Source of the DNA: Candidatus Altimarinota bacterium
GTDB lineage: Bacteria; Patescibacteriota; Gracilibacteria; UBA1369; GCA-2718715
Reading direction: 5' to 3'
Assembly (NCBI GenBank): GCA_041242255.1
Contig: JBESAV010000001.1
Location: forward strand, 96,001 to 160,000
DNA: 64,000 nucleotides
The notes beneath the pieces were generated by a model. The model saw nothing but the letters and a program-made list of their open reading frames with translations, ran no database searches and had not been told where the DNA came from. The translations under genes and the position numbers were made by a program. How positions within the stretch are numbered: the first letter of the stretch is position 1; the number at the start of each line of letters is the position of its first letter. Below are positions 1-64,000 of this stretch, piece after piece.

Positions 1-117
1 CTAGTAATTGCTTCCAAAACTTATTATCCATAATAATTATATTTATTAAACTTTTCATCTAACCCTATTGTTTGTAAGATTATAACAATATAGCCAAGAA
101 TAGTTAAACCAAATCAC

Positions 118-483
118 ATGTCTTCACTTAAGAAACCTCACAAACAAACCATTTTTATTGCCACAACAATCTTCCTTTTCTTCTTCTTCGCACCATTCTA
201 CCACACCCCTGGAGGAAGAGAAGATCTACTGGAAACAGGTTATTCCGAATTCACTTACCCTGATGGTACCGAAATTTCAGTTTGGGAATATCATGAAGAC
301 GCCACTTGGCCTTGTGATGGCTCATGCATTTATTACGACACAACCTGGGCACCATTCGGAGCCTTAGTCCGCAACCATAGTAAAAACGCCTTTTACGTAA
401 CCCCACTTTGGAAGATAGAGATCGAAGACACAAGCAAACTAGGCTTCATCGCCCCACCTCTAAGCACACAAAGCCCTAGGTAA
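118..483 (+). CDS. hypothetical protein with N-terminal membrane anchor
   Basis: 121-aa ORF, ATG start, hydrophobic IFIATTIFLFFFFAPF segment; no family recognised. Confidence 0.55.
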   Translation: MSSLKKPHKQTIFIATTIFLFFFFAPFYHTPGGREDLLETGYSEFTYPDGTEISVWEYHEDATWPCDGSCIYYDTTWAPFGALVRNHSKNAFYVTPLWKIEIEDTSKLGFIAPPLSTQSPR

Positions 484-585
484 TAACATTATTATTCTCA
501 AAAATCAGAGCACAACCTTAAAAATTCAAGAGTATTAGATATCGAGCTAACTAAACATAACTCTAAAGAAACTCACAAACCAAAC

Positions 586-614
586 TAGAAGCTCACCCAA
601 AGGATGAGCCTCTA
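586..614 (-). terminator. intrinsic terminator of 648..1751
   Basis: Minus-strand hairpin GAGGCUCAUCC/GGGUGAGCUUC followed by a U-rich tract. Confidence 0.6.
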
Positions 615-647
615 AATCCAGAATTCCAAATTTAAAATTAATACAAA

Positions 648-1751
648 CTATTCAACAATAAACCCCTCACTCTTATCGGTTTCAAAACCTTCTTCTTCAA
701 CATCTTCAGAATTATAAAAGAAATTTGGTCCCACCCCAGAGTATAAACCTGTAACCTCAACATCAGAAATACTAACCTGAATTCTTTCATCATATGATTC
801 ATTAAAGTAAACCTTTACCTTAAAGTTATATGCATTATTAGGTGTAAAAATAGAGTCCAATTGGTCCATATAAAACCCAAAATTAATATAACTCTGTAGA
901 CCATTCCTAGAAGAATAATCTCCCTGATCTACGTCAAAATCTCCAACCATAGTCTCAATCTTAACACCAGAAATCAAATCTTCAGGAATCTCCCTACCTG
1001 ATTCACTTACAAAGTTTACAACTAAACTATCTACGTCCATATTTTCACCATATGGAGCAAAACTAAATTCATATACAATTCCTTCTCTACCCTCAACCTC
1101 AATCAAATTTCTAGAACTACCAACTATAATATCCAAGTGCCCTTGATCATCAAGCTCTAAATTCTGGAAAGATTCAGCATCTTGCAAACATTCATTCACT
1201 TTAGTCACAGATGTAATAATTTCCTCACCAATCAAATCTACACCTTCATCATTGACCAATTCATCTCCCATATCAAACAAGACACTAAAGCTTTTATAAT
1301 CACCCTCAACCAGCTCAATATCCAAACCTTCAAAAACCAACGCATCTTCACCCTGATAATCCAACTCCCCCAATAACTCTAGGTTATCATCTCTATACAA
1401 ATATATTTTTTTAACTAGAGAAGTGGGTAGATCCTTCCCAGCGACAGCCATAGAAACAGTCAACTTTTCAACTTTTGTATCAGCTGAAGCTTCAAGAGTA
1501 AATTCATGCCCAAGTACATTCTCCTTCCCAGGTAAACCAACTTTCTTTCCAACTACTCCATACGAAACAAACACATTACACATCTCTTCTTTCATTTCTG
1601 GTGTAGTCGTTCCGAGATCGTTCTTTGAGAAATTCTCTTCCAAATTCCATATATCTCCCTGAGAAACTCTATCCTCACCACAAGCACTCATAGCCACCAA
1701 ACTTATTAAACCAGCCTTAACTACTTTTTCTCTATTAAAAATACCTTCCAT
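648..1751 (-). CDS. hypothetical acidic lipoprotein-like protein, beta-rich
   Basis: 367-aa ORF; lipobox-like AMSA-C; two similar beta-rich halves. Confidence 0.7.
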   Translation of the reverse strand: MEGIFNREKVVKAGLISLVAMSACGEDRVSQGDIWNLEENFSKNDLGTTTPEMKEEMCNVFVSYGVVGKKVGLPGKENVLGHEFTLEASADTKVEKLTVSMAVAGKDLPTSLVKKIYLYRDDNLELLGELDYQGEDALVFEGLDIELVEGDYKSFSVLFDMGDELVNDEGVDLIGEEIITSVTKVNECLQDAESFQNLELDDQGHLDIIVGSSRNLIEVEGREGIVYEFSFAPYGENMDVDSLVVNFVSESGREIPEDLISGVKIETMVGDFDVDQGDYSSRNGLQSYINFGFYMDQLDSIFTPNNAYNFKVKVYFNESYDERIQVSISDVEVTGLYSGVGPNFFYNSEDVEEEGFETDKSEGFIVE

Positions 1752-1929
1752 AACTTAAACTTATATTAACTTAACGTACCGTAACACATACTGCAGATTC
1801 ATCAACTAATGACTTATAAAAACAGCAAATTCCTAAACATAATTTCCTAAAAACACACTTTTATATTACAATTAAAAAAACCCCTTTTTTTCGTTGTGGG
1901 GATATAATTCAACGTGAGCAAAATCGCTC

Positions 1930-2388
1930 TTATGCTACTTCATACACTTTCAACAGTGTTGCAATCTTAGCCTCTCCCTGAACGCTACGCTTGTAATCAC
2001 GGCGTTGACGGGGAGTTAACTTACGACCTGGTCGAGACAAACAGGCTTTGCATAACGAGTCATCATCCTCGTCAAGCTGACCTTCCACAACGGCTAGGGC
2101 CAACAACCCTTGCAACATTTCACTGTATTTATCTTCAGGTACACGACTTGCTATCGCCTTCTCAAGGCTAGCACGATCATTCGGAACTCCCATAAAATCT
2201 GCCAGACTTTTAAAATCTGACTTTTGAATTTCCTCAATAAATTTTTCGTCAAACAGTGAAAACATCCAGTTACTACATTCGGGGCTGCACTCCATTTCAA
2301 AGAGCATACTAATATGCCCAAATGTTCTGTCATACTCCCGATCACTTGTGATGATCGCAAAGTCTCGAGCCACATCAACCATGTCCAT
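1930..2388 (-). CDS. hypothetical protein, weak TerB-like motif
   Basis: 152-aa ORF with GGAGG SD just upstream; LLALAVVEGQLDEDD resembles the TerB A(D)GxxxxxE motif. Confidence 0.6.
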   Translation of the reverse strand: MDMVDVARDFAIITSDREYDRTFGHISMLFEMECSPECSNWMFSLFDEKFIEEIQKSDFKSLADFMGVPNDRASLEKAIASRVPEDKYSEMLQGLLALAVVEGQLDEDDDSLCKACLSRPGRKLTPRQRRDYKRSVQGEAKIATLLKVYEVA

Positions 2389-2417
2389 CGTTTACCTCCT
2401 TTTTGTTTCCTAGCCAT

Positions 2418-2587
2418 AGAAATAATTGCATAGAATTATGCAAGTTTTTGATGACTAGACTTAGCAAGTAGCATATCTGAATTTAAACTTATTATAATTT
2501 ACAACAGTAGATTAACTACATTGCAAATTAATATTTATGTTAAATACAGACAAATACTTGCTAAAACTTTATGTAAATGATCTAAGC
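2418..2587 (-). ncRNA. candidate structured 5' leader or sRNA
   Basis: ~104-nt imperfect inverted repeat 2461-2564 plus hairpin TTGCATA-N4-TATGCAA with a U-rich tail, downstream of a sigma70-like promoter. Confidence 0.4.
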
Positions 2588-2593
2588 TCACAC

Positions 2594-2621
2594 AGAGTAG
2601 CATCAAAACTAAGTTTGTCAA
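2594..2621 (-). promoter_or_regulatory. sigma70-type promoter
   Basis: TTGACA (2621-2616), 16 bp spacer, extended -10 TGcTACTCT. Confidence 0.5.
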
Positions 2622-2796
2622 TAATTAATGCTTAAGCTATCACTTTATAAAAATTGAAATTTACATATTCATAAAAAACTATAAATAAAACATTACTAAA
2701 TTCTCTAATAAATTTAACCCTCATACATTTGACTATTTTATGCTCTTTTATGAGTATTTGTATGTATAAAGACGATGCAAACATTCATCCAATCAC

Positions 2797-3126
2797 TTAT
2801 ACAAACGGGCTAAAACCAATAAAACTAACCACACCAAACAAAAATGGAACCCCAATATTCAAAAGATAATACATCACCTTATAAACTTCTCCGGATAAAC
2901 CTCTTTTCATAGAAATTTTCTCAATAAAATACAAAACCAAAAAAGAAAACATACTATATCCCAGGACCAAACCTAACATTATATACCATAAGTAAGTAAT
3001 CCATCCTAAAACCATTGGAACTCCTGCAAAAACATTCCACATTCCCGCATCAAAAGCTATACCTAACGATCCTCCCATCACAAAAGCAACCAAAACTAAT
3101 CCAAACATTTTCAAAAACTTTTTCAT
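2797..3126 (-). CDS. small integral membrane protein
   Basis: 109-aa ORF with about 3 hydrophobic segments. Confidence 0.65.
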   Translation of the reverse strand: MKKFLKMFGLVLVAFVMGGSLGIAFDAGMWNVFAGVPMVLGWITYLWYIMLGLVLGYSMFSFLVLYFIEKISMKRGLSGEVYKVMYYLLNIGVPFLFGVVSFIGFSPFV

Positions 3127-3243
3127 GTAAATTATTAAACAACTAAATTTAATTTACACATACCACCCAACATCTCCAAAATATTCACCTCGCCAAACCC
3201 CCACCCAAACCTATAAAATAAACTAAATCAATAAATCAACAAA

Positions 3244-4404
3244 ATGCCCCACCTAAAAACTACCTCCATCCTCCTAGCAACACTCTTCCTCACCGCCTGC
3301 TCCACCCTCCCTTCAGAACTTCCCCAAAGCACCCCAAGCGAACAACCACCAAAAGAAATCACTTCCCAAGAAGACATCCTCACAGATCTTTCTAACCCAT
3401 GGGGCCTAACCTGGCTAAACGATGGCCAAATGCTCATCACCGAACGTGCAGGAACACTCTGGCTTTTCAACCCAACCGATAATTCTAAAACCCAAGTCCA
3501 AAACCTACCTCAAGTCTTTGCTCAAGGACAAGGCGGACTACTCGACATAAGCACCGACCCTATAAACCCAGAGGAAGGTTGGATCTACATAACCTACTCA
3601 GCTGGAACTCAAGACGCTAACCGTACTCAAGTCGCAAGATATAAACTCAACCAACTCTCCAACCCACCCACTCTTCAAGATGAAGAAGTTATCTTCACCA
3701 ACAACGAATTCAAATCCGGAACCCAACATTTCGGATCAAGACTAGCTTGGCTTCCAGACGGAACCTTATTAGTTTCAGTTGGAGACGGAGGAAACCCACC
3801 ACTTAGATTCAACGGCAAACTCCAAAGACTCCAAGCTCAAGAACCAACTACCCTTTTCGGAAACATAGTTCGCATTAACCCAGACGGTTCAATCCCAGAA
3901 GACAACCCATTCCTTGATCAAGAAGATTACCAACCTGAGCTTTTCACAATAGGACACAGAAACATCCAAGGGCTTGCTATAGACTCAGCTACAGGACAAA
4001 TCTGGTCTTCCGAACACGGATCCCGAGGCGGAGACGAGCTAAACCTCATTCAAGCTGGAGAAAACTTTGGTTGGCCACTCGTAACTCATAGTCGAGAATA
4101 CGTAAGCCTCCAACCTATCTCAGAATTCCAAACCCTAGAAGGCTATACCGACCCAAAACTAGTTTGGTCAGAAACAGTAGCTCCATCTGGACTTGCTGCG
4201 CTAAACAACACTATTTACGCTGGGGGCCTAGTCACACAATCTCTTCACGTCATAACCGTAAATGAAAATTACGAATTCCAAACCGAAGAAATCACCCCAA
4301 TCAACCAAAGAGTTCGTGAAGTAGAGATCGGACCAGAAGGAGACCTTTGGTTGCTAACCGACGAATCACCAGATGGAAAACTCATTAAACTCACACTCAA
4401 CTAA
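3244..4404 (+). CDS. PQQ-dependent sugar dehydrogenase (GSDH/YliI family) lipoprotein
   Basis: Motifs LxxPWGL, GQGGLLD, HFGSRL, GHRNIQGL, EHGxRGGDELN, NFGWP; lipobox LTA-C. Confidence 0.93.
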   Translation: MPHLKTTSILLATLFLTACSTLPSELPQSTPSEQPPKEITSQEDILTDLSNPWGLTWLNDGQMLITERAGTLWLFNPTDNSKTQVQNLPQVFAQGQGGLLDISTDPINPEEGWIYITYSAGTQDANRTQVARYKLNQLSNPPTLQDEEVIFTNNEFKSGTQHFGSRLAWLPDGTLLVSVGDGGNPPLRFNGKLQRLQAQEPTTLFGNIVRINPDGSIPEDNPFLDQEDYQPELFTIGHRNIQGLAIDSATGQIWSSEHGSRGGDELNLIQAGENFGWPLVTHSREYVSLQPISEFQTLEGYTDPKLVWSETVAPSGLAALNNTIYAGGLVTQSLHVITVNENYEFQTEEITPINQRVREVEIGPEGDLWLLTDESPDGKLIKLTLN

Positions 4405-4445
4405 ACACATATCTCGCAAATCTAATCACAAAAATTAATCCCAAC

Positions 4446-5681
4446 ATGTACTACATAGCAAACCTACTGATACTAAGCACTATATTCTTTCTATTCCCAT
4501 GGATAGAAAGAATTTCACATAGACTAAAGATATCTTACTCAATCCCACTTATAATCATAAGCACCCTAGCCTTCTTCCTAACCTCAAACTTCCACATTTT
4601 TGATCCAATCCAAAACAAAGCCATCCTAACCCATTTCACTGAGCTAATTGTCATAATATCTTTAATGAATGCAGGCTTAAGCATAGACAAAAATTTCTCA
4701 CTCAAAAGATGGAAAATCCCATTCATCCTAGTAACATTTGGAATGGGATTATTCATGATAGGAACATTCTTCTTTAGCCAAAGTTATTTAGAAATACCGA
4801 TTGCCTCAGCTCTCCTACTCATGAGTGTTTTAGCACCAACAGATCCAGTTTTGGCTTCAGACGTACAGGTTGGACCACCTAATGACGATGCCGAAACAAG
4901 TAAAACCAAATTAAACTTATCTTTAGAAGCTGGTTTAAACGATGGACTAGCCTTCCCTTTTGTATGGCTTGCCACAAACTACGCCAATCACTCTCATAAA
5001 GTTGGTTGGTTATCTGATTGGGTAATAAACGACCTATTCTACAAACTACTCATAGGAGTAATTGCGGGAATAGTTATAGGAAAACTAACCTCATTTTTAT
5101 TCTTCAAACTTCCAGGGGTAATGGACGCCAGAGAAGTCAGATACGGCTTTGTAGCACTTTCAGCAACCTTACTCACATATGCCTTCACTGAGTTAATTGG
5201 TGGGTATGGGTTCATAGCAGTCTTCATCGCAGCTATCGCCATAAGGAATTACGAACTTAAACACAACTACCATAGAAGACTTCATGAGTTCAACAGCCAA
5301 GTCGAACACACCCTTCTCATAATAGCCCTAGTCTTCCTAACAGGAACAGCCATCACATATTTCCAAAATGGATTTGACTACAAGTACATAATCTTCGCTT
5401 TAGTTCTAATATTCATCATAAGACCTATTTCAGCCTTTTTATTCCTACCCAAAAACAAAAAAGCACTCAAAAGCAACCTCCTAATATCATTCTTTGGAAT
5501 AAAAGGAATAGGCTCCCTATTCTACTTATCCTACGCCTCCAACAAAGCCAACTTCCAAGGTTTATCAGAACTCTGGACAATAACTTTCACAGTCATGATT
5601 GTATCAATAATAGTCCACGGCCTAACCGCTCCATCATTTTTCCACGAAAAAATTCACGAAAATAGTAAAACAGAAAATTAA
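4446..5681 (+). CDS. cation:proton antiporter (CPA1/NhaP family)
   Basis: LAPTDPVLA and EAGLNDG motifs, FFGIKGIGS, many TM helices. Confidence 0.9.
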   Translation: MYYIANLLILSTIFFLFPWIERISHRLKISYSIPLIIISTLAFFLTSNFHIFDPIQNKAILTHFTELIVIISLMNAGLSIDKNFSLKRWKIPFILVTFGMGLFMIGTFFFSQSYLEIPIASALLLMSVLAPTDPVLASDVQVGPPNDDAETSKTKLNLSLEAGLNDGLAFPFVWLATNYANHSHKVGWLSDWVINDLFYKLLIGVIAGIVIGKLTSFLFFKLPGVMDAREVRYGFVALSATLLTYAFTELIGGYGFIAVFIAAIAIRNYELKHNYHRRLHEFNSQVEHTLLIIALVFLTGTAITYFQNGFDYKYIIFALVLIFIIRPISAFLFLPKNKKALKSNLLISFFGIKGIGSLFYLSYASNKANFQGLSELWTITFTVMIVSIIVHGLTAPSFFHEKIHENSKTEN

Positions 5682-6334
5682 CTACAAAACTTCTCAAAAT
5701 ATTCCTCAAACACATCCATAGTTCTCCCATAAACTTTTTCAATCCTTTCCAAAAGATTCTCATCCTCTCTCATTTTATGAACCATCTTTTCTATCTTTTT
5801 TGAATTCTCATCTGAAACATTCCACTCATCCCACAAAGCCTCAATATCCTTAACAGTTACATTCGGGACTTTCATATAAAAGTTCTTATAACTCAAATTA
5901 TATCGCCGCATAATATCCGGATCTTCACCATTCGGAGTCTCCACATAATCCAACCCATCTAAGTATTTGTGAATATCAAAACTAACCACATCAAATTTAT
6001 CCTGAATAATCTTCAATGCACTCCTAACTATCCAATCCTCCTCCCAGGTCATCTCTGGGTTACCATTTTTCAAAATATCCTCAAACATTTCTGTATGAAC
6101 ATCCTGCTGAACTTTGTCATACAACACGTGGGTGGCCCAACCTTTCTTGAAATCATCATCCCACCAAAAAATCCTCTCCATCTGAGATTCATCATGGGTT
6201 AAACCTCTATCAACTCCAGTCACATATCTGCTATCTGGATAAATACACCCAGCCACATACTCCTTATAGTCTTTTACCCTAAAACTATCCCTAACCTCCA
6301 TTGCAAATCTAATATGTGTTCCTTCCAAAGCCAT
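5678..6334 (-). CDS. zinc-dependent phospholipase C-like protein
   Basis: Pattern TH...GxxxPD...TH...GWxxHxxxD; start placed at MALEGTH. Confidence 0.6.
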   Translation of the reverse strand: MALEGTHIRFAMEVRDSFRVKDYKEYVAGCIYPDSRYVTGVDRGLTHDESQMERIFWWDDDFKKGWATHVLYDKVQQDVHTEMFEDILKNGNPEMTWEEDWIVRSALKIIQDKFDVVSFDIHKYLDGLDYVETPNGEDPDIMRRYNLSYKNFYMKVPNVTVKDIEALWDEWNVSDENSKKIEKMVHKMREDENLLERIEKVYGRTMDVFEEYFEKFCS

Positions 6335-6425
6335 AACAAACCATAAATAAGTGCATATATTAAAACATATTCCCACCACAAAGCAAACCACAAATAGTTA
6401 TCATAACTTAAAACAGAAAGTAGCT

Positions 6426-7139
6426 CTACAAAACTCTTATCTCACTATTCATCAAATCATACCAATCTTTATAACCAGCACTAGATGGATGAAAATAATC
6501 ATCTGCATAAAACTTATCTGGCTCTAGATAAAACGGGTCATTCTCCAACTCCCGAAACATATCAACATATTTAACATTTTCAAAACCTTGAACAACATCT
6601 AAATACATCGATCTAAACTTTTTAGTCCTATGAGTATAGTAAGGCCTCACAAACCATGGAAATAATTTACTCGTACCAACATTACCCCCATGAAAAACAA
6701 TAACTTCAGGAGCCACCACACTTATCTCCCTCAAAATATTAACTAAATTCTCTTCAACCTGTTCAATATCAATCAATCTCACAATATCATTACCACCTAT
6801 TTGCAACACCACCAAACTATACTCATCCAAATTTTTCTCTCCTAATAAACTCAAAACATCTTCAGTCTTGTAACCATTTACTGCCAAATTCTCTATCATA
6901 ACATCCGGATACTCAGCACCCAAATACCCTGCCACACTCTCTGCAGGGACAGAGGCACCTGTCCCAACAGCTGAACTATCTCCTAAAAACAATACCTTCT
7001 TCCCATCACCATCTTGCTCATATGCATTTGCTTTCTCTGCAATCCCAACTCCTATTTCAATAAACCTTACTGTCCTTTTGTACTCATAAAATCCATACAG
7101 TAAAACCAACAACAAAGTGACAATTAAAACCTTATACAT
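6426..7139 (-). CDS. SGNH/GDSL hydrolase
   Basis: LGDS, NLAVNG, IGGND and DxFHP blocks; N-terminal TM. Confidence 0.92.
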   Translation of the reverse strand: MYKVLIVTLLLVLLYGFYEYKRTVRFIEIGVGIAEKANAYEQDGDGKKVLFLGDSSAVGTGASVPAESVAGYLGAEYPDVMIENLAVNGYKTEDVLSLLGEKNLDEYSLVVLQIGGNDIVRLIDIEQVEENLVNILREISVVAPEVIVFHGGNVGTSKLFPWFVRPYYTHRTKKFRSMYLDVVQGFENVKYVDMFRELENDPFYLEPDKFYADDYFHPSSAGYKDWYDLMNSEIRVL

Positions 7140-7187
7140 ACAATTTCTTTATTCTAAGTTTCATATTTACAATTTAAGCAACAACTA

Positions 7188-7775
7188 CTACAACCTCTCA
7201 AAAGTAAGATCCACTTCAAAATCATCTCCAGCCATCCACACTAAGCTATCTCCATTACAATCATAATCAACAGCTCTTGAAGTTAAACTATCCAGATCAA
7301 TTCTGTATCCAGCCGCACCTCCTGCTCTACCTTCAACATCAACACTCGCTCCTTTATTAACAATTTGACCATCAGACAATTCATAACCAGCCTCACCAGA
7401 AGCATCAATCTCAACAGGCACAGTTATTCCCATCATAGTAGCAGTTACTTCAAAGTCATTATCTGACATGCTCATAGTTTCTTCATCAAAACTAATAATC
7501 AGATCTCCAGAATCAGTAGAAGTTATCTCACCACCAACCGGACTTCCTTCCATTGCTCCAGCCACCATAGCCTCCAAATATTCACTGAAATTAGTCATCT
7601 TCCAGTCCCCGATCACACAGCTATCTTCTGATACCTCACCTACTTCAGACCCATCTCCACCATCAGTCACAGTCCCAGAAGTCACAACTGTATCACCTTC
7701 AACTGTTGTCTCTAAATCATTTCCACATCCAACAAGAAACAAAGCAATAAGCCCAAAAGCTAAAACCTTTTTCAT
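7188..7775 (-). CDS. hypothetical lipoprotein
   Basis: MKK...LVG-C lipobox; CxxGxW pattern. Confidence 0.75.
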   Translation of the reverse strand: MKKVLAFGLIALFLVGCGNDLETTVEGDTVVTSGTVTDGGDGSEVGEVSEDSCVIGDWKMTNFSEYLEAMVAGAMEGSPVGGEITSTDSGDLIISFDEETMSMSDNDFEVTATMMGITVPVEIDASGEAGYELSDGQIVNKGASVDVEGRAGGAAGYRIDLDSLTSRAVDYDCNGDSLVWMAGDDFEVDLTFERL

Positions 7776-7841
7776 AATTTAAAAATTAAATACCTTAAAG
7801 GCATTATACACATTAACACTTAAGACAAAAGCCATACCCAA

Positions 7842-8729
7842 TCAAAACTTTAGTACATCATGCACACACAAAGCCTCAGGCTTGTTCCATTTTGAAATAC
7901 CCAACAACCTCGAAGATCTCTGCGTAGTATGAGGAGAAGGGATAGCAATTATCCTTTGATCAACCAAAGCTCTTTCAAAAACTGGAATATCATTTGAACC
8001 ATCTCCAAAGAAAATTAACCTCTCAAAATCACCCTCAATTTCCATTTTCTTATCAATCGCTTTCATTTTATTTACATTCCTTGGGTTAATTGAAACACAA
8101 TGATGACCTTGAAAAGAAAAGAAATAATGACAATCAATTTTATCAGTCATACCCATCATTTTTTCTATAAGTTCCAAAGCTTCATCCTCAGATTCCAAAC
8201 ATGAAAGATATCCCACAAAACATTGTTCAGATCCAACCTTATCAATTCCATAATAATCCTTCGCCATAAAGTAAACCTTTTCACTATTCAAAGACATATA
8301 GTGAGCATCTCTAGTATCAAAAGAATACTTCACATCTAATTCATCCAACAACTCGCATACTAATTTCCTAAACTCACTACACAAACTTCTCTCATAAATA
8401 GCATTCCCATACAAATCTGAAATTATCGCCCCATCAAACATCACATGCCTAGTATTCATAAAGCGTTCTAGTAAAGACTTTTCACCTCTTCCATCAAATG
8501 AATTAACCACCCAATCAACAACAGACCAAGGAGGTCTACCAGTAGCCAAAAAAACTTCCTCCACCCCGCTATCATATAGAAATTTTATAAACTCAACCAA
8601 ATCACCAAAATTATTTTCAGCAGAATGCCCCAACCCTTCAGTCAAAGTACCATCCACATCCAACGCCACTTTCGATCCATTCAATAAATCCACATGACTT
8701 TGAAAGTCTTCTTTTAAACTATTATTCAT
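7842..8729 (-). CDS. HAD-superfamily hydrolase (Cof-like, IIB)
   Basis: DVDGT, ATGR, NK and FGDGxND motifs. Confidence 0.88.
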   Translation of the reverse strand: MNNSLKEDFQSHVDLLNGSKVALDVDGTLTEGLGHSAENNFGDLVEFIKFLYDSGVEEVFLATGRPPWSVVDWVVNSFDGRGEKSLLERFMNTRHVMFDGAIISDLYGNAIYERSLCSEFRKLVCELLDELDVKYSFDTRDAHYMSLNSEKVYFMAKDYYGIDKVGSEQCFVGYLSCLESEDEALELIEKMMGMTDKIDCHYFFSFQGHHCVSINPRNVNKMKAIDKKMEIEGDFERLIFFGDGSNDIPVFERALVDQRIIAIPSPHTTQRSSRLLGISKWNKPEALCVHDVLKF

Positions 8730-8738
8730 ATTTTCAAA

Positions 8739-9395
8739 TTAAACTTTCTCAGTAAACAAAACCCTCTTCCTTCCAGCATCATAATCTTCCTGATTCAGAT
8801 CATGTATCGCTCTCATGATAGTTTCATAAGAAAACTCCAAATCCTCCCCAAATTGAGTCCCAGGATCATTTACTACAAACATATCAGTTTCAGGATCATA
8901 ACCTTTCACCACCATCACATGATAATCCGGACCACCTCCAGTGTAATAGGGGTTATTTAACTCTGGTGCGTAAACCGGAATAATAATCGGCCTCATATTT
9001 TCAATCTCTACTTTCATCGCATTCAAACTAGGTGCATCCACAATCTTCCCCCTCCATCCGACATCAAGCTCATCAATAAGCTCAACCATAGTTTCCAAAC
9101 TCTCATCTAAACTCTGATCAATCTCCCGCTCTTTCACATTCAAAATATCTAAAATCTCACTTTTAGCCTCCTCCACATCAATCTCATCATCTCCCTCATA
9201 AAAAGCATCAACCATCAAAATCGATGTTTCTTCACATGCATTCAACCATGGTTCATACCAATTCTTTTCAGGTGCCTGACTAGTAAAAGGAACAGCCAAT
9301 TCCTCCCCATCTAAATCCTTAACACCTTTCTCATATCCTAACACACCCATAACTCCAACTAAACATACAAATCCCAACCGCAAAATATTAACCAT
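8739..9395 (-). CDS. C39-like peptidase
   Basis: VPFTSQAP...ACEE, YHVMVVKGYD, VNDPG. Confidence 0.85.
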   Translation of the reverse strand: MVNILRLGFVCLVGVMGVLGYEKGVKDLDGEELAVPFTSQAPEKNWYEPWLNACEETSILMVDAFYEGDDEIDVEEAKSEILDILNVKEREIDQSLDESLETMVELIDELDVGWRGKIVDAPSLNAMKVEIENMRPIIIPVYAPELNNPYYTGGGPDYHVMVVKGYDPETDMFVVNDPGTQFGEDLEFSYETIMRAIHDLNQEDYDAGRKRVLFTEKV

Positions 9396-9481
9396 ATAAG
9401 TTTTTACTATTTCCTTAAATATAACCTAAAAACAAAGCAACCACAAAGCTTGTAGTTGCTTATTCTAAAATCAAACTAAAT

Positions 9482-9928
9482 TTATCCGCAATTTATACAA
9501 TCAGAAAAATCAATCACACTTAACGCTTCAGAATCAATCAAAGCCTCAAGTTCAATTGGCATAAAAGCTTCAGATCTCTCACAACTATTTTCTTCACAAA
9601 CAAAACCAAGTTCTTCAAGCTCCATTACTGCACCAGCATTTTCACCTTCCATTAAGACAACTCTTAAACCTCCTTCATATGATTGATCAAATCCAGTCTC
9701 AGCCAACCTATCTTCCCCACAATCAATAGCAGTCAACATTTGACCAAGCCTATCACCTTCAACACCAAACCTAGGATTAACCGGATAAATCTCAGATCCC
9801 ATTTCAGACATTTCTGAACCCTGACAATAATCTTTACCATTATCACCCACTACTATCATCTCCTCATCAACTCCTGCTGAACAACCAACCAAAAACATCA
9901 CCACCAAAATCAAAGAAAATTTCTTCAT
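9482..9928 (-). CDS. hypothetical Cys-rich lipoprotein
   Basis: Start at MKKFS; lipobox LVG-C; terminal CxxC. Confidence 0.7.
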   Translation of the reverse strand: MKKFSLILVVMFLVGCSAGVDEEMIVVGDNGKDYCQGSEMSEMGSEIYPVNPRFGVEGDRLGQMLTAIDCGEDRLAETGFDQSYEGGLRVVLMEGENAGAVMELEELGFVCEENSCERSEAFMPIELEALIDSEALSVIDFSDCINCG

Positions 9929-9989
9929 ACCAATTATTAAATTAATCAAATCTAGATTACCACAAACCAAAACTGAAACTAACCCAACT

Positions 9990-11762
9990 TTACATCACCC
10001 CCTCCAACTCCTCAAATTTCCGGTCAATCTCATCACCCATCTCTTTCACCTTCACCCCAAGCCTCTCTATCTCCTCCACATCCTGATCGGCACAAGCTTT
10101 CGCAAGTTCATCCTCTAGCCGACCCTTCCTTTTCTCAAGTTTATCAATTTCCAACATAATCCTCCTTTGATCTTTCTTTCGAGCTTTCTCCAGTTCAAAC
10201 AATTCCCTCTTACTCAACCCTTCCTCTTCCACCTCTTCTTCCCCAACCTCTTCAATCTCTCCAAGACCCTCGATCAGCTCTCCAGACCACCCGCCTTTCT
10301 CTAAAAACAAATCATAACTACCCTCAAAAACCTCAGCCCCATTCCTATATTGTCTATCAAAAACAACCATCCTATTCACCAACTCTCCAAGCATAGTCTC
10401 ATCATGCGTCACCACAACCACTACACCATCAAAATTCTGCAAGGCCTTACTCAACTCAATACAAGACTCCATATCCAAGTGATTCGTCGGCTCGTCCAAA
10501 AATAGTAAATTACACTTCTGAAGCATAACTTTTGCCATACAAACCCTACTTTTCTCTCCACCAGATAAAACCCTTATCTTCTTATAAACATCATCTCCAC
10601 TAAAAAGCAAAGCCCCACAAACCCTCCGCACCTCTTGCTCAACCACTCCTGGAATATCATGTAACTCCTTCAAAATCGTATTCTCAAAATTCAGACTTTC
10701 AAAAGATTTATTCCCAAAATACCCCATCTTCACACCCTCACTCTTGAATATCTCCCCATCATCAGCCTTCAAAAATCCAGCCATAAGATTCAGCAAAGTC
10801 GACTTCCCCGCTCCATTCCGACCGACAATCCCAATTTTATCACCTAAAACTACATTTAAATTCAAATTCTTAAAAAGCTTATCCTCATACCCAAAACCTA
10901 TACCTTCAAGGTCAAAAATAAAATTCCCATCAATCTCCTCTAAATCAAACCTAAACCTAACATCAGCAATTTTTTTCATTTTCTCTCCAAGATCTTGCTT
11001 TTCCAAAGACTTTATCCTCGACTGAACCAAACCAGCCGACCGAGCTCCAGCCCTAAACTTCCTTATGAACTCCTCAGTTTTCTCCCTCTTTTTCAACATA
11101 TTCTGCCGAGTCCTCTCATAAATCTCCTCATCCATCTTAACTCTCTCCAAAAGCTTCAAAGGACCACCTTCAAGCTTCTTCAACTCCCCTCTCCTGATAA
11201 GCATAGTATGACTCACAACCTTCTCCATAAAAGTACGATCATGAGTAACCAAGACAAATGCCCCTTTCCAATCTTTCAAAAACTCTTCCAACCATTTTAA
11301 AGAAACAATATCCAAATAATTCGTCGGCTCATCCAAAATCAACAAATCCGCCTGACTCACCAAAACCTCAGCCAACCTCAATCTAACCTTATACCCACTC
11401 GACAAAAGGTTTGGATCCATCTCTTTCTGATCAGGCGAAAACCCCAATCCATCCAGTATAGTATGAACCTTCCAAGTATGCCCTTTCTCTATTAAATTCA
11501 AAGACTTTTCGCATTGCTCTAGAGCATTTTCACTCGAAAACTCCAAATTCTGCTCCAAAGACTTAATTATGTAGTTGTCAGGATACTCAACTTTTCCTTC
11601 ATCATACTTCTCTCTACCCAGAATAAGATTCAACAAAGTAGACTTCCCCACCCCATTTCTACCAATCAAACCAACTTTCTCATTTTTACCTACAACAAAA
11701 TCAATACTTTCAAACAAAACTCTCCCTCGATATGACTTTTTCAATCCTGAAACCTTTAACAC
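9990..11762 (-). CDS. ABC-F family ATPase
   Basis: Two Walker A motifs (GRNGxGKS), two LDEPTN, C-terminal coiled coil, no TM. Confidence 0.93.
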   Translation of the reverse strand: MLKVSGLKKSYRGRVLFESIDFVVGKNEKVGLIGRNGVGKSTLLNLILGREKYDEGKVEYPDNYIIKSLEQNLEFSSENALEQCEKSLNLIEKGHTWKVHTILDGLGFSPDQKEMDPNLLSSGYKVRLRLAEVLVSQADLLILDEPTNYLDIVSLKWLEEFLKDWKGAFVLVTHDRTFMEKVVSHTMLIRRGELKKLEGGPLKLLERVKMDEEIYERTRQNMLKKREKTEEFIRKFRAGARSAGLVQSRIKSLEKQDLGEKMKKIADVRFRFDLEEIDGNFIFDLEGIGFGYEDKLFKNLNLNVVLGDKIGIVGRNGAGKSTLLNLMAGFLKADDGEIFKSEGVKMGYFGNKSFESLNFENTILKELHDIPGVVEQEVRRVCGALLFSGDDVYKKIRVLSGGEKSRVCMAKVMLQKCNLLFLDEPTNHLDMESCIELSKALQNFDGVVVVVTHDETMLGELVNRMVVFDRQYRNGAEVFEGSYDLFLEKGGWSGELIEGLGEIEEVGEEEVEEEGLSKRELFELEKARKKDQRRIMLEIDKLEKRKGRLEDELAKACADQDVEEIERLGVKVKEMGDEIDRKFEELEGVM

Positions 11763-11869
11763 TTGTAATTTTAGATGACAAAATTATAAACCTATTCACC
11801 ACTATTTCCAGCCTAAATGTGTGAACTTAAAGCCAAAAAAAACTAATATACAACAAATAAACCATACAA

Positions 11870-13408
11870 ATGAAAAAGCTATTCCTCAAAAAACAACTCC
11901 AATACATTCTAGTTCTAGCCGCTCTTCCACTTTTGTTTCTCGCACCAAATATGACCCGATTCAGTGGATCAAGCACAATTCACACAGACCTAGAAATAAT
12001 TTCTTCCTTACTTGGATTCTTTATTGGTACACTCGCCCTCATAAGATATTACAGTAAAAAAGACCTCATTTTTCTTTTCGTTGGAAGCGCGTTTCTAGGA
12101 GTTGCAACTTTAGACACATACCACACCATAATGACATCAGGGTATATAGCTCAACTAGAATTCTTTGATCAAGAAGACGTACTTCCTTGGAGCTGGTTTG
12201 CTTCTAGACTGCTTCTATCAGTTATGCTGTACAGTGCCTACAAATACATTGAAAGTAAAAGAAAAGATATATCTGAAAAAAATATTCTTACAACAGTAGC
12301 CCTTTTCACGCTCATATGTTTCACAAGCTTTACTTTTTTACCTTTACCACCAGCATACTTTGACTTAAGCATTGGTAGACCTGAAGAACTCATCCCAGCC
12401 TTTTTCTTCCTTCTAGCGAGTATAGGTTTTTACAGACTCAAAAACTGGCAATATAGTACCTTCCACCATTTCTTAATACTTGGACTCATCACAAGTCTTG
12501 TTTCTCAATCAGTTTTCATGGCAACTTCACAACAACTTTATGATTACCCTTTCCAAGTAGCTCATCTTTTCAAAATATTTAGTTATCTCTTTATCCTCAC
12601 TGGCTTACTTATAAACACATTTAGCCTCTTCACTATAGGAGAATCAAACCGAATCTCCTCTGAAAGAAGTCAAAAAGACAACATTAACAAAGGTAATAAA
12701 ATCAAACACCTAAAAGAAGAATTCATTTTCATAGCCGCACACGAGATTAAAGGACCAGTCACAGCAATCCAATGGAACTTAGACACACTCAAAGAAAACC
12801 TAATCAAAGACAAATCAAGACCAGACAACCTAAAACTCATCAAAGAAATAGAAAGCTCCAATTCAAACTTAATAAATCTAGTCAACAACCTACTAAACAT
12901 CACCAACCTTGAATTTCAAAAGCTCAACATGAAACTCGAACCACAAGAAACACATAAACTCATAAAAGAAGCCATCAAAAGAAACCAACACCATCAAGAC
13001 AACTACAAAGTAAATGTAATAAACCTAACCAACATCAAAACACCATCAGTACTTGCCGACCAACATAAACTTAAAGATATTCTATACAATGTCATTGGTA
13101 ACGGTATCAAGTACAACAAAAAGAATGGTGAACTTCTCATAAGTGCTGAACAAGACGGTGACTTCCTTCATTTATTCTTCAAAGACACTGGAATGGGTAT
13201 TGCAGAAAATGAATTAGAAAAAATTTTCCAAAAGTTCTATCGATCAGAAAGAGCCAAAGAAAAGAAAGTTAAAGGAACAGGCCTTGGACTCTTCATATCA
13301 CAAAAAATCATAGAAAAAATGAATGGTAGCATGTGGGCCGAAAGCGAAGGACCAAACAAAGGATCTACCATTCATATAAAACTACCTTTAGCAAAAACTA
13401 GCGAGTAA
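11870..13408 (+). CDS. sensor histidine kinase with MASE3-like membrane domain
   Basis: ~7 TM N-terminus; H-box AHEIKGP, N-box NGIKY, DTGMGI, GTGLGL. Confidence 0.9.
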   Translation: MKKLFLKKQLQYILVLAALPLLFLAPNMTRFSGSSTIHTDLEIISSLLGFFIGTLALIRYYSKKDLIFLFVGSAFLGVATLDTYHTIMTSGYIAQLEFFDQEDVLPWSWFASRLLLSVMLYSAYKYIESKRKDISEKNILTTVALFTLICFTSFTFLPLPPAYFDLSIGRPEELIPAFFFLLASIGFYRLKNWQYSTFHHFLILGLITSLVSQSVFMATSQQLYDYPFQVAHLFKIFSYLFILTGLLINTFSLFTIGESNRISSERSQKDNINKGNKIKHLKEEFIFIAAHEIKGPVTAIQWNLDTLKENLIKDKSRPDNLKLIKEIESSNSNLINLVNNLLNITNLEFQKLNMKLEPQETHKLIKEAIKRNQHHQDNYKVNVINLTNIKTPSVLADQHKLKDILYNVIGNGIKYNKKNGELLISAEQDGDFLHLFFKDTGMGIAENELEKIFQKFYRSERAKEKKVKGTGLGLFISQKIIEKMNGSMWAESEGPNKGSTIHIKLPLAKTSE

Positions 13409-13844
13409 CACTTATATCTGCAAAAAGTTGAGCATTCGGAGCCTCTACAGTAACTCTATCATCACTATCTATTGAGATATTATATTGAAGGTTATAATCA
13501 TTACATGAAGTAAAGTATGCATCAGGGTCACTACTATCAAACGGCAAGGCCGCAATAAAATCTGGAACCAAATCATCACAAATATCTACATCATTAGAAG
13601 TAACTCCCATATTTTTTGGGATAGTATTGAAATTAGACTCCTCAGATACAGGAATTGCACCTTCGTTCTCAATTATATACTCACTCACAGCATTCAAAAT
13701 ACTATTCACATGAGCGCTTCTGCGAGTGTTATTTGTAAGTGCAACTTGTCTAGCTGGATTGATAGCAACCAATACAATAGTAGTAAGAATAGCAATAATA
13801 ATCACAACCAAAAGCATTTCCACCAAGGTAAAACCCTTTTTCAT
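13398..13844 (-). CDS. type IV major pilin-like protein (paralog 2)
   Basis: KKG|FTLVE class III signal; Cys pair; near-colinear with 13968..14414. Confidence 0.9.
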   Translation of the reverse strand: MKKGFTLVEMLLVVIIIAILTTIVLVAINPARQVALTNNTRRSAHVNSILNAVSEYIIENEGAIPVSEESNFNTIPKNMGVTSNDVDICDDLVPDFIAALPFDSSDPDAYFTSCNDYNLQYNISIDSDDRVTVEAPNAQLFADISVTR

Positions 13845-13920
13845 AATGAATAAATTAAATTTAACAAAAAAATCATATCAAAATAGCCTCTCAAACACAC
13901 CAATTCAACTTGCCAAAACA

Positions 13921-13948
13921 AAAAGGCTCCATCTTAAAATGAAGCCTT
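13921..13948 (-). terminator. intrinsic terminator between the two pilin genes
   Basis: AAGGCUUCAU/AUGGAGCCUU stem plus U tract on the minus strand. Confidence 0.6.
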
Positions 13949-13967
13949 CCAAAATATCCAATAAGTA

Positions 13968-14414
13968 CTATCGACTTACAGAAATAGTCTCACTAAGTTG
14001 CGCATTTGGAGCAGAAACAGTCACACGACCATTCGCATCAACTGCAACATTATACTGTAAATCATAGTCAGTACAGTCCGTATAAGCCGCACCAGTTGCA
14101 GAAGGATCGAAAGGTAAAGCCGCAAGATAAGTTGGTACTAAATCAGTACAAATCTCAACATCAGTAGCCGCAGAACCCATATTTGTTGCAGTAGTACTCA
14201 ACGCTACCTCAGTAGAAGTAGGTAAGTTACCTCCATTATCCACAGAGTACTCACTTATTGCATTCAAGATAGTAGTCACATCAGCTCTTCTTTGAGTGTT
14301 GTTAGCTTGTGCAACCTGTCTAGCTGGATTAATAGCAACTAAAACAATCGCAGTAAGTACCGCAATAATCACAATCACCAATAAAACCTCAACTAAAGTA
14401 AAACCTTTTTTCAT
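13968..14414 (-). CDS. type IV major pilin-like protein (paralog 1)
   Basis: KKG|FTLVE class III signal; AINPARQ; Cys pair. Confidence 0.9.
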   Translation of the reverse strand: MKKGFTLVEVLLVIVIIAVLTAIVLVAINPARQVAQANNTQRRADVTTILNAISEYSVDNGGNLPTSTEVALSTTATNMGSAATDVEICTDLVPTYLAALPFDPSATGAAYTDCTDYDLQYNVAVDANGRVTVSAPNAQLSETISVSR

Positions 14415-14480
14415 ATTTAATTGTTATTTATAAAAACCGCCACAATAGTATCAAAATACACTTAAATCCAAAGCCAAGAG

Positions 14481-14870
14481 CTAATTTACTTCTTGCCAAG
14501 AACTTACATTTATAGTTGGCGTAACCTGATCCACCTGAATATCTAACCTAGAGTAGTACTCATTCACATGTGCCTCTACATCAATATCCCTTCCTAATCC
14601 ATCAATACTAACAGTATACTGACAAGTCCCATCTCCAATATTCTCAACCGTCGTTCCGGTGTACAAAACACTATCTTTTATCTCTTGCAGGGCTAATTCT
14701 CCACAAGCATTAGCTAAGCTTCTAGACTTGGCAGAGAAAATCAACGCATCATTATTCTGAACTGACATGATTCCCATGGTCATAGTTGCCAAAGCAATCA
14801 CCCCACCAACAACTGTAAAGACCAACACACTGATCAACATCACATAACCTCTTTTATTTTTCATAATCAA
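14481..14870 (-). CDS. PilX/K-like minor pilin
   Basis: KRG|YVMLI (no Glu5) followed by a hydrophobic helix, within the pilin operon. Confidence 0.75.
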   Translation of the reverse strand: MIMKNKRGYVMLISVLVFTVVGGVIALATMTMGIMSVQNNDALIFSAKSRSLANACGELALQEIKDSVLYTGTTVENIGDGTCQYTVSIDGLGRDIDVEAHVNEYYSRLDIQVDQVTPTINVSSWQEVN

Positions 14871-15373
14871 CTTTTCTTAATTACTGCTGTCATATAGAAA
14901 TCCTGCACATAGTCAAAACTAGCTCTGCCAGATTGATTATCATACTCTAAAGTAAATTCTACCCTAACAGCACCAGGAGTATCAGCTTTAGTTACATTTC
15001 TAAAATTCAAACTTGTAACATTAACCCTATCATTCAGAAGCTGAACTACAGCACTAGCCCCACGAGTAACCTCTACATTTGTCCCACTTAAGCTTACAAT
15101 TGTAGGGTCATCTACTCCACTTAAAACATCTAAACTAAGGCTTGTTCCAGAAGAACCAACCCCAGGGGAATTAATCCCATCTGCATTTCTAATTTCTCTT
15201 CCCAAAAAACCAGTCAAAAAACGAGCCTGCTCTTCAACTTCCAAAATTATCTGATTCTGAAGCCTTGCCTCTAAAACATAAGGAACTACACCACCAATAC
15301 CAACCAAAATAATTGATGTCAAAGTCACATAAAGAATCAATTCTATAAGTGTAAAAGCTTTTTTATTCATCAT
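14867..15373 (-). CDS. minor pilin (PilW/J-like)
   Basis: KKA|FTLIE; REIRNA. Confidence 0.85.
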   Translation of the reverse strand: MMNKKAFTLIELILYVTLTSIILVGIGGVVPYVLEARLQNQIILEVEEQARFLTGFLGREIRNADGINSPGVGSSGTSLSLDVLSGVDDPTIVSLSGTNVEVTRGASAVVQLLNDRVNVTSLNFRNVTKADTPGAVRVEFTLEYDNQSGRASFDYVQDFYMTAVIKKS

Positions 15374-16758
15374 GATGGCTGAAGGATTATTAATTCTAAA
15401 GAGTTATCCTCAGTAATCGCATAAAACCTATCCGTAGTCGGATCGTAGTATACACCATTTACATCACTAGACGCATCATATGTTCCTAAGATTGAAGGAC
15501 TAGATAAGTTACTAATATCAAGAATATATAACTCAGAGTCATTTTGATCAGTTCCTACAAACAAGTAAGTATTATTATTTCCTGCATCCATATCATTAAT
15601 ATCATCTCCGATATTTATAACACTCAAAAGAATAGGGTTATTAAAATCACTATAATCACTAATCCAAACATCTCCATCAGCTCTACCAACAATCACAATA
15701 TTATCAAAAACTTCAACTACATGCCCATCCTCGTTACCCGTGTAGTTGTACTCATCAACCTCACTTATGTTACTAGGGTCAGTAACATCCAAAATAGTAA
15801 GCTCAGCCGAATTAGAATTAGACGTAATGTAAGCATATCCAACTAAAACCTCTACATCATCAGAGCTACCACTCAAATTAAAAGCATCAAGCTCAGTGAT
15901 ATTTGTGGGGTCAGATATATCCACCGCTACAAACTGATCAGATCCACCATCTCTAACAACATAAAGCACATCTCCAACTAAATCTAAAGCTACTGCATTG
16001 TCATTCCCTGATAAATTTAATGAGTCCACCAATATAGGTAAAAGCGGATTAGATATATTGTAGACAGCAACCTCTGCATTATTGGTACTTGAAGCAATAT
16101 ACGCATAATTACCTGAAACTCTAATATCGCGTAAACTACCACTAACTGCAGTATTAGAAACAATCAGAGGAACAGAAGTAGTACTTACATCAACTATCAC
16201 AAAATCAGGACTACCATTTTGCCTAACTATATATGCATAACCACCAGAGACTTGGATCTTCCATCCACTTCCTGACCCAGCAAGATTAAGGTTCGATTCA
16301 ACCAAAGGATTTGACCAATCTCCAACTAAAGACTCTACCATCCAATTCGTAAGAACCGTAAACAACTGTACCTCACCATTTCTTTGTAAATTCTGACTCC
16401 AGGTAACAGTTGAGGTTGCTTCAAAAGTACTTCCATTCAACTGAAGTAAGCTTATTTCTCTCTGAAACCCATCTGTTGTATCACTAGAACCTAAGAAAAC
16501 CCACTCACCAGTCGTTTCATCTAAACCATAAGTTCCATCTACCAATGAAGCAAAATCATTATCTCTTATGTTCCTTAAGGCTTCTAAACCTTCTTCAGCT
16601 AAAAGAGTAGCTCTTATACGCTGCCCAGATAAGGAAATACTTTCAAGACCATAAAACAATGAAGTCGAAATACTAAAAACAACAATGGAAAAAACAGTCA
16701 TAGCCAAAATCAACTCTACCAAACTTGCTCCTGATCTATGTACTATTTTCTTATACAT
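15370..16758 (-). CDS. minor pilin with LVIVD-repeat beta-propeller
   Basis: SG|ASLVE prepilin, AEEGLEALR; repeats VSGxYAY...IVDVS/ILDISN-P. Confidence 0.85.
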   Translation of the reverse strand: MYKKIVHRSGASLVELILAMTVFSIVVFSISTSLFYGLESISLSGQRIRATLLAEEGLEALRNIRDNDFASLVDGTYGLDETTGEWVFLGSSDTTDGFQREISLLQLNGSTFEATSTVTWSQNLQRNGEVQLFTVLTNWMVESLVGDWSNPLVESNLNLAGSGSGWKIQVSGGYAYIVRQNGSPDFVIVDVSTTSVPLIVSNTAVSGSLRDIRVSGNYAYIASSTNNAEVAVYNISNPLLPILVDSLNLSGNDNAVALDLVGDVLYVVRDGGSDQFVAVDISDPTNITELDAFNLSGSSDDVEVLVGYAYITSNSNSAELTILDVTDPSNISEVDEYNYTGNEDGHVVEVFDNIVIVGRADGDVWISDYSDFNNPILLSVINIGDDINDMDAGNNNTYLFVGTDQNDSELYILDISNLSSPSILGTYDASSDVNGVYYDPTTDRFYAITEDNSLELIILQPS

Positions 16759-16759
16759 A

Positions 16760-17191
16760 TTAATATATTACTGCTCCTTCAGAATTCAAACTGATAGTCT
16801 CACTACCGAAAGTATTGGCTAAGTTTATTGTTCCTGTCACATCAGGCTCACCAGATAATTCTGAAAAAACAACCTCAGTCAAACCTGAAACATTTATTTG
16901 TTCATTAAACATATATTCCTCATCCAGACTAACATCACGAGTCACATAATCAGAACCAGCAAACACCACAACTTTATCGGTATCTATATATACTCCCCAA
17001 GCTGAATCCTCTGACTTACTTTCAGCAAGTAACTGAGCTCTTCTTAAGCTATGAGCAACCTTATCAACTGATTCATTCAATTCAGTTGAGCCAACCAAAG
17101 AACTAAATACTGGCACAGAAAAAGCAGTAATAACCGATATCAAAACAACCACCAAAAGTATCTCTATAAGAGTAAAACCTTTTTTAATCAT
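16760..17191 (-). CDS. minor pilin (FimT/GspH-like)
   Basis: KKG|FTLIE; LRRAQ. Confidence 0.85.
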   Translation of the reverse strand: MIKKGFTLIEILLVVVLISVITAFSVPVFSSLVGSTELNESVDKVAHSLRRAQLLAESKSEDSAWGVYIDTDKVVVFAGSDYVTRDVSLDEEYMFNEQINVSGLTEVVFSELSGEPDVTGTINLANTFGSETISLNSEGAVIY

Positions 17192-18641
17192 CTAGTTCAG
17201 TTATATAAACTCCATACACCCATGCCTCCTCCACACCTTGAACAACAATCTTATACCAACCGTCAACCTCTTCAATCCCTTCAACAATACTACCAGGCTC
17301 TACTTCTGCCACAATTGGGTTATTTGTACTAGGGCCTGACCTGACATTTAAGTTAATATCTAAAGACTCATCAACTAAAAGACTATAAGCATACTCACCA
17401 TTCACTTCAATTTCAGGCTCAACCACCGTATCAATATCTTGTTCAGGAGGTGCACCATTCAATTCCTCTGCCTCTAGCTCTGATACAATTTCTTGTTCTC
17501 CACCAGCAACTGAATATTCATTCTGACCAAAATTTCCAATCAAACTATAAATAGGAATAATAATCGACATTGCTATACCAGCCACACCTATCCAAACCGT
17601 AAATAAAAGTAAAGGCTCCAGCAAAGTAATCAAAGCCTTAGTAGTATTATCAGTCTTTCTTTCAAATATCTCTCCAATCCTATCAAAACTCAAACTCAAA
17701 CTAGCTGACTGCTCACCTGCCTCAATAATCTGCTGTACAGGTGCAGGCACTAGTCGATCAATTTTATTATACTCGTTAAACGTCTGCACAAATGTTTTAC
17801 CATTATGAATCTGATGAGAGATAAACTTGTACAATTTTTTATAAACCCTAATCTCCGTTAAATTCTGTAAGGAACTTACAGCCCTATCAACTGGTATACC
17901 AGCTTTCAAAAGAGTTCCCAAATTAAAACCAAGCCTTGCTAACTCTATCTGTTTAATCAATCTACCAATTACAGGCATCCTCAGTAAAAAGAACTGACCA
18001 ATAAATTTAGTAGGCTTAAAGAAAAACATAAAGTAAAACATAAATAACCCACCAAAAACCATTGAAGGTATAAATATCAAACCATATTCATCAAGAAAAC
18101 CTCCGAACTGTATTATCTTTTGAGTAATCCATGGTAGTTCTATGTTTAACTGAGCAAAAACTCTAGTTACTCTTGGCAATACAAAACCAAAAATAGCAAT
18201 ACCAGCCAAAGCACCAATACATAGTACAAAAATTGGATACACCATAGCTGAAATAATCTTTCCTTTAACTGCTCTTTCTTTAACTCTCTGTTCTACTACA
18301 AGCTGAAGATTATGAAGTAACTTTCCTGAACTTTCTCCTGATTCAATCAGCTCAATCGTATAATCCTTAAAAACACGAGTCTTTTTCATAGCCTGAGATA
18401 AACTCATACCAGCATTAACTCCATCAGCAATCTCATCAATTACCTTTCTAAAAGTTTTATTATTAGTCTCTTTTGCAATCGACTTCAGAACCTTAGTCAG
18501 TGCAACATTTACAGATAGCATCAATGTCAAATTCTCCAAAAAACTTTCTATATCATCACTACCAATAAAAATAACTCTCCAGAAACTTCTTGAGTAATTT
18601 TCCTCCTTCCTTGACTCTTTTCGAACAATTTTCTTACTCAT
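17184..18641 (-). CDS. pilC: type IV pilus platform protein PilC/GspF with C-terminal SH3b domain
   Basis: GESSGKL, AMVYP, AGEQSASL, LEPLL; tail LNVRSGPS...GWYKI...AWV. Confidence 0.9.
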   Translation of the reverse strand: MSKKIVRKESRKEENYSRSFWRVIFIGSDDIESFLENLTLMLSVNVALTKVLKSIAKETNNKTFRKVIDEIADGVNAGMSLSQAMKKTRVFKDYTIELIESGESSGKLLHNLQLVVEQRVKERAVKGKIISAMVYPIFVLCIGALAGIAIFGFVLPRVTRVFAQLNIELPWITQKIIQFGGFLDEYGLIFIPSMVFGGLFMFYFMFFFKPTKFIGQFFLLRMPVIGRLIKQIELARLGFNLGTLLKAGIPVDRAVSSLQNLTEIRVYKKLYKFISHQIHNGKTFVQTFNEYNKIDRLVPAPVQQIIEAGEQSASLSLSFDRIGEIFERKTDNTTKALITLLEPLLLFTVWIGVAGIAMSIIIPIYSLIGNFGQNEYSVAGGEQEIVSELEAEELNGAPPEQDIDTVVEPEIEVNGEYAYSLLVDESLDINLNVRSGPSTNNPIVAEVEPGSIVEGIEEVDGWYKIVVQGVEEAWVYGVYITELDD

Positions 18642-20298
18642 ACTTTGGTGGTTCAGTTACTCTTAAAATTTCTTCAATTGTAGTTATTCCAGATTTTGCT
18701 TTTTCAATTCCATCTTCAAACATACTTCGTGCTCCCTGCTTTCTAGCCAACTTCCATATATCCGAAGTGGATGGATTATCCAAAATAAGTTCAGTTATCT
18801 CTGGCGTAATTTCAATAAACTCAAATATTGCAGTCCTACCATCATACCCAGTATGATCGCATGCCTCACAACCTTTACCTTTAAACAAAGTCACAGAACT
18901 TCCGTCAAAAAACTTCTTCATGTCGTGATTATGCTTATCTTTCAATTCTTTAATCTTCACACTATCACTAACCTTACAAACATTACATATCTTTCTAACC
19001 AATCTCTGACCAACCACAACTTCCAAAATAGACGCTAACAGAAAAGGTTCAACTCCCATATCTACCATACGTGGTATAGAGGTAGCTGCATCATTTGCAT
19101 GGAAAGTAGAAAGCAAAAGATGCCCCGTCATAGCAGCATTAATACCTATCTCAGCAGTTTCTTTATCACGTATCTCCCCTACCAAAATAATATCCGGATC
19201 CTGACGCACAATCGATCTTAAACCTTGAGCAAACGTCAAATCAGTTTGCTTGTTTACCTGAATCTGATTAATCCCAACCACCTTATACTCAACTGGATCT
19301 TCAATCGTAGTAATGTTTACCTCTGGTTTATTCAAAACCCTAATCACCGAATAAAGTGTAGTAGTCTTACCAGAACCAGTAGGCCCGGTTACAATAATCA
19401 TTCCAAAGGGCTTCTTCGAAGCCCTCTCCAGTAAATCTTTATTATAATCACTTAACCCAAGATTATCCATACTCAGGTTCTCTACATAGGCTGTCAACAA
19501 ACGTATTACTACTTTTTCCCCATCCAAAGTGGGAACAATAGAAATACGCATATCCACATCCAAATTATCTTTACTGTAATGCAATGCACCATCTTGCGAT
19601 GAAAAATGTTCATCAATCCTCATTCCAGATAAAACCTTGATCCTATTCAAAACATTTGAAAAATGACCTTGTTCAAGATCTAAAACTTTATTCAAAACTC
19701 CATCTATCCTAAAACGCACAAACACCTTCTCAGGTGTAGGCTCAAAATGAACATCAGAAGCATTCATTTTTAAAGCTTCATCAAAGATTATATCTAAAAG
19801 TCTAGGTGCAATATCATAGTCCTCTTCAATCACCTCTTTCACCTGCTCTTTTATAGAGGGACGATAATATAAAAGAACCTTATCAATTTCTGATGGCAAC
19901 GAGTAACCTACCTCAATTTTCTTACCTTTAAATGTAGTTTTTAAATCCTTTTGAATCTTCTTAGCATCTGGGTCATCACTAGTTACTAAAACTTTCTTAT
20001 CACTTTTTTCAACAAGCACAACTCTTCCATCTACAGCCTTACCCTTAGGTATCTCTTTAACAGTTTCTACAGCAGGCCTACGTATATCTAAATCCACATA
20101 TTCAACCTTATAATACTCAGCCATAGCCTGCCCAAGTACATCATCATTTAAGATATCGATATCATACAAAACCTTCAATAAACTATTTTGCGAAGACTCA
20201 GCAATCTTAGTTGCTTCCGCAAGATCATCTTCAGAGATATAACTCTCCTTCAACAATAGTTTACCTAACTCTTTGTCATCCTTAAGAATCTTTCCCAT
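18634..20298 (-). CDS. pilB: type IV pilus assembly ATPase PilB/GspE
   Basis: ASDVHFEP, GPTGSGKT, TIEDPVE, RQDPD, GEIRD, TGHL, CxxC pairs. Confidence 0.95.
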   Translation of the reverse strand: MGKILKDDKELGKLLLKESYISEDDLAEATKIAESSQNSLLKVLYDIDILNDDVLGQAMAEYYKVEYVDLDIRRPAVETVKEIPKGKAVDGRVVLVEKSDKKVLVTSDDPDAKKIQKDLKTTFKGKKIEVGYSLPSEIDKVLLYYRPSIKEQVKEVIEEDYDIAPRLLDIIFDEALKMNASDVHFEPTPEKVFVRFRIDGVLNKVLDLEQGHFSNVLNRIKVLSGMRIDEHFSSQDGALHYSKDNLDVDMRISIVPTLDGEKVVIRLLTAYVENLSMDNLGLSDYNKDLLERASKKPFGMIIVTGPTGSGKTTTLYSVIRVLNKPEVNITTIEDPVEYKVVGINQIQVNKQTDLTFAQGLRSIVRQDPDIILVGEIRDKETAEIGINAAMTGHLLLSTFHANDAATSIPRMVDMGVEPFLLASILEVVVGQRLVRKICNVCKVSDSVKIKELKDKHNHDMKKFFDGSSVTLFKGKGCEACDHTGYDGRTAIFEFIEITPEITELILDNPSTSDIWKLARKQGARSMFEDGIEKAKSGITTIEEILRVTEPPKYE

Positions 20299-20659
20299 TC
20301 AAAGTATTATCTATTGTTTTAATCACATCATCTAAAGCAATATTAGATTTCACTACATATCCTTGTACATTTTTATACTCCTGAGTTTTCTCACGATCCT
20401 CATTCTGTCCAAGATTAGAAAGAATCAAAATAGGAGTAGCAATCCCATTTTTATCCACAAACTCCAGTACATCAAAACCTGTCATTTTAGGCATAATAAG
20501 ATCCAATAAAGCCAAATCATATCCACCTCCATCAAGCTTTTGAGAACCTTCTTCACCATTAGACGCTACGTCAACTTCATAACCAGAATTTTTCAACTTC
20601 AACTTCAAAACTCTTGAAAGTGACTTATCATCTTCTATTATTAAAATTTTTTTACTCAT
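20282..20659 (-). CDS. single-domain response regulator
   Basis: IIEDD, LLDLIMP, SN, VK; receiver domain only. Confidence 0.92.
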   Translation of the reverse strand: MSKKILIIEDDKSLSRVLKLKLKNSGYEVDVASNGEEGSQKLDGGGYDLALLDLIMPKMTGFDVLEFVDKNGIATPILILSNLGQNEDREKTQEYKNVQGYVVKSNIALDDVIKTIDNTLNGKDS

Positions 20660-20679
20660 ATTTTTTATTTAATCTTTAT

Positions 20680-20688
20680 ATTATACCA
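20680..20688 (-). promoter_or_regulatory. extended -10 promoter for RR-pilB-pilC operon
   Basis: TGGTATAAT on the minus strand about 20 bp upstream of 20659. Confidence 0.5.
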
Positions 20689-20694
20689 AAAACC

Positions 20695-21066
20695 TTACCC
20701 AGCAACAAGCTCCATAACCACATCTACAAGCTCATTCAATGAGTAATTTGTTTTCACATAATACCTATCTGCACCTAACTTCAAATATGAATATTTTTCA
20801 TTAGAAGAAGCAGTATTTGTTACTACAAAAACCGGCAAATCAGGATTCTTTGACTTAACATAAGCAATAAAATCCAATCCAGTCTCCATACCTCTCAAAT
20901 AATGATCTAACCAAACCAAACTAACTTGATTCTCATCAAACAGTTCTTTAGCTTCAAGAACACTCTCAGCTCTTAAAACATTAAACCCTTCATTCTCAAG
21001 CTTAATTTTTACTGCACCTGAGATCCCATGTTCGTCTTCTACGACTAGTATAGTTTTTTTATCCAT
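20695..21066 (-). CDS. single-domain response regulator
   Basis: VVEDE, WLDHYL, TN, YYVK; receiver domain only. Confidence 0.88.
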   Translation of the reverse strand: MDKKTILVVEDEHGISGAVKIKLENEGFNVLRAESVLEAKELFDENQVSLVWLDHYLRGMETGLDFIAYVKSKNPDLPVFVVTNTASSNEKYSYLKLGADRYYVKTNYSLNELVDVVMELVAG

Positions 21067-21075
21067 AATATATTA

Positions 21076-23109
21076 TTAATTTTTATTTCTTGTAATAGTT
21101 TTCTCACCTTGCTTTGGTTTCATACCGTCTTTAGGAAGTAAGATATAAAAAGTTGTTCCCTCATTCTCAATAGAGTCAAACCAAATCTTACCTCCAATAT
21201 AGTCAACAACTGACTTAACCAAATACAACCCAAGACCAGTTCCATCCGTGTCTTTAGCCTTAACATTATCTGCTCTAAACAATTTACTAAAGATCTTAGT
21301 CTTTTGATCCTCAGGAATTCCATAACCAGTATCAGAAACTTTTATTAGTAATCCATCTCTACTTTTCTCTAATTCTAATGTAACACTCCCTTCAACTTCA
21401 GTATATTTAATCGCATTAGTAAGCAGATTCTCAACCATAATATGATACAATTTTTTATCCAACGGCATTTTTCCAACTTTATCATATACCGTTTTTAACT
21501 TAATTTTTCTCTCTTCAAAATTCTGATCAAGCTCCTCTACGATCTCTTTTGTAAAATTAACAACATCTACTTCTTCAGGTTCCACAACAAAGTTTCCAAG
21601 ATCTATCCTAGATGTATTTAGAAGTGAATTCACAAGATTAATCATCCTCTTACTACCATAATAAATCTCTTCCAAATACTCTTTCTGATCATCTTCAACA
21701 TCACCAACTTCACCATTCAAGAGCATCTCGGTATTCCAACTAATACTTGTAAGCGGTGTTCTTAATTGATGTGATGCCAATGATACAAATTCAGTTTTAG
21801 CCTTATCAACCTCTTTTTCTTTAGTTACATCTTTAAATACCAAAATCAAACCAATAACCTCTCCTTCATGCACTACTTTAGAGGCAATAACACTGACAGG
21901 AAGCAAAGTTCCATCTTTCTTCTTATAATAATGATCATCAGACAAAGTCACATCAGCCATAGCCCCTATCTCAATATCTATCAGCCTATTCAAACTAAGC
22001 TCCTCGTATGGAATAATTTTACCATTCTCATGCCTAGGCTCGACCAGCTTATACCATTTCTTACCAACATAATCTCCACTTGAATACCCAAGTAGATCAG
22101 TCACTGCTTTATTCCCAAAAACAATCTTTGTATCTTTATCCATAAACACCAATCCCTCACCTAGATTGTATAAAATCGCCTCAAACCTAGTCTTTTGTTT
22201 TTCAATGTTCTTTTGCTTCTCCTCCACCATCTGCAAAGTACTAATCAAAGATTCTTTGGTACCATTCAACTCTCTCACAGCTTCGTTCAATTTCTTTGTT
22301 CTAGCTTTAACCTTTTGTTCCATACTTGAATAGAGATCATTCAACCTAAGTCTCATTGACTCAAAACTCCGTGCCAATGTACCAATTTCATCATTCGAAC
22401 TGATGTCCAATTCATATTCAAAATTCCCCTTAGCAATCTCCTCCGAAGCAATAATCATCCTTCTCAAAGGATTTGAAATTGAGTTTATAAGTATATATGA
22501 AACGACAACTAAGAATAAGGTTACAATGAACAATAAACCTAGTGATGTAACTCTATTAAGATAAAAATTTGTATCCAACAACTCTATCTGTTGAATTCTA
22601 TCAACAAAAGCAACTTCATTAATCCTATCTAAGTCATAAGCTAGTGAATTACTTAAATTATCAATCTGAGCTAATAAAACAAAAAAATCATCTTCTACAG
22701 CTTCAGGATTACTAAAATTATCAATAATTGTATTAATTAAAGCAGAACGTTGCCTAAACAACTCAGTTATATCAGCTAAATTATTCAAGATGATGGGATT
22801 TCCTCCTAAAACTCTAATCTCTTCTAAATTCGCTCTGATTCTTTCTTGTCTAACTTCAATCTGCTCTAAAAATAAAGGATTCCTATCAATCAAATACCTT
22901 TTCAGTAAATCAACTTTTGCAAGGTTATCCACCTGAATCTCTTGAACAGTAATGTTATACTCAGTTGCTTCCTGTATCTCAGATACAAACCGCTCATAAT
23001 TACTAATAGAAATTAATAAATAAATAGCTAAACAACCCAATAAAAATATCAAAAGACCTAACCCAATTTGCAACTTCCTTCTAATTGTAAAATCTCTGTA
23101 TATACTCAT
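21076..23109 (-). CDS. sensor histidine kinase (2TM-HAMP-PAS-HisKA-HATPase)
   Basis: DEIGTLA HAMP, PAS, ASHQLRTP, NAIKYT, DTGYGI, GTGLGL. Confidence 0.95.
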   Translation of the reverse strand: MSIYRDFTIRRKLQIGLGLLIFLLGCLAIYLLISISNYERFVSEIQEATEYNITVQEIQVDNLAKVDLLKRYLIDRNPLFLEQIEVRQERIRANLEEIRVLGGNPIILNNLADITELFRQRSALINTIIDNFSNPEAVEDDFFVLLAQIDNLSNSLAYDLDRINEVAFVDRIQQIELLDTNFYLNRVTSLGLLFIVTLFLVVVSYILINSISNPLRRMIIASEEIAKGNFEYELDISSNDEIGTLARSFESMRLRLNDLYSSMEQKVKARTKKLNEAVRELNGTKESLISTLQMVEEKQKNIEKQKTRFEAILYNLGEGLVFMDKDTKIVFGNKAVTDLLGYSSGDYVGKKWYKLVEPRHENGKIIPYEELSLNRLIDIEIGAMADVTLSDDHYYKKKDGTLLPVSVIASKVVHEGEVIGLILVFKDVTKEKEVDKAKTEFVSLASHQLRTPLTSISWNTEMLLNGEVGDVEDDQKEYLEEIYYGSKRMINLVNSLLNTSRIDLGNFVVEPEEVDVVNFTKEIVEELDQNFEERKIKLKTVYDKVGKMPLDKKLYHIMVENLLTNAIKYTEVEGSVTLELEKSRDGLLIKVSDTGYGIPEDQKTKIFSKLFRADNVKAKDTDGTGLGLYLVKSVVDYIGGKIWFDSIENEGTTFYILLPKDGMKPKQGEKTITRNKN

Positions 23110-23110
23110 A

Positions 23111-25009
23111 TTAATTAGGATAAGTTACAAAATTCGTAAATTCTTCCAAAGGTATTACAATCCCAAGTTTCTCAGCAGTTTCCAAATTAATATTTTCCTT
23201 GTGTCTTTGAGGTTGCTCTGTCCTCAACCAATCAGGCTGACTACCCATAAGTATCAAGCTTGATTTATCAGCAGCAATCTCACCAATCTCAACCCAATCT
23301 ACAGATCTACTAAATAAAGCCCCTCTTCTAACTAAATCAGCAATACATGAAGTAACAACCACACTTTTCTCCAATCCATATTCAACCAAAAAATCTCCAC
23401 CTTCATTCTGCATAAAAATATCACAACCAGCATAAAATATATCACTTGAATCATAAGCAGCTAATTGCCTCTCAAGATCCTCTAAGTCATCGGCAACAAG
23501 TCTCTCCACCTCATATTGAGTATTAGCAAAATACGCATTCAACTCTTCAAATTGCCTTTCTGTAGTGTTATATCCTCTCCCACTCACATAAACAATTCTA
23601 TCAAAACTTAAATCCTCATTTGCACTTAATATCTTATTAAACTCATACCACTGCCCAGAAACTGGCACAATATGCCTCACCCCAACTATATTATTCTTAG
23701 AACTCTCATAAGAGTCTATTATTCCCTCCTCCACAGGATAGGTCACAACATTAAATACCAAAGGAGTTTCTTCAACTTCCTCCCGAGCAATATTCACAGC
23801 CTGTGTAGTAAAAGTATAAATCAGGTCCACATCCTCACGTTCATATTTACGAATGATATCAATATATTTATTTCTATCTCCATTAGCTGTCTCTCTAAGT
23901 ACTGTCAAATTTTCACCTTCTATAAAGCCGTTTAGATTAAGTCTATTCAAGTAAGCTTCAATAGTCTCACTAAAGTTGTCCGACTCTACCAATACAACTA
24001 TTCCAATCTTAAATTCCGTATCATAGTCATAATTTAATTCTTGATACTGAATTATCAAAGTTGTCACTAAAACCAAAGAAATCAAAATAAAACCATAAAT
24101 CAACGACTTACCTCTAATCACATTTAAATCATAAAGGGACAAATCCCCAAAAAATATAGTTTTCAAATGAAGTAAAATTAAAGCTAAAGCTAAAGTAAAT
24201 ACAAAGAAAGGAACAATATAATCAATTACATAATACTTCCACTTAAGTAAAACGGCCTCTTCAACCTTATTTTCAGTACTACTCTCTGTAAATTCATTTG
24301 AAAAGCTATTCCATGGATTCAACCTATCACCAGATTCTATATCATAATAATAAGCCTCAGCTTTATCCTCAAATTGGACCATATAACCAGAAACAGGCTC
24401 AATCCAAATTTGAAAATAAGGAACAACCTCAACTCCCCTCTCCTCTGGAACACCCGGCAAATTAGTTAAAAAATCAGTTTGATCTACAACATATTTATCT
24501 CTTTCAGTTTCATATTTATTAACTATTAAACCATCTATCTCCTCCTGAGCTACAAAATTCATCTCAAAAGGCACATCATAGTTTACATGCCAGTATGTAA
24601 AACTTTCACCAGGCTTATGGCCTATTGGAGCAAACAAAGATCCCTCCCTAGCCTTGTCACCAAGATCAGAAACATATTCTCCAGTTTTTTTATCAACCCC
24701 AAGTATACGACTTAAACTGATAATTTTCTCACCAGCTAAAGTAAATACTTCAAAAGAATTATTAATCAAAAGCGAATCCTCTCTCACATCAACTGTCTCA
24801 TATAAAAATTCACTCCTAGAGATTTGCTCTCCATCATAAGAATTTCTTTCTTCATTGAAAAAATTATCAATAGAAAGCAAATCAACCTCATAACTAAAGT
24901 CATCCGGCAGACTCTCAAACTTTGGAGCAAAGTATATATTCCATATCGGTATAAACACCAAAAGCAACACAATCCCGACATAAAGTTTCCAATTCAACTT
25001 CACACTCAA
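23111..25009 (-). CDS. DUF3068 (PorA)-like domain fused to ABC substrate-binding-like domain
   Basis: N-half GVDKKTG...FAP...WIEPVSGYMV; 2 TM; C-half NIVGV...INLETAEKLGIVIP; TTG start. Confidence 0.7.
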   Translation of the reverse strand: MSVKLNWKLYVGIVLLLVFIPIWNIYFAPKFESLPDDFSYEVDLLSIDNFFNEERNSYDGEQISRSEFLYETVDVREDSLLINNSFEVFTLAGEKIISLSRILGVDKKTGEYVSDLGDKAREGSLFAPIGHKPGESFTYWHVNYDVPFEMNFVAQEEIDGLIVNKYETERDKYVVDQTDFLTNLPGVPEERGVEVVPYFQIWIEPVSGYMVQFEDKAEAYYYDIESGDRLNPWNSFSNEFTESSTENKVEEAVLLKWKYYVIDYIVPFFVFTLALALILLHLKTIFFGDLSLYDLNVIRGKSLIYGFILISLVLVTTLIIQYQELNYDYDTEFKIGIVVLVESDNFSETIEAYLNRLNLNGFIEGENLTVLRETANGDRNKYIDIIRKYEREDVDLIYTFTTQAVNIAREEVEETPLVFNVVTYPVEEGIIDSYESSKNNIVGVRHIVPVSGQWYEFNKILSANEDLSFDRIVYVSGRGYNTTERQFEELNAYFANTQYEVERLVADDLEDLERQLAAYDSSDIFYAGCDIFMQNEGGDFLVEYGLEKSVVVTSCIADLVRRGALFSRSVDWVEIGEIAADKSSLILMGSQPDWLRTEQPQRHKENINLETAEKLGIVIPLEEFTNFVTYPN

Positions 25010-25140
25010 ATATTACATCTAACCATTATAACATATATTTAAAACTAAATCACCCCAACAAGCCAACACAAACAACTCACTGTCAAATAAAAAGCCACTC
25101 CCATAAGAAGTGACTTTTGAGCTTCAAATTTCCTCTAAAA

Positions 25141-25866
25141 TTACGGCATTAAAACGCTATCAATAACGTGAATCACACCATTAGAAGCCATAATATCAGT
25201 TTGTAATACAGTAGCTTCATCAACCATAACCATTTCACCATCTACAGAGATAGTAAGGTCAGAACCTTCTAAAGTAGTAGCAGAATCCATTTCAATTACA
25301 GAACTTGCCATTACAGATCCAGGTACAACATGGTATTGAAGTACTCTAGTTAGTTCTTCTTGGTCAGCAAGTAATGCTTCAAGAGCTCCTTCTTCTAGAG
25401 CTTCAAAAGCAGCATCATTAGGAGCAAAAACAGTGTATTCTGTTTCTCCAGCAAACATTTCATCCAACCCAGCAGCTTCTAAAGCAGCCAAAAGAGTTTC
25501 AAAATCTTCATCAGCCATAACTATTCCAGCAATTGACATCATCTCCTCCATCATTTCTTCTTCCATCATTTGCTCTTCTTCTTCAGTCATCATTTCACCT
25601 TCCATTTTAGCATTTAGCTTTGCATCAATGTAAGCGTCGTATCTTTCCAATACAACTGCTAATTGAGCTCTATTAACGCTTCCAGAAGGATCAAAGTTTC
25701 CAGTTTCACCTTGTCCAGTCATTAGACCAGATTCTGCTGAGAACATAACCCCTCCAGCAAACCAATCGTCTGCAGAAACGTCAGCAAACATAGAAGTGTT
25801 CGCCATAACTCCAGCAGAAAAAGCCATAGTAGCTAGAGCAACTCCAGCAATAACTTTTTTAAACAT
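25141..25866 (-). CDS. SLH + fasciclin domain protein
   Basis: Signal peptide; FADVxxxxWF...FDPxxxVNRAQ (SLH); YTVFAPND, YHVV, NGVIHVIDSVL (FAS1). Confidence 0.92.
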   Translation of the reverse strand: MFKKVIAGVALATMAFSAGVMANTSMFADVSADDWFAGGVMFSAESGLMTGQGETGNFDPSGSVNRAQLAVVLERYDAYIDAKLNAKMEGEMMTEEEEQMMEEEMMEEMMSIAGIVMADEDFETLLAALEAAGLDEMFAGETEYTVFAPNDAAFEALEEGALEALLADQEELTRVLQYHVVPGSVMASSVIEMDSATTLEGSDLTISVDGEMVMVDEATVLQTDIMASNGVIHVIDSVLMP

Positions 25867-25968
25867 GTGTTTGTTTAATTAAATATTTACTAGCACATCT
25901 TAAAAAAGCCCAATGGGCTTTTCAAGAACAAAACTCGACCACACCACATCAATCTAATTCATCAAGAT

Positions 25969-26853
25969 CTAAAAATAGTCTCTAGGCACATCCATTCCCA
26001 GGGTAATAGCCATATCCTCAAGATTCACAAAACCTTTATCCAATGACTCCTTATATTCAGCTGCCATAGCCAAAAGATCATTTACCTTTTTCAAATCTTC
26101 CTTATATTTCTTGGCAACTTCAGGCTTTGTACCATTAGCTTTAATTTCTAAATCTCCTTTCATTTTCTTCAGCTTTGCAACACTTCTTGCCGTTGAACGC
26201 CTATTCTCTATCTTTTGCATTTCTTTCCTAATCTCTTTTGTAGACAAACCTCTTAACTCTCCCAAACTAACATTTGCACTTTCTGCTATTTCTGTAAGTT
26301 TTGACTTTGTTAATTCTCCAATACCGACAGTCTGTCCAACTTTTGGTTTTTCAGGCTTAGTAATTCCAAGTTTCTTCATTTCAGCTTCAATCTCTTGATC
26401 TAATTCATCAAGATCCACTCCAGCCTCTGCAACCATCTCACCACGTTTTAAAACAGCCGCCACTCTTACTTTATTCTCTTTTAAAGCAGCTCCATAAGTT
26501 TCTGGACCAAGTATACCGTCAACTTTATCTAATCCTTTAATATCTTGATAATATGCAACATATGCTAAAGCTTCATCTTTTGACATTTTAGTAATATCAA
26601 AATTAACCCCAACTTCAAAATTAGGATTCATCTTAGCAATAGTTCTCAAAACTTCACTTGTCAAAACGCTTAAAGGCATATCCTTATAAGTTTCTGACCC
26701 GAGATTAATTGAAACTTTATCTAAAGCCTTCTCAGCAACGTCTTTCTTCTTAATTTTACTTGAGTATTTATCAACAATCTCCTGATTGCTTAAAGTTAAA
26801 TCAACACTCTCTTTTGACTCAACATTTGACATTCGTTCTTTATTTCCTGCCAT
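25969..26853 (-). CDS. hypothetical protein with PG-binding-like motif
   Basis: YQDIKGLDKVDGILGPET resembles PG_binding_1; Lys-rich helical remainder. Confidence 0.65.
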   Translation of the reverse strand: MAGNKERMSNVESKESVDLTLSNQEIVDKYSSKIKKKDVAEKALDKVSINLGSETYKDMPLSVLTSEVLRTIAKMNPNFEVGVNFDITKMSKDEALAYVAYYQDIKGLDKVDGILGPETYGAALKENKVRVAAVLKRGEMVAEAGVDLDELDQEIEAEMKKLGITKPEKPKVGQTVGIGELTKSKLTEIAESANVSLGELRGLSTKEIRKEMQKIENRRSTARSVAKLKKMKGDLEIKANGTKPEVAKKYKEDLKKVNDLLAMAAEYKESLDKGFVNLEDMAITLGMDVPRDYF

Positions 26854-26898
26854 ATTACTAAATTTAAATCATTTAATAATACCACAAAACACAAAACC

Positions 26899-27387
26899 TT
26901 ACAACCTCCCCGTAATCAAATACTCCAAAGTATAGAAATAAACAAACAGATTCATAGGACCTCCAGTCTCAATATTTGGCTCGAAATTACGCAAAATACT
27001 AAAGCAAGACAGCTCAAGGCATTCTGATTCTGAACCTCCACCTCGAGAAGTGCACTGCTCTGTATATGCCAAGATAGTACTCAAAACAGTTAATCTAAGC
27101 TGATCAATCTCGTTCGACTCCATATCCTGAGAAACATTATCTAAATCATCCTTCCAGTCCTGTATCTCTGGTATGTAATAATTCGATACATCTAGATCTT
27201 GTTTCTTTGAACGCACACAAACCTCTTGCTCAAAAAACTTATCATAATACTCCCTACACTGCTGAACATGACTCAAGTAAAACTCTTCAGCAGTATTCAA
27301 CTTCTTATCTTCAACTCGATTTACTTCAGGCTTACACCCAAGCACAGCTACCGAAGCTAATATAGGAACCAGTTTATTCATTTCCAA
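26899..27387 (-). CDS. hypothetical lipoprotein
   Basis: Lipobox VLG-C; overlaps the stop of the M20 gene. Confidence 0.6.
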   Translation of the reverse strand: MEMNKLVPILASVAVLGCKPEVNRVEDKKLNTAEEFYLSHVQQCREYYDKFFEQEVCVRSKKQDLDVSNYYIPEIQDWKDDLDNVSQDMESNEIDQLRLTVLSTILAYTEQCTSRGGGSESECLELSCFSILRNFEPNIETGGPMNLFVYFYTLEYLITGRL

Positions 27388-28687
27388 AAAACAAATTACT
27401 AAACTTTAATGCTTTCTCTAAAACAACCTTATCAAAATTCTCATTAGCCGCATGCATTCCACAATCATAGTTAGCAAATGGAACCAAGAATATCGGCATA
27501 TCAAACATCCTATCTAGATCAGTCACAATAGGTACAGTTCCACCACAATATTTATAAACAGGTTCTTCACCATAAGCTTTTTCCAAAAACTCAGCCACTT
27601 TGAATCCTTCATCTCTATAATCAATCAAAACACCTCTCGCCCCATGATCATATTCAAATTCAAAATCCACATAATCAGGTAACTTCTCTGCAAAATAATC
27701 TTTCAAAAGTTCATACATCTTATCAGGATCCTGAACCGGAGATGTACGCACATTAAACTTAACTTCAGTCTTATGCGGAATAATATTTTTAAAACCTACT
27801 CCAGTATAACCACTCTCAAAACCAGTAACCTCAAATGATGGGTACAATCCTGTCTGTTCCAAGAAAGTCTTCCCCTCAAGTTTTACAACTCCTTTACAAC
27901 CAGATGCAGTTCTATATTCCTCCTCAGAAATATCAACTTGTTTAGCTCTTTCAATATGCTCCTCAGACAAAGTATCTAACCCCTCATAAAACCCATCCAC
28001 CAATATCTTTCCATTATCATCCTTCATTCCAGCCAGAACTCGAATCACCTCATTGTTACTACTTGGTGCATATCCACCATACAACCCAGAGTGAAGATCT
28101 GAATGAGAAGAAGTAACAATCATCTTGAAATTAAACACCCCTCTAAAGCTAAGCTCAATTGTAGGTTTATTTTTATACAATTCACCATCAGAAAGCATCA
28201 AAGCATCAGCCTCAAGCATATCTTTATTTTGCTTCACAAAAGAAACCAAATCCCCTGACCCAGTCTCCTCATCACCTTCCAAAAGAAACTTTACATTATA
28301 TTTTAGTTTACCAGCCTCCATAAGATCAAAAACAGTTGCAACATGCACCATAAACTGACCCTTATTATCAATAGCTCCTCTTCCATAAAATCTCCCATCT
28401 CTCTCAACAAATTCAAAAGGATCACTCTTCCATCCATCACTCATCTCAGCTGGTTGAACATCATAATGACCATAAACTAAAACTGTTGGTAAAGCCTCAT
28501 CAACAACTAAACTTGCAAATACAATCGGATTACCAAATCCATCATAACTACCTACTTCAAAACCTCTATCTTTAAACATTTTCACCAAAAATTCCGAAGT
28601 AGCTCTTACCTCATCTTTAAACTTTTCATCTGTGGAAACAGACTTAAATTTCATAATCTCTTTAGTCAATTTTAAGTAAGTCTCCAT
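27374..28687 (-). CDS. M20 family dipeptidase
   Basis: YGHYDVQP, GRGAIDNKG, EGDEETGS, DLHSG, HAANE. Confidence 0.93.
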   Translation of the reverse strand: METYLKLTKEIMKFKSVSTDEKFKDEVRATSEFLVKMFKDRGFEVGSYDGFGNPIVFASLVVDEALPTVLVYGHYDVQPAEMSDGWKSDPFEFVERDGRFYGRGAIDNKGQFMVHVATVFDLMEAGKLKYNVKFLLEGDEETGSGDLVSFVKQNKDMLEADALMLSDGELYKNKPTIELSFRGVFNFKMIVTSSHSDLHSGLYGGYAPSSNNEVIRVLAGMKDDNGKILVDGFYEGLDTLSEEHIERAKQVDISEEEYRTASGCKGVVKLEGKTFLEQTGLYPSFEVTGFESGYTGVGFKNIIPHKTEVKFNVRTSPVQDPDKMYELLKDYFAEKLPDYVDFEFEYDHGARGVLIDYRDEGFKVAEFLEKAYGEEPVYKYCGGTVPIVTDLDRMFDMPIFLVPFANYDCGMHAANENFDKVVLEKALKFSNLFFGNE

Positions 28688-28756
28688 AAATAATCATTAA
28701 ATTGTAAACAAAAAATACCTCATCAACCAAAAACTTACAATTCAATTACTAGATCT

Positions 28757-31546
28757 TTAAGCCAGACTAACCAAAATATTCTCAATATTTTTCTTTACGC
28801 CTTCACATTTCTCATCCTTCAATCTACTCAAAACATCCTCCAAAACCTCCACAACATTTTCTTTCAAAACATCTCGCATATTTACAACTTGCCCAAGCCC
28901 ACCTAAAATTCTAAAGGTCGTATACTCATTCACTTTCGCCAACTTCACTATCACATCTTTCAAGAAATCTAAACCTTCCTCAGTTTCCAAAGAAACCTTT
29001 CTATTCCCAGCAAATCCAACCAACAAAGCTCTCTGCTGAGATGATTGATTTATATCAAACCAGTCTGCCTTCAAAACACTCTTTATCGCCCCAATCAAAA
29101 GCTTAGGATCACTTATTCCAGATAACACAGAAAGGTAAGATTCCAACCTAACCAGATTCTCAGAAGCCCAATCTTTCTGATCTAACAAATAATCAATCTC
29201 ATCTTCATTTCCTGACCTAGCCATAAGGTTTAAAGCCACAATCCTATCACTTGCAGAGAAACTCTCTTCAAACTGCTTTCTAACTATCTCCCAAACCTTC
29301 TGACTTTTCTCACTAGCTTCCACTTCAACCAAAAGACTCAAAAGCGAATTTTTAACTTCCCTTCTTTTAATCATTTCTATTTCATTCAAGTACCCTCCAA
29401 AACCTTCAACCTCAATACTCTCCCACATACCTAAAAGATCGTCAAAATACTTTTCTACCAATCCAGACTTTATCTTTTTATTCAAATCAAATAGATCCTT
29501 ATACCTATCAGCAAATCCATACTCTCTAACCCCTTTAAACAAAGTCCAAGGCATTGCCCCCTTACTAAAATCGGACACACTATATTGAATCAACTCAAAC
29601 ATAAGCTCCAAAAACTTTTCAGGAACCTCTTCGATATTTCCTCTTAACATATCAACTTTCACACTTTCTTGTATCTCATCCCAAGCCATAAACCGCCCTA
29701 CTACATCATCATCTAGATAAACCTTCTTATATAATTCCTCTTCACTCATTTCAAATTCATAATCTACAAAAGCACTAAAACCAGAGTTAATCGAAACAAA
29801 ATTAACATGATCTAAATCCTCAATATCTACCTCAACTACTTTATCTCTAACCCAGACCAACACACCTCTAGATATCTGCCCCTCATTATCATAAACATCA
29901 ATTTTTAAAGGAAACTCCCAAGGCTCGTCTTCACAATTCAACTGACTTATCTTCAGACTCAAAGTCTTATCTTCAAAACTTTTACTAATCTTTAGCTCAG
30001 GATATCTCAACTTCTTCAACCAGCTATGTGCCATTCCTGAGAGATCATAACCAGAAACCTCCTCCATCGCCTTCACCCAATCCTCTCTTGAAGCATTTCC
30101 ATGTTTAAACCTCGTATGATACCTATCCAATCCCTTCACAAATTTCTCTTTTCCAATCAAAGTTTCAATCATCCTTACAAATTCAGGAGCCTTTACATAA
30201 GTCACACCAGTAATAAGCTCATTTGTATCATTAAAACCATCTGGCTCAATCGGCATTGCAATTGCACTCTTATCTCTAGCCATTACACCAACATCTGGAG
30301 CTACCACTCCTATATATTCTTCTAATCTACAATAATCTTCACCCCACAAAAACCTTGCATACTGCTGCTCTACAAACACTGTAACAGCCTCATTCAACCA
30401 TATCTCAAAAGGACTTCTTCCAGTCACTTCACTACCATTTAAATTATGATAATACTCATGCACTTTTACCGAAATCATATAACTAAAACCTCCATCAGTC
30501 ATATCTTCAAAAGGCATTATCCGATTAGTCACAATAGTTGTATTACCAACATTCTCCATCCCACCAAAATCACTATTTTGCATTCCTATTTCCCTATACA
30601 CAGAACCAGTATACTTGTATCCAAAGTTCAACCCTTTAGCCTCAACCATAAATTTATCGTGCATTTCTTTCCATTTCTTCGAACCATAATCTTCAGTCTC
30701 ACGCTTTTTATAGAGCTTCCAAAGCCTATCCGCTTCCTTTAAATTTTTATATCTATCTTTACCAGTAAATAAATAAACCCACATCACTGCATCAGACAAA
30801 ACCTCAAGCGCTACATTTGCTCTATCTTCATCACTTCCCGGTGGCACCAATAATTCTAATTCAAAATTATCACCGTTCGGATACACAAATTTCTTCTTAA
30901 AAGTATCATAAGTTCCAACCCCTAAGAAAAACAAATATGTTGCCATTGGGGTAACTGAATTATCATATACAATCTTACTCCTTCCATCACCTACTTCACT
31001 TATTGACTGAATCACATCTCCATTCGTAAGCATATTAGTATACCTACTATCTGCAATGATAGTAGTTTTATATGTACATTTTGCTGTCATATCATCAATA
31101 CAAGGCACAATTCTTTGAAACCCCCACTGCTGACATTGAGTAATCTGAGTTTTAGGACAATTTGAAGGAGTCACATCATAATAAAGTCCCTCTAAGATAT
31201 TTTCTGTAGGCCTACATATAGTTTTTGTATAAATCCTTAATTTTTCACCCTCATCATATTCTCTATCCAATACCACCTCCAACAAATCATCATCAGTATA
31301 AACCTTATACTCAGCATCCACACCCTCGACTTTCACACTAAGTATCTCAAGACCTTTTGAGTTAAGATCCAAGCTTTCAATCACCTCTTTTGTTCGTACA
31401 TGCAAAACACTATCTACAACAGTATGATCTTCAAATACATCAAAAATCAAATCCATATGAAGAACATCAACCGTCAAATCACCAAAATCTTCTGGGTAAT
31501 ATTTATAACTTTTTTCTGAACTGTGCTTATCACACATAACAAACAT
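28757..31546 (-). CDS. pepN: M1 aminopeptidase N
   Basis: GGMEN, HEYYH-x18-E, TYVKA. Confidence 0.88.
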   Translation of the reverse strand: MFVMCDKHSSEKSYKYYPEDFGDLTVDVLHMDLIFDVFEDHTVVDSVLHVRTKEVIESLDLNSKGLEILSVKVEGVDAEYKVYTDDDLLEVVLDREYDEGEKLRIYTKTICRPTENILEGLYYDVTPSNCPKTQITQCQQWGFQRIVPCIDDMTAKCTYKTTIIADSRYTNMLTNGDVIQSISEVGDGRSKIVYDNSVTPMATYLFFLGVGTYDTFKKKFVYPNGDNFELELLVPPGSDEDRANVALEVLSDAVMWVYLFTGKDRYKNLKEADRLWKLYKKRETEDYGSKKWKEMHDKFMVEAKGLNFGYKYTGSVYREIGMQNSDFGGMENVGNTTIVTNRIMPFEDMTDGGFSYMISVKVHEYYHNLNGSEVTGRSPFEIWLNEAVTVFVEQQYARFLWGEDYCRLEEYIGVVAPDVGVMARDKSAIAMPIEPDGFNDTNELITGVTYVKAPEFVRMIETLIGKEKFVKGLDRYHTRFKHGNASREDWVKAMEEVSGYDLSGMAHSWLKKLRYPELKISKSFEDKTLSLKISQLNCEDEPWEFPLKIDVYDNEGQISRGVLVWVRDKVVEVDIEDLDHVNFVSINSGFSAFVDYEFEMSEEELYKKVYLDDDVVGRFMAWDEIQESVKVDMLRGNIEEVPEKFLELMFELIQYSVSDFSKGAMPWTLFKGVREYGFADRYKDLFDLNKKIKSGLVEKYFDDLLGMWESIEVEGFGGYLNEIEMIKRREVKNSLLSLLVEVEASEKSQKVWEIVRKQFEESFSASDRIVALNLMARSGNEDEIDYLLDQKDWASENLVRLESYLSVLSGISDPKLLIGAIKSVLKADWFDINQSSQQRALLVGFAGNRKVSLETEEGLDFLKDVIVKLAKVNEYTTFRILGGLGQVVNMRDVLKENVVEVLEDVLSRLKDEKCEGVKKNIENILVSLA

Positions 31547-31600
31547 TAATTCAGCAAAATAATATCAAAAAAGAAAATTCTTTAAACCAAAGACACTAGA

Positions 31601-32206
31601 CTAAAACAACGTATCTTGTGCTGGCTCATCAATCTCCAAAACTCCCCTCTTTATCAACTCCTGCAAACAGTTTCCAGTAGCCACAACGTCAGCTAAAGCA
31701 TTATGAGCATTCTCAAATCCTTCATTAAAAAGAAACATATGCAATTCAGCTAATTTAGGAGCCTTATATCCACCCAAGCGCCCAGGCAGTCTACACATAT
31801 CTTTAGTACTCATCATAGTATCAAAAACATTTTCCGGTAAAAACTCTTTTGAATAACCAGAACGAATCAATTCATTTGCAATAACATCCCTATCAAAACT
31901 AATATTGTGAGCTACCGCCATATCACACCTCCCAAAAATCTCTAACAACCTAGGAGCATACTCTTGAAAAGTTGGGGCATCCTGTACCATCTCAGAAGTA
32001 ATCCCATGAATCATTGAAGAATCATGCGGGATCTCAATCGCAGGTTGAATCAGCTGATCCTCTCTAAAAATTTCTTTCAAATTTCCATTTTCAAAGTTGT
32101 ACTCATAAACAATCCCAGCAAACTGAACCACATAAGGCTGCTCTTCTAAGCTAAGACTTGCAGAGGGAAATCCAGTTGTTTCAGTATCAAAGACTATAAT
32201 TTTCAT
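31601..32206 (-). CDS. DEDDh 3'-5' exonuclease (DnaQ-like)
   Basis: FDTETTG, IHGI, AHNISFD, AHNALADV. Confidence 0.92.
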   Translation of the reverse strand: MKIIVFDTETTGFPSASLSLEEQPYVVQFAGIVYEYNFENGNLKEIFREDQLIQPAIEIPHDSSMIHGITSEMVQDAPTFQEYAPRLLEIFGRCDMAVAHNISFDRDVIANELIRSGYSKEFLPENVFDTMMSTKDMCRLPGRLGGYKAPKLAELHMFLFNEGFENAHNALADVVATGNCLQELIKRGVLEIDEPAQDTLF

Positions 32207-32264
32207 CTCAATTTGTTAGCAGACTGCATTATACACCGACCTACAAAAAATCAAATTGACAAAA

Positions 32265-32717
32265 CTACCTCTGATAATACTCAAAAATGCCAGTTGCTTC
32301 CATCGATTCTTCGACATCTTTTTCCAAATCACCAGCTCCTTCTCTTCCCGAAAACTCAAAGCTTTCAGAAGCTGTTTTTTCATAATTACTAAAATAAATT
32401 TCAATCTCTTCATTTGAAAAACCATCCCAAAAGTCATTTTCAACTTTATCTTCAGATAAATCTTCTGCCACTATTTGCGGAAATCTTCTTTGAACATCAT
32501 CATTATCTGCTTCATGAAATGAAGCTGGATTTTCAGTTCCAAACTCCGCCATATATCTTTTTCTAATTTCACTTCTTTTTATTTCTCTTTGAGTTTCTAT
32601 ACATCTTTCACTAACTTCTTTTGCAAAACGAACTACTGAATTCTCCTCTAATCCTCGTTCATAGTCATCATTTGCTACTGAAGATTCCACTTCTAAAACG
32701 TCATTTAGACTATCCAT
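32265..32717 (-). CDS. hypothetical acidic protein
   Basis: ORF fills the gap; start placed at ATG MDSLND. Confidence 0.55.
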   Translation of the reverse strand: MDSLNDVLEVESSVANDDYERGLEENSVVRFAKEVSERCIETQREIKRSEIRKRYMAEFGTENPASFHEADNDDVQRRFPQIVAEDLSEDKVENDFWDGFSNEEIEIYFSNYEKTASESFEFSGREGAGDLEKDVEESMEATGIFEYYQR

Positions 32718-32793
32718 AGTACCCAAACATTAAATAACACAATCAATATATAGCAAACACTGAATGCCATAAACAAATTTCTCGGCTACACAT

Positions 32794-32822
32794 TTGCACA
32801 AATCCAATATCAGTGCTATAAT
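32794..32822 (+). promoter_or_regulatory. sigma70 promoter of LPxTG protein
   Basis: TTGCAC, 17 bp spacer, TATAAT with extended TG. Confidence 0.7.
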
Positions 32823-32843
32823 AATATGATTTAATAGTAACAA

Positions 32844-33209
32844 ATGAATACAAAAAAATTCCTAATTGCTTTGCTTATTGCGATCATTAGCATCCCAACT
32901 CTAGCAAGCGCCCAAGATCAACCACCTGGTCTTCCAGCAGTTGACTTCGGAGATGAAGAAGTTCCTGAGTTTGAAACAGATCAAACCCAAGAACCTGAAG
33001 AAGAGGAAATCGGATCCCCTCCTAGTCTAGAAATCGACACAGGAACACCAGAACCAGAACCAGACCCAACACCCGCTCCACCGGAGCCAGAGCCAGAACC
33101 TCAACCGGACCCAACACCTGCACCAGTTCTACCAGATACTGGACCAGGAGCACTACTAAGTTTGATACCAGCTCTAGGATACACAATCACAAGAAAACTA
33201 AATAAATAG
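32844..33209 (+). CDS. small secreted Pro/Glu-rich protein with LPDTG sorting-signal-like tail
   Basis: Signal peptide ASA|Q; PE/PT stalk; LPDTGP, hydrophobic stretch, RKLNK. Confidence 0.8.
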   Translation: MNTKKFLIALLIAIISIPTLASAQDQPPGLPAVDFGDEEVPEFETDQTQEPEEEEIGSPPSLEIDTGTPEPEPDPTPAPPEPEPEPQPDPTPAPVLPDTGPGALLSLIPALGYTITRKLNK

Positions 33210-33217
33210 ACCAACAC

Positions 33218-33246
33218 AAACACCTCCAACACTGGAGGTGTTTTTT
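33218..33246 (+). terminator. intrinsic terminator
   Basis: CACCTCCA/TGGAGGTG + T6. Confidence 0.8.
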
Positions 33247-33465
33247 GTATCTTAAATAAAACTCCAACCCCTCTCTCATCCAAACGCCCCAACAAACATC
33301 AATTACACAAAACCTTTATAGGACAAAGATAAGCAAGCAGAACAAGCAAAACCAAAATACATTACTTAAGTATCAAACACTAAGACCACCAGGAGTAACC
33401 ACACACAACCTCAATAAATAACTCTATAAGCTAACCAAGCAAACTCACAAATAAACTTATTAAGC

Positions 33466-33499
33466 ACTAAAAAAAGCCCTCATACGAGGGCCTTTTAGT
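33466..33499 (-). terminator. intrinsic terminator of 33521..35911
   Basis: GCCCTC/GAGGGC stem + U7 on the minus strand. Confidence 0.75.
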
Positions 33500-33520
33500 A
33501 CGCACACACTGTAACATCAA

Positions 33521-35911
33521 CTACTGTCTCTTCTTAGTAGTTATACCATTAAGGTCGTTACCGTTCATCCAGAATACTCCATCAGCAATTGTAAGCTCAG
33601 GGTCATCAAACCCTCTGATAGGATTAAATCCAGACTTTTCGTCCTCCAGGCTGAAGAATACTCCAATTCGATTATCACTTCCAAGCACCATGTGAGCAGT
33701 TGCATAATTAGCAGTATTACCCTCACCAATAGCATCTCTTACAAACACCATGCTCGAATCTACCTCATATATCTTACCAACCTGCATAACTTCAATCACA
33801 TAACTACCAGTTGAATCATACGAAGCAACTTCCCATAGACCAGCACAAGTATCGATATCAACTAACAACTCCAATTCAGAGGCTCTTAACTCATTTGAAT
33901 CAGATGCATTTGCAACCTCTGAAGAAAGAGTTTCCGAACCACTTACCCACTCAACATCTGCTGAAGCAAGTTGCTTACTTAAACAAAAGTCTTCATTCGT
34001 CTGTACTTGAGTATCTCCATTATAACTTTGGAAAGTATCTGATTGCTCAAATCCTCCACTATAAAAATTTGGCTCGGTTTCAGCTGTTGCTGAATCGTAT
34101 TGAACAGTTGAACTTGAAGTCGTAGTGCTTTCTTCTGTCTGATTTGGCTCCACTAAACTCGCAGACTCCATTGCTGGGCTTTCAACTTCACCTGAAAAAG
34201 CTAATTTCTCCAAAGCTCTACCAAATGGCAAACTTTCAACTGGTACAGCTTGTACAAGTACTCCACATACCGCTACATCAACACAGGCTCCAAAACCACT
34301 TCCACATTCTGCTGGAAGATAAGGTGGTTGCTCTAAGTATGATTCTTCAAACGTAAGCTGTTCAACATATCTTCTAAGACTCTCCCAGATGCTCTCATAA
34401 GCAGCTCTTCTAGCATCATCCCCTTCTGAAGCAATCTCTGCCTCAACTTTTTCAATTACAGTATTCTTAGCTTGATCAAATAAGTTATCATTTACTCTAT
34501 ATTCCTGATACACCATTTCTTTAAGAGTGTTTTGTAAATGCTGAGCGTAAGCAATACTTACATCCACACATCTATTATTCCATTCATAAGTGATTCCAGC
34601 TTCAGAATTAGCAGTTAAATCACCATCACTCACCTGAGTACCTACCATAAACGTAACATCAGATGGATTAGTTCCACTTAAGTTTAAATCTTTATAAGTA
34701 AGACTTGTAGAATTCGCCACAACATCATTCCCACTCAAGCTTAAACTAAACTGATTGTTGTTTACAGCAGTCAAAGTCAAAGCATCGTTTTCAGCATCCA
34801 ATACTCCAAAACTTCTTTCCTGAGGAAGCATAACCACCTCATTCATAAATGTCTCAATTGGAGTAAGCCTTCCTTCAGACCTAGCAAGCTTAATAGCTTC
34901 ATCAACCCTACTATCAATGTTAACAGTTACATCATTGGGAGTAAGTTCTGGTGGAGTATTAACAGGAGCTGAATATTCATCTCCAACATACACCCATAGA
35001 TCTTGTTTTCCTCCATCGTAACTAGCATCAAAATCAAATATCTCTGCTGACTTAATTCCACCATTGTAGTAATCCACCAACCTATTTTCAGTTAGCGTAT
35101 AAAGCATCTGATTAGCATTTCTTGTCATAGCAGGATCAACAGTTCTATCAATTTGATTAATAACAGTTGTATCCCAAATCGCTTTAACCTCATCATATCC
35201 AGAGAAGAACCCTAACAATGCATCAGGAGCATCAATATCAACAGTCATCATATTCCAGCTGTTTGCCACAATACCTCTCTCATCTGTAGAACAATCTGCA
35301 GTTCCAGTATTGATACTATCAAAGAAGTTTTGATCAAAAGCAATCTTTGATCTTTCAGCAGCATCCCAACCATTGGCTGTACCAAAACCATTTGCATTGT
35401 TATGGTCGTCAGCAATCTTAATCACAAAATAAGTCTCACATGACCTTAACGTATCAGAAGCATCTAGTAGCTGAGCACCTAAATAATTTTTATTTGGATA
35501 AAGATTCCAACCACCTTCAGTCGGCCTATATGTACCCAGTACATATCCACTTAACCCATCATCTACCAATAAATCTTCAGCAACTCTATCCACTGTCACA
35601 GTCGCCACATTTCTAGGCGCCGTAAAAAGCAAGAAGTTACTCGGTGTCTTAGTCTGGTATTGTAGAAGGTAAGCCCCTTGTTCATTATCAGCAACATTAG
35701 CTGAAGCAAGAGATCCACTCTCAAAATCATTTTCAACTCTAAAGTACCTATCCCCTTCAGCAGTTAAAGTACCACTTAAAGCAGGATTTTCTTCAAGAAC
35801 CGGAGGACCAGCTTCAAAGCTAGTATCACTTCCCATTCCTAGATAAGCTATAACCCCAAGTACAACTACCATAGCTGAACCCAAAGCAATATACATTTGT
35901 TTTTTCGTCAT
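33521..35911 (-). CDS. large surface protein, paralog family member 1
   Basis: N-terminal TM; GPPVL...LSG, WNLYPN, WN..IW..LWVY; cadherin/Ig-like NTPP..DAEND..VSDG. Confidence 0.8.
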   Translation of the reverse strand: MTKKQMYIALGSAMVVVLGVIAYLGMGSDTSFEAGPPVLEENPALSGTLTAEGDRYFRVENDFESGSLASANVADNEQGAYLLQYQTKTPSNFLLFTAPRNVATVTVDRVAEDLLVDDGLSGYVLGTYRPTEGGWNLYPNKNYLGAQLLDASDTLRSCETYFVIKIADDHNNANGFGTANGWDAAERSKIAFDQNFFDSINTGTADCSTDERGIVANSWNMMTVDIDAPDALLGFFSGYDEVKAIWDTTVINQIDRTVDPAMTRNANQMLYTLTENRLVDYYNGGIKSAEIFDFDASYDGGKQDLWVYVGDEYSAPVNTPPELTPNDVTVNIDSRVDEAIKLARSEGRLTPIETFMNEVVMLPQERSFGVLDAENDALTLTAVNNNQFSLSLSGNDVVANSTSLTYKDLNLSGTNPSDVTFMVGTQVSDGDLTANSEAGITYEWNNRCVDVSIAYAQHLQNTLKEMVYQEYRVNDNLFDQAKNTVIEKVEAEIASEGDDARRAAYESIWESLRRYVEQLTFEESYLEQPPYLPAECGSGFGACVDVAVCGVLVQAVPVESLPFGRALEKLAFSGEVESPAMESASLVEPNQTEESTTTSSSTVQYDSATAETEPNFYSGGFEQSDTFQSYNGDTQVQTNEDFCLSKQLASADVEWVSGSETLSSEVANASDSNELRASELELLVDIDTCAGLWEVASYDSTGSYVIEVMQVGKIYEVDSSMVFVRDAIGEGNTANYATAHMVLGSDNRIGVFFSLEDEKSGFNPIRGFDDPELTIADGVFWMNGNDLNGITTKKRQ

Positions 35912-35968
35912 GTGTTTTGATTAAAATTATCTAATAATCATAACACAAATCCCTCACAAAAAACAGCT

Positions 35969-36871
35969 TTAACTCTGACAAGTTTCACAAAATACGGTAG
36001 TCCTACCAGCGACTTTCTCCTTCTCCAAAACATTCCCACAAACCAAACATTCCATCCCTCCTCTATTGTAAACTTTATGCTCCTCCACAAAAGTACCTCT
36101 TGAACCATCTCCAAGCACATAATTAGCCACTGAAGACCCTCCAGCCTTTATAGCTGCAGGAATTATACGAACTATAGCTTCATACAAAAGCTCCAGCTCC
36201 TGATCATTCAAAGATTCGATCCTCCTATCAGGTCTAACCCCAGCCTCAAAACAAACCTCATCACAGTAAATATTTCCCAAACCTACCACCACTTTCTGAT
36301 TTAAAAACAAATGCTTCAAAATACCTCTTCTTTCCTTCATATCTTTTTTAAAAGCTTCCATCGTAAACTCATCATCAGTCGGCTCATAACCCAAACCATC
36401 AAAATGCCCAAGATCATGTACCACAGAAATACTCGGATAATAAAGTAAATATCCAAACATACGAGTATCATTATAATACAAGACCCCATCATTTAAACTA
36501 AAAATCACATGCGTATGCTTATTGGGCAAATCATCTTCCCCTACCGAATTCTTAATCGGATGACCTCCATACGCCAAATTATCTTCAGAATCTCTATAAA
36601 CAAGCTGACCAGTCATCTTCAAATGAATCAATACAATCTTCCCAGACTTAAACTCTATGATAATATTCTTAGCTCTTCTTGATATACCAGAAATCACCTC
36701 ACCTTCAATCTCCCCAATAAACTCATCTACTTTTTCTTGATCCTCTTCCCTCTTAGTTCCATTCCCTGACACTAACTTTGGTTTATTCACCACTACTTTT
36801 TCAACTTTCTTCCCCAACAAAAAAGGCTCTAGACTCGCACGGACACTTTCAACTTCAGGTAATTCAGGCAT
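35969..36871 (-). CDS. mutM: formamidopyrimidine-DNA glycosylase
   Basis: MPELPEVE, HLKMTG, GLGNIY, C-terminal zinc finger. Confidence 0.97.
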   Translation of the reverse strand: MPELPEVESVRASLEPFLLGKKVEKVVVNKPKLVSGNGTKREEDQEKVDEFIGEIEGEVISGISRRAKNIIIEFKSGKIVLIHLKMTGQLVYRDSEDNLAYGGHPIKNSVGEDDLPNKHTHVIFSLNDGVLYYNDTRMFGYLLYYPSISVVHDLGHFDGLGYEPTDDEFTMEAFKKDMKERRGILKHLFLNQKVVVGLGNIYCDEVCFEAGVRPDRRIESLNDQELELLYEAIVRIIPAAIKAGGSSVANYVLGDGSRGTFVEEHKVYNRGGMECLVCGNVLEKEKVAGRTTVFCETCQS

Positions 36872-36991
36872 TTTAAACGTTACATATTACAAAATATTCA
36901 TAGCAACCTCGCAACACCATCAACTTCATTAACACCCCAATTCTTGCTAATTAATAAGATACAGTCAAGTTCAGATAATTAACTAATCAAC

Positions 36992-37657
36992 ATGAATAGA
37001 AATTACCAAATCTTCCTAATTGCCATAGTAGCCGTATTTACACTAACCAGTTGTTCAGTAGAAAGAGAAACAGTTCAAACAACAGATGCTGAAGAAAACC
37101 AAACTGAAACAAACCTAGAGTCAGCAGAATCAATCGAGCTAAACGCAGATGAAAGCTTAATCACTTGGAACGGATACAAAGCTATAATTGATACAGAACA
37201 TGAAGGAACTATCAAACTATCAGATGGAGAATTCTTAGTTGAAGACGGAGAGCTAGTTGGAGGTAACTTCACTATCGACACAACAACTGTCGACAACAAA
37301 GACCTAGATGGAGGAATGAAAGAAGGTCTTCTAAACCACCTAAACTCAGAAGAAATGCTTGATACATCAAACTTCCCTACTGGTAGCTTCGAAATCACTA
37401 AAGTTATGCCTATCCAAGAAAACGGTTTCACTCATCAAATTTCCGGAAACCTCACACTAAAAGACACAACTAAAAACATTACCTTCAAATCTAACATATC
37501 AGGCCTAGACTCTGAAGAAATCACTGCAACAGCCGACTTCAATATAGACAGACAACTCTGGAATATAGGTCACTCTGATGAACAATCAGTAGTCGACTCT
37601 CTCAAAGACAACGCACTAAAAAACGAAGTAAGAATCCGCCTAGACCTTCAATCATAA
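36992..37657 (+). CDS. YceI family lipoprotein
   Basis: Lipobox LTS-C; SxITWxG, HEGTI, LxNHL, GNLTLK, IDR. Confidence 0.88.
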   Translation: MNRNYQIFLIAIVAVFTLTSCSVERETVQTTDAEENQTETNLESAESIELNADESLITWNGYKAIIDTEHEGTIKLSDGEFLVEDGELVGGNFTIDTTTVDNKDLDGGMKEGLLNHLNSEEMLDTSNFPTGSFEITKVMPIQENGFTHQISGNLTLKDTTKNITFKSNISGLDSEEITATADFNIDRQLWNIGHSDEQSVVDSLKDNALKNEVRIRLDLQS

Positions 37658-37666
37658 AAAACACTC

Positions 37667-37696
37667 AAGGCTCACTTATCCAAAGTGGGCTTTTTT
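37667..37696 (+). terminator. terminator between convergent yceI and mgtE
   Basis: AGGCTCACTT/AAGTGGGCTT + T tract. Confidence 0.7.
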
Positions 37697-37711
37697 AGTA
37701 CAAAATTCTAA

Positions 37712-38929
37712 CTAAAACCAAAGATTTGCTAAACTCAAGAAAGCAATAAAACCAAGTACATCAGTCGCCGTCGTGATAAAGATAGTCGCCGAAGTCGCAG
37801 GATCTTTCCCAAACCTCTTCATAAAGTATGGAACCATAGTTCCAAAAAATGATGAAACAAAAAGATTAAACAAAACCGCAACACCAACAACAACACCAAT
37901 TCTAAAATCTCCATTGAACACTCCTGCAATCAAAGCCACGATCGAACCAGTCAAAAGACCATTCATCCCACCAGCAATAGCTTCATTCTTCCAAATACTA
38001 AAAAGTTTACTAGCCGTCACATTTTCAACACCTTCTATACTTAAAGTTCTAACCATCACCGCAAGGGTTTGAGTTGCTGCATTACCACCCATTCCGCTCA
38101 CTACTGGTATAAAACTAGCCAAAAGTACCTCTCTTGAAAGTACATCACCAAGTACAGCTACCACACCAGCGGCCATAAAAGTAGTACCTAGATTTATCAA
38201 TAGCCACTTATATCGTAGCCTAAATTTTTTACTAAATTTATCTTCTGCTCTCTCCTCATCATCTACCCCTGCAAAATCATACAGAGCCTCCGCAGCTTTG
38301 TTTTCCAGGATATTCAAAAGTGCGTCCACATACAAAACTCCAATCACTCTCTGCTTATCATCAATTACCACTGCCTTCTCTGACACAGATCCATCACCTT
38401 TAAACTTAGCTACAATATCTTTCTTCTTCATCCTATAATCAATCCTAGGAATATTTCTCATATAATCCATCATCACATTTCCCACAATCAGCTTTGGATC
38501 CTCCACCAATGATAAAACATGCCCAGGCAAACTCCCCAGAACCTTACCTTTTCTCATTACTAAAATAGTTGGAAACCTCCCGACTCTCTGCTCATGAATT
38601 TTCACTTTACCAATTAAACTTCCCATTTCATCAGCAATATCAACCTCCACATAGTTAAAGTCCATCAAATGCTCAACCAAAGTCATTTCCACATCATGCA
38701 AAATATCACTTTTCTTTTCTAAACTATCATTAAATCTTCGAACAATCCTAGCTCTCCTAGATATAGGAAGCAAACATAAAAGCCCCATCGCCTCATCCAA
38801 ATCCAGATATTCCAAAAACTCAACCACAGACTTATCTGTCATCTGTCCCATTTTTTCAACAATCATATCCTGACTTTTCAGCCTGAGCTCAAAAGCTTGC
38901 TCTGCCGATATATGTCTAATTTTCCCCAC
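37712..38929 (-). CDS. mgtE: magnesium transporter MgtE
   Basis: CBS-like region, RYKWL, GMGGNAATQ, DPA, TTATD. Confidence 0.9.
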   Translation of the reverse strand: MGKIRHISAEQAFELRLKSQDMIVEKMGQMTDKSVVEFLEYLDLDEAMGLLCLLPISRRARIVRRFNDSLEKKSDILHDVEMTLVEHLMDFNYVEVDIADEMGSLIGKVKIHEQRVGRFPTILVMRKGKVLGSLPGHVLSLVEDPKLIVGNVMMDYMRNIPRIDYRMKKKDIVAKFKGDGSVSEKAVVIDDKQRVIGVLYVDALLNILENKAAEALYDFAGVDDEERAEDKFSKKFRLRYKWLLINLGTTFMAAGVVAVLGDVLSREVLLASFIPVVSGMGGNAATQTLAVMVRTLSIEGVENVTASKLFSIWKNEAIAGGMNGLLTGSIVALIAGVFNGDFRIGVVVGVAVLFNLFVSSFFGTMVPYFMKRFGKDPATSATIFITTATDVLGFIAFLSLANLWF

Positions 38930-38958
38930 TTCAAAGTTTTACATCATATTATTATATC

Positions 38959-38996
38959 AAAAAAGAGCCTCCTGATAAACCCAGAAAACTCTTTTT
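38959..38996 (-). terminator. terminator of 39010..41292
   Basis: GAGUUUUCUGG/UCAGGAGGCUC (G-U pairs) + U6 on the minus strand. Confidence 0.6.
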
Positions 38997-39009
38997 AAAT
39001 TAGTAAAGT

Positions 39010-41292
39010 CTACCCTTGTTCTAGAATCACAGAATCATAACTTCCTTCAGTTACAACATCTCCATTCTCGTACTCAAGAGTATCTTCCATAACCTCAATC
39101 TCAAGTCTATAACCACCATTTGGATATCCAAAGTTACTTACATCTACGCTCATTCCATCACTTGCAAGCTCAACGGTTACATTAACTTCAGCTCTTTGAT
39201 TACAAGTCTGAGTATCATATCCTAAACAACTAAATACTTTCACAGCATCAGTCAATGAAGCACCACTTCTAAGTCTAATTTCTTGTCCACTCACACCTGT
39301 TTCTAGGTTGATAACATCACTTGGATTGATTTGATCATCATCTGTATCCAAAACTAAAGCCGGACCATAAGTAGTAGCAACTACTGGACCATTAAACTGA
39401 ATATTAGAATCATTCACCCTCCACTCTTCAAGCCAGTTAGTTTCCTCAACAACTCTAACTTCATACTGTCTATTATTTTCATAAACTCGACCAATCAAAG
39501 TCAAAGTAACTTCTTTAGTTGCATCATCAAAGCTCAAGTCATACTCACTAGCATCAGTTTCTTGACCACCTTCATAAAGAGCAAAATTATCTAAAATCTC
39601 GGCTTCATCTGTTTCAGAAACCAGTCTATTTGGTTGGAATACTGCATTAGCACCATCCACTTCTTTCAACGAATAAGTAATTGAAGCAAGATCAGCTACA
39701 ACTTCAAACTGGTAACTATCACCAGTTACTGTAGTTCCATCATCATAAACAAATCCAGCATCTTCAATCTCTACTTCATAAATTCCAGCTTCAAAACCAT
39801 CTCTTTTCGAGATAACTACACTTTCATCAGCCGCAACTCTTGAGTATTGAATCTCTGAGTTATTAGTAAGCTCAGTTCTACTAGAACAATTCGCATTGTC
39901 ACACTTAAATATTCTTACAACTTGCTTATCATTCTGAAAAGTAGAGGATCTATCAAATCGACCATTATCAGATAAAAAGTCAATATCATCCCCAGGCCTA
40001 GCTTCTTCATCATCAGCACTTAGAACTAAAGCCGGACCTTCAGTAGGATCAGCAGCTTCAACCTCAAAGTCTAATTCCAATTCTTGAACTTTTTCTCTTT
40101 CAAAAGTATCAAAAATTCTCAACTGATAATCTCCAGGGCTTAGCTTATCTCCTAGATCAATCTCAATATTTTTAAGATTCAAATCAACATCAGAAGAATC
40201 AAAAGCAGTTATAAACACATAGTTAGCTCCATCCTCTCTATAAATTGCTAGATCAGAATCATTATCATCTAAATCAATCTCCGAAGCATCCATATCCAAA
40301 TCTTCAGGAGTATTATCGCTACTAGATTCAAAGAACTCTAATTCTAAAGTATCTCCAACCTGTAAAGTATCATCCTTAATCTCACCAATCAAAGCAACTC
40401 TATCTACTTTACATCTTCCTTCATAATCTACATCAACACCTTCAGCTTCAGCTTTACAAGAGTTTTGGTAAGTATTTCCATCAACTCCACATACAAAAGC
40501 ATCCACATCCGAACATGATTCAGTCACGTTTCCTTTAACATAAAACCAGTAAACTTCATCATCATCTAAATCATCAAAGAAATCCCTATCAATCGGATCA
40601 TTTAAGTCTCCAGACTCAGTTAAACGTTCAGCTTCACCAGTTACATCACCTGTCCAAAAAATAACCGCTTTACCTGATATTTCAGAAAAATCTGGTTTAG
40701 GACCATAGTTCCATCCTCTTAAGGCTTTAAAGTCCCCTACTCTATCCTCAACGTAAGTCTCATATTCGTAGGCTCTACTTGTATTAAAGATCAAAGTACC
40801 ATCAAACTCATCATCAAAAATATCTAATGTATCGATATCATAATCAGATCTAAAAATCTCATTTGGATAAACGTCCCAATCTTGCTGTTCAGCATCCCAA
40901 ATAACTGACAAAGTCAGCTGATCAGTCAAACTCGTATTTTCATTTAAAAATTCAACAATTGAATCATATTCCCCATCAAACACTATCGGAGTCCAAGTTT
41001 CTCTAGCAGAACTAAAGTTTAAATCATCTTCATCAGGTAAATCCCCCGTTCTCTCAAACTGATAGAAATTACCATCCGGTGTCAAAGCACCAGACAAACT
41101 AACCTCAGGATCTATCACCAAAGTTGGTGGAGGTCCAATCTCATCAACAGTTAACTCATCATCAGCCGACCCCATAAGTTCCTCTGTTTGAGGCTCTTCC
41201 CCAAAGTTAGAACTCACAAGTATCGCAACCACACCAAGGATCACCACCAAGGCAGCAACTCCAAGACTATACTTTTTATTTTTAATCTCCAT
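39010..41292 (-). CDS. large surface protein, paralog family member 2 (Kazal + Ig-like repeats)
   Basis: N-terminal TM; [27 protein letters not shown]; YWFY; Kazal motif; two GPALVL repeats. Confidence 0.85.
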   Translation of the reverse strand: [760 protein letters not shown]

Positions 41293-41340
41293 CGCTCAAA
41301 ATTAAATTTATCATATAATTATAACACAATTCTCTACACA

Positions 41341-41368
41341 AAAAAAGAGACCCACCTGGGTCTCTTTT
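41341..41368 (-). terminator. terminator of 41388..43868
   Basis: AAAAGAGACCCA/TGGGTCTCTTTT inverted repeat. Confidence 0.8.
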
Positions 41369-41387
41369 ATAGTTTACCTAAGTCCTT

Positions 41388-43868
41388 TTACAAACTTACT
41401 TGATAAACTTTTCCTCCACCATACTCAATCTTTTTACCATCATAGATATCGTAAACCGTTCTTCCAGAAGTAGCTTTATAGTCACTACTTAAGTAGAAAT
41501 CATTCCCATCATAGAAGAAATCACGATTCAAGAAGCTTCCAAAATTATGGAACCTAACATCTAACCTACCAAAGATCATCCTTTTATATCCAGGGTCATC
41601 TACTCTATCAAACACTTCATCTTTAATGACAATTGTTCCTTTATTGTTGTATGCGAAGTATCCTTCAATTTCACTAGCCGAAGTAATTACACTTGGAGCA
41701 TATTTAGGCGAACTATAATCAAGACCGTAATTATTAGTATTAATACTCATACTTCTCATTTGGTCATCAGCTGCACATATGAAATCAGCATTTTTATCAT
41801 TATTATCACCAATCATATAAGTCACTGGTGCACCATTAGAGAATCCATCATGTACCCATACTCCGTCACCCATAGAAATCACTCTAAAGTTATCACCTAC
41901 TAGATTACTGATCTCTTTTTGTTGATTCAGACCAGAATCTCTATGAATACAAGCACTACTATACCTAGTCTTTCTCATTTTCAATGCGTTGTTAGTTTCA
42001 TAAATTTGCCCAACATAACGCTTATTATTTCCACTTAGCCTGTTTAAGTGTCTTCCTACGAAATGAATAGATCCAAGAACAGGATTGTATGACCAATGCA
42101 ACAATTCTTCAAAATCATTTTCAGAACTATCAAATGTAACCTCTTTTGAAACTCCATCTGAACCCGCATAGAACAACACTCCATCTTTAGCCTGAGAAGT
42201 CCATACAAAGTAATCATCATCCTCCATTCTCACAAGATCATAATGCTGTCTACTCTGACTATTCGACTCATTATTAACTCTAATTTTAGCAGATACCATT
42301 TTGAAATTATTTCCAATTTGCTTATACAGACAATTCCCAGTTGGAGTTTCAAAAACATTATTAAATGAAGCACAAACTCCATTGGCTCTAGTAATAAGCC
42401 AAACCTCATCATCTCTACTTACCTTCATATCCACAACACTCTCTCCAGATGATAAACCACTTAGATTAGCAATTTCTTGATTAACTCTCGACTCAAATTC
42501 CACTCTATGACTTTGTGGAGAATCAATTTCACTAAATACATATCTCAAAGTCGCATAGTCCGGATGTGAGAAACTTAAATTCACTGCACTAGACTCAAGC
42601 ACTGTATTAAAACTAGCTGAAGTTGGCCTTAAAGTTTCATCTTCCAAACTTGAATCAACATAATTAATCGACAAAGTATAACCAGTTACAAAGTCACCAT
42701 TCGTATTTAACACAGTTCCTTTATAAGCTACACGTTCAGGTTCAGATGTTTGAGTTCCAATAGTAAACCTATCTTGTAACTCAATCTGCTGAGTAGGCTG
42801 TTGAATTTGATATTGAGAAAAATCAATCTGATCAAAGAAGCTTCCAGAAATTAAATCAGGATTCATAATCATAGTCCCTTCCGTCTCATTAGTTTCCTGT
42901 GTACCCACAGTTAAATTAGGCTCCATTGCTTGAAGATTATTCTGGACTGGAGAGGTTAAATTTCCTTCTATTTGAGCCGCCACTGGATTTGGCTCTGTAG
43001 CCTCAACAGGTTCTGCATCATCTGGTTCAGATTCTACAACATTTTCGTTATCAGTTTCCTCTGGCTCAACTGACTCAGCAGGTTCTGTATTGGTAGCAAC
43101 TTCTTGCTCTGGAAGTTCTCCTCCCTGAGCAACTACTGAATTTTCCGAAGCATAAATCCAATACAAATCATTATTACTCAAAGTATCAGGATTAAAATCA
43201 CTTCCAGACTCTCTATAAAACTGCTCTAAATTTTCTCCACTAAAGTCCACCGACCAAATTGACCTATACCCTAGATCAGAGAAATCAGGCTTAGCTAAAA
43301 GATTCCAAGATGCATTCACATAGTTATCATGTCCAGCAGCCTCTCTGTAATTATTACAGAAATCAACTGAAACATTTGAATTCAAAACTACCACATCACC
43401 TTTCTGAAGTTCTTTATCAAGCTCAAGCAATGGAAGATTTCCACCATCACTACTCTTAATAATTCTGTTTGGCAAAGCTTCAAAAGTTTTATCTTCACTA
43501 TTGTAGTAAACAACTAAAATTCTATTCCCTTCAGAATAGTCAGCTTGTTCAAACACTACTTCCTCCACAGTCATACCATCTTCATAAGCAGTCACAGTAT
43601 ACCAACCATTCTGCCTATCAGATTCTCCCCCAAGTCTTTCACAAGTCTCAGGACCCGCTTCAAACATATCTGCTTCCTCTTGAGAAACAATGTAAAACGG
43701 CTCCCCAGAAAGAGTAGCATTGTATCCAGTATCAATGCTTATTCCAGGAGGCGCACTAGATACATCAAAGTTTTCCTCTTCCTGAGAAACACTTAAAAAA
43801 TAAGCTGATGATCCTATTACAAGGAGCAAAACCCCTCCAATAGCACCATACAATTTCTTTTTGTTCAT
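41388..43868 (-). CDS. large surface protein, paralog family member 3
   Basis: N-terminal TM; [22 protein letters not shown] conserved domain; acidic linker; beta-rich C-terminus. Confidence 0.85.
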   Translation of the reverse strand: [826 protein letters not shown]

Positions 43869-43916
43869 ATAATTTTTGTTACAAATCTATATATTATAAC
43901 ATTTTAATTACAAAAT

Positions 43917-43949
43917 AAAAAGACCCACTTGTCAAACAAGTAAGTCTTC
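43917..43949 (-). terminator. terminator of 43970..46885
   Basis: AAGACUUACUUG/CAAGUGGGUCUU + U tract on the minus strand. Confidence 0.65.
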
Positions 43950-43969
43950 TAAATTTCTCTCAAACTTAT

Positions 43970-46885
43970 CTATTCTCCAATTTTCATATTTGATAGAGAA
44001 AGTCGTCCATTTTCTTCTACAAAGACAAATAGTTTCTGACCAGCAGAGATAACTTGCTTAATCTCAGCATTATCCCCATAAGCTCCACCTAAACCTTTCA
44101 CAAGTCTTAACCTTCTATCAGATGAAGTTCTTTCAATTTTATAAATGTTATCAACACTTCTATTTAAAGTCATATAAGTAGTTCCAGCAAATTGCACAGG
44201 AGAAATAGGTGTACCTGCAACATCAATCTGATGCCCAACTCCTCTTTCGTCAGACCTTCTACAATCAACTACAGTCGCCTCCTCTCCCGGAGCTTCCGGA
44301 GCTTGAACACTCGAACAATCCAGTTCAAACAATCTAAAACTTCCACCTCCATCTTCTGCTCTTACTAAAGCTTCCCCAAAGTGTTCTGCACTTGAAAGCC
44401 TATCACTTCCTTGATTTGTGGATCTAACTTCCATCCATGCCGTCTGAAGATCATTCCAGTAGAATACATTTCTAGCAGAATTAATTCCAAACACATTCGA
44501 ACCATTGAATACAATTTCAGATAAGAACGATTCTCTTCCAGAAGTATTGATTCTATCATAACCTCCGTTAGGTAATTGGTGTCTATAAATCTCCCCTTGA
44601 GGACTATTGATAGACCATAGAGCTCCAGTATCTGAAGCAAAGAATCTATCTCCAGCTGTTGGGAAGTCATTCCCATTTAGACCGATGGTATCACCAAATT
44701 CAGTCATTCGTTGGATATTACATGTATAATAAGCTTTTGGATCAGCGTTTCGACCAACTGTTCCAGTTACAGCCCTATCACAATCATATCTCACATAGAG
44801 AACATCTTTCATCTCACCATTTCCTGCATCATATTTACCTTCCACAGTATCGATTCCTGATGAACCAAATTTCTCAACTTGATCAACATTACCATCTATC
44901 AGATTAGTTCCACTGTAATCATATCTATAAAATCTTCCATCCACACCTTCCCATGCAATGAGTGAATATATACGCTGATTAGTTTCACCAGCCATCACAT
45001 AGAAATCATCATCATCATTTACAAAGTTTCTAACACAGTTGTTTGTCCCTCCATCAGCAGGCACAGTACATACTGCTCTACTCAAAGGAGTCATACCTGG
45101 AAGTAATCTCCATTCTCCATCACCTTGAGAGAAGTTTTCAAAGATCTGACCATTATTATTGATCGCCCAGAAACCTCTTCCTACTTCATCATAGTGAACA
45201 CTTCTTACAGTTCCCGGAATCTCAGCAAAATCCTGATAATTATTCATACCTTCAAACGGTTGATCTGCAATCGTATCACATTGACCATTATCATTAACTG
45301 TCACATCGAACTCTCCATCTTCTACATTTGTTCCATCTTGGAAAGTAAGTCCTGAAACAGTTACTCTAATCTGCGAACAACCAGCCCATGCATCATTAAT
45401 ATCATCTCTAGGTCTAATTCTAATAGTTCTAGCATTATCAGCACTTGGCTCCCAGAAGATTACATACTCCCTATTATCTGGCCTACTTCCAAATTGCAAA
45501 CTAATTGCAGGGTCTCTCCTGTCCACATTCTTTGGAGCTAATAGAACAATATCATCTTTATAATCAATTCTGTCATCCTTAAGTTTAAGAGCTAAACCTT
45601 CACCTTGATTACAATCAATCTGGTTAGCAACTTCAGATGGGAAAAGTAATGCTCCTTCATCTCCTTGAGCAAGACTATCCTCTCCATCCACTTCACTTAC
45701 TGTAAAGTTCTCAGAGAAATTACCACATTGTAAAGTAACTTCATCACCAGCAGATATCTCACCACTAGCTACAGTACCAGTTACAACTGTACCTCTTCCT
45801 CCAACACTGAACACATCATCAATAGAGAAAACAGGTGTTCCAGTAGCAAAATCACCAAAGTCAATTCCACCAAAACCTGGATTTAAAGTAATACCACCAG
45901 TTTCACGCTGATCAATTACAACTAAATCATCATTTCCAGATCCAAATAAATCTCCAATTCTATCAATAATCGAAGGATCAACATCAATTACAGTTCCAGT
46001 ACTACCACCTTCAGTTCCTGAACCTTCTGTCCCGGTGTTACCATCAGTCTCAGATCCAGAGTTTTCTCCACCGTTTTCATTACCAGAGTTGTTTCCTTCT
46101 GTCCCTGACCCTTCAGTTCCTGAACCTTCTGTCTCAGAACCATTATCTTCCGAAGCCAATTCACCTCCATACACCCAATATAAAATATCATCTTCTAACG
46201 AACTAGGATCAAAATTAGCATCACCTTCTCTATAAAACTGATTCAAGTTCTGACCACTAAAGTCTACAGACCAAATCGATCTGTATCCTACAGCATCGAA
46301 ATCAGGCCTACTGACAAGATTCCAAGAACCTACAGTAACAACCTCATGATCTACAGCTTCAGCATAATCTTTACAGAAATCTACACTTCTATTTGAATTA
46401 ACCACAACCACCTCACCTTCTTCTAAAACAGTATTCCAATCTAGTAACGGAAGATCCGCTCCTCCAGCAGCTTTAATAATCCTATTAGGCATTGCCTCGA
46501 AACTCTTCTCAGACGGATTATAATAAACTGCAAGCATACTATCACCTTCTTCAAGATTAGCCTGCTCAAAAACGACCTCACGCACCGTCATACCATCCTG
46601 ATGTGCCACAACACTATACCAACCTTGCTGACGATCATCTTCGCCTCCAAGTTCAGCACAGGTATCAAGACTATCATCATACATATTCTCATCATCAGAG
46701 GTGACAATGTAAAACGGAGTTCCCGACAAAGTCGCATTATAACCAGAATCGATCACGATCCCAGGTGGAACACCTATTACTTCCTCTTCACCTTGGTTGT
46801 TTGAAGTTATAACTAAACCAACAAAAACCAGAGCAAGGACACCAAAGATCCCGATAAGAACCTTCTTCATCATACTTTTACTCAT
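43970..46885 (-). CDS. large surface protein, paralog family member 4 (EF-Tu domain II-like, Ig-like, propeller)
   Basis: N-terminal TM; [22 protein letters not shown]; GTEGS repeats; [16 protein letters not shown]. Confidence 0.85.
   Translation of the reverse strand: [971 protein letters not shown]
46000..46145 (-). repeat. coding low-complexity GTEGS-type repeats (linker)
   Basis: [16 protein letters not shown]...[10 protein letters not shown] in translation. Confidence 0.7.
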
Positions 46886-46932
46886 AATTTATATTTAAAC
46901 TAATCCTCATATTATAACACAAACCCCAAACT

Positions 46933-46960
46933 AAAAAAAGCCCCGCATCACGGGACTTTT
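46933..46960 (-). terminator. terminator of 46980..48854
   Basis: AAAAGUCCCG/CGGGGCUUUU on the minus strand. Confidence 0.7.
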
Positions 46961-46979
46961 ATATCTATCTAAAACTAAC

Positions 46980-48854
46980 TTATGGTTGATCCACTTTCAG
47001 TCTATAAGCACCTACACTCGAAGCTGCTCCTTGAGCAGAACTTTCCGCAAACTCAACTTGCAGATTAATCTGACCAGATACAGCATTACTATTATATTGG
47101 ATCGAAGTTATATTCAGCACAGCTCTTCCAGAATCCGTCAGATAAACACTATACTCAACATCATTTATCTCAGATGAAAAAGTAAGCTGATCCTGCAAGA
47201 TCTGATTATAATTCTCAGCTCCGTCTGGTTTTTCCAAGTAAACAAGTAAAGAATCAACCGGACCAAATCCTACAACATCTTCACCTTCCAAAACTTCAGT
47301 CACAACTTGATCTTCAAGATAAACCTTTCTTTGTTGTGTGATCACATGACACTCATCTTTTTCTAGAGTCACATCAAAACTTTCAGATTCAACTCCGGCT
47401 TTCTCAACTCTAATGGTATATTCTCCTTCCTGCTCAGCTAGCAATTGATACACACCACCAACTCCTGCTCCATTCAACCTTTCTACTTCAACACCATCCT
47501 GAATCACAATTACCGAAGCATCAGTAATTGGATTATTAGCAATCCCTACTACCTCAAGCACCACACCATATCTCAACTCTTGAGTACAAACTACATTTCC
47601 AAGTTCATCATCAATTATCTCAACTTTGAAACTAACAGTATCCAAATTTCCAGCTGCATCAACAATTCTAAATTCTACTTCCTTTGGAAGCTCAGCCAAA
47701 TCATCATCAATCGCTTCGAGATTAAATGAAGTCAAAGTACTTTCACCATCACTAAAGTTTTTCCCAGTTGCAAATGCATTTGCACCAGCAGCTACAGATC
47801 TAGAAGCAAGTTCAGTTGCAGAAGTTAGATCAACCTGCTGCCCATCTTCATACATCTCAAATTCAAGTTCAACTTCACCATCAGCAGGTAAAGCCAATCC
47901 CACGCTATATCTCAACTCACCACCATTTTCCTCAACTTGGAAAGTCTCACCTTCGACTACATCTCTCTGACCAGCTGTATTTTCATTATCAACTTTTACA
48001 ACTATTCCTTGTTCAGTCGGATTAGGGTTTGGATTTGGGTCAGGAAGATCCCCCCCATCAGTTACTGAAGTTGCCGCACCTCCATATACCCAGTACAACT
48101 CATCTTCAGGTAAATCTTGTGGAACTACAGAGTTTGAAGGATCATCATAAGCATAAAACCTCTCAGGATCTACTCCAGAATCACCACCTTTAGCAAAAGC
48201 AACTTCCCAAATTGCTCTGTAATCAACAGCATCAAAATCAGGCTTACTAACAAGATTCCATCTCATTTCTATATTTTCATGTGAACCAACCTCTGCATAA
48301 TCAAAACAGTAATCAGCATCTCTATTTGCACTCACTGAAACAACAGTTCCTTTTTCAAGTTCTTGCTCTCTATCTAATAGAGAAACATTAGAACCGTCAG
48401 TATTTACAATTATCTTATTAGGCCAAGCTTTAAATTCTTGATCCTCAGCATCATAAATAACTGCCACCATCTTATCCCCTTCTCTTAGCTCAATTTGCTC
48501 AAAAATAATGTCTTCGACAGTCATACCATCTTCGTATGCTACTACTTGGAACCAACCATTTTGAACACTTCTTCTGTATTCAGCAGTTCCAATCTCATTA
48601 CAAGTATCTAAACCATCATCATACAAATTCTCGTCATCTTCTTCAACAATATAAAAAGGCTCTCCAGACAATGTCGCATTATAACCGGCATCAATCGTAA
48701 CCAATGGCGGTGGAGTCATACTATCAAACTCAACAACTTCAGCTGGCTCAGCTGGCTTTTGCGCGAAGTACAAACCAACTCCAAGCAATACTACAAATAT
48801 AGCAGTAACCAAACCAATTAGCTGGTTCTGGGTTAATTTCTTAGAAGATTTCAT
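46980..48854 (-). CDS. large surface protein, paralog family member 5
   Basis: N-terminal TM; [23 protein letters not shown]; Calx-beta-like IDDD..E..IIDDE; carboxypeptidase-regulatory-like CTQELR...GEYTIRVEK...CHV. Confidence 0.85.
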   Translation of the reverse strand: [624 protein letters not shown]

Positions 48855-48919
48855 AACAATTACAAATTTAAAATTATTGTAAAAATATTATAGCAACTCC
48901 TTCCCGAAAACACACCTTT

Positions 48920-49378
48920 CTACAAATAAGCAGTCATATCTATACGTTTGTCATCCACAAATACAAACTCAAAACTCGAAAACCCCTCTCTCGCTCTTAT
49001 CTTAACCGAAGGCATAGCAAATAAAGAATCCTTCAGATGATTTCCTTTATATAAAAAAGATCTAAAAACCTTTAAATTATCTCCAACCAATCTACTTTTA
49101 GTCTTCTTAATATCAAAACAATTCACAACCTCACTAAACATGTATGAACCTATCCCTTTCGCTGACTTAGTTACGTTAAACTCATGAACCACCAGATACC
49201 CCATAGGATCTATCACCCCACTTAAAACCCCTTCTTCTTCATCACCTTCGTATACTGACCTTATCAGATCACCAAATCTATCAATTACAATATCAAAATC
49301 CGAATCAATCTCCCTGTAGTCATCCATTCCTTGATACCAAAAAGTCTCACCTACAAGTTCATTAAACCTCAAATCCAT
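48920..49378 (-). CDS. hypothetical protein, possible degenerate GNAT fold
   Basis: 152-aa ORF; VxxxAKGIGS resembles GNAT motif A. Confidence 0.55.
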   Translation of the reverse strand: MDLRFNELVGETFWYQGMDDYREIDSDFDIVIDRFGDLIRSVYEGDEEEGVLSGVIDPMGYLVVHEFNVTKSAKGIGSYMFSEVVNCFDIKKTKSRLVGDNLKVFRSFLYKGNHLKDSLFAMPSVKIRAREGFSSFEFVFVDDKRIDMTAYL

Positions 49379-49427
49379 AAATAGTTTTATAAGAACAAAC
49401 TATATAAACCAAAACACTATATGTCAA

Positions 49428-51752
49428 CTACCCCGCCGGCAAACTCATGTAATCCACTAAAAACTCAGTAATATCCCTAAACACAGGAACAGCCGTATCA
49501 CCAGCCCACTGAGAGGTTCTTGGCTTTTCAATTCTTACAAGTATCACAAACTTAGGATCTTCAGCCGGAGCATAACCTACAAAAGTCGCCATGGTAGTAC
49601 CTGGCCCTTCCAACGGAACCCCATTCTTATAAGTCTGTGCTGTACCAGTCTTACCAGCAATACTATACCCTTCAAGCTTTCCTTGTCCTGCCTCCCCCTT
49701 CTCTACAACCGATACAAGCATAGCAGTCAAAGTATTTGCAGTCTTCTTAGAAACAACCTTCCTAAGAATCTTTGGGCTTAACTCCTCCACAAAACCATCA
49801 GAATGCTCAATCTTCTTAACCAGAGTAGGCTGCATCAAAACTCCATCATTTGCCAAAGCAGCATAAGACATAACCATCTGCAATGGCGTAACAGTTAGAC
49901 CTTGCCCAAACGAAATAGTTGCCAACTCACTATCCGCCCAACCATTTGGCTTTCTCAAGTACCCATCTTTTTCATCAGCAAACTCTATCTCTAAACTCTC
50001 TCCAAAACCAAATTTCTGAATATATTCATAAAACAAAGTTCTACCAATTTTATTAGCAATCCAAGCCATACCAATATTATTTGAAGTCTCTAAAACCTGC
50101 GTCATTGTGATTTCACCATAATGCTGTCCAAAAGCATTATTAATAGTAAACTCATCTACTTTAATTGGCCCTTCATCAAGCATAGTCGTAGTAGGAGTAA
50201 CACTACCTGTATCAATTGCAGCAGCCATAGCTATAGGTTTAAAAACTGAACCAGGCTCATAAGTATCAACAATCGGTCTATTCCTAAATACTCCTGTACC
50301 TAATTTGTTTTTAAACTGCTCATAATAAAGAACATTCGCCTCAGGATCTTCAGGATCATAAACCTTATCTTCATCTTCAACAGGTATCAAAGGAAGTTCC
50401 CTGTATATATCACCCTCCTCTTCATAAAACACCTCTTCCCCAGTCGCATATTCGTATCTAGCTACAAACCCCTTTCTTGTTCCTACCAACTCTTCAATCT
50501 CATCCTCACTTCTACCTTCTAATTCTTCCTCAGTCCACACTGGAAAAACAAACTCTTCAGTCTCACCAGCCTCCCAATATTCATTTGGATCAAAAGTTGG
50601 ATAGTTAGCCATAGAAATAATCTCTCCAGTTTCAGGCTGAACCACAATCACTTGACCAGCATTAGCATCAAAAGCTTGAACATAATAAGCTAAAGTATCC
50701 TGCACGTACTTCTGAACAGATCTATCAATTGTCAGGTACACATTTGCTCCATCCACAGCAGGCTTTATCAATGTATCACTACCGACAGTCAACTGATTAC
50801 CCAAGCCATCAACCTGCGCTTGAAATAAACCAGGCTCACCTCCTAACAACTCTTCATAATTCAACTCCATTCCATACTGACCCTCCTCACGATTCATAAA
50901 TCCAATCACCTGAGAAGCCAATGCACCTTCTGGGTAATACCTGTATGTTTCTTCTTCAAAACCAATCCCCCTAAATAACTCCTTATCTTCTTTTTTCATT
51001 TTCTTCAACTCATTAGAGACCTCATGGTCAACCGCTTGCGCCAAAACCACATACTTATTTTGACCTTGAGCTAGATTCTCCAATCTCCCAACCGATATAT
51101 CTAAAACTGTAGATAGACGTTTAGCAAAAAGTTTAGGATCACTCACTCTTGGAGGAAAAAGATAAATACCCTCTTCAACACTAGCCACAACTGAAGATAA
51201 CCCCAAAGCATTAACTTCAGCCACTAAACTAGCCGACGGATCAGAGACCAACAGTATCCTCTGCCTTACTTTCTCACCAATTTTACCTAAAATCTCAGCT
51301 TCAAATTCTACCTTAAGTTCACTCAAAGGTTTAGGTTTCAAAATATCATTCAACTCTTCTTCAGATAAATCAGCCGGTAACCTTTTACGCTCCTCCTTTA
51401 GTCTTTCCTCTTCTTGTTCTAAAGCAAGCTCATGATCAAACAACAAAGGGGCAATCAACTTAGAAAGCTTCACAGGATCCTGAATCAAAGAAGGATCTGC
51501 AAAAACAGTATCCAAAGTTATATTTGTAGCGACTCTATAATCATCTCCTGAATGCATATCTTGCAAAAATATCTCACCTCTCTTCGGCTCCAACTCTAAA
51601 TACCCCTGCTGATTAGCAAGTGCTAATGCTAAATACTCATCATGCTGAAATACTTGTAGGTAAAATAGCTTCCCCACTATCATAGAAGTAAACACCAGCA
51701 AACAAAGCATTATAACCGATAGTCTTTTCCCATAGTTATATACTTCTGACAT
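49428..51752 (-). CDS. class B penicillin-binding protein (FtsI/PBP2-like)
   Basis: RGEI, RYYP, GMELxY, LTID, SVFK, SNN, KTG. Confidence 0.93.
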   Translation of the reverse strand: MSEVYNYGKRLSVIMLCLLVFTSMIVGKLFYLQVFQHDEYLALALANQQGYLELEPKRGEIFLQDMHSGDDYRVATNITLDTVFADPSLIQDPVKLSKLIAPLLFDHELALEQEEERLKEERKRLPADLSEEELNDILKPKPLSELKVEFEAEILGKIGEKVRQRILLVSDPSASLVAEVNALGLSSVVASVEEGIYLFPPRVSDPKLFAKRLSTVLDISVGRLENLAQGQNKYVVLAQAVDHEVSNELKKMKKEDKELFRGIGFEEETYRYYPEGALASQVIGFMNREEGQYGMELNYEELLGGEPGLFQAQVDGLGNQLTVGSDTLIKPAVDGANVYLTIDRSVQKYVQDTLAYYVQAFDANAGQVIVVQPETGEIISMANYPTFDPNEYWEAGETEEFVFPVWTEEELEGRSEDEIEELVGTRKGFVARYEYATGEEVFYEEEGDIYRELPLIPVEDEDKVYDPEDPEANVLYYEQFKNKLGTGVFRNRPIVDTYEPGSVFKPIAMAAAIDTGSVTPTTTMLDEGPIKVDEFTINNAFGQHYGEITMTQVLETSNNIGMAWIANKIGRTLFYEYIQKFGFGESLEIEFADEKDGYLRKPNGWADSELATISFGQGLTVTPLQMVMSYAALANDGVLMQPTLVKKIEHSDGFVEELSPKILRKVVSKKTANTLTAMLVSVVEKGEAGQGKLEGYSIAGKTGTAQTYKNGVPLEGPGTTMATFVGYAPAEDPKFVILVRIEKPRTSQWAGDTAVPVFRDITEFLVDYMSLPAG

Positions 51753-51897
51753 TCAACAATTTAAATTTCTTAGTAGAAACATTTTATATCATCTCCCAAA
51801 CAAAACCACCCCTTCTCAGCAAAATACTTTCAAAAACTCAAAAATATTTACTTATTAAAAAATAAAACCCTATAATGCAAAAAAATTAAAACCAAAC

Positions 51898-53163
51898 ATG
51901 CATACCAAACACACACTCCCAAACGGACTAAGACTTATCACCAAACCACTCGAAGGAACCAAAGCTGTAACTATAATGGTTTTAGTAGGAGCAGGTTCAC
52001 GGTACGAAACCAAAGAAATCAACGGTATCGCCCACTTCCTAGAGCACATGTTTTTCAAAGGTGCAGAACGCTTCAAAAACACCAAAGAAGTTTCAGAAGC
52101 AATCGACGGAATCGGAGGAGACTTCAACGCATTCACAGGTAAAGAATATGCTGGTTACTACGTGAAAGTAGCAGGAACTAAGATCGAAACAGGTATAGAC
52201 GTTCTGAGCGACATGCTTCTAAATGCTAGATTTGACCAAGAAGAAATAGACAAAGAACGCGGAGTTATACTAGAAGAACTAAACATGTACCAAGATGCCC
52301 CTATGTATCAAATAGGATGGGATTTCGAACAAACCGTATTTGGAGACCAGCCGCTTGGTTGGGATCAAATTGGAACTCCAGAACTCATCAAGTCAGTAAC
52401 AAAAGAGCAATTCCAAGACTTCAAAAATAAACTCTACACACCAGACAACACAGTTATCACAATTGTTGGTGACATTAATGAAGAAAAAGCCAAACAGCTC
52501 ATCCAAAAATACTTCAACTTCACGGACTCAAAAAAAGCTTACAACTTCAAACCTTTCAAGAAACTAGAAGATAAACCACAAATAAAAGTTACCAACAAAC
52601 AAACCGAACAAGCCCACTTGTACGTTGGATTCCCTTCAATAAACTCTCTCGACAAAAGATATTGGACACAAAAAGTTCTATCTAGCATCCTCGGTGGAAA
52701 CATGAGTTCAAGAATGTTCCTAAACGTAAGAGAGGCCCAAGGATTATGCTATTACGTTAACACCAGTATAGACTCTTACCTAGACACTGGTTCATTTGCC
52801 ACAAGAGCAGGAGTTGATACCTCACGCATCAAAGATGCCATCAAAGCAATACTCAAAGAATACTCAAACATCAAAGGAGAACTCATACCAGAATCAGAAT
52901 TAACCAAAGGTAAAGAGTACCTAAAAGGTAAAATGATCCTAAGACTAGAAGACTCCGAAAACTACGCATCTTTATTAGCTGAAGAAGAACTTCTTACAAA
53001 TGAAATCAAAGACCTCAAAAACATAATCCAAGAAATAGATGCTGTAACAGCACAAGACATAGCAGATTTCACAAACGAATTCTTCAAAGAAGAAAACCTT
53101 CACCTAACAGTTATAGGACCATACCAAAAAGAAGATTTCACAGATATTCTAAAGCTAAACTAA
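51898..53163 (+). CDS. M16 (insulinase/pitrilysin) peptidase
   Basis: HFLEH, NAFT, SSRMF..VRE..GLCY. Confidence 0.95.
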   Translation: MHTKHTLPNGLRLITKPLEGTKAVTIMVLVGAGSRYETKEINGIAHFLEHMFFKGAERFKNTKEVSEAIDGIGGDFNAFTGKEYAGYYVKVAGTKIETGIDVLSDMLLNARFDQEEIDKERGVILEELNMYQDAPMYQIGWDFEQTVFGDQPLGWDQIGTPELIKSVTKEQFQDFKNKLYTPDNTVITIVGDINEEKAKQLIQKYFNFTDSKKAYNFKPFKKLEDKPQIKVTNKQTEQAHLYVGFPSINSLDKRYWTQKVLSSILGGNMSSRMFLNVREAQGLCYYVNTSIDSYLDTGSFATRAGVDTSRIKDAIKAILKEYSNIKGELIPESELTKGKEYLKGKMILRLEDSENYASLLAEEELLTNEIKDLKNIIQEIDAVTAQDIADFTNEFFKEENLHLTVIGPYQKEDFTDILKLN

Positions 53164-53241
53164 ATCCAACTAATCAAACTAGTAGTTGCCAAAAGAAAAA
53201 CTTTCCTATAAAAATAAACCAATTAATTTAACACATCAAAC

Positions 53242-53730
53242 ATGAGATTTGACGGAGTATATGAAAAAACACTTGTCCTCATTAAACCAGACGCAATTCA
53301 AAGAGGTTTAGTTGGACAAATACTACAAAGATTTGAAAACAAAGGTTTAAAAATGGTTGGAATGAAAATGATCAGCCTAGATGAAGCAATCTTAAACGAA
53401 CACTACTCTCACATTGCCGACAAAGACTTTTTCCCAGGAGTTTCAAACTTCATGCAAAGCTCTCCAGTAATCGCCCTTTGTCTAGAAGGACTTGAGGTTG
53501 TAGAAGCAGTAAGAATTATCACTGGAATCACTAAATCAAGATCTGCAGAAGCTGGTTCAATCAGAGGTGACTTCGCAATGAGTGTTGCATGTAACGTAAT
53601 CCACGCTTCAGACTCAGTTGAAAACGCCAAAGCTGAAGTTGAAAGATTCTTTGATGAATCAGAAATCCACGAATATATGAAATCAGAATTCGAATTCGTA
53701 TACGTACAAGACGAAAGAGAAGAAGCTTAA
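53242..53730 (+). CDS. ndk: nucleoside diphosphate kinase
   Basis: TLVLIKPDA, GSIRGDF, NVIHASDS. Confidence 0.97.
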   Translation: MRFDGVYEKTLVLIKPDAIQRGLVGQILQRFENKGLKMVGMKMISLDEAILNEHYSHIADKDFFPGVSNFMQSSPVIALCLEGLEVVEAVRIITGITKSRSAEAGSIRGDFAMSVACNVIHASDSVENAKAEVERFFDESEIHEYMKSEFEFVYVQDEREEA

Positions 53731-53750
53731 ATTCAAAACTAGTTTCAAAC

Positions 53751-53780
53751 AAAAAGCTCACAATTAACGTGGGCTTTTTT
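53751..53780 (+). terminator. terminator after ndk
   Basis: AAAAAGCTCAC/GTGGGCTTTTT. Confidence 0.7.
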
Positions 53781-53810
53781 AGTAGATCAGTTCTGCTATA
53801 CTTTAGAAAA

Positions 53811-54635
53811 ATGCTACCAAACTCCATCACTCTCCAGCACGAAAACCAAACATACTCCCATCCAATTCTTTACGGTGAGTATATTCATGAAACCTTATAC
53901 CTGATACATCCAGACAAAAAAATCGCCCTAAACATACCAACTGAGCAATTCTCAAATTTTATAGAAGACCTATCAAGAAACATAATCAAAAAAACAAACC
54001 CAAAAGCAAAACTATTCCAAATAAACTCTTTCGAATTCCTAGCTAAACAATCCAATTTCAAACTCCAAAAACACAATTACTTACTCCCACACGCAATCAT
54101 TTTTGTCCCATCACAGATAAACGGAGAACAAATTTTAGAAATAGACCAACATATACAACTCACTCCTGACAACTCTCCGATATATTTCGACTACCCAAAA
54201 CCAAACAAAACAAATTTCATCAACAAAATCAAACACCTCCAAAAAAACCTATCTGACAAAAAAGAATTCATAAATTTCAAATACACACACCACTCCAAGC
54301 AACCTGATCAAATTATTTTAACAAGTAAAGAGCTTTCCAATCCTTTCCTACTAAAAACACCTGACTTCACTTTGATCTCAGAAACAAAAAACTTTAACAA
54401 ACCAAACTTCAACCAAAACATACTCTTTGCTGAAGATCACCCACGATATTATCAAAAAGGACAACTTCAGATCCACACATCCACCAAAACATTCGACTAC
54501 TCACTTGATCAATCAACATCAATAATCCAAACAAACATCCAAGAAAATCTAACACTTAAGATCAACAATAAAACCAAAGCCTTCGACCTTTTCAAAAATC
54601 TATCAAAAGCAATTAACGACAGTAAAAATGATTAA
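53811..54635 (+). CDS. hypothetical protein
   Basis: Long ORF; start placed at ATG MLPNS after the terminator; overlaps the next gene. Confidence 0.6.
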   Translation: MLPNSITLQHENQTYSHPILYGEYIHETLYLIHPDKKIALNIPTEQFSNFIEDLSRNIIKKTNPKAKLFQINSFEFLAKQSNFKLQKHNYLLPHAIIFVPSQINGEQILEIDQHIQLTPDNSPIYFDYPKPNKTNFINKIKHLQKNLSDKKEFINFKYTHHSKQPDQIILTSKELSNPFLLKTPDFTLISETKNFNKPNFNQNILFAEDHPRYYQKGQLQIHTSTKTFDYSLDQSTSIIQTNIQENLTLKINNKTKAFDLFKNLSKAINDSKND

Positions 54636-55116
54636 AAAACTACTCATCACACTCTTTCCACTAGCCATAACCATCGGAGTCTACTCTATGGCTGATTATA
54701 TCGCCCAACAACCCTTTGATATCTCTAACTACCCTACCCTAAAAACCACCATCAACAATCAAGAAATAACCCTAGCCACAGTCTGGACACCTGAGCTTCA
54801 AGCTAAAGGATTCATGTATGTGTCTGAAATACCAGAAGATCAAGGAATGCTTTTCACCTACCCTGAAGAAAAGCCACGAAACTTCTGGATGAAAGACACA
54901 ATCGTTCCACTCGACATAATCTTCTTAGACCAAAACTACCAAATCATAAACATCCACCACAATGCTAGACCATGTAACGAAATAGATCCAACCCAGCAAA
55001 ACTGCCCAAGCTACTCCAGCCAGGCGCCAAGCCAATACATCATCGAACTCCCCTCCCCTCAGGCCAAAAACCTAAATCTCCAACCTGGCCAAACTATCAG
55101 AGTTGAATTTGAATAA
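54628..55116 (+). CDS. DUF192 family protein
   Basis: KGFM, GMLF, FWMKDT, PLDIIFLD, YIIEL. Confidence 0.92.
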   Translation: MIKKLLITLFPLAITIGVYSMADYIAQQPFDISNYPTLKTTINNQEITLATVWTPELQAKGFMYVSEIPEDQGMLFTYPEEKPRNFWMKDTIVPLDIIFLDQNYQIINIHHNARPCNEIDPTQQNCPSYSSQAPSQYIIELPSPQAKNLNLQPGQTIRVEFE

Positions 55117-55142
55117 ATAAGGCAAATCCAGAACTGATAAAT

Positions 55143-55171
55143 TTGACACACCTACATAAATCACATATTAT
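55143..55171 (+). promoter_or_regulatory. sigma70 promoter
   Basis: TTGACA, 17 bp spacer, TATTAT. Confidence 0.7.
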
Positions 55172-55195
55172 AAATCCAGATTTAAACAAGCAAAC

Positions 55196-55378
55196 ATGTC
55201 AGTTCAAATTCCTTACAGCGATGGACCAGAAAATCCTATCATAAGAACAGCCAAAGAGATAAAAGCTGCACAAGAAGAAATGAATGGTAAAGATAACACT
55301 CTAGCTGAAAGTACAGAAGAAACTAAACAAAGTATAAAAGATCTATTAGATAGCGATCCATACAGCAACTTCTTGTAA
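55196..55378 (+). CDS. small hypothetical protein (60 aa)
   Basis: ATG ORF bracketed by a consensus promoter and a terminator. Confidence 0.6.
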   Translation: MSVQIPYSDGPENPIIRTAKEIKAAQEEMNGKDNTLAESTEETKQSIKDLLDSDPYSNFL

Positions 55379-55396
55379 GCTTCCAAAAAACAACAG

Positions 55397-55429
55397 AAAA
55401 AGAGTTTACATCTCAGTAAGCTCTTTTTT
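55397..55429 (+). terminator. intrinsic terminator
   Basis: GAGUUUAC/GUAAGCUC + U6. Confidence 0.7.
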
Positions 55430-55481
55430 AATTTACACAAAGTAAACTTATATATAAGATATCGTCACTTAACAAACATTT

Positions 55482-56828
55482 ATGATACGAAGAGAAGTAA
55501 TTCGTAATCTATTCGACACAGAACACAGAACAATCATACACCAACAAGCAACACCAACAGATCTTCTTCGAAACCTACCAGAAAACCTTGGAGTTACCAT
55601 ATCACAAAACCATATTTTCACATTTGACCCTAGATACGATCATACTTTTCGCAGCGTTGATGATCGCCTAATCAGAATCAATCAACACGGTAGAGCAGAT
55701 ACCCCTGAAGACTATCAAATTGAAATAACAATCCAAACAATCAGAGACGAAATAGCCCACACATTCGAAATTGCTGGGCTAAACAACCAACTATACACAT
55801 GTATAAATCATGAAACAGCCCAAGAAAATATAAACGGAGTTTTCCATGGACTACTAAGCTACAACAACCACACCTTGGTTCAAGGCCACACTCCATTCAC
55901 TGTTGTAGATCAATACAACCAATACGACAACGAAAGATTTACTGCTATTCTTCCATCTAGCAGACACGACTGGTCAATGACTCATGCTTTAAATAACGTC
56001 ATATCTTTCTACAACAGACCAGAACAAATCCAACTCCAAGTAGACCAAAGATTTAGTAGCATCAGAAGATTCCCTCGACAACTTGAACCTGCCTCATTTG
56101 CAAATTCCCTTACCAACCTAAGAAGTTCCAGATTAGCAACTCTAAGTAGACTTTCCACCTACACAGAAGAGTCAACACTTGAGCCAGATGAATTCGAATT
56201 CATAAGGTATTTTCATAATCTATCAGAAGCAAACAGAAATTTCTTTAGAAGAAACACCAACCTCCAAACTCAAATCAACACTTTCTCCGAGCAAAACCCT
56301 CACATACAATTAACAGGACCAGCAACCCCATGCCTAATCCCTTTTGGTATAAGCACTCCTGTTGGAAATAAAATACACTCACAACTTACCCCTGCTGAAA
56401 ACCAAATTACAAATATTATTGCAGAGCAACAAGTAGACAGCCTATTCACCAGCTCGCTAAGCACAGGTGAAATCAACCCAGCTAGATTCATCTACCACAT
56501 CAGAAGATTATTCCAACTTTCTATAAGTTCCTTACCTGAAAATTATCGTATGGAACATCGTATAACTAAACCAACTGTCAGCTTTATTACAGCTATCAAA
56601 ATCCTGATAAAAATGTTCAACCACCCATATCTACACGAACTTGAAGAAACAGCCTTTAGCTTCAATCCAACATTATCCACTTTAGAATCTGACTTCTATC
56701 TATATTTTATCCAATATATGCTACTCCACCTAGAACTAAATCAATACACTCGTCTTCTGAAAACTATCATACAATACACCGAACACGAAAACCCAAATGA
56801 TCTATTCTTTGATACGGATATACTCTAA
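55482..56828 (+). CDS. hypothetical protein
   Basis: 448-aa ORF; TTTACA-17-TAAGAT upstream; no family recognised. Confidence 0.7.
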   Translation: MIRREVIRNLFDTEHRTIIHQQATPTDLLRNLPENLGVTISQNHIFTFDPRYDHTFRSVDDRLIRINQHGRADTPEDYQIEITIQTIRDEIAHTFEIAGLNNQLYTCINHETAQENINGVFHGLLSYNNHTLVQGHTPFTVVDQYNQYDNERFTAILPSSRHDWSMTHALNNVISFYNRPEQIQLQVDQRFSSIRRFPRQLEPASFANSLTNLRSSRLATLSRLSTYTEESTLEPDEFEFIRYFHNLSEANRNFFRRNTNLQTQINTFSEQNPHIQLTGPATPCLIPFGISTPVGNKIHSQLTPAENQITNIIAEQQVDSLFTSSLSTGEINPARFIYHIRRLFQLSISSLPENYRMEHRITKPTVSFITAIKILIKMFNHPYLHELEETAFSFNPTLSTLESDFYLYFIQYMLLHLELNQYTRLLKTIIQYTEHENPNDLFFDTDIL

Positions 56829-56854
56829 TCTTTAAACAAGATTAATCCCAAAAA

Positions 56855-57400
56855 ATGGCTCACCCAAAAGCATTTACACTCTTAGAACTAATGCTAATTG
56901 TTGGTATTGTTTCCTTTATAACAGTAAGTAGCCTCACAGGCTTCCTAGTGAGTTCTGAGCGTCTTAAGTTTCAAAACGAAGTCCAAAACCTCCAATCCAC
57001 AATCTCCACTCAGAAGGCCCAAGGATTGAATAATACTGACGAAAATACAGTCTACTCATTAGACATAGACCAAGAAAAAATCATCCTAAACCAAACCAAC
57101 ACCTCAACCCAACAAGTTGACTCAAATCTATACAAAATAAACACAGAAGAAATCACTCTTTCAAACTTCAACGCAAAACAAACCACAAGCTCTTGGCAAA
57201 CAATCACCTCTCCAGAAATCAACATAACCATAAACACCGAAAACCGCACCTGCTCCATAACCAACACTTCAACCCAGGAAGAATACCTTATCCTCCACAT
57301 CCCAATCTCTCGCCCAACCGAAACAACTCCCAGCAAACACCTCTACATCCACCGCGAAAACTGCCTAATCGAATCCCTCAACAACCAAATCCAAACCTAA
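56855..57400 (+). CDS. prepilin-type protein (FimT-like)
   Basis: PKA|FTLLE followed by a hydrophobic helix; Cys pair. Confidence 0.8.
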   Translation: MAHPKAFTLLELMLIVGIVSFITVSSLTGFLVSSERLKFQNEVQNLQSTISTQKAQGLNNTDENTVYSLDIDQEKIILNQTNTSTQQVDSNLYKINTEEITLSNFNAKQTTSSWQTITSPEINITINTENRTCSITNTSTQEEYLILHIPISRPTETTPSKHLYIHRENCLIESLNNQIQT

Positions 57401-57450
57401 AAAAAACCCACTTTTATCAAGTGGGTCTATTTAATTGATTTATCTATAAA

Positions 57451-59346
57451 CTATTTTTTCTTTCTTCTGATTCCAAACAATCCTAGTAAAGTCGCTACTA
57501 AAGCAGCTCCTGGTGCAGCCGGCTTTTCAGTTGGAACTGCATTACAAGTTGGATCTTGATCATCTCCTCCACCTGGAGTAACTTCACCTTGTGGGTTTCC
57601 GTGATCCACAACTGGTTTTTCGTCTTTATCCATTTCATCTGGATTCATATCAGGATCCATATCTGGATTATCTTCTGGGTCCATATCAGGTCCCATATCT
57701 GGGTTATCTTCCGGATCCATGTCAGGCCCCATATCTACAGGTTCTTCTACTTCATTAAGCCTAACCTCTAATGCTTCAACTTTATAATTTATATTATCAG
57801 CAGCATCAACAGAAATCATAACTATAACATAAGCTTCTTCTCTTGCTTCAAATCCAACTTCAGTAGCATCAAGGTCAACTTCTTTAATTGAACCCAAAGA
57901 TCCCATTTTAAATGTAACTTCACCCTCAGGAGTTTCTTCCACATTAACATTACCTTGTATCCAATCAACTTTCTCAGCTTCAGACATATTATTAAACTCA
58001 GAAACAGTCATACCCTCAACCATAGGAATAGAAGCAACCGAAACATTAGCCATCGCAAGACCATCAAGTGATCCAGCTGGCCAAGTTAAAACAACTTCAG
58101 TAGGAACCTCTTCCACATCAATCACATTAAGTCCATTTTCCTCATAAGCTCCTTCAATTTCAAAATCAATTGCTGCAGGAGCAACAACATCAATGTTTAA
58201 AGCAATCTCTTGGCTTACTTCAGCTCCATTCTCATCCAAAACAACATTTCCATCAGCATCCAAAACTTTCACATTCGCAACAGTAGTTATCTCTCCTTTA
58301 CTTGCATCTAGTAATTCTTGAACAGTAAATACTTTTTCGTAAGTTCCTCCTCCCAAATCTGAAAGATCATAGCTTACACCATCAACAAACAGAGCAATCG
58401 AACCATTCTCAACCATATCAGTAACCTGAACCTGCAAAGCCTTATTACCAGCCTCAACAACATTCAAACTAAACTCCGCCGGCACACTCAACACAGGAGT
58501 AGGCGTAGCTACCACAGCTTCCATTTTATATTGTTTATAATCACCATTATATTCAGTTCCATAAAAGATTGTTTCGTCAGGTGCAACAGCTGTTGATAAA
58601 CCAAAACCACTTTTCAAACTACCGTTTTGCTGATACAAATCTAACTTAATCAATAAAGTATTAATTTTCTGATCTGCTATACCATTAGAAGCTTCAGGAT
58701 TTGCCATTAAGTCACCAGTGAAATAACTAAACATTAGCCCATTATCAAACGCTACACCTGCTTTATCACCATTAGGTGTCATCACAAAGTACAACGGCTT
58801 AGGTGAAACAGAATTAGATAACTCACTAACAGCAAATGAGGGTGTACCTATATCAGAAATATTAAAAACGTGAGATTTAACTCCGGTTGTTACCATCACA
58901 TAACCTTCACCAATGGGAACAATACCATTGGATATATTAACAGATTCTTGAAAAGGAACACTTTCAACCACAGAACCAGAATTAACATCAATTATCTCCA
59001 TCACATCACCATTTACAGACTGTAACTTCACAGCATAATTAGAATTTAATTCTACTACCCCACCGTTATTAATACCTCTTTCTAATTGAAAGCCGTAAGA
59101 ACCTGGATTACTAAAGTCAGCATTAAAAGCACCTGCTACTGGATCTGTACTACTTAAAGAACCAATGAATCTTACATCATCAACAGTCCCCGGGTCAGCT
59201 TCAGCATTTTTTTCAACACCACCAAAAGCAGCCATTGCAGCTAAGGCAGCTATAGTATTCCTTAAAGAAGGTAGCTTCGATACCTTAATTTCTTTTTTAT
59301 TTCCCTCAACACTTGGTTTTTCTAAACCTCTTTTTCTCTCAACCAT
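57451..59346 (-). CDS. secreted protein with MYXO-CTERM-like C-terminal sorting tail
   Basis: Extended signal ..AALAAMAAFGG..AEA|D; DMxPD repeats; GGG..C..AP.AALVATLLGLFGIRRKKK; start placed at MVERK. Confidence 0.75.
   Translation of the reverse strand: MVERKRGLEKPSVEGNKKEIKVSKLPSLRNTIAALAAMAAFGGVEKNAEADPGTVDDVRFIGSLSSTDPVAGAFNADFSNPGSYGFQLERGINNGGVVELNSNYAVKLQSVNGDVMEIIDVNSGSVVESVPFQESVNISNGIVPIGEGYVMVTTGVKSHVFNISDIGTPSFAVSELSNSVSPKPLYFVMTPNGDKAGVAFDNGLMFSYFTGDLMANPEASNGIADQKINTLLIKLDLYQQNGSLKSGFGLSTAVAPDETIFYGTEYNGDYKQYKMEAVVATPTPVLSVPAEFSLNVVEAGNKALQVQVTDMVENGSIALFVDGVSYDLSDLGGGTYEKVFTVQELLDASKGEITTVANVKVLDADGNVVLDENGAEVSQEIALNIDVVAPAAIDFEIEGAYEENGLNVIDVEEVPTEVVLTWPAGSLDGLAMANVSVASIPMVEGMTVSEFNNMSEAEKVDWIQGNVNVEETPEGEVTFKMGSLGSIKEVDLDATEVGFEAREEAYVIVMISVDAADNINYKVEALEVRLNEVEEPVDMGPDMDPEDNPDMGPDMDPEDNPDMDPDMNPDEMDKDEKPVVDHGNPQGEVTPGGGDDQDPTCNAVPTEKPAAPGAALVATLLGLFGIRRKKK
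57628..57735 (-). repeat. coding tandem repeat (DMGPDMDPEDNP)x2 + degenerate copy
   Basis: 36-nt period visible in DNA and translation. Confidence 0.8.
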
Positions 59347-59386
59347 AATATCTTGTGTTATATCTAGCATGAAAATACTACATATA

Positions 59387-59404
59387 GTGGTTGACGTCAA
59401 CCAC
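59387..59404. promoter_or_regulatory. perfect 18-bp palindrome (putative operator)
   Basis: GTGGTTGACGTCAACCAC overlapping minus-strand TTGACG-17-TATTTT. Confidence 0.55.
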
Positions 59405-59429
59405 AACACAAAATTGTCAACTCACAACC

Positions 59430-61376
59430 TTAATTAGAAACATTCACAAACCCAGTATCTACAACCCCTGAAGTTTCATATTTATTTTTCACCATTCTGT
59501 TCCCAAATCCAAAATCATAAACAATGTAACCTTCATCAATTCCAATAATCTTATCAGAAACTAGTTGATACTCTAATCTAGTAAAAGTTCGTGGCGTATA
59601 ATTCTGACCTTCATATAATTTCCTATTAACAACTTCCAGGAAATCATCAATAGACTGCAAGACAAACTCAGGATTCTTCAAATCATCCTGACCTTCAGTA
59701 TCCAACAAATACAAATGATAATAATCACTATAATCAAACCCAAACCCTTGCTCCTGATATGGGAATTCTAATTTATTAACCAACACATTTGAAATCTTAG
59801 ATTGAGGATCATATCCAAAAGAGTAATCAGATAAATTATCATTTGAAAGCTGAGACCTAGAAGATTTTGTAGCATATAACGACCTCATTGAACTTACATA
59901 ATCCCCTCTTAACTTTGCTAAACTTAATGTTGAAAAAGGTCCTGTTCGAGCATCTTCTAACAAGTCAGGACTTCTGTAATCAATTAAGGCACTATTTTTT
60001 ATCAAGAATAATCTATTCTCCCTCCCTCTCTCCAAATTATAATCCCCTCTCATCGGCAAGAACCTACCCTCATCAGAAAGACCATATCCAAACACCAACT
60101 TCGTAAAGTCAAACTCAGGGCTCTCAATGCTATGTTTCGCTAGCTGTCTATAAGTATGATTACAAATTGGATTGCCATTTGCATCAAGCTCATCACATTC
60201 AGCATGAGTATCCCCACTAAACTCATTCAAAAACTCACTATCAAAAAACTCATACCTTTCCACTGGATGACAATTACTTGATCCATCAGCACACCTCAAT
60301 CGAATTCTCAAAATCAAAGTATCATTCTGATCAAACCCATCATAGTATGATTGCTCAAAAGCTCTCTGTACATCCTGTTCAAGATTTGAGCCAGTCAAAG
60401 CCAAAGATCCAACCCATCCGACATTTCCAGCAGTCTTCTCCAAAATTTGCTCTTTGTTAAAAGAACTCAAACCAAACTTAACAGTCTCACCCTTCTCCAT
60501 CACATTCCAGTTACACGGGTGATCTAACGGATCTATGAACTCATCACTCCCATTCCATTTAGCTCCAAACTCAACCTGATGCGGAACACACTCAGTACCA
60601 GCATCACCAGTCCCTAAAGCCGGAACAGTATAGTAAAACCTTGCTTCTTCCTGTCTTTCTTTAGGGTTATTTGTAACCACCATCTGAGAAGTACTTCTGT
60701 ATGAATCAGCCACAGTCACTCTCCTTAAACCAACATTACCACATTGAAAGTTCGGCACAGCAACACTCAGAAAATTCTTCCCATCAGAAGCTCTCTTAAA
60801 GATATTATAATCCCCAGTACCTTTATCATAATTAGCAGATGGATCACACAAGGCTCCAAAGTCCCCAGTATAAAATCCTAGATCAGCCTGCTTAGTCAAA
60901 GCCACTTCTCCTGCATTAGCCCTAGCATCAGGGTCTACAATCTCAGGACCTATCAAACTATTACTATAATTTTGTTCATCAAAACTATAAGCAGTAGGAA
61001 CAGGCACAACTGAAGCACCATAAAAATCATACTCCATAACCACATCAGCATTTCCATTCCCATAAACTGGCTTCGGTAATTCTAAAGCATCTCTCAAGTC
61101 AGCTCCATTTGATGTAAAATCTAGCACTTTCCCTAACTCATAGTACCCACTCCTAAATTGCATCAATCTACTCAAAACCTTGTTAGCAATATTCACAGAA
61201 AATCTCTCCTGTATGTTCTCCTCTAAACTACTCCCAACCGCACGCTGATAATCAACCGTCTGCCTAGCAATCTGAGTTGAAACCACAACCATACCTACTG
61301 CAAACAAAACCCCAACTATCAAAACAGCATAACCTTGCTTACTTTTCCCTATAAATGATTGAAATTTCTTATCCAT
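59430..61376 (-). CDS. large PilX-like prepilin protein
   Basis: KQG|YAVLI (no Glu5) + hydrophobic helix; ~600-aa Cys-containing head. Confidence 0.7.
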   Translation of the reverse strand: MDKKFQSFIGKSKQGYAVLIVGVLFAVGMVVVSTQIARQTVDYQRAVGSSLEENIQERFSVNIANKVLSRLMQFRSGYYELGKVLDFTSNGADLRDALELPKPVYGNGNADVVMEYDFYGASVVPVPTAYSFDEQNYSNSLIGPEIVDPDARANAGEVALTKQADLGFYTGDFGALCDPSANYDKGTGDYNIFKRASDGKNFLSVAVPNFQCGNVGLRRVTVADSYRSTSQMVVTNNPKERQEEARFYYTVPALGTGDAGTECVPHQVEFGAKWNGSDEFIDPLDHPCNWNVMEKGETVKFGLSSFNKEQILEKTAGNVGWVGSLALTGSNLEQDVQRAFEQSYYDGFDQNDTLILRIRLRCADGSSNCHPVERYEFFDSEFLNEFSGDTHAECDELDANGNPICNHTYRQLAKHSIESPEFDFTKLVFGYGLSDEGRFLPMRGDYNLERGRENRLFLIKNSALIDYRSPDLLEDARTGPFSTLSLAKLRGDYVSSMRSLYATKSSRSQLSNDNLSDYSFGYDPQSKISNVLVNKLEFPYQEQGFGFDYSDYYHLYLLDTEGQDDLKNPEFVLQSIDDFLEVVNRKLYEGQNYTPRTFTRLEYQLVSDKIIGIDEGYIVYDFGFGNRMVKNKYETSGVVDTGFVNVSN

Positions 61377-61443
61377 ATGAGCCAAACAATAAGTATTAAA
61401 TTTTTATTCAAAATAAGTATACAAATATATACATCAATCCCAA

Positions 61444-62547
61444 CTAATCTACACTTGCCACAACAGTCCTTTGAATCTTAAGTTCATATTCATCACTCAA
61501 TCCAAACACAAAATAATCAGGCGATGTCTTCAAAGTCATCAAAATAGTCACCCTAGGTGGCACCTGCACATTTGGATCAAACTCACCAAAAGCCTTCGAC
61601 GCATCCTCCCTTGGTTCGATCACAAATTTCAGCTCTTCAACCGAAACCTTCAGAGGCGTAACCGGAATAAAATTCTCCAATATATCTTCTCCGTCCTCCA
61701 AACTATATAAGTCAGTCCTATCAACCATCTCTCCCAGACTATTCGTACAATTATATCCTTCAGCACAGATATAGTCTTTAGTTTCAATCCCACCGCTAGT
61801 TGTCGCAGCATCAGCAATCAGCTCTAGCTTCGACACAGCATAACCATTATCAGAAACCTGCTCTCTACTATATATAGTCTTCACCGACTCATCCTCACTT
61901 ATTATATATAATTCATCAAACACATTCGACACACCCGAACTACACGAACCATTTCCAGCTCTTCCTACAGCTGGGTTTGGTGAATTCCCAGTATCATAAC
62001 TTATATCCAAATACGAACTACTACAAAATGCTGCTGAGCTAGTTCCTCCAAAAATACCTTCATTAAAATCTTCACTATAACTCAAGCTAGCAGACACACA
62101 GTCTGGATCAGGTACTCTGACCAGATCATATCCACCACTTCCATTTGGCTTCTGACACAGGGCTCCAGCAGCATCAGGCACCTCTTTTCCAGCAGAATAA
62201 TAAATCCCACCATCATAAAACTGCCAAGCATACAACCCATGATCCTGACCATATTCAGAAGAAGTTGTTACACTAGCTGATATATCAACATTTGGACATA
62301 GCCCGTTTACCACACATTGATTAAAGTACTCTTCATAATCCACACTCCCCTCACTAATTTCTCTAGCAATTGTATCCATCAAAATCTTTGAATCCTCCAA
62401 AAGCGCAGCTCTCACAGCCATCTCCTGTGAAAAAACATAAGTATCAAAAAAAGCTGTTATTAAAATTGTCATCAAAAAACCAGATATAGTCAACGCCACC
62501 AAAACCTCAATCAAAGTAAAACCAGCCTTCTTAACAATCTTAATCAT
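61444..62547 (-). CDS. large prepilin-type protein (PilW-like)
   Basis: KAG|FTLIE; AREI..G..DYEEY; Cys-rich. Confidence 0.85.
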   Translation of the reverse strand: MIKIVKKAGFTLIEVLVALTISGFLMTILITAFFDTYVFSQEMAVRAALLEDSKILMDTIAREISEGSVDYEEYFNQCVVNGLCPNVDISASVTTSSEYGQDHGLYAWQFYDGGIYYSAGKEVPDAAGALCQKPNGSGGYDLVRVPDPDCVSASLSYSEDFNEGIFGGTSSAAFCSSSYLDISYDTGNSPNPAVGRAGNGSCSSGVSNVFDELYIISEDESVKTIYSREQVSDNGYAVSKLELIADAATTSGGIETKDYICAEGYNCTNSLGEMVDRTDLYSLEDGEDILENFIPVTPLKVSVEELKFVIEPREDASKAFGEFDPNVQVPPRVTILMTLKTSPDYFVFGLSDEYELKIQRTVVASVD

Positions 62548-63172
62548 TTATCGAGATTAAATAATCCGGTTTCCTCACCTTAATATTTGAAAACTCATCT
62601 TCATATGCCACTACAACTCTAAAGTCGCCACTAGCAGAAATATCAACATACCTATAGTAACCAAGTGGTCTATAAACATCATCATCCAAACCACTAACAT
62701 CCTGAACATTAGTATAAACAACTCCTCCACCCGTCAAACTTTTCTCATAAACTTCCAAAGCCTCATATCCAGGTACAAACTGGCTAGGATTATCTAAATC
62801 ATCCACTACATCTTGAGTATCAGAAACAGAAACTAGATCCCACACCTGCCCCCCAGACTGCTCTCGGATCTCCACGATATATCTTCCATCATATTTCGCT
62901 AAATTCTCACAATCCACAGACAGATCCTCATCAATCCTAGTCAACTTACACTCATCAAAATTATCTTCCCCATACCTCAATAAATTCGCTTGATGAATAT
63001 AATTAACTTGCTCATAACCTTCAGTCAAAACAACATCAACATAATAGTTATTCCTACTTATCTCAACCTGCCTTACAGCAGAAACAACAACCTGATTAAC
63101 AACCAAAAGCACAACAGAAAGAACTCCCAATGTCACTACAACTTCAATAAATGTAAAACCCTTCTTCATCAC
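62540..63172 (-). CDS. prepilin-type protein (PilV-like)
   Basis: KKG|FTFIE; EGYE. Confidence 0.85.
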   Translation of the reverse strand: MMKKGFTFIEVVVTLGVLSVVLLVVNQVVVSAVRQVEISRNNYYVDVVLTEGYEQVNYIHQANLLRYGEDNFDECKLTRIDEDLSVDCENLAKYDGRYIVEIREQSGGQVWDLVSVSDTQDVVDDLDNPSQFVPGYEALEVYEKSLTGGGVVYTNVQDVSGLDDDVYRPLGYYRYVDISASGDFRVVVAYEDEFSNIKVRKPDYLISIND

Positions 63173-63245
63173 ATAAACTTTATTTACCCAAAGTTTACAG
63201 ATCCATTCAACTACTTAAAACAAATCAAATTGACTCTTTAAGATT

Positions 63246-64000
63246 TTACTGACTTATTACACCAAACACCGGCATATCATCTTGAGTACCCAAAGACCTA
63301 ATGTTCACTGACCTTATATCTGCGTAATTAGGAAAACTCGGGTTATCAGCCAAGACTTTATCCAACTGCTTTATACCAGTAGCTCCAGTTCCTTGGAAAA
63401 GGCTCCCCGCTATAGTCTCTTCTATCAAAGAAAGCTCACGATCCCCACTTATATATCCTTCAGAATCAAAACAAGCATTCTCGATCGTAATCTTATCTTC
63501 TATATTCCTACATTCATTTTTCAAAGTACCATTTGAAGTCAACGGCTCAAACGAATTGGCATTCTCTCCACAAGGAACTAAACATGTATATGTTTCAGTT
63601 ACTGTATTACCAGTTGGCTGGCCAAAAGCATCCCTTTCCTCCACATCAACATCTTTAGTCACAAAATCAAAAGTCAAAGGAGTATACCTAAAGGCATTTA
63701 AATCATCATTCAGTGACAAAGCTCTACTTTCAGACACAGAACCATCCGCTCTCAAAGGAGGAGTATTCGAAGCACACCCGATACAATTCCCTGAATACAA
63801 TGCACCAACCAAACTAAACTGATTATACAAAGTACTTTCATCTATAATACTTCTATTCAAAATATTATCAGCATCCCCTTCAGCCGCTGCGACTGCATTC
63901 GCAGCATCAGGAGCAGACAACAACCTTCCATCAGAATAGATGTAAGAAACAACATCAGTCACATTCGCACTTACTATCACTTCACCACCTTGACCAAGAT
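63246..64000 (-). CDS. C-terminal part of a large hypothetical (likely pilus-associated) protein, 5' end outside the window
   Basis: Frame stays open to the window edge; GALYSGNCIG..LNAFR. Confidence 0.65.
   Translation of the reverse strand, partial: LGQGGEVIVSANVTDVVSYIYSDGRLLSAPDAANAVAAAEGDADNILNRSIIDESTLYNQFSLVGALYSGNCIGCASNTPPLRADGSVSESRALSLNDDLNAFRYTPLTFDFVTKDVDVEERDAFGQPTGNTVTETYTCLVPCGENANSFEPLTSNGTLKNECRNIEDKITIENACFDSEGYISGDRELSLIEETIAGSLFQGTGATGIKQLDKVLADNPSFPNYADIRSVNIRSLGTQDDMPVFGVISQ

What the first reader, a model, noticed from the sequence alone, without database searches (positions are those of the whole stretch)
33009..33044. Tiny LPDTG protein displays the same PP peptide and little else: putative anchor or nucleator
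Seen: the 121-aa protein contains EEEEIGSPPSLEIDTG, closely matching EEEVIGVPPGIVIDSG (43970), DEIGPPPTLVID (39010) and SAPPGISIDTG (41388). A weaker copy, QPPGLPAVDFG, sits at the mature N-terminus. The rest is a Pro-rich stalk and an LPDTGP-hydrophobic-RK tail. It lacks the shared globular domain, has a consensus promoter and abuts the paralog array. Inference: a wall-anchored base that donates the peptide to capture the large proteins, or a decoy or chain terminator.
Basis: partly seen in the sequence, partly recalled or inferred. Interest (0 to 1): 0.8.

Follow-up and report, generated by a model that had tools for sequence, protein, structure and literature searches.

The report
Wall-anchored stalk displaying shared PP peptide
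A tiny, unfolded, sortase-anchored surface protein of a Peregrinibacteria-like bacterium carries the same short proline peptide that starts a large, undescribed family of membrane-anchored surface proteins encoded beside it, which points to a lineage-specific surface system whose way of working is still unproven.

Summary
Window 33009-33044 encodes IGSPPSLEIDTG inside a real 121-aa gene (32844-33209, +). That gene has a signal peptide, two PP peptides, a Pro-rich stalk and LPDTG plus a hydrophobic, basic tail. The strict motif occurs 5 times in 930 genes, all within 16 kb.

The gene belongs to a conserved family of small proteins in this order. Members have 1-5 copies of [DE]xPP[STA]L and a [DEQ]TGP sorting tail.

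The same peptide is among the most conserved elements of a roughly 240-residue N-terminal module. That module has a transmembrane helix, then PPxL, then a domain with no Pfam or PDB match. It defines 353 protein clusters.

Both families occur in the same four taxonomic families. In 26 of 33 genomes holding both, the genes lie within 5 kb, often as an operon.

Binding, nucleation and chain termination are not shown. My best guess (about 0.4) is a wall-anchored multivalent ligand for the site that the peptide occupies on the large proteins. The main rival is a shared processing or modification tag.

The parts
32793..32822 (+). Promoter-like site (TTTGCA, 18 nt, TG-n-TATAAT) about 22 nt upstream of the start codon
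   Evidence: 10 of 12 matches with an extended -10. The count of such sites in this stretch is not above the shuffles, so this is weak evidence.
32844..33209 (+). S121: the 121-aa small surface-protein gene, stop codon included
   Evidence: Orthologues at 57-63% identity. Conserved synteny in L049.
32844..32912 (+). Signal peptide, residues 1-23, ending in ASA|Q
   Evidence: Read from the sequence. AF2 predicts a helix at residues 3-15. The AxA site is conserved across the family. Cleavage itself is inferred.
32919..32969 (+). PP peptide 1, QPPGLPAVDFGDEEVPE (residues 26-42), at the mature N-terminus
   Evidence: Invariant in 7 of 7 orthologues except one E/D position. It matches the family-wide first motif APPxLxxPFGD.
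33009..33044 (+). PP peptide 2, IGSPPSLEIDTG (residues 56-67): the reported feature
   Evidence: G57, P59, P60, S61, L62, I64 and G67 are invariant in 7 orthologues.
33045..33128 (+). Pro/Glu/Asp/Thr-rich stalk, residues 68-95
   Evidence: No predicted secondary structure. Length and sequence vary among orthologues.
33129..33206 (+). Cell-wall sorting signal: LPDTG (residues 96-100), hydrophobic PGALLSLIPALGYTIT, basic RKLNK
   Evidence: T99, G100 and P101 are invariant in the seven aligned family members. 41 of 44 family members carry such a tail.
33218..33253 (+). Intrinsic terminator-like hairpin (11 pairs) followed by a T run
35063..35911 (-). N-terminal module of the 796-aa protein (33521-35911), convergent neighbour of S121. 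Transmembrane helix, then AGPPVLEEN (35786-35809), then the domain.
   Evidence: E 1.9e-51 to profile A3. The same convergent neighbour is present in L049.
40537..41292 (-). N-terminal module of the 760-aa protein (39010-41292). The PP peptide IGPPPTLVID lies at 41110-41139.
   Evidence: E 3.5e-48.
43149..43868 (-). N-terminal module of the 826-aa protein (41388-43868). The PP peptide SAPPGISIDTG lies at 43725-43757.
   Evidence: E 9e-68.
46166..46885 (-). N-terminal module of the 971-aa protein (43970-46885). The PP peptide EEEVIGVPPGIVIDSG lies at 46742-46789.
   Evidence: AF2 model with pLDDT 86 and pTM 0.80, helix 3-26 and strand 43-45.
48075..48854 (-). N-terminal module of the 624-aa protein (46980-48854). 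The PP peptide TPPPLVTIDAG lies at 48684-48716.
   Evidence: E 6e-73.

Best explanation
S121 is a secreted, intrinsically disordered protein. The genome's single sortase is predicted to link it covalently to peptidoglycan through LPDTG. It belongs to a conserved family of small proteins in this Peregrinibacteria-type order. Apart from export and anchoring signals, the only conserved content of that family is 1-5 copies of an acidic-flanked peptide, [DE]xPP[STA]L.

The same peptide is among the most conserved elements of the N-terminal module of a large family of polymorphic surface proteins. That module runs: transmembrane helix, acidic linker, PPxL, then a roughly 200-residue domain with two near-invariant tryptophans and no known fold. 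Genes for these proteins lie next to the small gene.

Proposed mechanism (inferred). The PP peptide is a short linear motif that docks as a PPII/beta segment on that domain. The small protein offers the same peptide in several copies at the end of a flexible stalk fixed in the wall. It would then engage the peptide-binding site of the membrane-anchored large proteins, either by exchange with their own copy or at the site their copy uses on a neighbour. That would tie or order the array of large proteins relative to the wall.

Shown: gene reality, architecture, motif specificity, family-wide conservation and genomic linkage.

Inferred: signal-peptide cleavage, sortase anchoring, docking of the peptide on the domain, and any binding in trans.
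For: Sortase system: one sortase gene in the genome (Pfam 94 bits; above the TIGR01076 cut-off). There are only four candidate substrates.

Motif specificity: 5 of 5 strict-motif hits in 930 genes fall in this 16-kb cluster. Of 12 juxtamembrane PPx[LIVMF] hits among 305 proteins with an N-terminal hydrophobic segment, 7 are in these six proteins.

Small family: profile A1 hits 52 of 205 genomes of the order. Of 44 distinct members, 41 have the [DEQNST]TG[PS] tail, 36 have at least one PPx[LIVMF], and 19 have at least two. The motifs are invariant among 7 orthologues while the spacers vary in length and sequence.

Large family: 353 cluster representatives at E<=1e-3, with the module at or near the N-terminus in the 150 listed. 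Of 150, 144 carry PPx[LIVMF]; four of the six misses have FPxL or IPEL, and two lack the N-terminal part of the module. The most conserved columns in those 150 are W (99%), P (99%), P (96%), G (90%) and G (87%), followed by the second W (86%).

Structure: the AF2 model places the residues after PP in a short strand with pLDDT 72-79, contiguous with a confident domain.

Linkage: both families are concentrated in the same four taxonomic families. 33 genomes hold both, and in 26 of them the genes lie within 5 kb (tabulated by hand). Same-strand small-then-large pairs with 27-60 nt gaps occur in several genera. The convergent S121/796-aa pair is conserved in a metagenome relative.
Against: No binding has been demonstrated, and I could not inspect model coordinates. 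Contact between PP and the tryptophans is therefore a guess from conservation alone.

The large proteins carry their own copy of the peptide fused to the domain, so a trans ligand must compete with a cis one.

The motif also occurs after the lipobox of YceI-type lipoproteins in sister genera. It occurs on other membrane proteins that the A3 model did not match as well (L036 and L024). These carriers lack the domain and hint at a reader other than the domain.

Genome-level co-occurrence is largely phylogenetic. Within family f17, 27 of 29 genomes with the small gene have the large family, but so do 20 of 27 without it. Three genomes of genus g3 (G023, G048, G066) have the small protein and no hit for the large family.

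In this window the small gene is a separate, convergent transcription unit, not an operon partner.
Confidence: 0.4

Rival explanations
1. The motif is a shared processing, modification or targeting tag. On this view [DE]xPP[STA]L is read by a third envelope factor acting at the outer face of the membrane, such as a protease that sheds ectodomains, a glycosyl- or phospho-transferase of the LCP type, a prolyl-modifying enzyme or a foldase. S121 would simply be one more substrate, not a partner of the large proteins.
For: In every class of carrier the first motif lies 2-25 residues from the N-terminal membrane element. That element is a signal peptide in the small proteins, a transmembrane helix in the large ones, and a lipobox cysteine in the YceI lipoproteins.

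The motif occurs on proteins that lack the N-terminal domain. Ser or Thr commonly follows PP.

The genome encodes two LCP-family proteins. A small sortase-anchored protein glycosylated by an LCP enzyme is known in Actinomyces oris (GspA; PMC6381275, seen as search listing and start of abstract only).
Against: A one-time tag does not readily explain tandem arrays of up to five copies in the small proteins.

The residue after PP is often A, G, E or K, so it is not an obligatory acceptor.

No candidate enzyme is linked to the loci. The neighbours here are fpg, YceI, MgtE, RNase T and PBP2. LCP genes are not specific to this system.

The PP pair is conserved together with the two tryptophans of the adjoining domain. 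That fits a structural contact better.
Confidence: 0.25
2. The PP peptide is an adhesive peptide aimed at a host or partner cell. It would bind a structure on another organism (these bacteria are thought to live attached to other cells), and S121 would be a minimal adhesin.
For: Peribacteria genomes encode many large extracellular proteins proposed to act in attachment (PMC4736985, passages read). S121 places its peptides at the far end of a wall-anchored stalk. Multivalency suits adhesion.
Against: In the large proteins the peptide sits 10-25 residues from the membrane anchor, beneath the rest of a 600-970-aa ectodomain. That is a poor place for contacting another cell. The variable C-terminal regions are the more likely adhesive parts.
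Confidence: 0.1
3. The resemblance is an evolutionary leftover with no specific role. The small proteins would be remnants or offshoots of the 5' end of large-family genes fused to a sorting tail, and the shared peptide would reflect common descent only.
For: The small protein's first motif (PPxhxxxFG) resembles the first dozen residues of the module (PPxL...aromatic-x-G). In this genus a lineage-specific extension (h-x-I-D-x-G) is shared by S121 and three paralogues.
Against: The small family spans four taxonomic families. Its motifs are kept invariant while the spacers drift. Copy number is amplified up to five. Gene order with the large family is maintained. These are signs of selection on the peptide itself.
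Confidence: 0.08
4. S121 is the base or terminator of a sortase-built polymer (a pilus-like chain) that includes the large proteins.
For: The best NCBIfam class match of the sortase is class C, the pilus-polymerising class, at 80 bits. A partly conserved F/W-x-x-Y-P segment in the module is reminiscent of a pilin motif; that comparison is recalled, not tested.
Against: That class C score is far below the 160-bit cut-off. The genome has one sortase, unlinked to these genes. The large proteins have no C-terminal sorting signal. Mature S121 contains no lysine. No lysine is conserved after Y-P.
Confidence: 0.04

Closest known systems
LPXTG cell-wall-anchored surface proteins of Gram-positive bacteria (housekeeping sortase substrates)
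   Same: S121 has an N-terminal signal peptide and a C-terminal LPDTG followed by a hydrophobic stretch and a basic tail. A sortase gene is present in the genome.
   Different: There is no folded passenger domain at all. Across the family only T-G-P of the sorting motif is invariant, and the general form is [DEQ]TGP[GEA]. The sortase fits no curated class.
GspA of Actinomyces oris, a small sortase-anchored glycoprotein modified by LcpA
   Same: Both are small LPXTG proteins that are little more than a stalk. GspA's biology depends on another envelope enzyme acting before anchoring (PMC6381275, listing and start of abstract only). LCP genes are present here.
   Different: I did not compare sequences, and nothing indicates that S121 is glycosylated. 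GspA is not known to me to share a motif with neighbouring large proteins (recalled).
Anchoring scaffoldins of cellulosomes (cohesin-dockerin) and other wall-anchored multivalent adaptors
   Same: Conceptually, both are wall-anchored proteins that present repeated binding units for a set of variable proteins sharing one recognition module. This comparison is recalled, not tested.
   Different: Here the repeated unit is a 6-12-residue peptide, not a folded cohesin. The partners are themselves membrane-anchored. No homology was found (Pfam and NCBIfam negative).
Donor-strand complementation in chaperone-usher pili (N-terminal extension peptides)
   Same: This comparison is recalled.
   Different: No incomplete-fold groove has been shown. 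No family member was found that clearly lacks its own peptide: the two misses lacking the N-terminal part are ambiguous, and the one apparent case in L039 was cut by the locus edge. The envelope type and the secretion route differ.
Proline-recognition modules (SH3, WW, EVH1, GYF) and their PxxP/PPxY ligands
   Same: In the N-terminal module an invariant Pro-Pro is conserved together with two near-invariant tryptophans. Aromatic cradles are how such modules read proline peptides (recalled).
   Different: The model has no structural match to any PDB chain: Foldseek found nothing at E<=1e-3, and the best VIA-align Z is 2.1. Contact between PP and the tryptophans is untested.

Membership tests
Sortase-anchored (LPXTG-type) surface protein | N-terminal Sec signal peptide | tested here: met
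   MNTKKFLIALLIAIISIPTLASA|QD has a basic n-region, a hydrophobic core and an AxA site. AF2 predicts a helix at residues 3-15. No dedicated signal-peptide predictor was available.
Sortase-anchored (LPXTG-type) surface protein | C-terminal LPXTG followed by a hydrophobic segment and a positively charged tail | tested here: met
   LPDTG, then PGALLSLIPALGYTIT, then RKLNK. The tail is conserved in 41 of 44 family members.
Sortase-anchored (LPXTG-type) surface protein | A sortase encoded in the genome | tested here: met
   One PF04203 match at G000:C1:487121-487549, 96 bits. It is above the TIGR01076 cut-off. Sortase was found in 197 of 205 genomes of the order.
Sortase-anchored (LPXTG-type) surface protein | Cleavage between T and G and linkage to peptidoglycan | not testable with these tools
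   This needs biochemistry or mass spectrometry on native material.
Small PP-repeat, TGP-tailed family of this order (unnamed; defined here by alignment A1) | A length of about 105-195 aa with this layout: signal peptide, first motif APPxLxxPFG(D) within a few residues of the cleavage site, further [DE]xPP[STA]L copies, a low-complexity linker, then [DEQ]TGP plus a transmembrane stretch and a basic tail | tested here: met
   In family f1 the gene keeps its place between the RNase T-like exonuclease gene and fpg.
Large N-terminal-module family (transmembrane helix, PPxL, then a domain; defined here by alignment A3) | The roughly 200-residue domain after the PP peptide, including the GW and C-terminal W positions | tested here: not met
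   S121 is 121 aa, has no folded region, and is not hit by the A3 profile in its own locus. It shares only the peptide.
Sortase-polymerised pilin | A pilin-motif lysine as nucleophile, plus a dedicated class C sortase in the locus | tested here: not met
   The mature S121 has no lysine. The single sortase lies about 358 kb away, and its class C score of 80 is under the 160 cut-off.
Known Pfam/NCBIfam families | A significant profile match | tested here: not met
   S121 has no Pfam family at E<=0.01. Its NCBIfam matches are only low-complexity ones far below their cut-offs.

The most novel reading that the evidence does not exclude
The [DE]xPP[ST]L peptide and the tryptophan-bearing N-terminal domain form a new peptide-domain recognition pair. 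This branch of the Candidate Phyla Radiation would use it to assemble its surface. A sortase-anchored, peptide-only scaffold with 2-5 binding sites would organise or tether an array of polymorphic membrane-anchored surface proteins. Functionally this parallels cohesin-dockerin or donor-strand systems, but it is built from a linear motif and a fold with no solved relative.
Probability: 0.3. Interest if true: 0.8.

Novelty: new variant of a known kind. Interest (0 to 1): 0.6.

Why it matters
Bacteria of the Candidate Phyla Radiation are uncultivated and tiny, and are thought to live attached to other cells. How they build their surface is largely unknown.

This finding defines three things that do not appear in the curated libraries or the literature I searched. 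The first is a conserved family of small sortase substrates. The second is a large family of polymorphic surface proteins sharing a new N-terminal module (353 clusters at 50% identity, no Pfam or PDB match). The third is a short peptide that links the two families and is among the most conserved elements of both.

If the peptide proves to be a docking motif, it gives a concrete and testable handle on envelope organisation in these organisms. Peptides and one domain would be enough for a binding assay. It may also yield a compact peptide-domain pair useful as a tool. If it proves to be a processing or modification tag, it would define a new envelope sorting signal.

Tried and rejected
Complex prediction. 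I paired residues 28-240 of the 971-aa protein (alignment A4) with residues 24-72 of S121 (alignment A5). The median score was 0.14 against a mark of 0.32, and the verdict was 'no answer'. I do not use it for or against binding. I kept the domain's own peptide in the chain, which is the stricter design. The variant without it could not be run because the cap is one job.

Expression. No RNA holder was listed. The DNA holders are coded marine metagenome runs, so nothing can be said about transcription.

Fold searches on the N-terminal module. Foldseek against the PDB found nothing at E<=1e-3. VIA-align against 48,161 chains gave a best Z of 2.1. I cannot name a fold, and this does not prove the fold is new. 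ESM Atlas returned only unnamed clusters at 0.88-0.91.

Pfam and NCBIfam found nothing for the N-terminal modules. Sub-threshold C-terminal hits were Kazal_2, CarboxypepD_reg and an EF-Tu domain-2-like stretch.

Pilus or polymer idea: rejected, as set out under the rival explanations.

Pseudo-sortase site. The IDTG that ends peptide 2 resembles the DTG of LPDTG. I considered it a possible second sortase site and set the idea aside. Orthologues have IDPG and INTG there, and other genera have unrelated residues.

Copy-number relation. I compared the number of PP copies with the number of large paralogues by eye across and saw no relation.

Genome-wide enrichment of a loose motif: not found.

Literature. 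Searches 'Peregrinibacteria + sortase', 'Patescibacteria + LPXTG' and 'sortase / short linear motif / proline-rich / surface protein / tandem' found no description of this motif or of either family. These are the only searches behind my statement that it is not in print.

Full report
**What is at the coordinates.** Bases 33009-33044 (+) encode I56-G67, IGSPPSLEIDTG, of a 121-aa ORF at 32844-33209. The protein reads as follows:
- signal peptide ending ASA|QD;
- QPPGLPAVDFGDEEVPE;
- an acidic spacer;
- EEEEIGSPPSLEIDTG;
- a Pro/Glu/Asp/Thr stalk;
- LPDTG, a 16-residue hydrophobic stretch, and RKLNK.

A promoter-like site with an extended -10 precedes the gene, and an 11-pair hairpin with a T run follows it. 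It is therefore its own transcription unit. AF2 with seven orthologues predicts only the two terminal helices and no structure between residues 16 and 101 (pLDDT 64, pTM 0.16). The window lies in a 1.0-Mb, single-contig, 36% G+C genome. One relative's protein is labelled Candidatus Peregrinibacteria by its source.

There are also two further carriers: the 624-aa ORF 46980-48854 and, in degenerate form, the 796-aa ORF 33521-35911 that converges on the small gene.
- PP.[ILV].[ILV]D occurs six times in 3635 ORFs of 40 aa or more. Five are these proteins; the sixth is a 43-aa ORF lying within the span of the PBP gene.
- In 930 non-overlapping genes it occurs five times, all within 16 kb. Residue shuffles gave a mean of 1.2, and 3 of 500 reached five.
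- Of 12 PPx[LIVMF] hits lying just after an N-terminal hydrophobic segment (305 such proteins), seven are in these six proteins.
- A looser pattern is not enriched genome-wide: 15 observed against 23.9 +/- 4.9.

The signal therefore lies in position and clustering.

**The small protein belongs to a family.** A profile of seven small proteins (A1) hits 52 of 205 genomes of the order. It is concentrated in families f1 (6/9), f17 (29/56), f15 (7/16) and f9 (3/13). Most hits elsewhere fall in long ORFs and look like tail or low-complexity matches. Collected members (44 distinct sequences) are 91-193 aa long:
- 41 have a [DEQNST]TG[PS] tail with a hydrophobic stretch and basic end;
- 36 have at least one PPx[LIVMF];
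- 19 have at least two;
- 13 have at least three.

The first copy sits a few residues after the AxA site and reads APPxLxxPFG(D). Later copies read [DE]xPP[STA]L, up to five in a row (TPPSLGG repeats in L041). Among seven close orthologues of S121, QPPGLPAVDFGDE.VPE and G.PPSL.I..G are invariant, while the spacers differ in length and sequence. Six of the seven have a third copy (PP-h-I-x-h-D-P) that S121 lacks. In the seven aligned members only T-G-P of the sorting motif is invariant.

**The large proteins share an undescribed N-terminal module that begins with the peptide.** The five large neighbours align over about 240 residues with genes that lie beside small-family genes in other genera.
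- A profile of 14 such modules (A3) finds 353 representatives of 50%-identity clusters at E<=1e-3 (274 at 1e-10). In the 150 listed, the match lies at or near the N-terminus, and total lengths run from 253 to 1536 aa. This is a constant head on variable bodies.
- Of the best 150, 144 have PPx[LIVMF] in the first 130 residues. Four of the six misses have FPxL or IPEL, and two lack the N-terminal part of the module.
- The most conserved columns are the W of a GW pair (99%), the two prolines (99% and 96%), two glycines (90% and 87%), a second W (86%) and the P of a Y-P pair (85%).
- AF2 on residues 1-240 of the 971-aa protein (45-row alignment) gives pLDDT 86 and pTM 0.80. It predicts a helix at 3-26, a short strand at 43-45 right after PP (pLDDT 72-79), and then a confident alpha/beta domain.
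- Neither Foldseek (no hit at E<=1e-3) nor VIA-align against 48,161 chains (best Z 2.1) finds a solved relative. Pfam and NCBIfam are silent on the module.
- The family was found in 60 of 205 genomes of the order: f1 3/9 plus this genome, f17 47/56, f9 5/13, f15 4/16, and 0 of 110 in the other fifteen families.
- In a sample of 301 genomes of the class, the only hit outside the order was weak (E 1.9e-6) and covered only the helix-plus-motif part.

**Linkage of the two families.** 33 genomes have hits for both. By hand-tabulating the places listed, the small gene lies within 5 kb of a large-family gene in 26 of the 33. The other seven have the two on different contigs; most are assemblies of 70 or more contigs.

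In the fetched loci, 12 genomes show a large-family gene inside the 1.5-kb flank of the small gene. Several of these are same-strand small-then-large pairs with gaps of 27-60 nt (L023, L024, L030, L032, L040, L041).

In family f1 the small gene keeps its place between an RNase T-like exonuclease gene and fpg. In a metagenome relative at 62% identity, the convergent 796-aa-type neighbour is also kept.

A caution is needed. Genome-level co-occurrence is mostly phylogenetic. Within f17, 27 of 29 genomes with the small gene have the large family, against 20 of 27 without it. Genus g3 (three genomes) has the small protein but no A3 hit. Adjacency, not co-occurrence, is the stronger argument.

**Anchoring machinery.** The genome has one sortase gene, 358 kb away. 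It encodes a 333-aa protein with a long N-terminal extension. It passes the general sortase model but no class model; its best class score is class C at 80 bits, against a cut-off of 160. Only four ORFs in the genome end in a [DE]TGP-type sorting signal, and none of the five large proteins does. Sortase is nearly universal in the order (197 of 205), so it does not mark this system. Papers on Peribacteria and on the Candidate Phyla Radiation note a sortase and many large extracellular proteins. In the passages I read they do not describe this motif or these families (PMC4736985; PMC6744442).

**How it most likely works.** The established points are these. S121 has the signals of an exported, wall-anchored protein and is unfolded. 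Its only conserved content is the PP peptides. The same peptide heads a lineage-specific surface-protein module and is genetically linked to it.

My preferred reading (about 0.4) is that the peptide is a docking motif for that module. On this reading the prolines lie against the conserved tryptophans, and the following residues add a strand. The small protein would then be a multivalent, wall-fixed ligand that ties or orders the membrane-anchored large proteins.

Several observations count against it:
- the large proteins have their own copy in cis;
- the motif also follows the lipobox of YceI lipoproteins in sister genera and occurs on other membrane proteins without the domain;
- no contact could be inspected.

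The main rival (about 0.25) is a tag read by a third envelope factor at the membrane surface. That fits the constant juxtamembrane position and the domain-less carriers. It does not fit the tandem arrays or the variable residue after PP. Two LCP genes exist in the genome, but they are not linked to these loci. Adhesion to another cell, an evolutionary leftover and a pilus-like polymer are less likely, for the reasons given under the rival explanations.

**Novelty and verdict.** The anchoring principle is the known LPXTG/sortase one. Three things are new relative to the curated libraries and the papers I searched: the peptide-only family, the N-terminal module family, and the shared motif that links them. 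I file it as a new variant of a known kind. There is a fair chance (about 0.3) that it is a new peptide-domain recognition system. Interest is 0.6: the finding is real, specific, conserved and testable with simple reagents, but its function is unproven.

Noticed in passing
window 46166-46885, 43149-43868, 48075-48854, 40537-41292, 35063-35911 (all - strand): The roughly 240-residue N-terminal module of the five large proteins defines a family of 353 clusters at 50% identity. It has no Pfam, NCBIfam or PDB match, and the AF2 model is confident (pLDDT 86). It was found in four families of this order, with one weak partial hit in about 260 genomes sampled from other orders of the class.
   Followed up: yes
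L047 2239-3060 (-) and L048 44-937 (+); compare window 36992-37657 (+): In sister genus g3, the YceI-type lipoprotein next to fpg carries a PP peptide (QQPPSLPEMP, or QIPPEMPAIE) 8-13 residues after the lipobox cysteine. The orthologous YceI lipoprotein in this window has none. The motif is therefore portable between unrelated envelope proteins.
   Followed up: partly
G000:C1:486551-487552 (outside the window; L017): This is the single sortase of the genome. It has an N-terminal extension of about 190 residues and fits no curated sortase class. The four candidate substrates share only [DE]TGP, and across the small family only T-G-P is invariant. The recognition motif may therefore differ from the classical LPXTG.
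   Followed up: partly
window 43970-46885 (-), residues 352-396 of the 971-aa protein: A short stretch matches the domain-2 beta-barrel of EF-Tu/SelB at E about 1e-6, far below the family cut-offs. It lies inside an extracellular protein and is probably just a small barrel of similar sequence.
   Followed up: no
window 39010-41292 (-), residues 255-294; window 46980-48854 (-), residues 435-518: There are sub-threshold Kazal-type inhibitor-like and CarboxypepD_reg-like hits in the variable C-terminal parts of two large paralogues. This is consistent with modular, polymorphic ectodomains.
   Followed up: no
window 32265-32726 (-): A 153-aa acidic ORF with no Pfam match lies between the exonuclease gene and S121. 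A 107-aa ORF occupies the same position in the metagenome relative L049 (424-747, -).
   Followed up: no
window 49428-51752 (-) and 48920-49378 (-): The four-gene array of large paralogues lies directly downstream, on the same strand, of a PBP2-type transpeptidase gene and a 152-aa ORF of unknown family. This raises a possible transcriptional tie to wall synthesis.
   Followed up: no
L037 (G173:C66), L024 (G052:C8), one search places for G144:C1, G182:C54, G052:C8: In other genera too, the large-family genes form tandem arrays of three to six paralogues, with the small gene at the edge of the array or inside it.
   Followed up: partly
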